Below are positions 1 through 64,000 of a stretch of 64,000 nt of DNA, in pieces (positions within the stretch are counted from its first letter, which is position 1; every line of letters starts with the position of its first letter). Under the pieces are notes generated by a model. That model was not told where the DNA came from and did no database searches. It saw only the letters and a list, made by a program, of their open reading frames with translations. The stretch lies in assembly GCA_010015585.1 (NCBI GenBank), contig ML975190.1. One strand, given 5' to 3'. A program made the position numbers and the translations under genes. The DNA comes from Eremomyces bilateralis CBS 781.70. Lineage: Eukaryota.

Positions 1-231
1 GCAATAGTCGATAATCACCCTCTCTTCTGTATTTGAGAGCTTTTTCGAATTCGGAACGCAATCGCTTCGTGGAAGTATTCCATTGCGGCGGTTACGGAGC
101 GTATCTTTGCTGACCTTGTAGGTTGCTGCTGCCGCTCGATTTGATCGAATTTGGTCTTGTTCGATAGCCATTTTAGCTAAATTGATACTAGCTTCGTTTG
201 AAGGTAATTCAACTTGTTGTTGTCGAGGCAT
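1..231 (-). CDS. pogo/Fot1-type transposase, N-terminal HTH (psq/CENP-B-like) region, partial
   Basis: Own translation from the ATG at 231: MPRQQQVELPSNEASINLAKMAIEQDQIRSNRAAAATYKVSKDTLRNRRNGILPRSDCVPNSKKLSNTEERVIIDYC, open to the window edge. Matches the fungal pogo pattern (S.R.AA..Y.V...TL..R..G...R....PN..KL...EE..I). Confidence 0.88.
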   Translation of the reverse strand, partial: MPRQQQVELPSNEASINLAKMAIEQDQIRSNRAAAATYKVSKDTLRNRRNGILPRSDCVPNSKKLSNTEERVIIDYC

Positions 232-312
232 TGCGAAAAGATGGTGATGATTGGAATTGTGGTATTGAAGTGGCTAACTCGGTGGTTTGGCTAGCTCGGT
301 GGTGGATTACGT
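1..312 (-). mobile_element. 5' end of a Fot1/pogo-family (Tc1/mariner superfamily) DNA transposon, cut by the window edge
   Basis: Terminal repeat reads ACGTAATCCACCACCGAGCTAGCCAAACCACCGAGTTAGCCAC on the minus strand (about 312-270), with an internal direct repeat. It is flanked by TA at 313-314, and a transposase N-terminus starts about 80 bp inside. Confidence 0.9.
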
Positions 313-650
313 TAGGCTGTAGATGTTATGCTGCATGATAAAACGTTCTTCGAATTCTAGGTCCTTGGCGTTGAGGATGTCCGTAGAGGTTCTTCTCCCA
401 GTCAACATCTTATGTTAACCATGTATTGTCTTCTTCCCTACGAACTCTTCCGAATCTAAGGAGAAATGCTGATTCTAGGGCCGATTCCTGGTCCCGAAAT
501 AGAATAATATTCTCTGGTCGGATGCTCTTCTAGACTATATCGAAGGCATGGACGGAGCAGACGGCTCGTGCTAATTGCGTTGCTAATCGAAATCGATCCG
601 AGAGAGAATGAGTTGACACGGACTAGTCATTGATCGTGGAGAACTGTTTT

Positions 651-3008
651 TCATATGAACCTCTTTTCGAAGCCGATCACCTTCCACTCGCCGGTTTCGG
701 TGTTAAGGGTCAGGTTGGAATGAGTAACCGCGCCATCCTTCAAAAATCCCGACTCAACTCTGCCGTCGGCCAACGGACGGCTTAAGCGGTTAGCGCCCGC
801 CTTGACGGTGAAATTGGCCAACGGAATCTCCCAAGCGTTTCGAGTGGCAACCGATGGGCTTCCATAGAACTTCGCTTGCACCTGCTTGGGCGAGACATGG
901 AGCTCGTAGTATCCGCGATAGTATCCCTCGACCCACTGGAGCTCCGCGTTGTTCGTCCCAAATTCTGTGGCCATGCTTTCGGCACTGGCAATGGTGTCGC
1001 CAAACCCGCCCGGGTTGCTGGTCACCGCTGTCCCGGCGAATTCGACGCCAACTGCCCCCTCTCCTGTGGCTGAGTCATATGGACGCTGCTCAACCCAGGC
1101 GAGGTCGCTGACCTACACGGGGTTAGATCGTGGGCGAAGGAAAGTCAGTGGCATTGACTTACCCAGTTCTTGTGAGAATCGCCTGCCAACATGATATTGT
1201 TCCCAATATTATTGTCATACAAATGCTTGTAAACCCGATCCCGATTGGCAGTGTATCCCTTCGAAGGTCAGCTTCTTCGCGTAGAATAGACCGGGTAAGC
1301 CTACATTCCAGTTGCCTGTAGCGATCGTAGGCTTTCCCTTTACTATGCGTTGGTTTCGAGAGAAAAGGATCTGGTTCCCAATCACTCGCCAGGTTGCTCC
1401 TCGCTTCTGGGACTGAGACAACTGATTATAGAACCAATTCTCTTGACGAGAGCCCATCAACGTGCGTGCGGCATGGCCTTTAAGAAGCTGGATATAATTA
1501 TCATTCCAGCCTAGACTTGTCGTCAGTACTCTATCCGCTAGTATGGCCATTGTCGACGATTGTAAAATTTTGGGGAAACGCACCAAGGTCCACGATGCTG
1601 CGATCGTAATTACGAGTGTCCAGCATAATTAGGTCCAAGGTTTTCCCAAGCTGGAAAGATCTCCAAATACGGAGATTGTCATCCATTTCCACTTGTCTGT
1701 TTGCCGTGTTACTGGATTGTCATGAGAACCTTCTAGTACAAACTTACCGAATGGGCATCCACTCAAAGTACGCTCTTACGGCATTCACCTTGCGCTGGTC
1801 AACGCTGATACCAGGACCGTCATTGAGGAATGACTCTTCTGTGTTGTTGAGCGCAGACATGCCATCCCTGTAGGCGTTGTTTGCAACCTCTACAAAATGT
1901 CAGACTAATCCCAATTGTGATACGATCCTCTTACCATGATCGTCCCACACCGGGATCCAAGCGAACTTTTCGTGGGTGGCCCGAAGATCGAGATCCAAAC
2001 GATGCTAAAAAAATCATGTCAAGTGCCAAACTAACGGTTATCACGAGCTTGGAGACTTACCTGACCAATTCGTGTCCGATAGTCGTACAAGGTGAAGATA
2101 TCGTGTGGCGGATCGGTCGCCCGTTCATCCTTCCCCAACTCACCGCGACCAATTTCATAGATGTAATCTCCGAGATGGACCTGACGCAAACAGGAATCAG
2201 CCATAGAACAGCATCCCTAGAATTCTAGAGCACCTACAACATAGTCGACATTGTCCTTCCTTGCCACGTTGCCGTACGCATTGAAGTATCCATTCGCTGC
2301 GTAAATTAGTCTTGCTCTCCTAACCTCACCAGCTTGGGAAACTTTACAGAAGTTGGCGCATGAAAATACGGCCAGCGAGATGTCTTTGCCATTGTCGTTT
2401 GCGTTCGGGCTCGTCTTTGTTCGACCGAGAGGACTCCGGATATCTGTGCCGCAGACATTGAATTGATACCAATATGTCGAAAATGGTTTTAGATTCTTCG
2501 CTTCAACCTAAAACCAATCAGTCGAAGCATTAGATATAGGAGAAGTGATACTTACTTTAAGTGTAAAGTCAATATCACTAGTCGTATATGCCGTACCCTT
2601 GTCGGCAACCTTTCGAGCTTCCTTATCCGAATACACCTTGTACTCAACGCAGATTGGGTTCTTCGATGCCTTGATATATGTCTCGGTATCATGGCTATAG
2701 TATGGCACATTGCCGGTGACAACCACGTCGCTCGTATCTGATTTCAGGGAGGGGGCAACGCGAGTCCACAGAATAACACTGTTCGGATAAGGATCGCCTG
2801 ACGCCACACCGTGGGTGAAATTTAGCTCTTTAGGATCGTACGCCTTATCATCCCTCTTCACGAATCGCCGCTGAATTTGAGGGATGTCGAGTCCAAGGCC
2901 GGAATGCCTTCGGGACGGGCTGCCATAATTGATATTGGCATCGAGACCCTCCCCTAGCACTTGTGCAACAAGAGCGAGGAGGGGGAAAAGTTCTTTTGCT
3001 GCCCACAT
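651..3008 (-). CDS. secreted PhoD-family alkaline phosphatase (about 10 exons)
   Basis: Signal peptide MWAAKELFPLLALVAQVLG; motifs FTHGVASGDP, VHLGDYIYE, WDDHEVANN, AYFEWMPIR, IMLDTR, LAGDSH. Nine canonical introns join these into one frame ending at the stop at 651. Confidence 0.93.
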
Positions 3009-3299
3009 TGTGAGTGACAATATTGGCTTTGAAGAAAACAGAGCTCACTGGTTCATTCGACAACTTAGATATGGACAATGAAACATTATACCTATTAGTA
3101 TTCCTCGACTTCAGGCATCGGGGTAATTTCTTTCTACTCTCGGATGGTTCTCTAGCGTAGCACATCATAGAGGCAGAATATTTGCCAATCGAACGCATCG
3201 TTTCACACGCGTTGATAAGGGGCTAGGAAATTACTAAATTGCGTGTAGACTTGAAGGAAATCGATTAGTAAAAGTGGTTCTAATAGCAATTTAATACTC

Positions 3300-3660
3300 T
3301 GTAGGTCTAACTAACTATGCAATGATACTGTAGTAGTTTGTCAGCGATCATAGCTTGAACCGACTCGATGTCGTATGGCAGGGAACATGTCAGGTACTCC
3401 AACCGCAGGACCTCATAGCTGCCGCTAGTATCAAATAGAACTAGAATGTACTGTAGATACGGATAGTTATACGGAATCCCCCGCATCAAACGGATATAAT
3501 TAGCCCGACAAACTGTGGAAGCACGAAAAACCTCTTCTACTGGCGGATTCGAAGTCGACGACCTCGTTAGACCTGGACCCAAGTAATATGTCGCCATCGA
3601 TGAGGAAGTTGAGGACACGCCCTAGCACGACTAAATGCCTGCACACGTCCTCTAATCGCA
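3300..3660. pseudogene. degraded, TpA-rich (RIP-like) coding remnant of unknown origin
   Basis: Dense TAG/TAA/TA dinucleotides. The protein-like minus ORF 3307-3618 has no clear start and no recognisable family. Confidence 0.3.
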
Positions 3661-4450
3661 TCGAAAACGGGAAAGCGGGCAGCACTAATGCTATAGTCCA
3701 AATTGCAACATGAATTGAACTTTTGATGGATTATTGTGGTTGAAAAAAATTTGAACTGGACTGGATGAAGTCAGTCGATGAAATATCCCCTTCGCCGTCA
3801 CAGTGCTAATTTCGACATGGGTAAATCAAAGGTCTGACAGGGATATCAACAGATTTTGCAGGGATTTCCCCCCCCGACAATGCACTGCTAATTAGTGCAG
3901 AACCCACCCGTCTGTTCCCCCATAGCAAGCCTTGCGTTGCCTGCAATACAGCGGGTAGAGTATCAACACCGCGGGCTAGGAAACGGAAGGCCCTTAATGA
4001 GCTCTCTTTGAATACGATACGAGGCGTATCGCAAAGTCTGGATGGGCGTAAACAGAGTGCTCCCAAGACTGAATGGGGGTGTAGACGCTGTGAGATCCCA
4101 TTATGCAATACATGGCTATGCTGGTCTGATCATCTGACCGTCGCAGAAGGCGGCTAGGAGCTCTTTTTTTACGCTGAAAATTCCTGCCAGTACCTCTATG
4201 TCTATATATTTTAATTCTTCGATCTGTAGTGCTGGAAACCCTGAAGATTTACGCTGTTTCGTAGGCTTTGTAATTGTTACATTGAAATGGTCAGAATGGC
4301 GATGTTTACAGGGGTTTGCCAAGACAGACCCCTGTTGAAATTAGCACTGCAGTCGCGACGGCCAAGGGGATAAAGCAGATGCCCACGTACTGTCAGGTGC
4401 GGTCACCTTCGTTCGCCGTAGACCCCTGAGGAAGTGAGGTTGCTGTTGAA

Positions 4451-7400
4451 TTACGAAGTAACGTTATGTGCTACCGAACTTGCATCCAAAAACGGCGGTT
4501 TCTGACGCCGTTTTCAGAGGGTTTTCCGCCTAGGCAAAACGCTCCTGTTTCGTTAGGCCTTACACCCACTCACAGTGCCGGGTCCTTGCTCCATGCAGTC
4601 CTCCTCAAACACTTGGGGGTTCAATTTTGGACTTCCAACTCTCGGTTTCCTCGACATTCAGAACTTCCATGCCTCCACGCTAATTTGGAAGCATGATGGT
4701 GTCAAACGCTATGGCTCCGCTGCGAGGTCTCTCTCTGTTTTCTCACATAATAAACAATATCGAAGCCCGTCGCTCGATGAATTGCTCTGTCATTCCCTTT
4801 TCTCTGTTCTCCTCTCTAGCGCTCTCGGCATTTCGCACGTCTAGATCGATCTCTATTATCTAGGAGCATTTGATAAATTCCACTTTACACTCCTATCGAG
4901 ACTGCTCCCTACATTGATCGCTGAGACCATCGTAATGGGAAGGAGGAACAAGTCGCACCGAGGCGCCAAAAAGGATACACTACGAGACGCTGCGTACTAT
5001 GAATCGCTCTATACAGATGACCTAACCCCAGCATTGCGCCCTATCATAGACGCAATAGAAAAAGGAGTCCGCTCTATATGGAGGAAGTGGACAGAGTATG
5101 TATTAATGGCTAAGATTTACCAAGTTCTTAACTAACTGTCCATAACTCTGACTAAATATTGTTCGCTCCAAATCCTTGACCCCGATGCTCTTACCCGCCT
5201 GCAAAATATTAGCGTGGCCGAGATCCGGCGGTTCATGCATTGGTATCTGGACAGTCATGCCGTGACGAAGCTGAGTTCCTTGTATGTGTTGATGCGTTAC
5301 TGGCGGATGATGTATGCTCGGAAGTTGTACCAACGGCTTGACCTTGTCCTCGCTTTGGATATGAAAGATGTAAGGCCGTGGTTCCCTTTCTAGGGACCCT
5401 CTCTTAGTAACGTATGAGCAGTTCATTAGCACCGTCCTCAAAGTCGAGTATAATTTGAGTGAAGATATGAAAGACAAGCCTGTCACGAATGTGGACGATG
5501 TATACTTACTACTGTAGAAGTATGAATACGTGATTGATTTATCTATCTAGGAGTATGGGAGGCCTCGGAGGAATAGGAGGCAACCACACATGATACTAGC
5601 CGTATTGGATGTCACCTGACTCCCAACCTCTAGAGGATTACCTCAGCAAGCTCAGGCTATTTGTGGTCGTGCCTGAGGCAACGAACCGCGCTATACCTAG
5701 TTTGTATGGTCCTAGACCAAATAGCCGGATGGTGTCGCAAGATGCCCCTGTTGGTTTCTACTGCCCTAATTAGATGATAAAAAGTGCAAAGATGGTGTAC
5801 AAATGCCCGGTAAAGGATAAGGGGAAATTGAATTGAGAATTGCAAGAGGATAGAAATAGTGGCTGCTTAAGTACTCCAGGTCCCTGCGGTGCAAGACGCT
5901 CTGGACTCGTTATCCTATCGCCATGGCTCGACTGCTCTTCTACCTGCATGCGCAACCCTCGCATCTACCCCTGATTTTGCCTCGCCGCCCTTGCCGCCAG
6001 TCCACGATTTGCAAGAGGATATGCATTCTGCACCTAAGGCATGAATATACCATCCTGTCCTGGTTAGCGTGCCATTAGTGATATTGTTTGGAGGGTGCGT
6101 CCAAAAATAGTGGAAGATGAAGCGGTAACATTGATTGGTGTTAATGCGGTCTGCTTGATATCTTTCGTTTCCTTCCCCCTTTCAGTCCGCGACCAGTGAC
6201 GGCCAGATATGATATGCGATGACGCTCTCGTCCCTATGCACACGCCAAAGGTTGGAAGAGAAAATTACTCTTCCAAAATTCCATCGTCACTGGATCCGAG
6301 GTCGCACGCAAGCTGCTTGACGCAAAGATAAGGGGCTGCCTCTGCCTATGAGACCGCGTGGTTGCGAGGAGTGTAATGATTGGGTTGGAAGCAATCTCGA
6401 TGGCCGTGCTGGGCCGCCAACCTCGAGCAGCCGCATCGGTCGTCAGTGGACCGTTGTCGTGCGGGCAGATTCAGCTGCTCACGTCCGGATGACCGTGGAA
6501 ATTCTAGTTCGCGAGACCACATGCAATGGCAACCGAGCAATTGGATCCACAGGCTTTCAAGTTCGCATGGATGAATTGGCGTGCTGGCTGGAACAGCCAC
6601 ACCACAAACCCCTCCATTCGTCAAGATGCCTCACCGTCATCGTCAACGTCGGTGTTACCGATGTCACCTGGTTCGGCCTCACCGGATGCTTTGAGCACTG
6701 TCAGGTGGACTGTGACCGAAACTCTTACGTACGAATAGCAGGTTGCAAGCGAGCGACCGTGGCGCCTCTCATACCAAGGTTCCAAGCCAGAGACAGACTG
6801 GGGCATTGACGTCCACATCCAGCTTCCTATTTGATCCCAGAACGCCCATGCCGGTGTCTGTATGAAACCACAGTTGATTCAAATGAGCTGAAGGGATCGG
6901 GCGATCACGATCATCATTATGCCATCATAATCATGCGATGCACGGCGTGGTGTGGCCGAGCACTAAGCTTAGCCGGTTCGAAAATGGGCGTCTCTAGTTA
7001 TAGATAATGCAGTATTATTGCAGACGCTGTCTAAGTCGAAATCGACGAGGGAGGCCGGAAAAGTCGAGGTGCGAAGGTGCACACATGATCCATAAAGTAA
7101 TGAGAAGGAATATGGAGGGCGGTTGGTGACCGTAGTTCATGGCCAATGCTCAGGGTTCTTAGAAAGGGATGGAGAGAAGCGACCACGCTGAGACGAACGG
7201 GGATGGATCCAGCAGTTCAAGCCCATTAAGCTCGAAGTTCGAAATGCTGTGCAACGCAGAAGCGATGGGTCTTAGGAGACGGGGACGCCGAAGAATGAGT
7301 GCTCTCTAGGAGCCTGTTAGTTCTGCTACATTGCGGCGAAGAACTCTGATACACTGGGAAGAAACTCAACATGAAAGGTGGAACTGAAGCTCACCATCCA

Positions 7401-7740
7401 GAAGGCGTTACGAAAGGGGAGCGAGCCGTAAAGCATGGAATGGCAAAAGAGGGGGAGAGATTTCGCCCAAGGCGTAGCGAGGGTCAGCAGGGGATTCAGC
7501 CGTGCAAATGGTGCGTGCAAGGGTCGACCGGTGGACAATGCAAATTTGAGACGCGGCGAAGCAAGAGAAAAAGGGGAAGCCGAAGGGTGGAGGAAGAGGT
7601 GGTTCAGATTTAAGAGGCGATAGACGGTGGTATTTATGTTCTGAGGATTTGAAGGTTTGAAAACGGAAAACAGCGCTATACTTGATAGGGTGGCGCTAAA
7701 CTATAAACGGAAGTTCGGTACCACGCAGATTACGTAGTAA
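4451..7740 (+). mobile_element. miniature/derelict Starship-like tyrosine-recombinase element (about 3.3 kb)
   Basis: Direct repeat TTACGAAGTAA (4451-4461) / TTACGTAGTAA (7730-7740). Inverted arms GTGCTACCGAACTT (4468-4481) and AAGTTCGGTACCAC (7711-7724), 13/14 complementary. A DUF3435 captain fragment is the first gene, about 480 bp inside the left end. Confidence 0.8.
4935..5517 (+). pseudogene. truncated DUF3435 tyrosine recombinase (Starship 'captain'), N-terminal three exons
   Basis: Exons 4935-5095, 5156-5369 and 5422-5517 give MGRRNK..DAAYYESL..IWRKWTE|YC..RRFMHWYLD..KLSSLYVLMRYWRMMYAR..MKD|FISTVLKVEYNLSEDMKDKPVTNVDDVYLLL*. The first acceptor reads TAA instead of TAG, and the catalytic C-terminal part is absent. 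Confidence 0.88.
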
Positions 7741-8085
7741 TTAAGGCGACAGGGTGAATACCTGCAACGCCATGTCAAAGCCGTGGACTAGTGGCGCAGC
7801 ATTGACACGCACGCCGCCCTTTTCGGCTGGGTCGTCCGCCACAACCTGATGCTCCTCCACCAGGGATAGAGAACTAAAGGCAGATACGGCCGTCAATATC
7901 AAATCCGATACAAGCAGATCAAAATTGGTAAACCAGCTATTAATTCCTAAGCAGAAGTTTATTTCTTGCTTGATTGACATGGGAAAGGCCCTCGATTGAT
8001 AACGATGTGAAAGAGCTTGGAAACTAACATCTATCGCCCATAATCAATCACCTGGGCTCTTAAGACGTCCTGAAGCCTCGCAACC

Positions 8086-9843
8086 ATGGGGACTATAGAC
8101 GTCGTCTACATATTCGACGAGCATAACACCCTTCTCCTCTCTCACCACTACCATGGATCCCCTCCATCCGCGAAGGTTCTGTTGAACACCTACCTCTCCC
8201 ACTCCTCACCCCGCCCCTCCGTCCTCTATGTCCCAAGCACCCACCCACCATGCATCCTCTGCTCCATGGTTCAAGACCGTCTCCTATTTCTCACTCCTCT
8301 CTCTCATGATATGGACCCGCTCATAGCGCTCGAGTTCCTTCACCGCGTGGCCGACGCGCTGGAGGAGTTCCTGGGCTCCCCGCTACTAGCTAGTCGGATT
8401 GAGACGCAGTATGATGTCGTCGCGCAGTTGCTGGGTGAGATGTGTGATGCGGGTATAATGAGCGTCACGGAGCCCAACGCGTTACGGGACCTGGTGGATG
8501 TGGGTGTGGGGTTGATGGGCAAATTTCTCGGAGGCGTTGGATTACCTAGGTATATCCCATCATCCCTTGAGCCACAGAACAATTTATCAAAGATGGGATT
8601 ATTGACCCTTTTCGAATTCAGCGCTTCACCATCACTATCATCAGCACCCGGTTCCAGCCTATCCTTCAAACCCCCCGGCTCCGACACCAACCAACTCGCC
8701 ATCCCCTGGCGCCGCGCCAACGTCCGCCACACCAGCAACGAGCTCTACGTTGACATTGTCGAGTCCGTCACCGCTATCCTCGCCCCCTCCGGTCGCCCGC
8801 TCGCCGCCCGCGCCCACGGCACTATAGTCTTCACCGCCAAGGTCTCCGGCGTCCCCGACCTGATCCTGCAGCTCACCACGCCCGGCGGCCGGATGAACGT
8901 CGCGCATACCATGCAGCTCCCGGTGTTCCATCCGTGTGTGCGGCTCGCAAGATGGAAGGAGCATCCCGGGGAGCTAAGCTTCGTACCGCCGGATGGGAGG
9001 TTCGTGTTAGCGGGGTATGAGGTGGATTTGCTTGGAGCGGACTATCTGACGCGGGCGATGCATGATCCGAATTATAGGTCGGACTTGCATTTACCGGTGT
9101 CTATTGAATTGAACAAGTCGCTCGGACCGGACGCGTTGGATTTTGAGGTCAAGATGTCGCTGGACCTGAGCTTCGTGAAGGTCTCGTCCTCGTCGAGTAC
9201 TGGGTTGGGGGCCGGCCTTGGTCGGGCAAAGAGCGCCGGCTTGAGACCGAGTACCGCGACCAGTGGGACGTCTGCACAGCCGACGTTGGAGGAGATCGTT
9301 GTGAGCGTGCCGATTCCGAGTGGGGTGAGGAATTTCAGCGAGATGAAGGCGAGTCGCGGGGAGGCGACGTATGCGCCTGGGGACGGGACGCTGGAGTGGC
9401 GAATATACGGCAAGGAGGCGTCAATGCTGATGAATGGCGTGCATAGTGTCTCCGGTGGCGTGGTTGCGACACTGAGGTGTTCGGTGGTTGGACAGCCTAA
9501 TGTCGGGGAGGTCGAGGAGCCGTTTGCGCCGCCGAAGGAGAAGTGGGACTATGATGAGGGCGGTGATGATGCCTACCAAGCGGAGGCAGGGAGTGGGAAG
9601 AGCACGGGGAAGAAATCACCGAGCGATGAGAAGCTCTCAAGGATAGCCGCGAAGAACGCAGAGCTGATGCCATCGTCGGCATCAGTCAGCTTCCAGGTCA
9701 AGGGATGGTTGCCCAGTGGAATCAAGGTGGAGAAGCTTGCCATCGATATGCCGAAGAGTAAAGGCATAGGCGCTGGCGTACAACCATACAAGGGCGTGAA
9801 GTATCTAGCTGTAAGCAAGGGCGGTGTTGAGATTAGATGTTGA
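8086..9843 (+). CDS. APM3: AP-3 adaptor complex mu subunit
   Basis: Longin N-terminus (LEFLHRVADALEEFLGSPL) and mu-homology domain (IPWRRANVRHTSNELYVDIVE, FHPCVRL, LSFVPPDGRFVLAGY, PYKGVKY). Probable in-frame intron 8550-8621. Confidence 0.93.
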   Translation: MGTIDVVYIFDEHNTLLLSHHYHGSPPSAKVLLNTYLSHSSPRPSVLYVPSTHPPCILCSMVQDRLLFLTPLSHDMDPLIALEFLHRVADALEEFLGSPLLASRIETQYDVVAQLLGEMCDAGIMSVTEPNALRDLVDVGVGLMGKFLGGVGLPRYIPSSLEPQNNLSKMGLLTLFEFSASPSLSSAPGSSLSFKPPGSDTNQLAIPWRRANVRHTSNELYVDIVESVTAILAPSGRPLAARAHGTIVFTAKVSGVPDLILQLTTPGGRMNVAHTMQLPVFHPCVRLARWKEHPGELSFVPPDGRFVLAGYEVDLLGADYLTRAMHDPNYRSDLHLPVSIELNKSLGPDALDFEVKMSLDLSFVKVSSSSSTGLGAGLGRAKSAGLRPSTATSGTSAQPTLEEIVVSVPIPSGVRNFSEMKASRGEATYAPGDGTLEWRIYGKEASMLMNGVHSVSGGVVATLRCSVVGQPNVGEVEEPFAPPKEKWDYDEGGDDAYQAEAGSGKSTGKKSPSDEKLSRIAAKNAELMPSSASVSFQVKGWLPSGIKVEKLAIDMPKSKGIGAGVQPYKGVKYLAVSKGGVEIRC

Positions 9844-9909
9844 GTCAATGAAATGCTGCTGAGTTCAGGACATAAGTTGCATGTGAATACCAATTGCGAA
9901 AAATAAAAC

Positions 9910-9930
9910 GGCCTTGGCAGGAATCGAACC
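9910..9930 (-). other. isolated tRNA-like 3' fragment / Pol III B-box
   Basis: Minus strand GGTTCGATTCCTGCCAAGGCC followed by a T-rich run; no matching 5' acceptor strand or D-arm upstream. Confidence 0.35.
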
Positions 9931-10642
9931 CTCCCGTAGAATTCGCCCAATGTACCTCTCAACTCCCCATTTGCCCTTTATAGAGCGCTAGCTCATCCCC
10001 CCAAGCAAAAAGAAAGAATCAGACTGCAAAATAGCAAAACTATAAGCTCTTGGGAGCCCTAGGGAGTCCTTCTTCCGAGCGTTGTTTACGAATCACCACC
10101 GTTGCCGCAACGGTGTAGATCATCTCAATGCTCCCAAGAACCTTTCCAGCTGTACTTGACAGTATTCGTGTGCCACGTCGAGATATTGCAGCCGAGCCAC
10201 CATAAGGTGGCGGAGGGGGCTACCAACTAAGACACTCTGCCATTTCCTGCTGATCAGTTATCAGTTTAAATCAATTATATATTAAATCTGTAGATGTGAA
10301 CTGGACAGCATCATGCAACTCACTTACTGGTGAATGCTCCTAGTACTCTCCTTCTTCCCTTCGGTCATTATTTGACCCGTCAAACCCAATTCCATCTCCT
10401 AGGCACTGTGTTTACTTGGATTTTGCGAATGCAGAACACAGCGCCCAGCTCACCTAACTAGCAATTCACCCCAATGGCAGGGTCACATGCACGCATCAAC
10501 ATCACAAGACCTCAATTTTCCACTTGAACAAGTTCCAAATCTCATATTGATACTGGTTCAACCATCGTATAATACATCGCCCCCAAGTCTTCACCTCGGC
10601 ATGATTTTCCACCTCCTAGTCTATTCTTCGCAATCCAATCCA

Positions 10643-11001
10643 TCATTGAGAAGCCAACGCCGATTGCCTCTCTTGCTCGATCTTCGCGTAGAAAGCGTCG
10701 CGGTGTCGCACGGCCGGGACATGGTATCCTGTAGGAAATGAGAAGCCGAGCGAATGATTGGGATGCGATGTGGGGGCTTCGATATCAATACGTACCGTAC
10801 CACCAGGCGTAGCCAGCTGCTGTACCAAGACCTACAACTCGTGTCAGTGCAAATCCAGAATATGATGAGGTATACACGTACCAATTGAAACACTCAGGTC
10901 GATAACCAAGCCCCGTCGGAGCATCTACGTTCTGTGAGTTAGCCGGTGGTTGTTGGGCATGGACATGGACCACGTACACCAGTGATGGGTTTGACAGCCA
11001 T
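10643..11001 (-). CDS. COX9: cytochrome c oxidase subunit VIIa (Cox9), 4 exons
   Basis: Spliced product MAVKPITG|MLRRGLVIDLSVSIG|LGTAAGYAWWYG|YHVPAVRHRDAFYAKIEQERQSALASQ; three GTACGT..AG introns. Confidence 0.93.
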
Positions 11002-11397
11002 TATGAGCGACTCTTTCGAGAGAAGAGAGTTGTTTTCGGTGGATTGCGAGTCGAGTCGGATCGAGGCGAGGAACTTGTTCTCTGCAGATGGTGGTGTGAG
11101 GTGGGTGTTGAAGTTGAAGTTGGAAGCAGCTCGCGATGTTGCGGAAGCTGCGATTGGGGCTTGGCATGGTTGACACCTCAGGCTTCAAGGCCAATACCTC
11201 GATTCCTGGTCACTCACATCTGATCCTGAGCTCCAGCTCCATCTAACCTTGGATATCCGTATTCTCCATCCAACTGCGCATTGCTTGCGCATTGCTTGTG
11301 CTTTTCGTTCTTTACTTCTCGCTGTACACTTCTTCCACCGCTCTTTTGGTTGAATCACACTCCCACATCTCCGCGAACCGCTTAACCCAGAGAATCC

Positions 11398-12438
11398 ATG
11401 CCTGGCATCAAGATGGAGTCGGGTCCAATGCAAGGTCTCAAGCGGCGCTCTCCCGACGATTATGAGCGACTGACGAATGGCGACCATCCGGCGAAGCGTC
11501 AGAAGAAAGTCATCCGTGCCTTGAAATACAAACAACCCTTTGCGGAACTCGCGCTTGAATCTCCGCAAGATGACAGCGTCTTTCACGCGCAGCTCGTTCG
11601 GTCCATATCAACCGTCCTCACACGAGTCGGGTTCGATGGCGCAAAACCATCAGCCTTGGAATCCTTTCGATCCGAGGTGCAAGAATGTATGGAGATCAAC
11701 AGGCCTATCTCGATGCCTTGATCTCAGTACTGATGCTTCACAGATATGCTTCACTTCCTTGGCACGGTTCGCGCATCGATGACCAATAGTCGGAGAACCC
11801 ACCCGATACCACAGGACTTCGTCCTCGCACTCGTCAATTCGGGAATTACACCTTCAGAGCTGCTCGGTCATCTTGACCATCACCTACCCCCTGAGGTCTC
11901 ACTCCCTCCGCTCCAAGCCGCTCCCCGAGAGACAGATACCGTTCCTAAGCGCGATCTGTTCTCCATCGACGCTGCAGACACCACCAAGCGGCGATTCATC
12001 CCTGCAACCATGCCACATTACCCAAGCAAACACACCTGGCAGTCCACACCCACCGTCATATCCCGGATCACTGACCCGCTGCAAATCCGCGAGAAATCCA
12101 CCCAGGAAGGCATCGTCGCCGAGCAGGCGCTCCGCAAACTCGTCGCGGCACGACAGCGTGGCGCCGCGAACAAGACCTTCGGCGAAGGGCACAAGACGCA
12201 GAAACGGGAGTTAGAGAGACGGTGGGAAGACGGGATGATGGAGATGATTCGGATGGACGACGAGGAGGCGAGGAGGCAGAGAGTAGACTTTGAGGGAGAT
12301 GCGGACATGGGGGCTGGGGATGTGGATGTTATGAACGCGGCCGCAGAGGCATCGAACGGTGCGTTTGGGGTGGATACTGGGATGGTTGTTAATTGGGATA
12401 GGAAGTATTGGAGGGCTGGTGCCCAAGGACTGGGTTAG
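11398..12438 (+). CDS. TAF8: TFIID subunit 8 (histone-fold/bromodomain-associated domain plus TAF8 C domain)
   Basis: VGFDGAKPSALESFR..YMLHFL..SRRTHPIPQDF and PHYPSKHTWQSTP..IREKSTQEGIVAEQALRKL; intron 11687-11743. Confidence 0.88.
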
Positions 12439-12646
12439 GGAAGGTCGCGGAGGATCTTCAAAGGATTGTATGATTCGAAACATGAAGTCACGATTATATG
12501 TACTAGTATACTTTAGCATGCTGCGGGGGACCAGCTGGGCAGGTATTGATGGTTGTGAAGCCATTCGTGGACGGATGCACCAATATCACCGGGAAGCAAA
12601 GATGCACCGCTACAGACATGAATCCACAGCAATTGGAAATAAAAAA

Positions 12647-12989
12647 TCATGAATCCTGCTTCAATTTCTCAAAAGACGTGACTTCTACCGTCAAATTCCC
12701 TGCACACCTACACGTCGCTGTGAGCAATCACCTCCACGATTCCACCTCCGAAACTCAGCTCGACTTACTTCCGAAACAACCTGATCACCGGCTTACATAC
12801 GATCCTCCGCGTCACCGCATCGCCTGTATCCTGAACCGCCACATCGCAGTTATACTGCGCCATTTCCATCAACGGGCATTCTTCGAATTTCAACGGAACC
12901 TTGCGCACTTTGCCGTCCCGGGACACCGCCCAGTGCTGAAGTCGTTCGGGGAGTTCGGACGGGAGGAAGGCGTCGGGTTCGATGGGCAT
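12647..12989 (-). CDS. SOM1: mitochondrial inner-membrane peptidase subunit Som1
   Basis: EECPLMEMAQYNC..IVCKPVIRLFRK|CAGNLTVEVTSFE, the Som1 Cys pattern; one intron. Confidence 0.85.
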
Positions 12990-13093
12990 GACGAGATTTG
13001 TGCTGGTCTGAAAACGAAGAAGGGCGAATCAAGATTAGGGAGGGGAGAAATGCGTCTTGGTTTGGTTATTAAGAGCTAGGACGTGCGGTAGAG

Positions 13094-14660
13094 ATGAGCG
13101 TGGAGGAATTTGGTCGGAGGGTGTTGGGAGAGGTGAAGGAGACGAATCTTGCTGAGGTGAGCTGGAATTTCGATATTGGAGATGCCCCTGAAGTCACGAA
13201 GACGTAAAATCACATATTCTTCTCTTTGAGTTATAGCTTTCTCAAGATATTCGTAAAGCTCGGGGCTACATCATTCTGCCTGCATAAATTTTATAGATCC
13301 ACATTCTAACATCTCCCAGCTCTTCGCCATCGCCCTGAACCAGCTCCCCCCCTCTCCTCCACCACCACCCACCCCTTTCCACCGCCTCCTCTCTCGTATC
13401 GACCACCCCAAACCTCCTTCAGGTTCCTCCCCCTCAGAGCACCCTTCTCCAGCTGTCATCTCCCTCACGTCCCTCACCCCCGAGTCCGGAAAATCCCACC
13501 TCATCTACCACCTCTTCACCCACGCCCTCCTGCCATCCACGTTCAACGGTATCCCACTCCATGGCGCCCACTCTACCGCGGTCCTCCTCGATACGGAAGG
13601 CAGCTTCTCAGCGATACGTCTCGCGCAGGTGATGACACACTACATCAAAACGTGCGCTCAATATACGCCCCCGTCTCAGCCTCCTTCCCAAGGCCCTTCA
13701 CTCCCATCAACTCCCACCAACAACCATCCCACTCCCACCAATCTCCCCACTGAGCATGAACTCGACTCCTTAATCCTCTCATCCATCCACCACCTCCACA
13801 TCTTCCGCCCCCAATCCTTCCCCTCACTACTCGCCACTGTGCGTGAGCTGCCCACGTATCTCGCGAACCGGTCCAACCACGACTCTGCGGGCAGAGAGCT
13901 GTGGGGTGTAGTGTTGGATTCCGCGGATGCGTTTGCGTGGGAGGTGAGGGCGGAGTTGGAGCGGGAGCGGTTCGAGGAGGTGGTGCGAGAGAAGTTTGGG
14001 AGGGGTGTGGAGGGCGAGGACGAGAGATGGCGGGAGGGGGGTGAATGCCGGACGGAAGTGATTGGGGGAGGAGAAACGAGCGAGGCAGAGCGGGACGCAA
14101 CTGAGAGCTATGGCGAGCAGATCGACCAACCCACCCGAAACCCACCCACCGACAGCGGCAACCACCCCCATCCAACCTCATCCGCAAAACCTGGTCCATA
14201 CACCTCCCTCCTCACCGCCCTCTCCCACCTCTCCCGTCGCTACCGCTGCCGCATCATCACCACAACCTCCGCCACCCGCCACCTCTCCCCCCCACCCTCC
14301 GATCCCCGCCTTCCATACCAACGCATCCACACGCTACGCTCGCCGCTTCCGGAGAAATGGAACGCGTGGCATAATGTCCGCGTATTGATTGAGCGGGAGG
14401 CATTGGGGCGGAGGCGGGTGAAGAGCGTAGAGGAGGCGAGGGAGGAGGAGGGGAAGTGGTTGGAGCAGGGGAGATGTGGGGTGCTAGTGGGGAGCGATTG
14501 GCGGAGGATGGGGAATGTCGTGGAGGGGGGTCATGGGAGGTGGGAAGAGGAGATAGCGGGGCCGGAGGAGTTTTGGGGGGAGGTTGGGAGGGCGCAGAGA
14601 GGTTGGGTGATGAGGGTTGGGAGGGAGGGGGTAGAGATTGGGGTTGGGGCGGATGAATAG
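13094..14660 (+). CDS. RecA/Rad51-paralog DNA repair protein (XRCC2-like)
   Basis: N-terminus MSVEEFGRRVLGEVKE, Walker A-like ESGKSHLIY, AVLLDTEGSFSAIRLAQVM, HLHIFRPQSFPSLLATV, VVLDSADAFAW. The 5' exon structure (two short introns) is inferred. Confidence 0.75.
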
Positions 14661-15063
14661 AGAGAAGGGGGTAATGGGTGATGGTATGAGGGAATGCATG
14701 CACATGATGCTAAATGGGAGGGTACATGGTGACACAGGTAGTGAACGATGAAACGATACACGACGCTTACGACGGATGTGCGATGCACGACGTACATATT
14801 ATCTGATGTATGTGTATCGGAATGTAGAGTTAGGTGATTATTGTACATCCATTATGCCGAGAAGAACCCAACAGGACCGAAGGACCTCTCTCGCGAGGGT
14901 GGAGATTATCGACAATTAGGTAGGAAAGGAGAACCCTGGCTCATGCGCAGATGGGTATCAATGGGCCGTCTCGTCATGCGCATCCAATGTCAGGTGTCGC
15001 CAGAAAGTGCTGCAAACCGGAAGGGAGAAGAAGGGACGTAGGAAGGGATTGTGGCGGAGGCCG

Positions 15064-16645
15064 TCATGGCCACCAATTCATCTTCTTGTAGCTTTCAATC
15101 ACCGCTTCCACTTCGGTTGTTGTCAATTGCGGATGGTCGTAACTAATTTCCAGAAATTAGCCGGGTCCTTCATCCGTCCGCTCTGGTTTCGCAAACTATT
15201 GTAGATCGATGGGAAATGAGGAAGGAAGCTCACCTAAACCCCGTTGCAATCTCGAACGCGCTCCCATCCAAACTCAAATCCGTGTCTTTTAGCAACTCCT
15301 TCTCCATGTACGGATTTAGCGGCGTCGCCTGTGTGATATTGGCCTTCATCTCCAGTTCAGCCCACGGATCCAACGTCTCGTCATTCACATCCTCGACCAC
15401 GCTGTCAAGGTGCATACGCGCGAACGTAGAAATGATATGCCCCTGGAATCCGGTCGGAATCGCGAAGATTTCGTGAACGATGGTGGCGAAAGTCCCTTGT
15501 GCTGTACTTTTCATCAGCTCGAAGTTCTCAAAATGGTGTGGACGTGGAGATGAAACTTACTCGTCCCACCATGATCCACGATATTAAAAATCGGCGCCGG
15601 CTTCACCTCTCCCTTCTCCGCATACCACCCCGCCGCCGTCCACAACGCCCGCGCCACGTCCTCCACGTGCACTGTATTCTGCCGCAGGTCTTTATCCCAC
15701 AACCACTTCATCTCCTTCTCCAAATACTGATACACCCGCGCCATGCACAGCGCCGTGCTCAGATACTTCGCCGTATACGGCCCATACACGTGCGCCAGCC
15801 GCATCACCACCAAATTCAGCCCCTCCACCTTCGCCAGGTCTTCTTCGGCCTGAAGCTTCCACTTGGCGAGCTTCAGGTATGGCTTGACCTTTGCGTTCTC
15901 TTTTCGTGGCGCAGGGTCCGGTTTGTACACCATGCCGGTGGAGAGCTCCAGGAAGCATTTGATACGCCGCTTTGCGGCCTCGCGGCCGAGGGATAGGGAG
16001 AGGTTGTAGGAACGGACTTTGTAGACTTCGTCTTCTTGAGCGTAGCGGGTGTCGCCGCCGCAGTTGAAGACATAGTCGAATTGGGCGTCTGAGGGGCGGT
16101 CGAAGATGCGGGAGAGGTTCTCTGAAGGTCAGGAAAAGGCGATGTCAGCTTACGGACGACAAATGGCATGTTTCGGTGTACACCAAAATAAGGGATCGGG
16201 CGTAGTAGGGAAAGTAGAGATTGGCAGACTCACGTTCTTGAGAGGCATCTGCCTGCATGAAGTTGTCTTTCGATACGGCTTTAGAGAACTCCGGGGCTAG
16301 CCAGGCGAGTTCGGGAAGCTGCTTGTCAACGAGGCGGACTTCGGAAGCGAGGTGATTATTGTGGATGTGTAAAGCGAGGAAGCGGCCGACATAGCCTGTA
16401 GCAAAGTAAAACATCGTCAGCGCTGCTCAAGAAGAACTCGTTTCATGTCGTGGAGATGTATATCCGTCGATTGAACGTGCAGCAGCATGAGCAGTCTTCC
16501 CAGCGAACTCGACGCTTCAAGACGAATCCATGGTCTGCATGTATGATCCCTCAAACATGAATTGAATCAAGCACATACCCAAAGCTCCAACTATCAGCAC
16601 CGATGGCTTCGTTGAACAGGCGCCGTCGTTCTGAGCATCCGCCAT
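15064..16645 (-). CDS. NAD-dependent epimerase/dehydratase family protein (5 exons)
   Basis: Rossmann start KPSVLIVGALG|YVGRFLA, FDYVFNCGG, VMRLAHVYGPY, NTVHVEDVARA; C-terminus IESYKKMNWWP*. Confidence 0.88.
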
Positions 16646-19419
16646 TGCTCGAGGTTCACAACGCTGGCTTATTTACTCGAATAAGGGTATCGTCCAATAT
16701 TTAGATGCTCACTCGCACAGAAACAAGATCTCAATGCACACAACAGCAAAGAACAACAGGAAGGTAACAGTAGTATTAACAATGAGGGGTATGGAAGGTC
16801 GTACACAACAATGATGGCTAACCGCGACAACGTATTAGCAATTGGAGGAAAGTAAGATACGTCAAAGACGGAACTAAAAAGAGGGGGATTAGCGCAATGA
16901 TATGCACTTGCGGATAACGGGAAATGGGACATGCGACATGCAAGTCACGCATCCACGACGCTTTGAAGGTCGTAATCAAACATTGACTCGGCAAGGGTCA
17001 TCACCAGATGCAGCCACAATTGGGGGAGAAGGAAGAACTACCGAGATGGATGGTCAAATCTGGCCGATTCGGTGGTTATTGTTGAATATTGAATAATTGA
17101 ACCGATGAGAAGGCTACGGAGTCTATACTGGCTTGGTGGATGGATGATGGTGGTTGAGAAGACGGGAGATAACTCAGATCGGTGCATCCGTAAGGCATAG
17201 ATCGAACATATGGGACTCTATTTGCTTGAAACCATACATTCAACCCTTCATCCTTTGCATCTTCCAACCACAGTTTCTTTCCCCCGATCCCTAATACCCA
17301 GTTGATATGCATGCTTATTGCATGATCTGTGCCGTGCAGGATCAGGATACAGCGCGGAAAACTGAATTCCCCGCCCCTGGAGGCCGCATTCCGGCATACG
17401 ATGTGCAGACGCCACTGACATTACACTCCATTTAGCGAGCTGCCGGTGCTCTCCCATGTCCCCATTTCAACCAACTGTATCGCCTTATTATTCGACTATC
17501 GACGCCCGCCAGGGGCCCCCTCCGAGACCCAGACCAACCGGTGCCATGCCTAGTTAATCCATCAGCACCGGCATGGCCCCGATCTCCAGGTCCATCCCTC
17601 CCGTCCGTTTCGGCCCTCGACGGGTGTAACAGATCCCCCGCTGCCCTGAGACTCCACCGCCAGTGGCGTCCACATCCTCGCTTCGTGACACATCTCGTGA
17701 TCGATTACCTGGTCGATAGCCCATTGTGTTCTACGGGACCTGCATTCGTGGCTGGAGAGGCGTCAACTGATCGTTGTTTTGACCCGGATAAATCCTCAGA
17801 TGGGGTTGTTTAAGCGGTTGGATCCATGACTCTCTCCTGCTGGATTTACATCGATGATCTAATGGATTCAATTCCAAATATTGTGATGTTTAGTGCGATC
17901 TCCTCCTCGCACCATCGTCCACGCTAGAGTATGGATAGCGGAAGCAATCTCTGATTTACACACGGCATTTCGGCTGGTCCCGCGGATATCAGTGACGGCG
18001 TCCCTAGGCTTCCAAATTGTTTCTTGACATTTGCTTAGAATATTGATGTTCACGCGCAGGCTAGTTCACGTTTCCCATTTCCCTTTTTGAGTCCCATGCA
18101 CACATTGTTGATTGCCAACGGCCGTGCAGAAAGCAGTATATTGCGTTAGGCTCAAGCTAAGGGGTTGGTCGATCATCCGAAGTAGATGACGAGACAACCT
18201 GATGCCATGCATAGTGGATCTACTAGTTATAAAATCACCTCGAAGATTAGAAAGATAAGTGAAATGTAGATGAATTTCTCATACCGTTATCGTCGGAATC
18301 ATTTATCTTATCACTCGAGCTGCTGCCCCAGCCACGCCCCAAAGGGCTTCGGATACACTGGTTTCCGGGGTCGATCTGTTGGGTTCCCGTGTAAAGCAGC
18401 CAAGCAACAAAGGCGTCAAGCCCACCTCCGCAATGTGGCAGAGGTTAACAAGAGTGCGTCGGACCCAATACTGAAATGCGGGGAATTTATCTTTCCCAGC
18501 ATTGGAGCGTCATGGCTGCGCCGCTACCACCTCTATGTGCCCGAGATGCGGATGATGCACTGATCATGGCAGGGGGGCATCAGATCGGTGATGACAGTAG
18601 AGCCATCCAGCCAGGTGAAGTCCGGTTGAGCAACCGTGAGATCCTTGGCCTTGCCTGTTCATTGTTTAGTAGCTCAGGTCTGCCAATGTCCATGGTCGCC
18701 TGGGACAGAGGAGTTTTCCTTCTTTTGACTTAGCAGATGGAGATAGAAGGACTGCTCCGGTTGATCTCCTTTCTAATGATTGCTGGAATCAGCCACAGTT
18801 ATAAGATATTCAAGTTAGAGTGTTTCTTCTCTATCCCAGTTTTGACTATAGTCTCATAAAGCCTATGCCACAATCAATCGTCGTCACTAAGTATCCCTTA
18901 GGTAACATGCAAAATAGCTTTGACCAACAAAAAGAAAGCAATCCATCTAATATTTGAAGTTCGCCGGTATCTGGTTGTCCGGATCGACAGCCCGAGAACT
19001 ATCAGGCTGATATACACCAAGCCGGATCTGAGCCATATGCTTTGCCTAGAGAAGGATGTGGGCAAGATGCAACGATCTTCGACTCTACGAGATTAATCTA
19101 AAGGGAATTAACACAAGGCAGAGCAATTAGAGAGCTTTCGTAAGTCCTTTGTGTTGAACAGAGCACATAAATACTACACTGCTGTCAACCTACCCATCTA
19201 TTTCCTGGTAAATCACGCCTCTTGGAGTGAAAAAATGAAATTCTCTATGCACGACCCTTGTGGTTACACTTCAAATCATAACCCGTCGAACGGATCCCAT
19301 CAGGCATCTTCTTCGACGCAGTCTGGGTTGGGAATGACCATGATTCAACCGCTGGAAATGAAGGGCTAGCAAAAGGCAGCCAGCCCACCGTCCCGTGCTG
19401 CTGATGAGTCCACTGCCAG

Positions 19420-19994
19420 CAAATCGGACGAGCGTCTAGGAATCGATTACCATATCACAAGCAAGTGGACTAGCTTCGTCGCCGTTGAGAAGACAAAGAT
19501 GGTGGAAACATATGCTCGGCTATATTGCGCCCCCGCATGACGAGCACGCGATGCTACCCGAATTTCGCAACGCACCCGGCACTACGATCGAGATGACATT
19601 GTATCGCCGCATGCCACGGGTTCTTCATAAATGGAGCCGAGAAGGCAGGGATACTCGCCGTATGCGATTATGCGTGGATGCCAACGACACTCTCACGCTA
19701 CAGGGTATAATTTCCGGCCAAGAAGCATTCGGTGAATTTGAACTAGGTGATGAGCAACAAAGCATCTGGTCCTGGAAACAGATATGTGTCTTCAACGAAA
19801 CCGTTACCATCATTCTTGCCCTTCGAAAACTGCCAGATGTGGTCCTGAAAGGTATCTGCGGGACATCACTACTCACGGTATATACCAGGAACAAGTTTCC
19901 GGAAGGCAAGGAGCTATGGGAACTAGTCATCAACAAGGCAGAGCGATGGCTAGCTACGGCAGTCCCTGACGAAGATACTAGAAAGAAAATTTGA
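19420..19994 (+). pseudogene. C-terminal remnant of a VIT/vWA-domain (VWA5A-like) gene
   Basis: ERLGIDYHITSKWTSFVAVE motif, then a frameshift into ORF 19485-19994 with LQGIISGQEAFGEF and ELWELVINKAERWL. No VIT or vWA domain is visible upstream. Confidence 0.7.
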
Positions 19995-20597
19995 AAGGCC
20001 GCCGAGGAAGCACAGAATTGGAAAGCAGGCGACTAGGAGTCCACGGAAACTTTCCTGGTTGTGATGGTTGACGGCATTCTTGCAATCTCGATTGAGGTGA
20101 TATTGTCCTGTCTTGCTAAGACAGCGAAGAATTGGAACGGGAAATTCGACAAAGCATACGTTCAAATATGGACTTTACTTAGCATATATTTAAACAAGAC
20201 GGCCTTGAGAAATGAAAACTGGCTACGATGTGCAGAATGAAGTTGACGTTGATGCAAATAGTAGACTCGTATTCAAATGTTGGCCGTGTAGCACTCAGTG
20301 AATACCCCTCCACGCGGAAGATGCGTTGGCAGATTCATTTATCCTTCAAAATGGTATCAAACCATGGTAAGATGTAATAATTCAAGCAAGGAACTACTTC
20401 AATGGTATGAAGGTGATAGAAGTGGAATGTAATGAAGTGGTTTAGTTAGCACCATGAAGGCAGAGATGTATTAGGGGGAGAAAGCATCGGAGAATGTTCG
20501 GCTTCAATTTCAGTCTCCAATATCAGACATCATCGATATTCTAATCATAAAACTTCCAAAATGCCATAGAACTTGCGTTATACCACAACTGGACTTC

Positions 20598-22031
20598 ATG
20601 AAAGGGGTGACAACGCTGAGATGGCTCAAGTACAGCCATACAGTGCCTGTCCGTGTCTCACGAGGAGTGGAAATACCTAGACTATGGCGACAAGCCCGAC
20701 AACGATGTCCCCGTCCATACAATATCCAACAACTCCGATATAGCTCTAGTCAGTATCCTTTGCTAATTCCAATTGACCATACTAATGTCCGATATATAGG
20801 TCCTAGGACCCCCTCCACTAACCCCTCAATCTCTCCCATCCTCCTCACCCGCGCCTCATCTCTCGTGTCCGAACATGCGCGCCTCACCACCCAACTCTCC
20901 GCCTCCTACGACCTCCCCACCGCCAAACGCGTCGGCGAACTCACCCCAATCGCCAGCGCCCTCACCTCGTACCAATCCGCCCACGAAGCCGTCACAACCC
21001 TCGACTCCTTCCTATCCGACCCAACCACCGACCCGGAACTTCTCCCCCTCGCTGAAGCAGACCTCCCAGACGCCATAAACGACTTCAAAACCAGCACGAC
21101 CGCTCTCCTCGCCTCCCTTCTCCCCCCGCACCCATTCGGGAACCTTCCCTGCCTGCTTGAAATTCGGCCCGGCGCCGGCGGGCAAGAAGCTTTCCTGTTC
21201 GCGGGGGACCTGTTCCGGATGTACAAAGCCTACTGCTCCGCACACAACCTCCCCTGCACGGTTCTCAAATACGAGACGGCGGATGGTATCTCCGATCCGA
21301 ACGGCGCGGAGGCACCTCTACAAGAAGGCGTGATAGAAATCGGGCAGGAGGGCGCATACGGTTTACTACGGACTGAAGCCGGCGTCCACCGCGTCCAGCG
21401 GGTCCCGGCGACCGAGGCGAAAGGTCGGACCCACACGAGCTCCGCAGCGGTGATGGTACTCCCGAGTTTCCCAGCCACGTCGACCGGCGAAGAAGGGGCG
21501 ATCGACGTGAACGACCCGAACAGCGACTACTACGTGGACCCCAAAGAGGTCCGGACGGACATCATGCGGGCGAGCGGGGCGGGCGGCCAACACGTGAACA
21601 AGACGGAAAGTGCGGTGCGGTTGCTGCACGGGCCGACAGGGATCGTGGTGTCGATGCAGGATTCGCGGAGCCAGCATCAGAATCGGGAGAAGGCGTGGCA
21701 GGTGATGCGGGCGCGGATTGCGGAGAAGCGGAGGGAGGCGCGGGAGGAGGAGGAGGCGAGGTTGCGGAGTAGTGTTATTGGGGTGGCGAAGGTGGGGAGG
21801 GAGCATAAGGTGCGGACGTATAATTGGCAACAGAGGAGGGTGACGGATCATCGGAGTGGGTGGAGTGAGCAGCGGTTGGGGAGCGTGTTGGAGGGTGGGG
21901 AGGGGTTGGAGGACTGTATGAAGAGCGTGAGGGGATGGATGATTGAGCGAGAGGTGGAGGCTCTAGTGGCAATGGATGAGGCGCAGGAGAAGGGGAAGAC
22001 GAAGACGAAATCCAAATCCAAATCGAAGTAG
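20598..22031 (+). CDS. MRF1: mitochondrial peptide chain release factor 1
   Basis: LEIRPGAGGQEA, EAGVHRVQRVPATEAKGRTHTS, RASGAGGQHVNKTESAVRL (GGQ), KVRTYNW..RVTDHR; basic N-terminal presequence; probable in-frame intron about 20749-20799. Confidence 0.93.
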   Translation: MKGVTTLRWLKYSHTVPVRVSRGVEIPRLWRQARQRCPRPYNIQQLRYSSSQYPLLIPIDHTNVRYIGPRTPSTNPSISPILLTRASSLVSEHARLTTQLSASYDLPTAKRVGELTPIASALTSYQSAHEAVTTLDSFLSDPTTDPELLPLAEADLPDAINDFKTSTTALLASLLPPHPFGNLPCLLEIRPGAGGQEAFLFAGDLFRMYKAYCSAHNLPCTVLKYETADGISDPNGAEAPLQEGVIEIGQEGAYGLLRTEAGVHRVQRVPATEAKGRTHTSSAAVMVLPSFPATSTGEEGAIDVNDPNSDYYVDPKEVRTDIMRASGAGGQHVNKTESAVRLLHGPTGIVVSMQDSRSQHQNREKAWQVMRARIAEKRREAREEEEARLRSSVIGVAKVGREHKVRTYNWQQRRVTDHRSGWSEQRLGSVLEGGEGLEDCMKSVRGWMIEREVEALVAMDEAQEKGKTKTKSKSKSK

Positions 22032-22321
22032 ATGTAGGAGATGGTCCGGAGTTGAATAATGTACGGACTATTTGTAGTTGGAAGATACCCAGGATCGTGG
22101 CAATGTAGTCACATTGTACTTAAATATCCCCGCAGGCGATCTCCATCGCCCGTCTTGTAACAATAGATGAATCCTCTCATGAAGAGCAACTCATAAACAT
22201 ATAGTCATGAATCCTTTAGAATGAACTCCCTTCTGTCACCCGTCACTAGAGACCAATTCATCATGGGTATATATCGAAGCATATCCTACCAAGAGACCAA
22301 AAATGAACTCCCATCAACTCG

Positions 22322-25300
22322 CTAGAATGCATTCCGAATCTTCGCATACAACTCCGTGTCCAAGAAATTGTAGTGCGGATCCGAGAAACAGAACGGTGCG
22401 CGAAGCAACGTGTCCGCTGTAGGTCGATCACTCGGGTCGCTGTCAAACTATCAGTCCGTCGTCCCAGAAATCCAACCGGAGGAAAACACTCACATAGTAA
22501 AGCAATCCAACATGAAGCTGATCGCCCCCGGGCTAATCGTACTGCTCACATCATCCGGAATCGGCGGCGCCTGATTCAGACTCCCCAGCTTATAAATCGC
22601 CCCGATCGCCTCCTCTTTACTCCACGGCCTCCGTCCCGCGAACATCTCCAACACCACGCACCCCAGGCTCCAGATGTCGACCTTGGCGCTGTACCCCTGG
22701 CCCTGGCTGCGGATGACCTCGGGCGCCATCCAGAAGACGGAGCCCTGCATGCTATTGGTGACATCGTTGCCATAGATGTTGTCGGACTTCTTGGAGATGC
22801 CGAAGTCGGAGATCTTGCACGTACCGTCGAGGTCGAGGAGGATGTTGTCGGCCTTGAGGTCGCGGTGGAGGATGCCTTCACGGTGGAGGTACGCGAGCCC
22901 TTGGAGCGTCTGTCGCGTCAGCGAGCTGACGACGCTTTCTTCGAACTTGCCATGCTTGCGCAGGCAACTGCCGATGCTGCCGCCGGAGATGTACTCGAGG
23001 AAGATGGAGATACTGAAGTCCTTGCGCTCGCACCCGAGGTAGCTGACGATGTTCGGATGGTCGAGATGCTGCATGGTTTCGATCTCCGTGTCGAGGCTGC
23101 GCATCATCTCCTTCATCCTTTCTTTATCGGAGCCGGCGGCTTTCGTGTTGACCTCGACTTGCTTGACGGCGATGAGCTCGCCGGTGGTCATGTTCATGCC
23201 CAGGTAGACGCGGCCAAACGTGCCCTTGCCGATCAATTGGCCCTTCATCCATTTGAACGTGGGCTGCCGCTGTGGGACTGGCAGGGTATCTTGTGGGATG
23301 GTCTCGAGTTGGAGGAGTCGACTTCCGCGCGGCGGACGCACTTCCTCCAGCTTCGCGCCGAACATCTTGGTGCTCTTTCTCCGGACAATCGCGCCACTCG
23401 CGGCAGCTTTGAGGGTGGCGATTCGACTTGGTCCTGGACCCGGCATATGCGTCCGATGTTCCGGTTGCTGATACGCCCCCTTCACGACCTCACGAATACT
23501 CTTCGTCCTCCCCAATCCGCCCGACTTGCGAACATTCCGCTGCGCGACCGACTTCAATGTATCGCCGCGCCGCAACGTACTCTCATCACTCAACGCCGTC
23601 TCCTCGTCCGCCACCGGCGTCGGGCTCCGACCCACCGGTTCCTTCGAGCCTTTCCGGCTCATCTGCTCGACCGGGCTCGCCGGCGGGCTTCCGGATGGCT
23701 CGAGCATCTCCTCGTCGAGGACCGGTTGGTCGAGGTTGACGTTCGGGAAGAACTCGTCGAGGTGGGCAACGAGCGCTTCGGGGGGAGGGCGGTTGGCCCA
23801 GAGGTCGCTCGCGAAGGACTCGCGGCGGTTGAACATGTTGGGTCCCTCGGGTGTCTCGCCGCCCGAGGCGCTGTGGGTGAGGCCGCTAGATGGATCTCGC
23901 TTGCTCGATTCGGCGGATTCCGGTTTTTGAGGGGAGTTGGTCCGATTGCTGCTGGATGCACTGGGTTCATTTGGAGTGAATACCGTGACTTTGCCTCCCG
24001 TATTGACGGTTAAACTCGGGCGGCGGGGATCTCGCGACGAGCTCTTCTCCGGGATGTTCGGAGGCTGGCGGCCCCTTAGTGGTTTTGCGAACAGATTGTC
24101 ATCCTCATCAGAGTCGGTGTCATGCATGGGCACAGGAGATTTGTCAAACGTGATTTTCGCCTCAACGAACTCGGTATGCGCTCCTGGCGTCCGACCACTG
24201 CTCATCCTCTGGATACTGCTGGCCTTCTCCAGCGTCAACGTCGATTGGCCGCTCGGCGGCGTTGCTGTGCTTGGACTGACGTCCTCACTCTTGCCCCAGC
24301 TGTTCTGATCCGAATCCGCATGTTGTTGTCGGATCTTCGTGACAGCCGGATTGACCAGCGGCATCTGAATGCGCAACTCGGGTCGTCGGGGATGGGTTTC
24401 AACCACTTCGCCCTCTTCGTAGTCCGGAATCTTGAACGGAATATTTCCCCTACTCCACGTCAAACTCCCCGGACTCCTCGGCGACCCTGATGGCGAGCCG
24501 TTGCGCGATTGTCCGGTCTGGCTCATGACCGTCGCCATCGCCCTCTGTTGCTTCCCATTCTCGCCTAGTGATACGCCGCCCTCAGCACCGTTCACTTCGC
24601 GGAACGAAGACGCAGCTCCCTGGTCGGGTCGTTCGCCGCTCGAGCGCTTCTTCCGCTCTTCCTCTTGCCAACTCGACCGCGCCTTCACACCCGCGTTCCG
24701 AGTGAGCGAGTTGGCTTTCTTCACGAAGCTCGTCTCGCCCGGTGGGATCGGCGGGGCGCGCAGCGGGGTAAACTCTTTGCTGCGGACACTCCCGCCGCTG
24801 CCGGTGCTTGAAAAGGTGCCGGTGCCGGTGCCCGTCGATTCAAACGGCTTGTTTGACTCGTAAGGGCTCTCACGACCTCGATCGAAATCGATGACGCCCT
24901 GTCCTCGAATACCAGGACCGTCGCTTGGCGGCCTTCCATCTCGCTGAAGGGAATGCTGCTTCTTCTCGCGGTATGCCGCTTGCTTCGCTTCCGTCTCGCG
25001 GCGATATATCGCGTCTTGTTCGCGAAGATCCGCTTCGGAAAGCTCGCCGGTCGCATTCCACTGCTTGCTCTTGTCGATGGAATCGACGGCGTTCGAGATG
25101 CTCGTCAGCGCGTCGCCGCGGTTCGCAATGAGGGTAGACTCGGTGCTCTTGATTCCGTCCGGATCCACGTTCTCGGAATTGGTTCGGATCAACGCGTCGA
25201 CCGGGCGTCCGGAGATGCTCGGTCGACCGAAAGGACTGCCGAGGGGGCTCGCGAAGCTGATACCCAGATCGCCGTTCTGCGTAAGAGTGCCGGATGGGAC

Positions 25301-27334
25301 ATGTACGAAGAGTTTCAATGTCCCTACCGAGTCGCCCAAGTTCTTCCGCGCATGCATCAGGAACTCATCGGTAAGTGCCTCGTCGTGATCTAGTAGCGCA
25401 GGCGCGGTCATGTGTAAAGTTATGGCATTCGAGAACGGCAGCCCTAAAGCTTCGCAGATGGTCTTCCGGAGCGACAATGCAGTGTCAACATAGGAGATAT
25501 CGATGAGACGATAATTCCACCCATCAGGCGTGACAAAGATAAACTTGCGCGAGTCATCACGCTGCGGATACGTGAATGCTGCCGAGGCCCTACCGCTCCT
25601 CGATTCCAAGCTGGCGGTGTCGGGAGCATGCCTATTGTTGACTGGACTCGTTGGAGAATCCACGCTGCTTTCGTCCGGGCTCGGATGGACATCATCCTTC
25701 CGCTTGTGCCGTAGCACCTTACTAAAGAAGCCCGGCTTGTGTTCCCGTGCGCTCGCTGGCGTCTCCGAACCGGCGGACCGGCTGATCTCCACTGGGGGCG
25801 GGCGAGAGTTCTCATGCGCATTCCTGCCACCGTCCTTGCGCACAGGTGCTGGAAGACTCGTTTCCGAGCTGTTGCCTCTCGCGTGGGTGGCATAATACCT
25901 TTTACTACTGCTGGAGCTCATCGTTGGCCGCACGGAATTCAATCCCGGAGACTGCTGCGGACTGACGCCGTGTCTAAACGACTCCGCATAATTGGGATCG
26001 AGCTCTCGACTTCCACTTGGAGAATGCTTTCGACCATCGTTAATAGCTGCAAGGACTTCTTGCGTGTATTTGCTCCTCCCCTCTTGGGCATAATCGCGTG
26101 GAGGATTCCTGTTGGAAGACAGCCGTCTGAGGTAGGTAGCAGATGCGTTAGGCATGTATCCGCCCGGGCTCTCGTCCCCAGTGCCTGCGGTGGTTGGGGT
26201 CGCCGAATTGAATCCTGAGCGCCCAACACCGATATTTGGGCTGTTCTCCACCGTCCCGTCGGTTCCGGCACTGGCGGTCATGAGTCCGCTTTGTTGACTG
26301 GCTTGACGCCTGTGCAGCGTTCGGCCTGGTGCAGATGGTGCACTGACATAGCCGTTATCCACGATAGCTCTCACCAGACCGCGCAGCTTGCTCGCCTCCC
26401 CGCGGATCTGTTGGAAATCGTACGGCTTCCCACTGCTCTGGAACGCCCTGTTCAGTCGAGGATAGATTTCGTTCTTCCAGTATTGGAGCTTCTCGCGTCG
26501 GAGTTCGTTCCTGCCGAGATCGAGGAAAGAGGAGCCATAAATCCTCAGATCTTCGAATGTCTCAGACCATTCGCTCGAGTAGCCGTGCGCATTGAGCCAT
26601 ATCATCACACGGTCTACCGGCCACTGGAGGGCTGGATCGGCGGGGGATATCGGACCGTTGCTGGATGCACCAGCGCTGTGGACGCTTTCGGATGGATGTT
26701 GCTGGTATTGCGGGTTCGCCAGCGTCGCTGTCGGCGGCCCTGGAGAGACGTATGCTGAGCTAGAAGGAGGGAGGTTCAACTGGTGATTCGCTCGGGAGGG
26801 CGTCTGAGGAACTCGATTATATGTGCGATTATCATTGTACAGGTCATTATCATTAGGTGTAGTCATTCCGGTCTCGGCCGTCCGCGACGACTCCGTAGAC
26901 GCCGAGTACTCATTGTAGGAGTGTGAATAGGTGGATGATTCCGAGTAGGTGCGGGCTTGGGGCTGGGTGTACAGCGGCGGTATACCCACACCGACACCGA
27001 AGGACTCTCCACCGGGGATATATGTCGCAGATGTGAGAGGGCGTTCTTCGGGTGGAGGTGGCAGCGATTGTTGCTGGTAGGTGGAGTATTCACGTGGATT
27101 GTAGGGTCCGGGTTGCGTCGAGTTAACCGGTATTGGATAGCTCTGTTGTCTGCCCCAGTAGTTCAGTGTGCCCGTTGGGCCTCCTGGAGGCGGTGGAGGT
27201 ATTGACAGGCCATGCGACTGTTGTATTGGAGCTCGAGGAGGCGGCGGAGGTAGTGGTATGACATGCTGACCAGGTGCGGTCGACGTCGGAGGTGGAGGAG
27301 GGAGTCTCTGCCCTGGCTGATATGCAGGATGCAT
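22322..27334 (-). CDS. BCK1: cell-wall-integrity MAP kinase kinase kinase Bck1/Mkh1
   Basis: STE11-type kinase domain (GQLIGKGTFGRVYLG, HRDLKADNILLD, KISDFGISK, MQGSVFWMAPEV), WANRPPPE..HLDEFFP motif. Final exon after an intron near 22493-22440 ends ELYAKIRNAF*. Confidence 0.95.
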
Positions 27335-28481
27335 CGTGGTGATGGTCCCGTCTTAAACGTTGCCTATTCAACTCTGCTCGACCTGGTACGAGGTCGTGGA
27401 TTGCGCCTTGGAAGTGTGGTGCTCAATACGCCAGTCTAGTGCTTCCAGTCTCTCCAAGACGCCGGTACAGAAGAGCCAACGCTGCTCTTGAAGTACAGCG
27501 CTATCGGATAGGCATTGAGCCTTCCATTTCCATGGTGTCGTAGGATTCGTGAACTCTCTGCACTTCGAACGGTCGGAGTCGAAGTAAAAGCAGGACTTCG
27601 GAGCTCTTGGCGCGAATGCGGCGATGCGGCGCTTCGTAGCAACGCGGAGGAGAAGGACGAACAAGCTCCGACGTACGCCTTGCACAGTGGAAGAACCGAA
27701 TGGAGGAAATTAGAAAGGCGGTACGGAGGAGTAGAAGAAAAGAAGCAAGAGCTCGTATCTCCAGCGAAAGAAAGGCTAATAGGCGCATGGAGCGGAACCT
27801 CACTTGCTCTGGCGGCGAGGTTGCATTCACTCTTTGCTGCAGTTTCAATGGAGCGAGTCCGCTGTGGGGCGTTTAGCGCTTTCATTGGCTGTAACATCCC
27901 TGCAGCACCAACCTCCAAACTCTCCAATCCAGTGGTTGTCTCCTGCAGTCCCGCTAGTAGCAGTAGCAGTGTGAGTGAGTAGCTAGTAAACTGGTGGCAC
28001 GTGCCCAGTCACGTGTAATAGACCTATTTATACTCCGCTTAGTCACCTCCTAGCCTGCTGCCAGTGCAGTGCTAAAGTTGAGTCTGATTTGACTTCAGTC
28101 AGGTTCCGTGGTGTATCACGGTCTCGCCAGTCGTCACGAATGCGGTGCGACCTCAGGAATTTGTAAATGCATCGTGATTATTGGTGGCTGGAGTTCAACC
28201 ACTGCATCTCCTTGCATGATTGAAAGCCGGAACCAGCTTGCCGTATGGGCCTCTTCCCGCTTCACCCTCGATGATCATCAAAGCCCAAGAAAGGTGACCA
28301 TGCACCGATCTCCGAAGGTGGGAATGATTCTATTTCTCATGCTGTCGTTTCGATTGATATCGTTCATGCTTATAGCCAATGCTGCTCTCCATAGGATGCC
28401 ACTGCGACTCACTCCAGGTCGTGGTTAAGCACATGTCGTGCGTTGTTTGCATCTCCTTGCTTCTTGAATGCTGTCCGTCGT

Positions 28482-29273
28482 TCACTTTCCCATCCTCCAC
28501 TCAATCTGCCTGGTCTCCTCGTCATATGGCATCGCGGCATTCAGTCCTGGTTACAGTTAGGTTTCGGTTTGTCCCTCGGCGTGGTTGAACCTACCACCGT
28601 GGTGTTGTGGCATGACTTCTTCCATATGTTGGTCAAACATCTTCAGATATGGTGAGATTGTGATCTCGATTCCCCCGAGCCCCCCCATCAAAGCGACGAT
28701 AACCAGGAACTTCACCATCTTCCGCGGCTTTGGTTGCCCCTTCTCCTCGCTCTGATTCTTCATTCGCCCTTGCTTTTTTTTCTGTGGGACTTCATCATCC
28801 AGTTCATCCAATTCATCCATACGGCTAAAATACGGCTGGGCAATTCGTTCAGTGGACCATTCCCTGGCACGCCACGCCTCCAGTGACCTCTGGCCAAAAG
28901 GTTTGGATAGCTCGAGCGCAAATATCGCAGTCGCTGCCACCGTCTTGACGTCGGTAAACCACGGTGTTCGATCTCGTAGTAGCTTGGTGACCGGCTTCTG
29001 TTCAATGAATTTCGATGCAATTTGAGAGGATGAGGCGGCACCGAGAGCTCGTGGGATGGCACCGAGATCTTGGGGTGATGCCGTCTTGAAGCCAGAACAT
29101 TGCGTCAATTGTACTGCTGGAGGTGTTAAAGGCGGAATCGCGCGTCGGCCTTGCGGTCTGATGAGATTGGATGACACCCTGGTGAGTCCGGCCACAGATG
29201 GATAGGTGCTGCGGGTGCCGGCCATGGCGAGGATATGCGGACGAGATGCGAGGTTGGCAAGAAGACGAGCCAT
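28482..29273 (-). CDS. hypothetical protein with a mitochondrial-presequence-like N-terminus and one TM segment
   Basis: 238-codon ORF with Arg/Ala/Leu/Ser-rich start and hydrophobic FLVIVALMGGLGGI. A GTAGGT..CTAAC..CAG intron adds the last exon GLNAAMPYDEETRQIEWRMGK*. Confidence 0.55.
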
Positions 29274-29975
29274 GGTTGGAGAGATAGTAATGCTTGTGAA
29301 TAAGTGTCGACAGGGCGGGTGATTGCTTTTACATTTACGATGGTTATAAGTTAATGAATATGAGTTATTATCGGTGAGTTCGAATGCAAGAAAATGCAGG
29401 TTGGTTCTGAGTGTTTATTTTCGACGCCTCAGCTACGGTACGGTAAGTGAAGTGAGCGTGAACCTGGAAATGTGAATGTTGTCAACCAAACATCACCATT
29501 CACCATACCACTCCTTCCATATAATGTTGCTGCCTCAGGCATTTATATCTCCTGACGACTGATATCACTGATTACTTCATGCCATAGGAGAGGAGTATCT
29601 AGACGGGATGCTTAGGGTATTATTGACTCATTACTGCCACTAACCATGAACATTCCCAGACATTATAAGATCGCTTTTTCATCTATGATATAAGTTAATT
29701 GGATCCTATGTAGTCGGGGCGTGACCTGTTCCAATATCCGCATCGAAGATGCGATATTTAGTGCAAGCCTTAGGTCCATTACTACCCCTACGACAATTAA
29801 CGTAAGCACTATTTAATTGTAAGTCCCCGTTCCTCGCATTTTTCTACAAGAATTCTTATTCACTATTCTACTGACTCGGTATACCAGGCATACGCTTCGA
29901 GGCAAAGTAAACATTTCAGCACAACATATCGACCATCACCCCCCAACCTTAATCAATCTTCCCAACGTAAGCACT

Positions 29976-30464
29976 ATGCATTTTATCCAATCTTGGTCCA
30001 TTCCTTGTGGCTGCTCCATCTGTCCTAGCTATCCCCACGAAGGTTGTCCGGAGCGACCGGACTCCTTCCGATGACCCCAATAGCGAGATAGCCGAGTTGG
30101 TCTTCAAGATTGCAGAGAAGTGCGCTTCCAATTGTGTTACAGAATACTCGAAGAGTTACAAGGTAATTGCCCCACTCCAGTCTGCAAAAGCTTCCTTCTC
30201 CCTCCAGCTAACGCAATTTAAAGTGCAAGTGCTGCCGCTTTGTCGACTGCATATCCAGCGATGGGTCTAGGCCAGACCTTAGTAAGAAGCTCATGAGGCA
30301 CAGTAGAACGTTGACATGTGGGATAAAGGCGGGGAAGATGCGAGTCGCATAGACACAGTACCTGACTTCTCCCTTACGTACTGATGGTTTTCTAGACTAA
30401 CGATTGTAATTGCTTGCCCAACTGCTTGACAGGCGAGGAGTTAATCCAACCTACGTGCGATTAG
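29976..30464 (+). pseudogene. pseudogene paralog of the small secreted Cys-rich protein at 30965
   Basis: Same three-exon layout (..KCASNCVTEYSKSYK|CKCCRFVDC..TCG|TNDCNCLPNC..PTCD*). There is a +1 frameshift just after the ATG, and the second donor reads ATAAAG. Confidence 0.8.
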
Positions 30465-30964
30465 TGCAATCCAAAGAATCATTGTAGTATTGGCCCGTGA
30501 GTTTGGTCGTAGCTGCAGGACTATTACCATAGTCAGTTTCCTTAGTGTCCAACATGGCTCAGAGTCTAGATGGCGGTTTCTAAGGGATAACGCGTGACTG
30601 ACGGCTTTGCGCTTAATAAACGGGATCAAGAACCGCCCCTGACTGTGTGATATCAGCAATAGTTAGAAACTAGTACTCCTCGTCAACATCAATTTGACCC
30701 ACACGTGCTCCTTTATGTTATTACCAGACCTTCATTCATTGCGGCACGTGAACCCCTATCATAATGATGAAACACTATATTTCCCCTACCTGCCCTCTCC
30801 CTTCGCCTTGCTGATATATATTCCTACATTTTAGTCGTCCCTCTCATACTCGTACTCTTCACAAACAAACCTTCCAGTTCTCAAACTCTCCAGAGAGCTT
30901 CTTTCAGAATCTTTTCAACGCAGTCTCCATTCTCACCCAGAAAATCGGAATCCTACCGTACATC

Positions 30965-31402
30965 ATGCATTTCTCCAAGCTCCTTCTCTTCGCTATTAGC
31001 ACCGCTGCTCTCCTCCTCCCTAGACAGGACCCTACAGACTCGATCTCCGACCTTCTCGATACCCCCGAATATCAATGTGCCATCGATTGCAAGGCCCGAT
31101 ACAACAATTGCTTCGCTGTGAGCCAGCTTCTGCAGTATGATTCTCCCTTCACTCATCATTAACCTTCCTTCAAATAGTCGCGATGCTGCGAATTGCCCTC
31201 GTGCGGAATGGGAGACCAGCAGTCATGTGAGGAGTTCAAGAGCCTTTGTGCTGCTCAGGTCTGTGGGGTGAGTGACTTCTGCAATGACGAACAGTCATGA
31301 ACTGATAGGATGCTGATTATCTTCAAGGGTGGGAAGTGCAGTTGCTTGCCTCAGTGCGCAAACTTAGGCACAGGGCTTTGGCTCCCGGAGTGCAAGTGCT
31401 AG
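30965..31402 (+). CDS. small secreted cysteine-rich protein (105 aa, 14 Cys)
   Basis: Exons 30965-31117, 31178-31267 and 31328-31402 give MHFSKLLLFAISTAALLLPRQDPTDSISDLLDTPEYQCAIDCKARYNNCFA|SRCCELPSCGMGDQQSCEEFKSLCAAQVCG|GGKCSCLPQCANLGTGLWLPECKC*; canonical introns. Confidence 0.88.
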
Positions 31403-31576
31403 ATGACAACTCTATTGGATCACTTGATGGGATATTTGGGGCACTTCACAGAGTGGCCTTCGGTGTATCCGTCATCTTCCCTCAATTTCACTGTTGTTCG
31501 ACATCAAGCCTTTAAACAGCTCTTACTGAACTCTCTACGACCATCTTCAAGAGCTGTGCTTCCCAATGCAAGCACC

Positions 31577-31700
31577 ATGCATCTCTCCAAGTTCTTCCTC
31601 CTTGAAGGCTCAGCCACAGCCACTCTCATTATCCCACAAACTGGGAACAAGGAGTTATAACGCTAGACACCCACACTTATGGAGTCGAGTAATGCGTGTG
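31577..31700 (+). pseudogene. third, heavily decayed copy of the Cys-rich secreted gene (5' part)
   Basis: MHLSKFFLLEGSATATLIIPQ resembles MHFSKLLLFAISTAALLLPRQ. After a stop and frameshift, LDTHTY echoes LDTPEY. Confidence 0.55.
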
Positions 31701-33274
31701 GTCAGTGGCTTGGAAATTATTAGTAGGGACCGGAATAAGTGCTAGTTGCACCAACAAAAGAAATGAACTTATGGGACAATGAGGCCAGTGACTGTGCTCA
31801 CGACCAAAGAGGAGACTGGAAGAGTGAGGAAATACATGATAGTCGGGGAGGAAAGCCGAAGCTTGGTCAATACCGGTTCTGAATGAGATATTCAAGCTCC
31901 AAGAACATTCACAAGATGCCACCTACAGTAGGCACTGAAGTTGCATTCTTATCCAGGTTGCACTGTTAATGATGGATCATGCGCCGTACAAGCTCTTAAG
32001 ATTCAGTAGTAACAGCAGCGTGGAGTCCGCCTCATTGAAAAGTACGTACTGACGTAATGAGCGCTGTGCCCACTGTTTGGAAGACCTCTAGTTCTATTCG
32101 ATCTATCATTGCGTGGAACTTCACCATGTTATCTTCGACTGCTAGTTTTACTGCTACGTTTCCTGCTTGGCCCCTATCCCTGAGTCGCTGGTCCATGATT
32201 TACCCACGACCAAATCATTTGCTGCTAAATACCCGTCTCGAAGGAGAATAATTCCATAGACTCGCAAGGACGTCTACACCTTCTACTACATCAAATCTTG
32301 TTAGCCAGATGATGCTAACGCTTCTCTCTAAACGAGACGCTTCGGCCAGTGGCTAACTAAGGACTGGTAGAACGGCAAGTGTTGGCAGTGCTTGGGCATG
32401 CACAAACAATGAACTGGGGGGTTCAGCTGCAGCACTGTAATTTGAGGCAATACCAGGTGTCGTGAGGGCTTCGTTGGAGTGAAGGAAGAAGTCAAGAATG
32501 GCACCCTGCATTATATATAGCCAAGTCCCAATAACAGTAACTCAGCGTTCCTCGGAGCCAGTATACCTTCGATGCAAGCTATCATATCAGTAATTAGAGT
32601 GCTATAGATAATAGAACAGACGCGAGACCGCTCCCATCTCCATCTACAAGTGTTGTTCCTCCGCTCCGGTTCTCAATACGGCCGTAAATTCAATGCCACA
32701 ACCCTTGATTATTAATCGAAGTACTTGAGGTACTACAATATCAATCAGAATCAATCGGTCGACTGGAAAAAACACCGTACCTTTTGAGTTCGGAGTGGTT
32801 GGCTAAGCAAAAATTCGGACCGTCAATTGAATCGAATTGTCTCAAATGCCTTGGTTCGAATTTGTCAAGTCATCGCAATACTGTCGTAAACTTTGGGTTT
32901 TCGTTAGCCAAAGCAGCGCTCAACCTCCTCCCGATACGGAATAAGTAAGTGACCATGCAGGTCTCTCGACGCATCCGTTGTGGCTGTATGTATACCCTCT
33001 GAAACCTCGTACAGTTGTACTTCGTGTTCATGAGATGGAATGCATCAGAAACCCGATGATTGGCACTTGGCGACGCCATGAATGCGCCTCACGAGGCGGT
33101 CAAGACGGGGGCTTCGCAAGGGAAACAGGTGTAAAAAGGAACCGATCCTCGAAGGCCGTGATTCTGAACCCATTTGGTTCTCTCCTCCAACAAGATGGAC
33201 TTCTAAGTCTAGGACAGATAGATACTTGATCGATATAGGACGTATCACGCCGGTGGCAGCGCTGTCCTGTCATC

Positions 33275-34493
33275 ATGGCACACCTGACGCCGAAGTTGAC
33301 CACAGTCTTCACGGCTCCTCCAGAATGTTCGACTAGACCATTCACTTTGTACTCGATGAGGTGCCTGTACGAAGGGCCGATGTGGGACGCCACCTTCAAT
33401 CCGACCTCTTCTGGTCAGTCGCTGAGCTGCACCGCTTCGGAGGTGATCTCGTTATATTCTCTCAAGAGTCTGGCGGGACCAGAGGAAGGGTTACTGATGA
33501 TCATGGGCCAATGTCCGCATGGCTACACGACGATAGGCACTCGAGTTCGTGATGATGGGGGGATATATTTCACCTCTGCCATTACGACAGGTCTCACTGT
33601 TACTTCGAAGTCTTCTTGGATTTCGGAGCGGACGACCATGACCTATGTTCCTACCACATCAACTTTTACGTATACCGATAATTTCGCATTTCGGACTTAT
33701 ACAACCGCATACTGCTGCCCACCGTAGGTCTAATTCTTCGCGCTGCGATACTGGTTGAGCTAATGAGAACAGAGGCTTCGCAGGCGGAACCTGGGCGAAC
33801 AACGATTTCCGCTGTTCTTCGACCATGAAGACTGCAGCCGATATGGTGATGGTGGTGACTGGCACGAGCTTTGTTACCACGACCACGAGGGTTAAGCCGA
33901 CGCAGGTCGTGTATGATCGGGGCTACATCGTAACCTGGCACCAGCAAGATGTATCGAGTTTCACCTCCCCGCCGGCACTGATGACGGCCGACTCGCAAAT
34001 CGCGTCCAGACCACCGAAACTCGAGCCGTGGGAGTACCCAGGAGGATTCTCTGCTTACACGGAGGTTGGAGACTGCTATCGTGGACAAGCTCGACCGGGT
34101 GCCACCAATTCCCCCCATATCATCATTGGTCCACCAAAGGCCTCCGCAAGACTCGTAGGCGGAATCGTCGGCGGCGCTGTGGGGGCACTGGTTATCATCG
34201 TGGTCGCTTTCGTCATGTGGACACGAGCGAGGAAGAAGCGGCGAGTCCAGGCGGAGTTGAACTCGGACGAGGCCAAACAGCCTGCCGAGGGCGTTCCCGC
34301 TCTCCCGGGATACGGCACAGGCGTATTTCCAACCGGTTCCGGGCCCAGTGAGCTTTATGGCGTGCATCAACCGATAGAAATAGGCGCTGCAAATCCACTT
34401 TATGAAATGCCGGTAACGCCGGTCGAACTGGATCTAGGCAGGAACGCGCAGGTTTCCCATCATGGCCCCGAAGGTGGACATAGAGCGGGATGA
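33275..34493 (+). CDS. Ser/Thr-rich single-pass membrane protein (fungal LTTxFTxPxxC / CCP family)
   Basis: LTTVFTAPPEC, CPHGYT, AYCCPP|G, TM segment GGIVGGAVGALVIIVVAFVMW followed by RARKKRR; intron 33724-33772. Confidence 0.78.
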
Positions 34494-35613
34494 ATCAAGA
34501 GAAGAACAAGATTGGTGCCATGTACAACCAGACTTTCAGCTGTTGTGATTGCTTGAGAATGAGACTGGAGATGAGACCAAACAGCACACCAAACCTGGGC
34601 TAGTGCTGCGTGGTGAAATTCAGCTCGCTAAGCTACACAGAAGAAAGAAAGCTACAGGGAGAATAAGTAACTCGCTAAGATTCCAGGCCAGTTTTAGGGA
34701 CGATACACTTCCGACTATCGCAGAACAAGAGATTCGACGAAAGACATTGGATTCTTCAGCGCGCTGGACATTAAGCTGATTAAAACGAACAATATATCAT
34801 ACAGGAGCCCAGTCTCTAAGGCGAACCGGTCCTAGCCAGTGTCTTCTCGACGAATTTATGGCCACGAGACATTCAGAACAGTCCAAAAGGAATTGATGCC
34901 GAAGAGAGGATATCTATGCATAGGTGTGCAGATAATAGAAAAAATAGCGAATGCTCGTATCCAGCTTGACTTCTAAATTGCGGGATGAAGGCGCCATTCG
35001 GACGAAACGCGGGGAGGGGGAAATCGAAACCCAGATCTCAGGCATCTGCCAGAGATAGTATTCCTTTGGAAACGTAGATAGCTTCTTAAGAACTGATCAA
35101 GATACGGATATCCAAACTACCCTCTTGTCCAGGTCGTGGTGTGCATCGCAATTCACATGGCATCGCGTGGCTCCTTTCGCCGACTCTTTCTCGGAAAATT
35201 GGGCGACCGCAACCCCTAATATCGTGTTCTTCTTCGCCTCGATGTGTAATACAGCGTAGTAGTAGTGCTCTAGATGCGCCGTCCAGCGCTCCACCAGCGA
35301 GTGGTAGGTCGAATCGTTCTCGGATGGCACATTGAACAGACTTTCGCTGTGATCGTGCTCGGCCGCCGTTTAAATTCGTACCAGTCTGTGGTTGACTTGT
35401 CGGATTCTGTACACCCCCAAGTCCCGATCAGACATTGCCTCCACGACCATTCCAGGCCCTGGAATCCGTGAAGCCACACCAACCAAATATCGAGGCTCGT
35501 CTTCGTCGTGCTTGCGCGGATAATAGGTCAAGGAGAAGCCTGCTCAACGCCGTCGACATTTCCGTCAGCTGCGCCGCAAGCCTTGCTTCCCCATCATCAT
35601 CATCACCACCACC

Positions 35614-35927
35614 CTACGTCTTCGGTGCCGGTGCCAGATGCGTCGTATCCTGCACGTCCTGAACCTTCTTATATTCCTTCTCCAGCGCTCTCTGCATATC
35701 GAAGTCCAGTTGCCGCTCGGCCTTGAGCTTCTGTTGCTCGAGGTCGCGGATGACGCCCTGGTGCATGACCTATAGGGGCAAGAAGGATCAGTTTCGGGGT
35801 CAAGGGAGATGGGGAGATGGCGGGATCTTACGGAGCGTTCGGCGTGTTGGCCGTAGTGGACGAAGATGACGATGCCGATGGCAGAGAGGGAGGTGAGGGC
35901 GATGGTGGCTTTGGAGGCGGCGGACAT
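35614..35927 (-). CDS. PET117: cytochrome c oxidase assembly factor Pet117
   Basis: MSAASKATIALTSLSAIGIVIFVHYGQHAERS|VMHQGVIRDLEQQKLKAERQLDFDMQRALEKEYKKVQDV; one intron. Confidence 0.92.
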
Positions 35928-36218
35928 GGTTATGGTTGAAGGGGCGGAAGGAAGGATGGAATGGAAAGCAATGGACGAAGATGTTAATATCTTGATGCGG
36001 TTGATTGATCCCGAAAACTCCGAATTCTTTAGAGATATCGGATTCCAAGGAGCTTGGGCCTGTGACACCAGTTCTGTGGGGCAACCCTCGTACATGACAA
36101 CCACAACTGCTGGACATGCTTCGGATGCTTCAGGTTTACCTTTCTATATCTCCGATCCACGCCTCCTACGTTGCTATCTACACCATACAACCGTTCACTG
36201 AGGCCCCAATTAGCAATC

Positions 36219-36858
36219 ATGGTCCGCACGACTCCCTCACCCCCATAGCGACCTCACTAACTCCATCCAGTCTGCCCAAAACTCAGCCGGCATTCAGACC
36301 CTCCTCGACGTACGCCTGCATCCCCATGTCCCATACGCACTTCTAACATCGACATATAGGCGGAGCGGGAAGCCCAAAAGATAGTTCAGAAAGGTCGGAT
36401 CCCAGACTCCTCTCTCGTCCTTGCAAGCTATACTGACACTTCCTCCAGCGCGCGAATGTAACCACTCCTAAGGCAACCATGCAATGTCCGCCATCTAACG
36501 CATCCCTGACAGACCGCACCAAGCGCGTCAAAGACGCCCGGTCCGAAGCGCAGAAGGAGATCGAAGAATACCGAAAGCAGAAAGAGGGCGAGTTCAAAGC
36601 GTTTGAGAAAGAAGTATCTCATCCCCTCCCCTTCCCACACCCTCCCCCTTTAGCCCTCCGCTCCCAACACCCACCCAACCACCAACTAACCCCCTCCAGC
36701 ACACTAGCGGCAACAAGAAAATGGAACAAGACGCCGCCGACGCTACCGAGGAGAAGCTGAAGCAGATCCGCGCCATCGGCGGGAAGAAAGGGGGGAAGGT
36801 CATCGAGGACTTGCTGCGAGCCGTGGTGGAGGTGCATCCGGCGCCGGCGACACAATGA
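36219..36858 (+). CDS. VMA10: V-type ATPase subunit G (6 exons)
   Basis: M|SAQNSAGIQTLLD|AEREAQKIVQKA|REY|RTKRVKDARSEAQKEIEEYRKQKEGEFKAFEKE|HTSGNKK..; includes an ATG-only first coding exon and a 9-nt exon. Confidence 0.94.
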
Positions 36859-37441
36859 GCGGGTGGGGGGAGAAGATGGACTTATTAATGGATTCTTGCG
36901 ACGGGGGTTTCGTGTTCGAAGGGCAGGTTGTGGCGGCTGAGAGGGTCGGTGAGCGGGGCGGTTGATGTGCGATGGACGTGGCGGTTGAGAACGCTATGAG
37001 ATGTTACGGTTGCCTGTTGTATGTCCGGTCCGGTCTGGTTGGCGACACACTGTACGTGGTGAGGAAGTTCTCTGGACGCTTTGAAGGCTGTTATTATCAC
37101 GATAGATCATATGAACCGAAACGAACCACCCCATGTGCATACGTAAGAATCCCATTTTGCTACTGCTCCGCTATCCATCTGCCAGGAAGGATCCATCATA
37201 AATGAATCTTTGGTTGAGCTTCTCTCCCACACGCTCCGCCATGCATGCGTATTGCGTAATATCTGTTGTACACTCCATATCCCTTCCCCAATCCAAATCC
37301 CGAATCCCATATCCCAATCGCACCATGATAATATCCTACGACCGTCAAATCCTTCCCCTTCACACACCCCTCTCAAACCCCAATCCATCCTCACACCCGC
37401 TCCACAAGCCCCGAATCCCAGCTCCCCGATCTACCAAACCC

Positions 37442-37667
37442 TGTGCCCTCCACAGACAACCGCGACAAGGTCTAGCGGCGTACATCTGACAGTACCATCC
37501 AGGTAAGGTGAAATCGATCGATCGCTGTGGTTTCCAAACGACCACAGATAACGCAGTTCCAACCACGGATCCAAAAAAAAACGACCGAGCTCGACGCCCT
37601 TGTGCCCTTGTGCCCTCCACAGACTGCCGCGACAAGGTCTAGCGGTGTGCGTCTGTGAGTACCATCC
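37442..37667. repeat. two imperfect 59-bp direct repeats, each a potential hairpin
   Basis: 37442-37500 and 37609-37667, 52/59 identical, invariant core CCGCGACAAGGTCTAGCGG. Confidence 0.9.
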
Positions 37668-37976
37668 GGGAGGCCGGGGTGTCCCGCGAAGAAGTTGTGA
37701 TTCGATTCGTGGTTGTATTTTATTGTGGTTGTTGATTGCGTGCGATGCGGTGGTATGTGGTATATGTTGATAAGAGGACGACATATTGTCAGACGAAAAA
37801 GTGTGAACCATGTTGTGGGGCGTCGCCATTGCCCATGAAAAGCGCAGATATGATCGCGCAGAAACCGCTATGCAATGAATTGTACACCCCGCCAAACTAG
37901 AAGTAAAAAGAAAAAACATTTTTGGTGACACCGTGTATCAAAATTCACTCGTCGTGGATCTGAGCGCCCAGCTCAG

Positions 37977-40900
37977 TTAAGCATGTGAATTGTGCGTGTC
38001 GATGAAACTCCGCGCCGTCGCCGGATCCCGGAACATGAAACTAACCCTCTTCAACGTGCGCGGCTGCTTCGGATCAGGAATGCTACCGATCGCTGTCTTC
38101 GTCCCACTAAGCGCGAACTTTAACCCGACAGTGACGCGCGAGTTGAGCACCACCCGCCCGCCAGGAACAGTCTTCATGAGCATCTGCACAACGTTCGTGT
38201 CGGGGTTTTTAAGCAGCAGCATCGCGCCGCTGCCCTCGTCGACCCATTCCTTGGTCTTGGGGTCTAGGCCCTTCATCTTCGCGCGGTCGGCTTCGAAGAG
38301 TAGGTCGTGCCCGGCTTTGTCTTGTTCGAGGCCAGAGAGGTCGGTTTGCGCGTCCTTGGGCGCTTCGTCGTCGCCGTCGGGCTTGGTTGCGTCGGAGAGG
38401 CCGCCGTCGGTGGAAACGCCGGGGGTGGTGGCGCGGGAGGTGAGGCCGGATGGTGTGCCAGTCGGGGGAGCAAGAAATCCAAATGTGGATGGTCCGGATG
38501 TTTGCTGAGGAAATACATTGGATGACGGGGTCTGGTTCGACCCAAGCGCGGACGGAGTGGTTGCTTGAGCGCCGAATGCGCTGGGTGGGGTTTGGGCAAA
38601 TCCAAATGTGGATTGACTGGATGGTGGAGCGCCGAAGGCGGTGGATGGTGTCTGATTAAAGCCAAAGCTCAATGGTTTCACATTCTGCGCTGGAGTGGAT
38701 GCACCTTTCGCTGGAGAACCAGGCGGAGTAGTCGACGTCGACTCAGCAACGCTACCCTTGAATGCAGGTGGCCCACTCATCCCCCCAAATGAGGATGACC
38801 CAAATGCGGAAGCGCTGGTAGTAGTAGCAGGCTGGACAGCAGCAGAAGCCGCATCGCCAGCTCCGCCTTTGCCTTTGTCAGCATTGGCTCCGGCAGCCAT
38901 GCCAAATGGAGCGGCAGTGCCGGTGCTGCGCCCAAACAGACTCTGCTGTGAAGAGCCTTGCATGGTACCGAATTTGATGGGCGAGTTCACCTTCCATGTA
39001 TGATCGCCAGGTCCCATCGCTTCAGCAGTCTTTGCCGCGGGAGGAGATGAGCCGAAGTGCGAGAATAGTGAACTCTTCTCGCCGGTAGCTGCAGCAGTAG
39101 CTGCCGCAGGCTTCGCCGGGGTACCGAACATCGAGAGAGATGATGGTGTTTGAGCATTGTCAGGAACGCTCGAAAGCGGCGAGGATGTTGCTGGATTTGG
39201 AGTCCATGTCGACTTCGGCTGAGTGCCATCCGCCTTCTTCCCGGCGTCATCATATGAGACCCGATCGAAGAGGCTGCGCCCCGATGATGGAGCTTCCCTG
39301 GCTTCAGTACCAAGAGTCTGCACCGGCGCCGTCTTCGCATGTTGCGTGCTCTCACCGAGCTCTTTCCACGCCTCCGCCACCGCAGGCGACTGGCTCCTAA
39401 GTTCATCGCCTGGAATGACCAGGGCATCAGGAGAAGTGTTGTTCGTTCCGTCACCGTCATGCTCTTCGTCGGACGCCGAGTCGTCATCCTTGCTTGCGTC
39501 GGCGCCGGAGTCGACATCGGAGAGGTGCCCGAAAATGTTATCACCGCTCTTCGCCGCTTGCAGGCTCGGGTCGTCGAGGACGGATGCACGGCCGCTGGTG
39601 GAAGGAGTGGGGGTCCGGGATGGGGTGAAGGTACCCGCCGCACTGTCCTGCTTGCCAGAGAACGCGAAGAGAGATTGCGAGGTGCTCTGAGTCTTCGCGG
39701 ATGCTTCGGATGTGGCATCGCCTTTCGTCTTCTTCGACTGCGGCTCGTCTTCATCGGAGGTAGGTTCATTCTCTTGGTATTCGTCAGACGTTCGCTTTCC
39801 CTTCTTCTCTTGAGAGGGTTTTGCGGCACCAAGGAAGGAGAAGCTCGGTGGCTGCGAAGCTGTTCCAGCTGCGGTTCCTGGCGCACGAGAGAAAAGAGAA
39901 CTGCTTGGTCCAGCAGATGCGGGTTGGAACGACGGTGATGAAGCAGGCTGAGATTGGAACAAGCTACTCTTCGGCGCAGCCTTTGCCGGTTCAGTCGCCG
40001 GTGCATTGACTCGAGCGTTCTGACGGTTTTTCGCCGACGTGACGGCAGGCTGTGGCGTGCTGAAAGAAACACCGCCGGGACCGTTGCTCTCGGCAGCCGG
40101 GCTGTCAACAATATTTTTGAAAAGTGCGGATGTCGTTGACGCGCTTGGAGAAAACTCCAGAGCTTCGCTTGGAGTCTCCGTCATTTGTTTTCCTCGCTTC
40201 GAAGAAGGCTCCGGTTCTTGATCCTCGCTAGATCCCCGCTTCGAGCCCGTGGCCGGTCCACCGAGCATGCCGCGCACCTTGGTCGATGGGAGCGGTTTGG
40301 AGGAGGCAGTAGGATCGCGCCCAGCAGCATTCAACGCGGACCGTCGAGAGAGCTTCTTCTCCTTCATGTCACCGGTGATTTTGGACATGACGCGAACATA
40401 TGCGACCATCGCTTTGGTCCAGTCTTGGTCCAAGTCCATCTTCTTGAGACGAGCAAGGAATGCTTTGTTGAGCTTCGTGGTGAGTGACTTCCTCTTCTCT
40501 TCGTCGGTCTGGGGGACCTGTTTAGGCTTCCCGGGAGTGAGAGTGGGCCGAGCGGGTGTTTGTTGTTGTTGTGGCATGAGCTGCTGTTGAGCTTCGGATG
40601 TCGCAACAGGTGGGGAGGGAACGGTGTCTCGCTGAGACGGAGTGAATGTCGCGGATGGCTGTGCATCTTCACTCGTGATTGCAGCAGTGTTAGGACTAGA
40701 CTGTGCTGACTGAGATGCAGCGAAGATGTTCCCAGTACTACCCGCGGGTTTAGGCGTGGTTTCTGGCTGTGCCGTAACTGGAGCACCGAAAATGTTGCTG
40801 GGTTGATTGGTCGCGGACTTGAGAGTCTCAGCGCTTGGAGTTGCTTTCTGCGATGCGGAAGCAAACATATTGTTCGAAGCAGTTCCGCCGATGGCGGAAT

Positions 40901-43900
40901 CCTTGTTCGGTGTTTGTGGGATGAATAATGATGGTTTCGGCGTTGATGAAGAAGGTTGAGCCGTAAAGCCGAACATGCTTGTTGATGGCGGAGCACTTGC
41001 AGCGGTGTCGGAAGCCATCGTGGGCTTTTCTGTCTCTGTTGCTGATGGTTTCGGTGTGGATGAAGAAGGTTGAGCCGCGAAGGCAAACATGCTTGTTGAC
41101 GGAGCACTTTCAGCGGCGTCCGAGGCCATCGTGGGCTTTTCGGTCTCTGTTACGGATGGTTTGGCAAAGATATTGGATGTGAACATGCTCGGCTGGGTGG
41201 GTGCGGGCGAAGTAAACACCGGCTTGTTTTGATTTTGTTCTGGTGCGGGCGCGGTAAACATGGGTTTGTTTTGATTTGGAGTTTGCGAGAACCCAAAGAT
41301 GTTGCTCGGTGCAGGTTCCGGCGTCGAGGAAACCGTCGTTCCTGTGTTTGCATCCAAATTCGATGGAGCTGAAGCTGGTCGGCCGAAAGCGTTTGCGAAC
41401 ATGTTATTTTGCACGGCTGATGTGGTGGTAGGTGCTGCTGTCGCGGGCTTGGGTGTGAACGTTGGAGTGAATCCAAGAGGTTGGCCATGACTTTGTGCAG
41501 GTGGCATGTTGCCGAAGACGTTGGTTTGCGCGTTCGCGGTAGAAGTGGTCGGAGTAAGATTCTGTTGGGATGCAGATGAGAACATACTGCTCTGTTGTGA
41601 CGGTCCAGATCCGAACAAGCCACCTCCACTGGAAGATGCGCCGAAAAAATTTGCTGAATTCGTTCCCGAGAACTGTGCAGAGAAGTTCGAGGCGGGAGTG
41701 CCAATATTTGTTGTTGCTGAGGGCTCAGTAGATTCGTCCATGGCGGTGTCCGCAAAATTTGCACGTGCCAACACACCCGAAGTCAACACAGACGATGATT
41801 GTGCTGCTGGTGGTGCTGGCGAGCCGAAAAGCCCACTTCCAGTCGTTGCTCCAAAACCAGTACTCGATGTGCCAAATCCACCAGTGGAAGCAACTTGACT
41901 CGGCCTTGAGCTAGTGGTCGTTTGAGGAGCGAAACCAAACGCATTTCGTGGCTGCTCAGCGGTAGATGCTCCAAATGGAGAGAAGCTCGTTTGAGAACCG
42001 GTCTGGAATGGACTCGGTCTCTTCGCTGGGGATGAGGAAGTAGCAAACCCAGAATTGATCGTGTTGTTAGTAGGTCCGCCGATACCTGTAGTGCCAAATC
42101 CGTTGGTTTGCGGTGTCGACGTGCTAGTTCCAAACAGCCCGTGACCGGGTGCCACTGGGGCCGCCTCAGGTTCTGTTCTCGGTTGGGACGGGCCGAGGGA
42201 GAAAATTCCGTTAGAATTGGTTGCGGGCGCAGGGGGTTGCGCGGAGATGCTGGACGCAGCAAAGGGGTTCGCGGGATTCATCTGAAATGCGATAACGCCA
42301 TTTGAGTTAGCGGGTCATCCTGATGGTGTCGTCGCTTGCGAAGGAGAAGAAACAGGAGTCCAGCGCCGGCTCTCGGCATCGGTGGCGTAGTGAGGCAGCG
42401 CCTCCGTCAGGTCCGAGGATTCGAACCCGTCCCTCTCCGGGGTTGGGGCCTCGTCGGCACTAACGAGGGACGCTGACAGCGAAGAAACGTCGAAGGCCCC
42501 GCCCCGGAGGAGGACGGTTCCGTAAAACAACCAAGTCTCTGATACGGATGAAAGGTTGGACGCGCCAGCGGCAGGAGGCGCCCCACCACCCGGAACGGGA
42601 TGAGACCGTTGGCATTGGGCGGTCGGGTGGCGAGTTCTCCGGCGGAACCATGAGGACCTGGGCCATGGTGGACGAAAGCACGGACTCAGAAGGCGCCAAA
42701 GAAAACGCCGGACCCATCTAGAATGGTATAACACCATTCAGATGCTCCGGGTGAGAAGAGGAAGGGGGCAGAAGAGAAACAGGCGGATTTTGTGGAGGAA
42801 CAGAAGGAGAAGCGACAGTCAGCGCGGGAGAGAGTGATGGGGCCATTTGGAATGGGATGACCCTGTTCGCACGCTGAGGGCGGGTAGAAGAATGAGCAGA
42901 GACCGGCGGCGCGGGAGAAGAAATTGCAGGGGCCATCTGGGACGGGATGACCCCGTTGGTCCTGGCCGGGCAAAAAGAAACAGAAACAGACGCTTGCGGA
43001 CGTGGAGCTGGAGTGGCAGCCGGAGGCTGCGTGGGCGCAGAAGTAGAAGCAGGGGAAAGAGTTGAAGGGCTACTAACGGTTTGAGATGAACTGGCACCCA
43101 GTGCCGCCCCGGCGAATGGGTTCGAGGTTCCCACACTCGACCCGCCGAAGCTAAAAGAAGGGGCCGATGGGGGGATGTACTTGGACGAGTTACCGGCCTG
43201 CTTGTCGTCGTCTCCTGTTAGCGATAGTTGCGACGGTGCGGTGTAAGTCAACGCCTGCGGCACACGGTTTCCACGCTGCTCTTGATCCGCTTTCTTGAAG
43301 TAATACGCGTTCAAACGGGCAATTTCCTTGCAGAGCGTCTTCGCGTGGTTGCAATCGGCATGCGACCATAGACAGAAGCCATTCTCGTGATTGCATGGCA
43401 CATGCGGCCATATATAGCGCTCCGCGAGGCGTTTCTCGAATTTCTCTCGAGCCTTCTGGTCCCACTCCTCGTGAGCGGCTTTGGTTTCCTCGAAGGTCAT
43501 TTGGCGCCTGCTCTCTTCGTTATCATCGGGCCCGCGGCCCCTTACCGGTATGGAGTTGAAATCATTCTCCTTCGCCTCTTCCATCCCCTCCTGCTCCCGG
43601 AGGATTTGTGCGCCGACGGACAAGTGGCTGTCGATTGAAGTGCGGTCCGACTCATCGTCGCTCACGGCGGCATCTTCGGTGGGGGGAGCGGCGGCTTGGT
43701 GGACTTCTTCTATGGTTACGGAGGGGTCACCTTCAGCTCCCGCTGCAAGGTGCCCAGCGGCCTGTGTTGTTGCTTGCGTGTTGTATGCGTGTGTTGCAGG
43801 CGTTGACGAAGACGAAGACTCTGAGAATGTCGAATTGAACGCGGGGAAATTTGACGGAGGGTTGCTAACGGTTTGATTTGTTCCTTGCGACGTGTTCTGG

Positions 43901-44250
43901 CTCTGGCCTTCTCCTAGGGGTTTCCTTGGTTTCAACGGTTTGATTCTGGAGGAGATACGATCAGTCAACTGGACGCGAAGGATCTCATAAGGTATGCAAT
44001 GAATTCGCGCCGGGTCTGGGTAAGAACCCCCGGTGAAGGTCATGTGTATCGCGTCCCACTCATGGCGCACCACCGAAACATCACGGTGGGATCTCGCGAT
44101 ACATCAACGCGGGTGAAGTAGTAGAACTCACCTTCGCCCAGCAAGTTGGGCAGCAGTAGCTCTGGCATTTGACGAGAAGAGCTTCGGCTCCTGAGGCGCA
44201 TCGGGGTTGTTTTGGCTGATCTGGAAATCGGCCTGTCGTTTCCCCGTCAT
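37977..44250 (-). CDS. NUP2: nucleoporin Nup2/Nup50 family (NUP50 N-terminus, FG-rich middle, C-terminal Ran-binding domain)
   Basis: Exon 1 MTGKRQADFQISQNNPD..ATAAQLAGR|RIKPLK, many FG/FxFG motifs, helix KLNKAFL..DWTKAMVAY, RanBD1-like end (KEWVDEGSGAMLLLKNPDT..GRVVLNS). Introns about 44131-43946 and about 43077-42282; the second donor is inferred. Confidence 0.82.
40930..41163 (-). repeat. intragenic tandem duplication (about 37-38 codons) in NUP2
   Basis: KPSVTETEKPTMASDAAESAPSTSMFAFAAQPSSSTP / KPSATETEKPTMASDTAASAPPSTSMFGFTAQPSSSTP. Confidence 0.9.
42279..42957 (-). repeat. five dispersed copies of a 24-nt splice-acceptor/exon-start motif
   Basis: Ungapped related 24-mers at 42934-42957, 42844-42867, 42715-42738, 42587-42610 and 42279-42302 (the functional acceptor). 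Confidence 0.8.
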
Positions 44251-45536
44251 GATGTGCAGGTTGGCGACCGAAGTCCAGCAAGGGAAGTGAACAGAATTCG
44301 AAAAACGGGGCTGAGAGGAACAGGAAACGTGCTAGAGACAGCAACAAGAGAACTCCAATGAAAAATCCGGATGCGAGCAGCGAACGAGCAATGGAGAGGC
44401 AAAGATTTGGGAATTGTTGATGGATTGTGTGGAGAAGATCAAGTCGCGATGGGACATGGAAGTGGGTGGTCCGTGGTTTGATGGTGGACGCTTCGGGGGT
44501 AAGAGTATTAGAGTCGGAGATGTGGTGCACGGACGAAATGTGAATATTTAGAGGGTTTGATTGGTCAATAGCCAGCCTGACATTCAGGCATCAGGCATTC
44601 AGGCAAGCAAGGCAGCGACAAGAGCCTCAACCACGTGCAGGCAACGTTCCTGTGTTCATCGACGTCACCATAGCAATCAAGAAGCTGAATTCTTTCACTT
44701 GGTCCATGGGAATTCCAGGGTGCTTTTATTGTTCTGCAGACTGCATCAATTTTCATCTTCACAGTTCCAATTTGGCCAATTGAAAGGAAGAAGTGTTCAA
44801 GATACCGTAGGTCAGACTTAGCCAGGCATCAGGACTATGGACAGTCAGGAGGGGACGCAAGATCATTCCTTTGGAGTGGCATCCGTCCCTCTTCCCTGTC
44901 TGGATAGTAATTATGGGATACCAGATACGTGGGAAGATGATGGCTTGTTTGAATCGGCACTCATTTTTCTTTCCAGAGGGGTCAATCACAACGACATGGC
45001 GGTATATTGCGGTGTGCTCGATTGGAGGCACTGGTTGGACTGGCTTTATATTCAGCAAGTGTAAATCTAAGTTGTTTTACGTCTCTGTGAAGGTCCTCAT
45101 TCAGAAGTTTTAAACTTACATGTGCATGGTATGAGACGCAAACCAGTCAATATAATGTTCAACTTAAGGGGTCAGGGGAATCCAAGACTACAGGGGCCAG
45201 CTAGATGAAGTCGATCCTGACCCTCCAGCTCAGGCGTTAAGGCGTCTAGCTCCCCCCACGGCCAGGCCCATCAGATGATGACGAGATCGGAATCAACAAC
45301 ATCGTGAAATTGTTGTCTGTTCATTTTCAAATCACCATCAAATCACCATTAAATTGCCCCGGAGTTGAGGAGGGCTCCTGACCTTCCCTGGCTTTAAGAG
45401 CGTGGGCTGAAGCTATTCCCAACAGTAGAATGTCGTAACGACTTCCCTCCTCTCGATTAATTCGGAACCATTTTACCGACTGAGAATTCCCGTAGCTGTA
45501 ACAGCTTTGTATAACCCAAGATTGAACTGCTTTACC

Positions 45537-46483
45537 ATGGCATCTGGAAACCATCACCACCAGGAGCGACCCGGAGGTTTTCTCCCCCCAATTCTTCCCT
45601 CTCCACCCGCCTCGTCTCCCAGCATCGCGCCATCCACCCTTCCCCATCCTCGGGACCATCCTCTAAAGGCCGGTGGCGCCAAAGAATCCCATCTCATCCG
45701 CTTTGTGGATCAGCGGATTCTCCACATCCAGCGGAGATATGCAAAGCGGACGGAGGGCGGGTTCACCGTCGGGCAACCAGTCGGCGAAGAGAAGGATGAT
45801 ACGAGGGGGTATACGAGCTTAGGAGAGGCGGCGACGGAGTTGGAGAGGGTGGTGGATGTGGTTTGGATCTCAGGGACACGTGGGTGACATGCGTGGAAAT
45901 GGCGGAAAAAGCCGTATGGTGGCATCTTTCATTAACGATATTCGCAGCATCCGTACAAATCCCGTATCTCCTCAACCTCGCGCTGTTGCTATCAACCTAT
46001 CTTTCCGGGTTTGCCTCTCCCCGCAGACTAACCAGCGTGCTACGACCGCTCTTCTCTGTCCTGGGCAAGCTGGATCTCGCGTTCGCCTCTCTCATTCAGG
46101 GCCGCAACGTCGAGACGGAGGAGCCATTGCCCGGGAGCGAACGAAAGGCGTCGCTTATGAACGGCACCGAGAAAGTCCGGCTGAAGAGCATCGTGGACGG
46201 CTCGCGGGTACGCGTCATGGAGATTGTCACGTCGGCCTACGTAGATGACGAGGACGAGGAAGAAGGGATTGGGATTACGGCCACTGAGACCGAAACGGAA
46301 GGGGAAGGAGACGGGCCGACGAGATACCATTCGAGTCGAGCGGATGATGTGGATGAGGAGATGATGAGTGATGATGAGCCGACGAGCTGGGAGATGGCTG
46401 CGGCGAGAGTATATGATCGGACGCTGGTAATGTTGGGAGACACGATTGGAGGGACTCCCATTGGGATCATCACGGAGGATTGA
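45537..46483 (+). CDS. TFIIH-associated Tfb6-like protein
   Basis: LPHPRDHPLKAGGAKESHLIRFVDQRILHIQRRYAKR, LERVVDVVWISGT|PSVQIPYLLNLA, KLDLAFASL, TEKVRLKSIV, WEMAAARVYDRTL; intron 45880-45947. Family recalled, not searched. Confidence 0.72.
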
Positions 46484-46877
46484 GACGTCCCTTAAGCACA
46501 TCGGATATGACTTGTGCCCGGCTCCCCAGGTTGGTGGACGCCAACTTCCAGGGCTTCACGATGTTTCCTTGCTTGAAATTTGCATGTTGAATTCACCAGC
46601 GCTATGCGGCATTTGACTTCATGAGAAGCGAAGTGAATGTGGCACGCATGAAAGTGCAACTGAGGTGTTTCGTTGTTTCCTAATCTGGGGAGAGACGAGA
46701 TCGTGAAGTCCCGTCGGCACACAGACACACAACACGATAACACACCTTCCATCTTGAAATCAATTTCCGCTGCCTTTTTTTCAATCGCTTCTTTCTTTAT
46801 CACCAGGATACTCAAGCTACATTCTTCATTTGCTACCCTCAATTGCGTGGAAGTCAGAAACCACTGGATTCATCATC

Positions 46878-49838
46878 ATGCCGACTTTCAATGCTAGGGG
46901 CATCCGTGTTCGGCTGCTCCATTCTGATCTGGTTTCGTCTACTCTGTCAGCCACCGAAGCTCAATTATCGACAAAGCGAGGCCCGGAAGTCTCCGCAAGG
47001 GAAGAACGAGGAACTGCAGCGCTGCTCAAGGGACACCCACTCTATGAGAAGCCGATCCCAGTGGGCCTTGATGCCGACGTGGGAGGAGCGCTCGGCTTTC
47101 TCGGGAACCCGGAGTGTCTCGATGTCCCTTTCTACATGGTCGTGGCCAGTGTTGATCAAAGGGAATCGCCGTCCCCGAATACGCAACAACCTACAGGATC
47201 AATCGAAGACGGTTCGGACATATCCCCTTCTCTAGGGCGGACGACACCCTCGGATCCTCAGAAGGGTATACGGCTTAGGATCACACACAAAGCAGCGCAG
47301 GCATTACTTCCCCGCGGACAGATTACGGAGAGGACCTTAAGCCCGAGTGTTCATGCCTTGTTGCTCTCGTTCAACCTGGCTCGTCCACACACCGCTGCCG
47401 GACTCCACATCCCACTGGTTTCTCCCCATGCAATTGCAGCCTGCATCTCCATCTCGACGAACAATCTTCGTCCCTACGGACAGCGCGACCTCAAAGTCAT
47501 CACCTATCTCAATGGCACGCTTTCCAAGTGTTCGGTCTTGTATTCTAAGCATTTCCTACCTAAACTGAAAGCCTCGTCCACTGGAACGGACGGCAAAACG
47601 CCCCACTGTTTCACTTCCATTGCGGCAGGTCGACGGACTCATCATGCCGTGGAGCGCCCGTGGGTTCTGGTGCCGCCGGGCCTCGAGGTCAATGGGTCGC
47701 TGATGGGTTCACGTCAGCGCTCCCGAGTTCGGCAATCCACTTCTGAAGAACGCTGGGACCAAATCGCCCAGTCGCTGCTCTATGAAGCGGACAAACATGG
47801 TCTTAACGCATCCGGTGGTCATCCGCCATCCGCTGAATATCTTCAAAGTCTTGCAAGCCTGCCCATGCCGGAGGAGTTCGCGCAATTTCAGAAATCGGGA
47901 AGTCATCGTTTCGCCGTCATAGATGTCATGGTCGTCACAGGGAAGATCAAAGCAGGGATGGGCATTCGCACCCCTTGGTTGACCGATCCTGCAGTGTCGA
48001 AAGATCCTAGATACAATCGTCCAGCGCCCAGCCCACCAGTTCGGGAGAGCGAAAGGGAGTGCTGGGCAACAGTCCGACTGCGACACTGGAGGGAGAAGTG
48101 GGCGCAACGAGAGGCAAAAAACCGAGCAAAATCGGCTTTGCGAAACGGAGCAGAGCCGGAAAATACGGCTAATAACTCTGATGTTGATATGGATGCTGAT
48201 AACACGATAATGGCCGAGAGTGAAGAGATCTTGGTCGATCGAAATCAGTCAAGTAGCATCACATCGGCAACAAATCGGGTCACCGACGAGGTCGCGTTGC
48301 TGCCAGTCCTTCCCTCTCGAACTGATGATAGCCCTCAGCCCATCGCAAATGCTCCAACCAACGATGCTGTGCTGCCAGACCCATTCTGCCTAGATCGCTC
48401 CACAGACGCCTCCCAGAAACCTGACCTACCCTCCAAGCAGTCTTTCACTCTCCATGGACCAAATCCGCTGCCCATCCAGCCGCCACCAGCAAGCCCTCCT
48501 ATGAACCTGCGCAGTAACGGTAATATTTCACCCCTGACTCCGCGAAAACCTAGTCCGGAAATCATTGTTTGGACCGAAAGTCCCACGACGGGAATTCCAC
48601 GTTCGAAAACCACTCTGGCTACAGACGACAGTGCTCTCATGAACGGCAAGATGGACAATGCAGTTGAAGAGAAGCGAAACGGATTGAATCTCGTACCGAA
48701 AATCACGCCCATCACTAGGAGAATGGCCAACAATCAGAGCATGTCGGATGAAAATCCCCTCGGCGAACAATCCATCCCGATGCAAGGCACTCCTGCCGAG
48801 ATCATATCCAACATCGCCCAAATCACAACTGGACGCCTAAACGGTCATCATTCTACCCGATCCAACAATTCCACTGACCTCCAGCCGTTCATCAGGTCAG
48901 GCCGAAAGCGCCGCTATTCCGATCTTGTGACCCCCAACTTCCAACCCCAAAAAGTATTCCTCGCAAGCGAACCGGAGAACAACAATTCCACGCTCAAGCA
49001 ATCCCCCCCGAGGATGTTCAGCCCTCAGCACGCATCCCCATTTCAGGACAGCAGCACGCCGGCGCAGGACGACACGACTCCAACGACTGAATCCTCCCGA
49101 CCCGAAATCCGGACGATCGCGTTCAAGTACGCCGATAAGGTGATTCGGAGGGAGAACCTGTCGTCTCCCATCCGCGCATTCTTCAGGGAATATTACCCGC
49201 AGGGCGACATTCCAGATGCGCACCCACCATCCGTCAAGCTGATATCTCCCGACAAGGAGATCATTATGCTGCGATCCAACACCGCGGCGTTCAACTCCCC
49301 AGTGAACGATACGCAGCTCGATATTCCGCTCATGCCACCTCCATCCCCCCCGAAGTCCAGCCGCCCTCCAACGACATCTTCCCAAACGAGGTCGGGTCGA
49401 AGGGTCACATTCCGCATCCCCCAAACCCCAGTATCCGATTCAGAATCCAGTGACAACGACCGCCACAGCTCCCCCGAGTCGGTTTCGCCGACCGCCCGTC
49501 GGCCACGAGGTGCGGGTCTAGCAGTGTCCGCGAGAGGCTATGGCATCCAATCCGGCCCAGCGCACGTCATCGCTAATGAGCAATTCCAGACTCCGGACCT
49601 GTGTCGGTCGGCCGTCATCACGTATGCGGAGGATGGCGATTGGGGGGATGCGGCGGCGGACGGAGGGAATGAGGTGACGAACAGTAGTAGGACGATGAGG
49701 AGCGGGAAGAAGGTCGATGAGAGTGCGAAGGAGGGGAGTAAGCATTTGCCGATTCGGCAGGTGCCAGATGAGCGATGTGCGGATTTTAGGGAGGAGTATG
49801 TGGTGCTCGGGGTGAGATTCGTGGTGCCCGGATTCTAG
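46878..49838 (+). CDS. conserved fungal hypothetical protein (about 986 aa, ordered N- and C-terminal blocks, disordered middle)
   Basis: Long uninterrupted ORF with globular-looking blocks DLKVITYLNG, GRRTHHAVERPWVLVPPG, AEYLQSLASLPMP, FAVIDVMV, FREEYVVLGVRFVV. Confidence 0.8.
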   Translation: MPTFNARGIRVRLLHSDLVSSTLSATEAQLSTKRGPEVSAREERGTAALLKGHPLYEKPIPVGLDADVGGALGFLGNPECLDVPFYMVVASVDQRESPSPNTQQPTGSIEDGSDISPSLGRTTPSDPQKGIRLRITHKAAQALLPRGQITERTLSPSVHALLLSFNLARPHTAAGLHIPLVSPHAIAACISISTNNLRPYGQRDLKVITYLNGTLSKCSVLYSKHFLPKLKASSTGTDGKTPHCFTSIAAGRRTHHAVERPWVLVPPGLEVNGSLMGSRQRSRVRQSTSEERWDQIAQSLLYEADKHGLNASGGHPPSAEYLQSLASLPMPEEFAQFQKSGSHRFAVIDVMVVTGKIKAGMGIRTPWLTDPAVSKDPRYNRPAPSPPVRESERECWATVRLRHWREKWAQREAKNRAKSALRNGAEPENTANNSDVDMDADNTIMAESEEILVDRNQSSSITSATNRVTDEVALLPVLPSRTDDSPQPIANAPTNDAVLPDPFCLDRSTDASQKPDLPSKQSFTLHGPNPLPIQPPPASPPMNLRSNGNISPLTPRKPSPEIIVWTESPTTGIPRSKTTLATDDSALMNGKMDNAVEEKRNGLNLVPKITPITRRMANNQSMSDENPLGEQSIPMQGTPAEIISNIAQITTGRLNGHHSTRSNNSTDLQPFIRSGRKRRYSDLVTPNFQPQKVFLASEPENNNSTLKQSPPRMFSPQHASPFQDSSTPAQDDTTPTTESSRPEIRTIAFKYADKVIRRENLSSPIRAFFREYYPQGDIPDAHPPSVKLISPDKEIIMLRSNTAAFNSPVNDTQLDIPLMPPPSPPKSSRPPTTSSQTRSGRRVTFRIPQTPVSDSESSDNDRHSSPESVSPTARRPRGAGLAVSARGYGIQSGPAHVIANEQFQTPDLCRSAVITYAEDGDWGDAAADGGNEVTNSSRTMRSGKKVDESAKEGSKHLPIRQVPDERCADFREEYVVLGVRFVVPGF

Positions 49839-50719
49839 AAAAGGGAATTGACTTTGATGATGGATATGAAGTCATGGACTTGGGGACACGATTCTCGATG
49901 TTGGGACACCGCTTAGGTCTCCACGGAAAACAACATTCTCTACAGACAGAACGAGGCTCACTTGTTCATCAGCCTGGAGTCTTTTGTATAATTATTAAGC
50001 ATTCCATTTTACAATGAGACACTCTGGTCGGCCCCTTTGGTAGATTGACTGCTTAATCAGATATTCCTCCCCCCTTCCTGCAAAAGCTCTCTAATTCAAA
50101 CAATGGGCCATCTGCAAGTAAATACTCCGTAGACCGCACCCCTCACCAGATGACCACTCTCCCAACGCTCCCTTCGCCTCTTCCACGCGCTTAGCCGCGC
50201 TAGCCCAACCGTTCCACAGCAACCGCCCTTCTGTATCTGCATGCCACCACATCCACGGCAACACTGCAAGGATCCGCCCCAACAATGCCCCTTGTATGCA
50301 GTCTCGTGTTCCGGTCCCCCGGCGGCACCGCATATCTCGCGTGGAGAGCAACCATGCCGCTGCAGGAAACAAGATATCGCCGTGCAACGCGACACGGATG
50401 AACAATTGTGGTCTGACTCCTCGCCCGTGGAGGTCAGCAGTGTGCCATACGCTTCGACTGACATGTCACTTCCGCTGCGCAGTGCCGGGGCCGCACCCGT
50501 GAGCAGGTGATGAGGGTGGCGTCGTACGGGGTGGAATGACGAGAGTGTGAGTGGGGATGGGGAATTTCCCGATATGCCGCATTGATGGGAGATATTTTGA
50601 GAGCGTTGAGGTCGTTGCCCCTTGCGACGATTGGCGACAATATTCCCTGCCGCGTGCGCATGGATATCGGGAGTTGGAGATGGACGGGACAGGTAATTTG
50701 GCAGAACTCGTAGCGTTTT

Positions 50720-52012
50720 TCAGACAAGAAACGTCCAGTAGCTTGGGAAAACCAACTCCTCTTCAAAGATGCGTCGAACCTGCTGCAGCACGAACTGCTC
50801 GACTTTTCCAACGTTCTTGAGCACCGGTTTGCCATTTTCTTTCTGCCCAATCTCGCTCTCAACCTTAATCTCCTCCAACAGCCCATGCCTTCCTCTGGTT
50901 CCGTCTTCTTGCGCCATGTTGCCCTCAGCCGTGTTGCTCTCACCCACCCGTGACTCTCCTAGCATCAACTCCGCATCTTCCGGGCCCAGGAAACAAAAGT
51001 GCGCTCGCCGCCTGATGTACGCCAGGATCGCCACCCCATCGAACGACACACCCGTGATGTTCAGTTTAAGCGGGATTCCGACGAAGCTCGGCATCGGGTA
51101 GTCAAGTAGTAGGTCCGCCGTCAACGCCAGCCGCACATCCCCCAAGTACTTCACATGGCAGATAACCTGCATGTCCGTCGGATTCCGCTCCCGCTGCGCA
51201 TTCGACGCCGCATCCCGCTCCCCCGCCGACGCCGAGTCCTGAAAGTTCAGCTCCCCATCGTCCCCCACGCTAGACCCGCTGTCACTCGTTCGCTGCTTCG
51301 AGGTCGGCCGCGTCGATAGCCCGGGCGACGAGGGCGGCGTGATGGAGCTGGTGGACACGGAATGCTTATGGCTGGGCCGTCGCGCGTCCGGGGAGTCGCG
51401 CCGCAGCGGCAGCGATTCATGCCAGTGGCTGGGGAATTTCGCGCCCGCGACGGCGGCGAGGGGTGTCGTGCTGCCGGAAAGGCCGGCACCCATGTGGAAG
51501 TAGCTAAAATTGGCGGTGCCTCCTGAGATAGGGGGAGGTGGGAACTGCCGGGGATGGCCGTGGTGGATTTGATGGGCGGATGGGCGTAGGGTGGCGGTGC
51601 TGGAGGAGAGGTCTTCGCCGGGTGGTGGCTGAGATTGCGACTTGCGTGTCTTTCGACTCGGTTTCCCATGCTCTTCCACTGATCGATTCTGGCGGGCATC
51701 TAACTGGATATCTCTTTCTACTGGGGATGCCTGCGTGGGGGGCGCGGAGTGCGACGACTCCGCGGAATCCTCCTCGTCACTGTAGTCGTTGTCGTCATCG
51801 TCATAAAACTCCGGGAGAGGATCGCAGATATCTTTGATCTCGACTTCCGGCGCTATTCTTCCAAATTCGAACGAATGGACGCGAACAGAACTGATAAACC
51901 GGGGTAAAGGGATGTTTTGGAATTTGTCGTCGATGAAGTCGCGAATCTGGGCGGCGAGGGCTTCTCCATCAGGACCTGATGTAAGGGCTTCCCAATCAAG
52001 CTCTACCGACAT
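50720..52012 (-). CDS. MDM12: ERMES subunit Mdm12 (SMP domain)
   Basis: MSVELDWEALTSGPDG..IPLPRFISSVRVHSFEFG..EIKDICDPLPEFY; LLLDYPMPSFVGIPLKLNITG; VLKNVGKVEQFV..VFPSYWTFLV. Confidence 0.95.
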   Translation of the reverse strand: MSVELDWEALTSGPDGEALAAQIRDFIDDKFQNIPLPRFISSVRVHSFEFGRIAPEVEIKDICDPLPEFYDDDDNDYSDEEDSAESSHSAPPTQASPVERDIQLDARQNRSVEEHGKPSRKTRKSQSQPPPGEDLSSSTATLRPSAHQIHHGHPRQFPPPPISGGTANFSYFHMGAGLSGSTTPLAAVAGAKFPSHWHESLPLRRDSPDARRPSHKHSVSTSSITPPSSPGLSTRPTSKQRTSDSGSSVGDDGELNFQDSASAGERDAASNAQRERNPTDMQVICHVKYLGDVRLALTADLLLDYPMPSFVGIPLKLNITGVSFDGVAILAYIRRRAHFCFLGPEDAELMLGESRVGESNTAEGNMAQEDGTRGRHGLLEEIKVESEIGQKENGKPVLKNVGKVEQFVLQQVRRIFEEELVFPSYWTFLV

Positions 52013-52999
52013 GACGCTCCAATTGTCATCAGAATATAATTCTAATAGACAGTATGGTAGGCGTCTTCATGTACTAAGTTTATTGAATTTTGCATGGATG
52101 GACGTGAGTTACTTGCAGCAAGTTCCTTTTAACGGAGGTTACTCCGAGGAATATCAAAATGACTCGGCTAAACTTGCCATTTCCGTTTCCACCTAACCTC
52201 CTATTTCTCTCACGCTTCACCATTCATGTTGGTTGCAACTTGCAACGCATCACTCACCTCTATCTTGCTCTCTGCACTATGCACCACATCCGGATAATTT
52301 ACCGACGACCACTCGCGTTCGAGGATACCATAGCTATAGACATCTCCTTCCGATGTCTTGCCCTAAGCCCTAAAACGCTCCATCCTACCGAACACAACGC
52401 TTCCATTTTTGCTTGGTGGCGTCTGCATCGACCGTTTTTGTACCACATATATTGCACGGCAGGCATCGAATATCGATAGCAAGGCTCGAGAAGCTCAATA
52501 TTTGTCCGTCGTCAAGATGCCTGTCGAGTATCGCAGCCATGAACTCGATGGCTCTTATCTGACATATGACATATTATCGTATACTGGGTATCTCATATTG
52601 CGTCAGATAGAGACACCTGTCCTATCACCGTCCTCTCATCGTCACCCTTCTCGCTCTTGTACGCCTAATTATTGACGGTACACACCGGTTCAACTATAGG
52701 GTCTTTCGGAGAATCGCCGCATCTCCCCGCTTGAAAACGTCCCCAGGAAGCATGCCAAACCTTGATATCTTCCCCCGCAAGTGTTGCTTCGAATTAGTGG
52801 CATTGGAACGCTAAATATGATATTTCGCCAGCATCTGCAAACTACTAATTACTAACGCAAGTCATCTGAACTGGAAGCACGACGCGCATCCCCGGACCAA
52901 TTGGAACCAGGCGACGGCGCAAGGGTGATGGGGTAGTTAAGCAACGGGACGGGCGAAGTAAGGAATGGTCAGAATCGAGTGGGGTGCTTCAATAAAGAG

Positions 53000-53400
53000 C
53001 TTGGGATGTAAAGGTTGCGATGGCGATTATGCGAGCGTGCTTTTCGGTCACAGAGAAAAGATGGTGTGCTGCGATAGCAGACGGTATGACAGTCAACGGC
53101 ACATCTAGGGGGAAAACGGCAAGTTGAAGCACTTCTTGTTGAGATACATGTAGGTACATCCGATGAGCGTACCGGTACATATATGTTGGACGGTTAGGAT
53201 CTCTACCAAGCAGTTACCGTTGAACATCTTCGCAGGGATCGCATTGATCCAGCGGCTCTCCTGCCTTTGATCGTCAATGTAAGAAATATATTTAAATAAA
53301 GTATTCTTCTGACCGCATAGACAGCCTCTTCAACTGTGGGCGAAATATCAGTTCAACAAATTGGGCGTGTCGAGCTGAGGTTATCTACCTGTCTCATGTC
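53000..53400 (+). pseudogene. possible decayed spliced gene fragment
   Basis: Protein-like frame QVEALLVEIHVG..DG*DLYQAVTVEHLRRDRIDPAALLPLIVN interrupted by a stop, followed by a GTAAGA..CTGAC..TAG intron-like stretch (53279-53320). Confidence 0.3.
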
Positions 53401-56400
53401 TCAGTCGCCACAATATCACTACTAATGTATCAAAGTGGTAGACTACCGGACATCGGTCGAGAATCCCTCGCTGGACCATGTCACCCTGAACCTAGGCTTC
53501 TGGGACTGATTACTCTCTCATTAACAGCACCCTTGATACGGTGGCACGTCGGGTATCCTGGTGTGACATTTATCCATCACAGCCCAGGCATTGGTTTACA
53601 TCGGACGGTCTCATGAAGTCCACATCGCCTGCCTATCATGCCATCCAATATAGAAACGGAGGTACTTCGGTGATTCGGTCCATCGCACTACGAGAACGAC
53701 AATCCGCCCGTAATCCGGCCAACCTTACACGACCATCCAAGGTATTTGCGTATCGGATCCGAATTGCGCAACATCCATCCGCATCATGATTCGCGCCCAT
53801 GTCCCCCTCATTAACAACGTTTCGTCCATTAATTGTGGAAAATTGCGAGGACGCGAGATGCAATGCCATCCACCATATTACGTCATGTATTGCGGCCATG
53901 CTGTCTTCGTCCCCGTCTGCATGCGGCTTCCCAACAACGGGCCTCATTGGAAGAGTCGCTCTCAACACATTCTCGCCGAGATTCCGAGGTTCAGGATGGA
54001 ACCGGTAGGGAGGGTACCACGGTACATACCATGAGTGCACATGGGTTGCCACGTTTTATGGGCAAGGAGGTTGCTTGAAGGAGAGTCTGGTACATCCCGA
54101 ATGTGAGATCTAAACAGATGAGTGGCGATCACATAGAAAGATACATCTACCGGATGGTCAACATGCACAGCACGAATTTTTTGCCTAGATTCCTTTCCCA
54201 TTCGGGACTGTCCGCTTGCGCTTCATCTAAGCGAGGATATTCGAGCAACGTACATGGTACATGGGCGGACAGGCCTTCGCTTCGGGCCGAATGCTTCAAG
54301 AACTTGGTTTTGGTGGATCGGATCGCGATCTCACGCAAAGGAAAGACAGTGGAAAGGCAGTTCGACATGTGAAAATTGGCAAAAGAAATATGCATTTGCT
54401 CATAATCATATCCTTGCCGCCGAAGACCATGCGGCCGCGCTGCAGGATTGCAGGCCTGCAGACATCATCGATGAGAAACTCGTGAAACCGGGAAGTCGTA
54501 CATCGGATTCTCTCAGAAAGAACAAAAGCCAATTGTTTGAGATTAAGCCCAATATGTCGTAATCAGCCAAGCCAGGCCATTTGCTTTTGTGTCCTCCCAA
54601 AAAAGTCGCAATCTAGAACGCCCAATATCCAAAAAGCTCGGGTTCAAAACATTGAAAGACTGCCCATTCTATGAAATACCCACAATCCAAATTGCAACAA
54701 TAAGAAGAAGAAGTGTGTCCCATCTGACTCGCTTCGCTAGCGACTCCTGATATCCATGAAAGCACATTTTGTGAGCGGGAATTCGTATAACCATCCCGAT
54801 TAGCCAGCGCCAGCAAATGCTCAGAAGGACGCTCAAGGAAGAAAGGAAGGGCGGAGAATGCAGAAAGCTACGGAGAAAGCTAGCCATCGTACGGTGTTCA
54901 TTTCAGTATTCGTGGATAATCTCCGCGTGGGGAAGAGATCGAAGAAGCCAACTCGCTCAACATTTCAAAAGCAGCGCCCGATGAGGCTAAGTGAAAAGGG
55001 AATGAGCTCTCGCTCCACGAACAACAATTCGATTCCCGAAATAGCGGAAGATTGCAATAAACAGCGACAACGGCCAGCGGGTGGGGTTTCGGCATGCTGC
55101 GTGGTTGTGCCGTACGGAGATTTCTTGTTTGATTTCGATTTTGCTTTGACGCCTGGCGGGAACAATGGTCGAAACTACATTCAGCGCGTGACCCTCGCGT
55201 CGGGTTCGTGTGTTCGGCCGCTTGTACGTTTCGAGAAAGCATAATTATCGAAAGGAAGACCAAAAATGTCAACGACCCGCGTTTACGGAATTCTCCCATG
55301 TGTTGGTGGTATAATACGACCATGCTGTGTCACTCGTCCGCGTCGATAATCCATACCCAGTTCCTTCACGCTCGATCGGATAGGCTTCTTTGTTGACAGC
55401 TAGGCGTCCCATTGTTAAATCCCTCCTTCTCGCGAGCCCACCAATCCCGCCCATATAGCTGGAAATTTTCCCTGCCATTCTTCTCATTGCTCGCTGCTCA
55501 GGCATCACCGGGAATCCCTCCGCTCACCACGTTGGATTAACGATTGTTTGAAGTTCGCTGCGGTGGCTGCGTCTCTTGTGTAACGTGCTACGGCGGTGTT
55601 GTGGCCGACGGCCCGTTGACAGTTGAACACCATGGATGTTTGACAGGCGTGACAATCAATCAGGAACACGTTTTCTTGTCCTGTTCGTTGCGAGGGCAAT
55701 GGTGACTCCAGTGGTATGACAACGACTCGGCGAAAAGGGGGAATAAGCCGGGAGGATGGGAAGTGGTATGCACCAAAGAAAATGAGCTCGTCTCGTTGCG
55801 GTCGTTGGATGTGTTTTCGGGCCTCTTCTGTCGTCCCTTCAGTCCTTCTGCGTGTTGGCTGCTGGTTCGCGAAATAAAAAATGCCTGCCGTTGTTTTCCC
55901 AGATACGGTATGGAGCCGATCCTTTCAAATTTGTTTCCCAATCCCAAATATTCCCTCTTCAATTTCAAAATCCGGAACCAGGCAGAAAAGCAGCCAAACC
56001 CGACCAACAGCAAAATTTGAGCGTGACCTCTTCTTCGAACGGAGGGCTGTGTGGGACAATTTTTAGTGGTGAGGAGCAGTCAGGGATCGCAGTCGTCGCA
56101 TTTCTCGTCGTGTTTGACTTGTTTCGTCTTGATCTCGTTCGGCCCGCAAGTCCGGCCTGGCGTCCTCGATTTAGCACATGGTGCAATTCCATCGTCCATG
56201 TAATGACCACATCCGTATACGTGAATTACTCGTGTACACATCTTCGCGATTGAAGTGTTCGCAGCAAATGCGCTGCGGGACGTCCTTGAGGCGGGGCTTT
56301 TTTACCGGACGGGAGCAATGAAAGAGATGGGAGCCCCAAGTAGAGGTACAGCCAATTGGTACCGGAGTTGGGATTCTGCAATTGGTCTTTGTTGGGCGTC

Positions 56401-59400
56401 GAAATCCCGGTGAGGGTCGGCGGGGATCGTCACAATTGAACTGGTAGCGGGGTAGATTGCCTCAGCAATTGAATTGTTTTCGAAGAATAGGCGTAGGAGA
56501 ACCGAAAGATGTCGGTTTCGTGGATCGGATGCGTGGGAGGGCTTTCCGGAATGACGAGGCAAGGAATCGAAACCACAACAGATCAACGAGGTCGGCCCGC
56601 GACTCTTTTATCCTCTTTTCAAGCTCCTGGCAAGACTCAGAGCAAGTGAGGTCGTGACAGGTGAAGAAGATGTGAGGTGTCAGAGAGGCACCATTCACCG
56701 GGCCTCTAAGGATACTAATAAAGTGGGTAATAGATGCGGCTTTCCCCTCGGCCCTGACAAGTATCGAGGTAATCGAGGCAAGGTACGGCGTTAGGTGGGA
56801 ATATGGTGCTGACCGGCGGAGCGGATGCAACCCCGTAGGTGATATGAAGCAAAGAAAGGGATCTCAAAGGCACATCACACATGAGAGACAAGTATCTCTT
56901 CTGCTTCGTCTTCTGATGCTGCTTCAGATGTAGGTATGTCCAAGGCCGGGAGTAGACATGCAATAGTAGTAGATGTCGGGGAGGAATGGGGAGCAGCAAA
57001 AGCAAGCGGGAAAAAAAACCAACAGCGTTCCAAACAGCAGTCCGTGGGATTATAAGTCCAGGTCATTGACGGAAATGACAGAACGGGAACAGGCCACAGG
57101 TTCCAAAGACCCAGGAGTTAGATTGTTATTGCCTCCCGTTTGCAACATTGAGTGCGACGGGCCAGGCATGTCTAATTCGTCTGGAGGTCCTGGATTCGCA
57201 AAAGACGTGGAAGGGTACGGACAGCCGTTTTGGCGCGTCCACACGCGGGAAGGCCAGCAACCATGGAGACCACTCAGACCAGACACCAGAAAACCAGACA
57301 TGGAGACTGGAGAGGCAAGGAACGTGGAAAGTCCTTGTACAATATTACATACGGGCCAAAAAGTTACTCTTGCCATTCGACCCAGGAGTGATCAATCAGT
57401 CTCCGGTAGCAGGCTAGGGCCCCTTCCATCACCTATTCGGGCGCGATGCCGGGGACATGGGGACCACGCCAGGGTCATACCGATGCCATCTTCAATAGAT
57501 GAGTAGCCAGCTTCCCTGTGATGAAGATGGCGCGGAAGACCAATGGTGATGCCGGGCAACGCTAGCGCCACAGAGGGATACATCTGGGCTCTGGACTGGC
57601 CCTCCCTGCGGCAAAAAACCTCAGACACGGCCAATAATTCCTTGCCTTGAGCGTCTTTTCCTTGATCAACCAACCCCCGTAAACGTTCGTTTCCACTAGA
57701 GAAGCTTACCCTGGTTTCTAATAGGTAGGTACCTACTAGGACTCCGTACACCTTGTAACTTGTTCCTTTAGAGGGTGCGTGGCCTGCTGGGGTATTGGAC
57801 CCTTCATCCTTCGACTGGATGTAGGACACACATAACCTCTGTGTCCAGTATCGAAAGCCAACGGTGACCAGACCATCCTCTGCTAATCTACTTTACATGG
57901 AAGGGGAGGCTGTATTTCTAGAAAATTATGGAGAAGCCCTGCCCCTTCGGCAGCTATCGTGCTGACTTACACAGCACACACATACAGAGGTCAGATCTCC
58001 GCAAGTAATACGGATACTTCCATGGCCGACCATTGTTACGACTTGGGATCTGGGAACTTGGAGGCAGATAGACCGTCCAGGATCCAGACGGAGTTACAGA
58101 GCTTTGACTTTGGGTCTCGAGCCGGCTCTTCTAATTGCTCTCACTCTCGCTTTGCCTCCCAATATCCGCCGCCGTCCAATGGCCATGGTGAGTTGCGGAC
58201 GACGACCAGAAGCACACAGGTCAGCAGCCGTGACGGACACGAAAAGGGCCGTTCAACTGCAGCATCTAAACGGCGCCAAATTCCGCGGCATGTCGGAACC
58301 GAGCCGTCTGTGCCCCAATTCTCCGCAATTGGATGGTTGCAGGAATAGCATGATGCAGCGATGCTTGTCTGCATCGTTGAGAAGGGGATGAGGTACGTAC
58401 CATTTCCCCCCCCACGCGCCGTGCAGTAGTTGATGCATCCCCAGGAGAAGGGTTTGCCGCGTAGGCGTAATATTACTGACTTTCGGTTTGTAAAATGAAA
58501 GTTTGACAGAAGTAAGCCTGTACCACCGAACGTCTCATGTTCCAGAAATTTGCCGTTCCTGCGATAACCTCATGCTTCTGGAACGTCCAAGGTTTATGCC
58601 CAGATCTCTCATTCCGCAGACGGCGACCACAGACATCCAAGGAAATGCGGACACATGCGAACTCCTACCCTCGGAATCTTTGGGTTCGGAGAGCTGATAG
58701 GCGGTTGTGACCAGACACAGTCCATGTTTCCGTTCCAACGTGCGCTGCTGGGGACTCAACATCAAACCACACCTCAATCAGGGCATGACGGCCTGGGACG
58801 GCAACGAAACTGCGATTGGGAGGCTGGAGAGGGATTGGGAACCGACGTCTCCATTTTGATGGACCTGGATGCTGCTACATTCCCGTTGCTCGTCCCGTGC
58901 GCTGGCTCAACAGTCAAAGATATCGGCAATTGCTGGTCGGAGGTCCGTTTCCTGGAGGATTCATGGCGGATCGACGACGGACATGAACGTTGGTTGACAC
59001 GCATATTGCGTTTGAGTCGAACCGATCGGGTGATCGCGCCCTTCGTTTGGAGCAATCGCTCAATTCTCGAACGGCTACGTTGGGGAGGCTTCCCTGTTGC
59101 CCATTGTCGATTGTCTGTATGTACGACGCTCGGTAACATCTCGAATCCTTGAGCAGCCCGGAAAATAAGGGTCAAACAAGGTCAAGAGCACCGCGAACTG
59201 TTCCTGAATCCAGACCTAAATGAGTAGAAACTCGCCAATCATCCTGTTGTGCGACCCGAATTGCAACGGCCCAAACAACCAATTATGGGTCTGATTCAGG
59301 TTAAACATCATATCCGTCGGCCACATGGCACCCTAGCCGCCATGTCGTGTCCGTGGTTGCGCACAGCGGCATTCTCAACACTTAGCAGCCCTTCCCGCTC

Positions 59401-62400
59401 GCTCCCCAACCGGACTTGGGTATTGTGTTGATAAAAAAAGTATGGGCACCAATTCCGTGAAGTAAAAAATCACGGGACTCGCGAATCCAGTCTCACCTAG
59501 TCGACGAAGGGGCGCAAGAGTTATTGACGGCAACGGGAAAAGGGTTGAATGCGTTTGGATGCCATGATGCGATGAAAACTGCGTCATCCAAGTTCCAACC
59601 GTCGCCCACGCTACGAACAGTGGAAATATGTAACAGAATTCTTGCAAAATATCCTGATCGTGAGCGAATCCGCGCTTGTCTGAACCATCCCCGCTGCGGC
59701 AGGGATTTTTGGTCCGGGGCCAGCGGCAAATCGCCTTGGTGTACGGCGGCGTTTTCTCATTCTGGTCAAGCCTCAGCGTAGTGCTGCGGGGAAGAGGGAG
59801 CCGGATGCGTGAATTGAAGGAGCACAGATGCCCAGGCTGGGAGTCGGATAAGGGACGAGTAGCGGGACAGGGAAGAGGAAGGTACCTGAGAGGCACAGTC
59901 GCGTGTCTGCAGGTGACAGGTCACAGGTGTCGCTTGTTTTCGACGCTGTCACTAGCCGCAGAGGACCGGTCATATCGTTCTCGGCGACTTCATGGTTCAA
60001 CGGACATTTGTTGATACACAGTATTGAACCAGGAGACGTATCCCAGTACGATATCCACGGGGCTCGGACCTTTGAAAACTCAGTTGTATCAGTATCAAAT
60101 TACGATTGTTGAATATGGTCGGCAGATTCCGGAGTTTGCCCTGGTTGGTTAATGACTTAGAGTTGCCGCACATCTGCACGGTCGATGACGATTCAAATTG
60201 AATGTTGACGCTTGCCGCTTGGGCCTTGGACCAGGAATTCGGCATGGCAGCCAAATTGGCCCCATACATATTAGACCATCATGGTACTTGAATGCAATAT
60301 GCCGACTGCCGAATTGTGACAACAAGGAAACGTTAGGGAGGGGAACTGAGACAGCGTTAATAATAACCGAGATTTTAGAGTCTTGTAGACTCGTAGAGAG
60401 GATATTCTAGCTCTTCACGACGGGCCGAGGTCAGATCCCAATGCCATGTAACATACGCGGCTGATTAGACCAATTGCTTCGAAGTCGACATTTGAAAGGG
60501 TGGATATTGCGAGTTCCAGGAAATAGTATGTGTAAGGAGTTAATTAGGCGCTTGGTCCAGATAGATGGTCCTTGTTACGGAGTTCAGAGCGCTTGTTTGA
60601 AGATGCTGACATTGATATCTTGCGCGGACTAGGATCACTGATTGCGCTGAAGGTTGTGTCCTTTGAGGCTTTGACCTTTCATGTGGAGCCGAGATCCACA
60701 TCCTTAAAACGACGATGCGAATTGAACCGGTCGAGATTTAGATGTCCGTGTCATTAGACTTTGCAAGGCTCGAAATTGCGATGCCTATAGTATAGAATCT
60801 GCGATTTGTGTGTTTGGCTGGGGTGGTGGTGGTGCAGATCAGCAGATGGTTTTAATAGTGGTTTTCAAGCTCTCGAACGACATCAGCCGAAACGTCAACT
60901 GAGGTTCTGCAGACTGTAGGGTTCGACATCTGATCTCGGACCGCGCCGAATTCCCGTTGGAAAACATTATCTTCTTTAAATTGAAATTGTATTGGGTAGA
61001 GATTTCTAGTTTTCAACATCTTGCTCGTTTTCAGCTTGATATGCGGCTTACTGGGCGGCCATCAGCACTTGGCGTTAAGGCAAAGCACCACTCAGCTTAT
61101 CGTCAACCTTCCGTTAAGTTTGTCGATCATATGCAGTACATATCTCCAACCGATATCTCCAGATGTCCAGATCTCGTCAGACTGTAGAAGCCCAGCAAGC
61201 AAGTTCTTCTGTTATTCCCGTATCGCGGCGAGTCAGCTCTTAAAATATGACACCCCAGAGTCCCTTTCCCCGGGCCTTTCCGTCCATCCGTCAACCTCAA
61301 TTTCCTTTGATTCGCGAGAAGTTTTCCTTAAGGCTGCGTGATAATGTACAGTTATCGTCAGAAATTATCGTCATTCTCTCCAGCCATGGCAATCGTCGCG
61401 ATCCAGCCTCGATCGACGAAGAAGACTCGGGACCCGGTTAATATCGGGCCTAGATCTGTCCCGCTTTGCTTGTCAGATGCTTGTTGAGGGAAACCATTTG
61501 CGGCCTAACCCCTAATTTCCAACCATTACAATGGAGGAATCGAGAAATGGACCAGGTCACCAGGCAGATGGCCATCCTCACCACTGGCTCCACGGATCTT
61601 AGATTCAGATTTCGTGTCCAAGCGTCCTGGAGAAGCCGTTGCGAGTGGAGTAGGAACAAACCCATCCCACTTCAAGCCGTAACCCCGCAGATCACATCCT
61701 GCCAGCCTCCGTCGTCGTCTTCCTATCCCCCTGATAACTTTCACGATCCTTCTAAAGACAAACGCTCCTGATAAGAACTTGCTTTCAAATCACTTTCCAT
61801 GAATGATATTAATTCAGCTGCTCATATGCCGTCTGGTAATTCCGTCTTCTATGCCGCAACTGGCCGAGATAATGGTGCATTTCGCACGAGCGCCTCCTGT
61901 CACGGGCGTCATCACAAAGTTCTCGATTTAGTGCTATCCCTGAGATCTAGATGCACCGGATCAACCTACCTTTCTGGGGTCCCCGCTATGGACTGCCTGA
62001 CCATTCCGACTTTTCATCGTGAACTCGGGTCGGCACTAATGCTTCATTCTACGATCCGGACGATCATTCGCGTCGGACCCCTCCAACGCGGCCCCGGCAG
62101 CGTCCTCGTTCGCTGTATATAGACTGGACGGCATGCTCATTTCGTATCAGTTATCGTCGCATTCCAGCATCTCTCCTGATCTTTTTCACCCCCGCACTTT
62201 TCGACAGCCCAGCTCGCTCGACGTGCATGAACTTGCGTCAGATCCCGCTCTTCTAGCGCCGACAAAAGGTTTCAACAAAAGCCACATACACGTCTATAGC
62301 CACGGCTTTTGCCCACGTGCATATCAGATTTCGGACGCGTGCAACACATCCCCTACGATTCAGAAAATCCTTGGTTGAGGACTAGCACTGTGATCGACTG

Positions 62401-62447
62401 CCTAATCAATTAGCCTCATTCGATAAGAACTTCCCGCCCTCAAGATC

Positions 62448-62455
62448 TATATAAA
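62448..62455 (+). promoter_or_regulatory. TATA box
   Basis: TATATAAA about 120 bp upstream of the ATG at 62575, followed by a pyrimidine-rich leader. Confidence 0.6.
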
Positions 62456-62574
62456 CAGTCATCCCACCGAACTTCATCACTCCTAGAAGCACCCTCAACT
62501 CTCAAGCCAGACTCCCCTCGACTCCCAACTGTCTAACCCTTCTCTTAATCCACTACCACCACTCATCTTCAACC

Positions 62575-62964
62575 ATGGACGCCGCCATCATGTCTGAAAT
62601 CACCGGCACCGACTGCCACATCGAGCCCTTCGCCTCCTCCGCCGCTCACACCACCCCCCTTCGCAAAGCCTCCATCTCCTCCTCCCTCCCCTCCCCCAGC
62701 ATGGAAGCCCCCCCCACCACCTTCCTCTGCCTGGTGCCCGTCCACTCCGACTCTTTCCCCTCCTCGCACCTTCGCTCTTCATCCCTCCCCTCCCCTCCCG
62801 CACTCCCATCCGTCCCCGAGCAACCGATCATGCTCGTTGACCAGCAGCGCCGCACGAGCGACTCGTCCACCACGAGCACGGGATCCGCGCTGCGGTTTTT
62901 GAAGTTGGGGCCGGTGCATTTCGGGGGGGAGCCAGGCGTGGGGGACTATGCTGATATGGATTGA
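62575..62964 (+). CDS. small Ser/Pro-rich hypothetical protein with a C-terminal RFLKLGPVHFG motif
   Basis: 129-aa ORF with good start context (CAACCATGG), a TATA box, and the C-to-G skew seen in genuine genes of this window. Confidence 0.75.
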   Translation: MDAAIMSEITGTDCHIEPFASSAAHTTPLRKASISSSLPSPSMEAPPTTFLCLVPVHSDSFPSSHLRSSSLPSPPALPSVPEQPIMLVDQQRRTSDSSTTSTGSALRFLKLGPVHFGGEPGVGDYADMD

Positions 62965-63469
62965 GTGATCATCGGGGGGCGGGGCGGGGACGCGCGGGAG
63001 CATGAAAGCGGGGACGACGTATCGTTCTGGTGGAGGGAGATCAAATTGGCTGGATAATCCCCCGGTGTCGTGGAGACATTTGAGTGCGGATGGCGGCTTG
63101 TTTCTTTTTCCCTCGATTCTTAATCCGTTTGATTTCTAATGATCATTATGCGTGCCCGATACTTCTCCTGCATTTGTCTTGGGAGAAGGGGCTTATCAGT
63201 TATCATCTGTCAGACTGTGGCCCGCAGAAAAATAGGAAGGATTCTGATAGTAAGAAGGGAGAGGCTGAGAGCGGATCGAATACACGAGAGTATTATGCTT
63301 TTTCCGATCTGCAATATTACTCCTATCTTATCATTTCAACGCATTTGGTCGTGTTTTTGTTAGATGTACGCATGTGCAACGATGGCGCCCCAACCCCACC
63401 AGTTCGTGATGACGTCTGGTTCCCCCATTGGGCCTCACCGATTCCAATACGGGGTGGTACGTACCTGTT

Positions 63470-63499
63470 CATCCTGCACCATCCTGCACCATCCTGCAG
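63470..63499. repeat. 10-bp tandem repeat (CATCCTGCAC x3, last copy imperfect)
   Basis: catcctgcac catcctgcac catcctgcag. Confidence 0.85.
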
Positions 63500-64000
63500 A
63501 CCCGCACCAGAACTCCTTCCGCACCCCCGAGTCCAAACACGTATACAATACTCGCATGGCGCTTGATCATCCGAAACATTACTGACGAGTGACGACCTCT
63601 TCCGCTGTAGCATATCACCGTATCACCATCTCGAATGCAAGTACATCATCGTTTCTGCCTGGCTTCCCCGACGCACCTGGTTAAGTCTAGCCTCAAAGGA
63701 ACTAGGATACTTGGTCAGGAAGCGGCTTGACGAAGCGGTTCGTAGTTAGACATGCAGTTCGCTCCATGTCCAGTGTCCACCGTATTGATACGCACGATGC
63801 CATGTGGCCAGCAGGGACCAGCCCAATCGCCTGAAGGCTGAAAACGCCAGGTTATTTGCGCTTTCGATTCCGGAACTCCTGTCCTGGCTCCGCATAGTAA
63901 ACTTTTAGCTTCAAAGTGCGCTCTCTCTCCAGGTTTGGCCTTCAAGGTTTGGAGACACGGCTCGACTTCCCGCATAGCACGGTCCAACATTCTATTCAGC

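Follow-up and report, generated by a model that had tools for sequence, protein, structure and literature searches.

Positions 4451-7740 of the 64-kb window (the whole stretch of DNA analyzed here) hold a 3,290-bp unit lying amid two housekeeping genes, a PhoD phosphatase gene and an AP mu-subunit gene. Its features, among them the start of a Starship captain gene, a fragment of a very abundant repeat, a non-coding interior and a pair of mirrored ends, are collected in Table 1. No second copy of the 3.3-kb unit was found within the window.

Table 1. Features of the 3.3-kb unit, with positions in the window and the basis for each.
Feature	Position	Strand	Basis or remark
Left direct repeat, putative recombination core TTACGAAGTAA	4451..4461	+	Core TACGAAGTA agrees at 8/9 with the Tardis h1 repeat TACGGAGTA; contig joint at 4452
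Left inverted-repeat arm GTGCTACCGAACTT	4468..4481	+	13/14 complementary to 7711-7724
Subterminal perfect palindrome, 9-bp stem, AAAACGGCG-N8-CGCCGTTTT	4489..4514		Sequence reading
Conserved subterminal motif TTTCAGAGGGTTTTC, overlapping CCGTTTTCA	4511..4525	+	15/15 in L005, 14/15 in L002
Captain stump, exon 1 (MGRRNKSHRG...)	4935..5095	+	tblastn with P0023
Intron 1 remnant	5096..5155	+	GTATGT donor, CTAAC branch-like site, 3′ end AA and not AG
Captain stump, exon 2	5156..5369	+	92% identity to P0023 over 71 aa
Intron 2, canonical GT..AG	5370..5421	+	Sequence reading
Captain stump, exon 3 and TAG stop (exon 5422-5514, stop 5515-5517)	5422..5517	+	25/31 identical to P0024
Piece of another, highly abundant repeat where the captain breaks off	5513..5765		Contig depth, contig joints
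Non-coding interior, repeated in the genome, apparent mosaic of repeat pieces	5766..7656		Depth, ORF scans
Right terminal 83 bp	7657..7739	+	Conserved in related species (run X3)
Right inverted-repeat arm AAGTTCGGTACCAC (GTGGTACCGAACTT on the minus strand)	7711..7724	-	Complementarity to the left arm
Spacer GCAGA	7725..7729	+	TCTGCG when read, with C at 7724, from the right repeat toward the interior
Right direct repeat, putative recombination core TTACGTAGTAA	7730..7740	+	8/9 to the Tardis core; unique contig of the right flank begins at 7691

Boundaries of the unit

A preliminary description of this locus had drawn its boundaries as TTACGAAGTAA-N6-GTGCTACCGAACTT on the left (4451-4481) and AAGTTCGGTACCAC-N5-TTACGTAGTAA on the right (7711-7740), together with a subterminal pair, CCGTTTTCA at 4508-4516 and TGAAAACGG at 7659-7667, and we found every one of these motifs where it had been placed. 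The two outermost 11-mers are alike at 10 of 11 positions and differ at the central base (A in one, T in the other), giving the consensus TTACG[A/T]AGTAA, and a 14-bp inverted repeat is set 6 bp inside the direct repeat on the left and 5 bp inside it on the right. Exact matches to GTGSTACCGAACTT are confined to the two end sites in the 64 kb, with approximately 0.52 expected at up to two mismatches, and TACGNAGTA occurs three times in the window against 0.60 expected. When the ends were aligned over 33 nt, the agreement (25/33) was the top non-self match among 2130 window chunks (score 25; runner-up 22). The 14-nt inverted repeat is by itself unremarkable in 3.6 kb; two longer chance pairs (I1 and I2) were returned by the same search. 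Partial terminal inverted repeat (TIR) matches at 38962 and 39118 were also dismissed as chance, given that they have two mismatches, lie in apparently coding sequence and have no repeat core beside them. The significance of the ends rests on the combination of their mirrored layout, their position at the edges of a repeated stretch and their fit to a published family repeat.

In contigs of the source organism, 4452-7739 is repeated sequence and the flanks are single-copy. Summed contig depth, which is not equivalent to copy number, climbs from approximately 208-267 to 640-3280 between 4372 and 7881, with parts of the stretch at 3-15x the depth of the flanks; it is higher for the left-end sequence than for the right-end sequence, and higher for terminal sequence than for captain sequence. 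The left edge of the repeated sequence is marked by a contig joint at 4452, and the unique contigs of the flanks stop at 4486 on the left and start at 7691 on the right. Both boundaries coincide with edges of repeated sequence.

In a related species (run X3), several contigs match only approximately 7653-7739, at approximately 82%, two of them ending at 7739, and three of the four pieces listed terminate at 7738 or 7739. Two contigs continue past 7739 into flanks that are mutually unlike (agreement 0.65). Cover in the same run, the only one from another organism, was zero on 2500-4371 and from the element to the AP mu gene, with matching resuming at 8080 at approximately 84%, and no empty site was seen. 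An X3 joint from 6003 to 7661 was given no weight, as it has only 21 letters on one side.

By sequence comparison, the left end is also located upstream of a full-length captain, at the locus of the relative P0024: residues 5-25 of this protein match 4445-4516, and its gene model translates ..RSNVECYR.. over the homologue of the left inverted-repeat arm. The motif TTTCAGAGGGTTTTC lies upstream of the captain start in two metagenome relatives as well (L002 and L005), in the same orientation as in the window. The subterminal palindrome is absent from both, and may therefore be specific to a subfamily. The right end was undetected in five metagenome loci, where scores fell below those of shuffled controls.

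The captain gene and the interior

The preliminary description had placed a spliced, DUF3435-like gene at 4935-5517, approximately 480 bp inside the left boundary and stopping short of the catalytic domain. We measured 484 bp from the left repeat to the ATG and identified the gene as the start of a Starship captain with near-identical, full-length relatives that carry PF11917 (DUF3435). By tblastn, 130 of 145 residues (90%) over 4935-5369 are identical to P0023, a full-length DUF3435 protein of 670 aa with PF11917 at 169-604, and identity to P0024, which likewise carries PF11917, is 66-81%. The likeness to full-length captains ends exactly at ..DDVYLLL (5514), the equivalent of P0023 residue 176 and 8 residues inside the DUF3435 domain, and no further tblastn match to the remaining captain or its catalytic domain was found anywhere in the 64 kb. 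A search against PF11917, which had been proposed as a check, found nothing in the stump alone (no Pfam family matched the peptide, DUF3435 included) and succeeded with P0023, as would be expected from the position of the break, since PF11917 covers P0023 from residue 169 and the stump reaches no further than approximately 176. Two other relatives, P0015 and P0017, have PF11917 directly downstream of the exon-2 region. Of the 22 exon-2 matches, three with tandem-repeat proteins (P0001, P0010 and P0018) were set aside as spurious, and we rejected the many short exon-2 matches as stumps elsewhere, their simplest reading being gene-model fragments that run into intron 2.

The extent proposed for the gene is borne out. 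Its intron 1 ends in AA instead of AG. Retention of this intron would bring in an in-frame TAA at 5133-5135, and given both defects the copy is probably non-functional even as a stump. In the relatives, the intron 1 region is spliced out in the P0024 model and read through in the P0023 model.

At the captain breakpoint, contig depth is 28750 (bin 5542-5775) vs. approximately 208 for flanking sequence. In five contigs the match begins only at 5513, the sequence before that point being unlike, and nine contigs diverge behind 5765 with a common continuation (agreement 0.78). Further to the right, 5766-7656 lies at 3 to 8.5x flank depth, and a 5.1-kb contig has only 5975-6432 in common with the interior. 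None of the 25 ORFs scanned against Pfam (23 in the interior, 2 in the left part) reached the cut-off, homologues were not found for ORFs of 162 and 124 aa, and the interior gave no tRNA and no Rfam match. The 1.9 kb between the high-copy repeat and the right terminal 83 bp is apparently a non-coding repeat mosaic and, looking like a patchwork of several repeats, is perhaps not the native 3′ region of the parent element.

Family assignment and origin

In the starfish supplement, erebil1_192051 and erebil1_475428, whose numbers P0023 and P0024 bear in their source names, are tyr genes of fam03, and family 3 corresponds to Tardis (PMC11162782, Table 1). Judged through these gene numbers, the captain from which the stump derives belongs with the family 3 (Tardis) recombinases. 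For Tardis h1 of Aspergillus fumigatus, the direct repeat is given as 9-11 bp, (a)(c)tacggagta(a), and the TIR as (ag)tctgcggtgacggcg (PMC12153272, Table 1 and Table S3/S4). Both window 11-mers agree with the core of that repeat, TACGGAGTA, at eight of nine positions, and the family form (A)(C)TACGGAGTA(A) is recognizable at the left and the right end alike, scoring higher in captain orientation (13) than in the reverse (7 on the left, 12 on the right). The preliminary description had linked TTAC to the direct repeats of Starships at large; TTAC is the Hephaestus core, and the Tardis repeat fits better. Inward of the right repeat, TCTGCG equals the opening hexamer of the TIR of Tardis h1, given a relative placement of repeat and TIR at the right end of Tardis that was inferred from the trade-off between direct-repeat and TIR length across the rows of Table S3. 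The likeness to the TIR, (AG)TCTGCGGTGACGGCG, is limited to these six bases at the right end; beyond the hexamer it is at chance level, with 12.7% of 6396 window chunks scoring equally well, and the left end is unlike.

Starships are recognized by a DUF3435 captain at the 5′ end, facing inward at approximately 2 kb or less from the boundary (PMC11162782), and by a direct repeat at each boundary, reflecting the target site. The unit has such a captain start, its ATG being 484 bp from the left repeat, and such a pair of repeats, TTACGAAGTAA and TTACGTAGTAA. An intact catalytic recombinase domain is missing, and at its present length, without cargo, the unit lies below the size of catalogued Starships (at least 15 kb). 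The identity of the captain start, the family-type 11-mers, the edges of repeated sequence at both boundaries and the left end upstream of P0024 together argue for a Tardis-family (family 3) Starship derivative that is internally deleted, captain-dead and cargo-less with both element ends present, a reading to which we assign a probability of approximately 70%. The earlier proposal of an internally deleted, non-autonomous derivative keeping both ends stands on the same evidence.

Alternatively, the ends may stem from two insertions of same-family Starships at or near one site that were later joined by a deletion, in which case 4451-7740 was never a single element. This history would accommodate the unlike central bases of the 11-mers, the greater depth of left-end over right-end sequence, and an interior that is a repeat mosaic with the captain breaking at a foreign repeat. 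However, the ends are correctly oriented to each other and each carries the repeat in the direction of the captain, the inverted repeat pairs at 13 of 14 positions with near-equal spacing (6 and 5 bp), and both flanks are single-copy housekeeping DNA, so that we consider two insertions unlikely. We regard it as highly improbable that the right motif pair is due to chance, with 7740 being no element end and only the left end and the stump being real. While inverted repeats of like quality do arise randomly in 3.6 kb (I1 and I2) and the end alignment of 25 compares with a background maximum of 22, the right motif falls exactly at the end of the repeated sequence and of contigs from another species, the family repeat core is followed there by TCTGCG, and TACGNAGTA is expected only 0.6 times per window.

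The nature of the parent could also be different, namely a small, multi-copy, captain-only DUF3435 element of a few kb, of which the window copy would be an ordinary decayed transposon. Part of the stretch is at 3-15x flank depth, the supplement gives 19 tyr rows (tyrCount 15) for the species holding P0023, Starships are mostly low-copy (PMC11162782), and small forms would be missed by the starfish study, which discarded everything below 15 kb. Moreover, starfish S8 gives an elementCount of 0 for this species, and with no Starship delimited there, the full-length relatives might be small. Nonetheless, the relatives are placed in family 3, whose type element is approximately 82 kb, and fam03 accounts for 4 of the 11 erebil1 rows among those listed in S4, suggesting a family that is not highly multi-copy. 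A small transposon as the parent is in our judgment quite improbable.

For the internally deleted Tardis-family derivative that we favor, we propose that a full element would have inserted at a TACGNAGTA-type site, with the PhoD phosphatase gene on one side and the AP mu-subunit gene on the other, that a high-copy repeat would next have inserted into the captain gene, and that one or more later deletions would have taken out the remaining captain and the cargo. The deletion could have happened before arrival or may have taken place at the present locus. The resulting element, whose left end also retains the captain promoter region along with the conserved subterminal motif, would be immobile alone while presenting both cis ends to the cognate tyrosine recombinase of full-length relatives, which might cut it out in circular form and insert it again at sites of a similar kind. 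For Hephaestus, mobilization in trans of a captain-defective mini element (PMC10104507) and a circular intermediate (preprint 10.64898/2026.09.21.753150) have been established. That 4451-7740 is a natural non-autonomous mini-Starship moved in trans, in the past or at present, by full-length captains of the Tardis family encoded in its own genome is a tentative and rather unlikely extension of this reading, and the unit could be mere wreckage that was never mobile.

Implications and relation to known systems

With the enzyme and the cargo gone and both ends kept, the unit may reveal the minimum DNA needed for element movement, and its sequence is a concrete candidate for the least cis DNA that a Tardis-family element requires. 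The role of Starship ends is explicitly called undemonstrated in the starfish study. Starships are catalogued only from 15 kb up and only with a known empty site, so that the current pipeline passes over small two-ended derivatives. No natural Starship of mini, non-autonomous or captain-less type came up in full-text literature searches, which took in few subscription journals and no bioRxiv supplements. The ends described here allow boundaries to be sought for the full-length relatives, in a species previously without a delimited Starship. If the unit was, or still can be, moved in trans, sufficient cis DNA would amount to less than 0.5 kb on the left and at most approximately 2 kb on the right (possibly the terminal 83 bp alone), and the excess of terminal over captain depth would hint at a hidden population made up of solo ends and of derivatives without a captain. 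This population, if real, could add to the over-representation of the Tardis repeat motif in A. fumigatus, which is reported as unexplained (PMC12153272). If the unit is mere wreckage, it would provide a clean example of giant-element decay.

Among known systems, MITEs and other non-autonomous derivatives of TIR transposons have likewise undergone internal deletion, kept their ends and come to need their enzyme in trans. MITEs are defined by amplification, with many copies of one short form; the window holds a single copy of the unit, and the contigs show its parts, but not the unit as a whole, to be repeated, so that the earlier likening to MITEs is not supported on this count. For the window element, the enzyme would belong to the tyrosine recombinases and act at a core site, in contrast to the DDE transposases of MITEs, which make target-site duplications. 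Cryptons are also small eukaryotic DNA elements with a tyrosine recombinase and short direct repeats reflecting the target; however, they have no TIRs, their repeats are 4-6 bp long, and CryptonA recombinases carry DUF3504 (PMC13465315). The TIR, the 11-bp repeat and the PF11917 (DUF3435) domain of the relatives speak against a Crypton here. Derelict or degraded Starships and fragmented haplotypes resemble the unit in having lost function through mutation, nested transposons and deletion, but figure in PMC11162782 and PMC12153272 as large remnants, or else as fragments lacking a defined pair of ends, whereas both ends are kept here around just 3.3 kb.

The unit shares with Tardis h1 its captain family, as judged from the near-identical relatives, a 9-11 bp repeat whose core TACG-N-AGTA runs the same way with respect to the captain, TCTGCG adjoining the right repeat, and an inward-facing captain near the boundary at the 5′ end. 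Tardis h1 is approximately 82 kb long (PMC12153272), whereas the window element has 3.29 kb and no cargo, with a captain that is cut at approximately residue 176 and splice-defective. At its center the repeat has A or T rather than G, the rest of the TIR is without demonstrable likeness, and the host is not an Aspergillus.

A further comparison is with miniHephaestus (Urquhart et al., 2023, PMC10104507), which is small, holds both element flanks and transposes, and in which a frameshifted captain was complemented by the wild-type captain. This laboratory construct combines 3,820 bp of 5′ flank, 1,902 bp of 3′ flank, hhpA and zrcA, and belongs to the Hephaestus family, with the target TTAC(N7)A. 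The window element is natural, smaller and without a working captain, and its mobility is only proposed, as is the trans-complementation that was seen for miniHephaestus. Should mobility in trans be borne out, the window element would become the first counterpart found in nature to the engineered one and would indicate that Starships spawn parasitic short forms, like other DNA transposons.

The captain stump and its break

The preliminary description had proposed a truncated DUF3435-like captain, the start of which occupies exons at 4935-5517; full-length relatives carrying PF11917 (DUF3435) support this assignment, while the spliced stump itself has no match of its own in Pfam. Exon 2 gave 22 protein matches, among which P0015 and P0017 have PF11917 directly downstream; three of the 22 were discarded as tandem-repeat proteins. 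A search among longer proteins recovered P0023 (670 aa) and P0024 (655 aa), both with PF11917 and both named at source as hypothetical proteins of Eremomyces bilateralis CBS 781.70. Residues encoded by 4935-5369 are identical to P0023 at 130 of 145 positions, and exon 3 matches too. This likeness stops exactly after ..NVDDVYLLL (5514), which corresponds to residue 176 of P0023 and lies eight residues inside the Pfam domain, and no trace of the remainder of the captain was found in the whole 64 kb. Intron 2 is canonical. Intron 1 (5096-5155) starts with a good donor but ends in AA, and its retention would introduce an in-frame TAA; judging by this predicted splicing, even a short functional protein is unlikely to come from the stump. 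In their source names, P0023 and P0024 bear the numbers of erebil1_192051 and erebil1_475428, listed in the starfish supplement as Starship tyr genes of fam03, with at least two further fam03 genes in the Eremomyces genome; family 3 is Tardis (PMC11162782, Table 1).

Contigs from runs X1 and X2 (source organism, one sample) and X3 (one other organism) were aligned to 2500-9500. Five contigs match from 5513 on and differ before it, depth in the bin 5542-5775 is 28750, about a hundred times that of the flanks (contig sums, not copy numbers), and past 5765 nine contigs go on differently, sharing one continuation. The captain thus breaks exactly at a fragment of an unrelated, very abundant repeat. 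Internal boundaries occur within this fragment (5513-5765) at 5607, 5699 and 5733, and tRNA and Rfam searches gave no match to it. The remaining 1.9 kb of interior is 3- to 8-fold repeated by depth, has only 5975-6432 in common with a 5.1-kb contig, and appears to be a mosaic; it gave no protein, tRNA or Rfam signal. Within the 64-kb window there was no further copy of any part of the element.

Related captains in two metagenome contigs from different samples (L004, 1-1357; L005, 257-1591) end at one codon, about residue 109, after which both contigs carry the same 1.2-kb unrelated sequence; over their whole length the two are 92.6% identical. Over its first 120 bases, L004 shows 100% identity to the intact copy L002. 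The two contigs may share one truncation, or the break may reflect a site-specific insertion or chimeric assembly.

Boundaries of the element

Neighbouring genes and boundary motifs of the element at 4451-7740
Feature	Position	Strand	Remark
PhoD-like phosphatase gene	to about 3222	minus	left neighbour
Left 11-mer TTACGAAGTAA	4451-4461		sequence read
Left inverted-repeat arm GTGCTACCGAACTT	4468-4481		sequence read
Subterminal pair CCGTTTTCA/TGAAAACGG	4508 and 7659
Right inverted-repeat arm AAGTTCGGTACCAC	7711-7724		sequence read
Right 11-mer TTACGTAGTAA	7730-7740		sequence read
Adaptor-complex mu-subunit gene	from about 8074		right neighbour

All four boundary motifs were found exactly where the preliminary description had placed them, as was the subterminal pair. 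By itself, the 14-nt inverted repeat is not better than two chance pairs (I1 and I2) in the same 3.6 kb. Its exact 14-mer, however, has two sites in 64 kb, the two element ends only; a 33-nt end-to-end alignment (25/33) is the top non-self match among 2130 window chunks; and TACGNAGTA occurs three times in the window against 0.6 expected, twice at the element ends. Taken together, these observations place the inverted repeat above chance.

Depth is about 208-267 in the flanks and 640-3280 across 4372-7881 (contig sums, not copy numbers). Of the unique contigs, the left one extends to 4486 and the right one begins at 7691; with 31-letter words, these limits are consistent with repeated sequence that starts near 4452 and stops near 7740. 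In one contig, 4452 is joined to 5805, the two sides being on opposite strands. The left end also lies upstream of a full-length captain, since the P0024 model translates ..VRSNVECYRK..FLTPFS, aligning to 4445-4516, and a 15-nt subterminal motif (4511-4525) precedes related captains in the metagenome contigs L002 and L005.

Other source-organism copies of the left region miss differing parts of 4510-4990, their contig joints skipping 141 to 437 bases, and in L002, L005 and the P0024 model only tens of bases separate the subterminal motif from the captain start, so that some 400 bp of this interval is variable or inserted. A perfect palindrome with a 9-bp stem (AAAACGGCG-N8-CGCCGTTTT, 4489-4514) lies close to the left inverted repeat on its inner side and is absent from L002 and L005. 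The motif AAAACGG is also found near the right end, at 7661-7667. Outside the element, the PhoD-like phosphatase (2550-3197) has a second copy, about 85% identical, elsewhere in the source organism, with 95 differences in 648 bases between contig records 2 and 9.

A probable cut-down Starship and its alternatives

The best reading is that the element is a Tardis-family Starship cut down to 3.29 kb, with both ends, a dead captain stump and no cargo. The proposal of an internally deleted derivative keeping both ends thus holds: near-identical relatives give the family, oriented repeat cores coincide with repeat edges at both ends, and the captain is truncated at a foreign repeat. The abundant repeat would have entered the captain gene first and the deletion would have followed, with 5766-7656 presumably stemming from the parent element.

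It is unlikely that the two ends derive from different insertions, and a chance origin of the right end is very improbable. The AP mu gene of X3 is about 84% identical to that of the window. In this run, four listed contig pieces match solely the final 60-87 bases of the element; three of them stop at 7738 or 7739, and two contigs continue past 7739 into flanks unlike each other. Alternatively, the parent family could itself be small in the source fungus, which we consider quite improbable; in its favor, parts of 4451-7740 are multi-copy, and the starfish catalogue, from which elements below 15 kb were filtered, delimits no Starship in the species of P0023 (PMC11162782).

Under the cut-down Starship reading, the element is structurally well anchored, and its mobility is a proposal. 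Captains of its relatives could excise and reintegrate it, a suggestion based on published Hephaestus work, in which a mini construct transposes, a wild-type captain rescues a frameshifted one (PMC10104507), and a circle is the movement intermediate (preprint 10.64898/2026.09.21.753150). Full-text literature searching turned up no paper on Starships that are naturally mini, non-autonomous or captain-less; degraded and fragmented Starships and an engineered minimal element are already known.

Comparison with Tardis

Tardis h1 of A. fumigatus is about 82 kb long, with a predicted target TACGGAGTAG, a 'highly conserved 9-11 bp DR' (direct repeat) given as (a)(c)tacggagta(a), and a terminal inverted repeat (TIR) given as (ag)tctgcggtgacggcg (PMC12153272). 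In Table S3 of that paper a shorter DR goes with a correspondingly longer TIR, row by row; the reverse-complemented TIR would therefore abut the repeat at the Tardis right end. In this register the right end reads ..GCAGA-TTACGTAGTA in the window and ..GCAGA-CTACGGAGTA in Tardis, and past that hexamer there is no demonstrable likeness to the Tardis TIR. The exact 10-bp Tardis consensus CTACGGAGTA also occurs at 50122-50131 on the minus strand, without a neighbouring inverted repeat or captain, and may be an unoccupied target or chance, given 0.6 expected TACGNAGTA sites per window.

Flanking bases (4449-4452 and 7739-7742) lengthen both 11-mers to AATTAC...GTAATT. Fusing the flanks via one 11-mer gives a reconstructed empty site, AATTAC-GNA-GTAATT, with perfect 6-bp inverted arms and a 3-bp spacer, an arrangement that, as reconstructed, would suit a recombinase core site. 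Both 11-mers fit the Tardis DR core at 8 of 9 positions, the captain orientation scoring above the reversed one. TTAC, which the preliminary description had linked to Starship direct repeats in general, is thus better regarded as a piece of the Tardis repeat than as the Hephaestus core.
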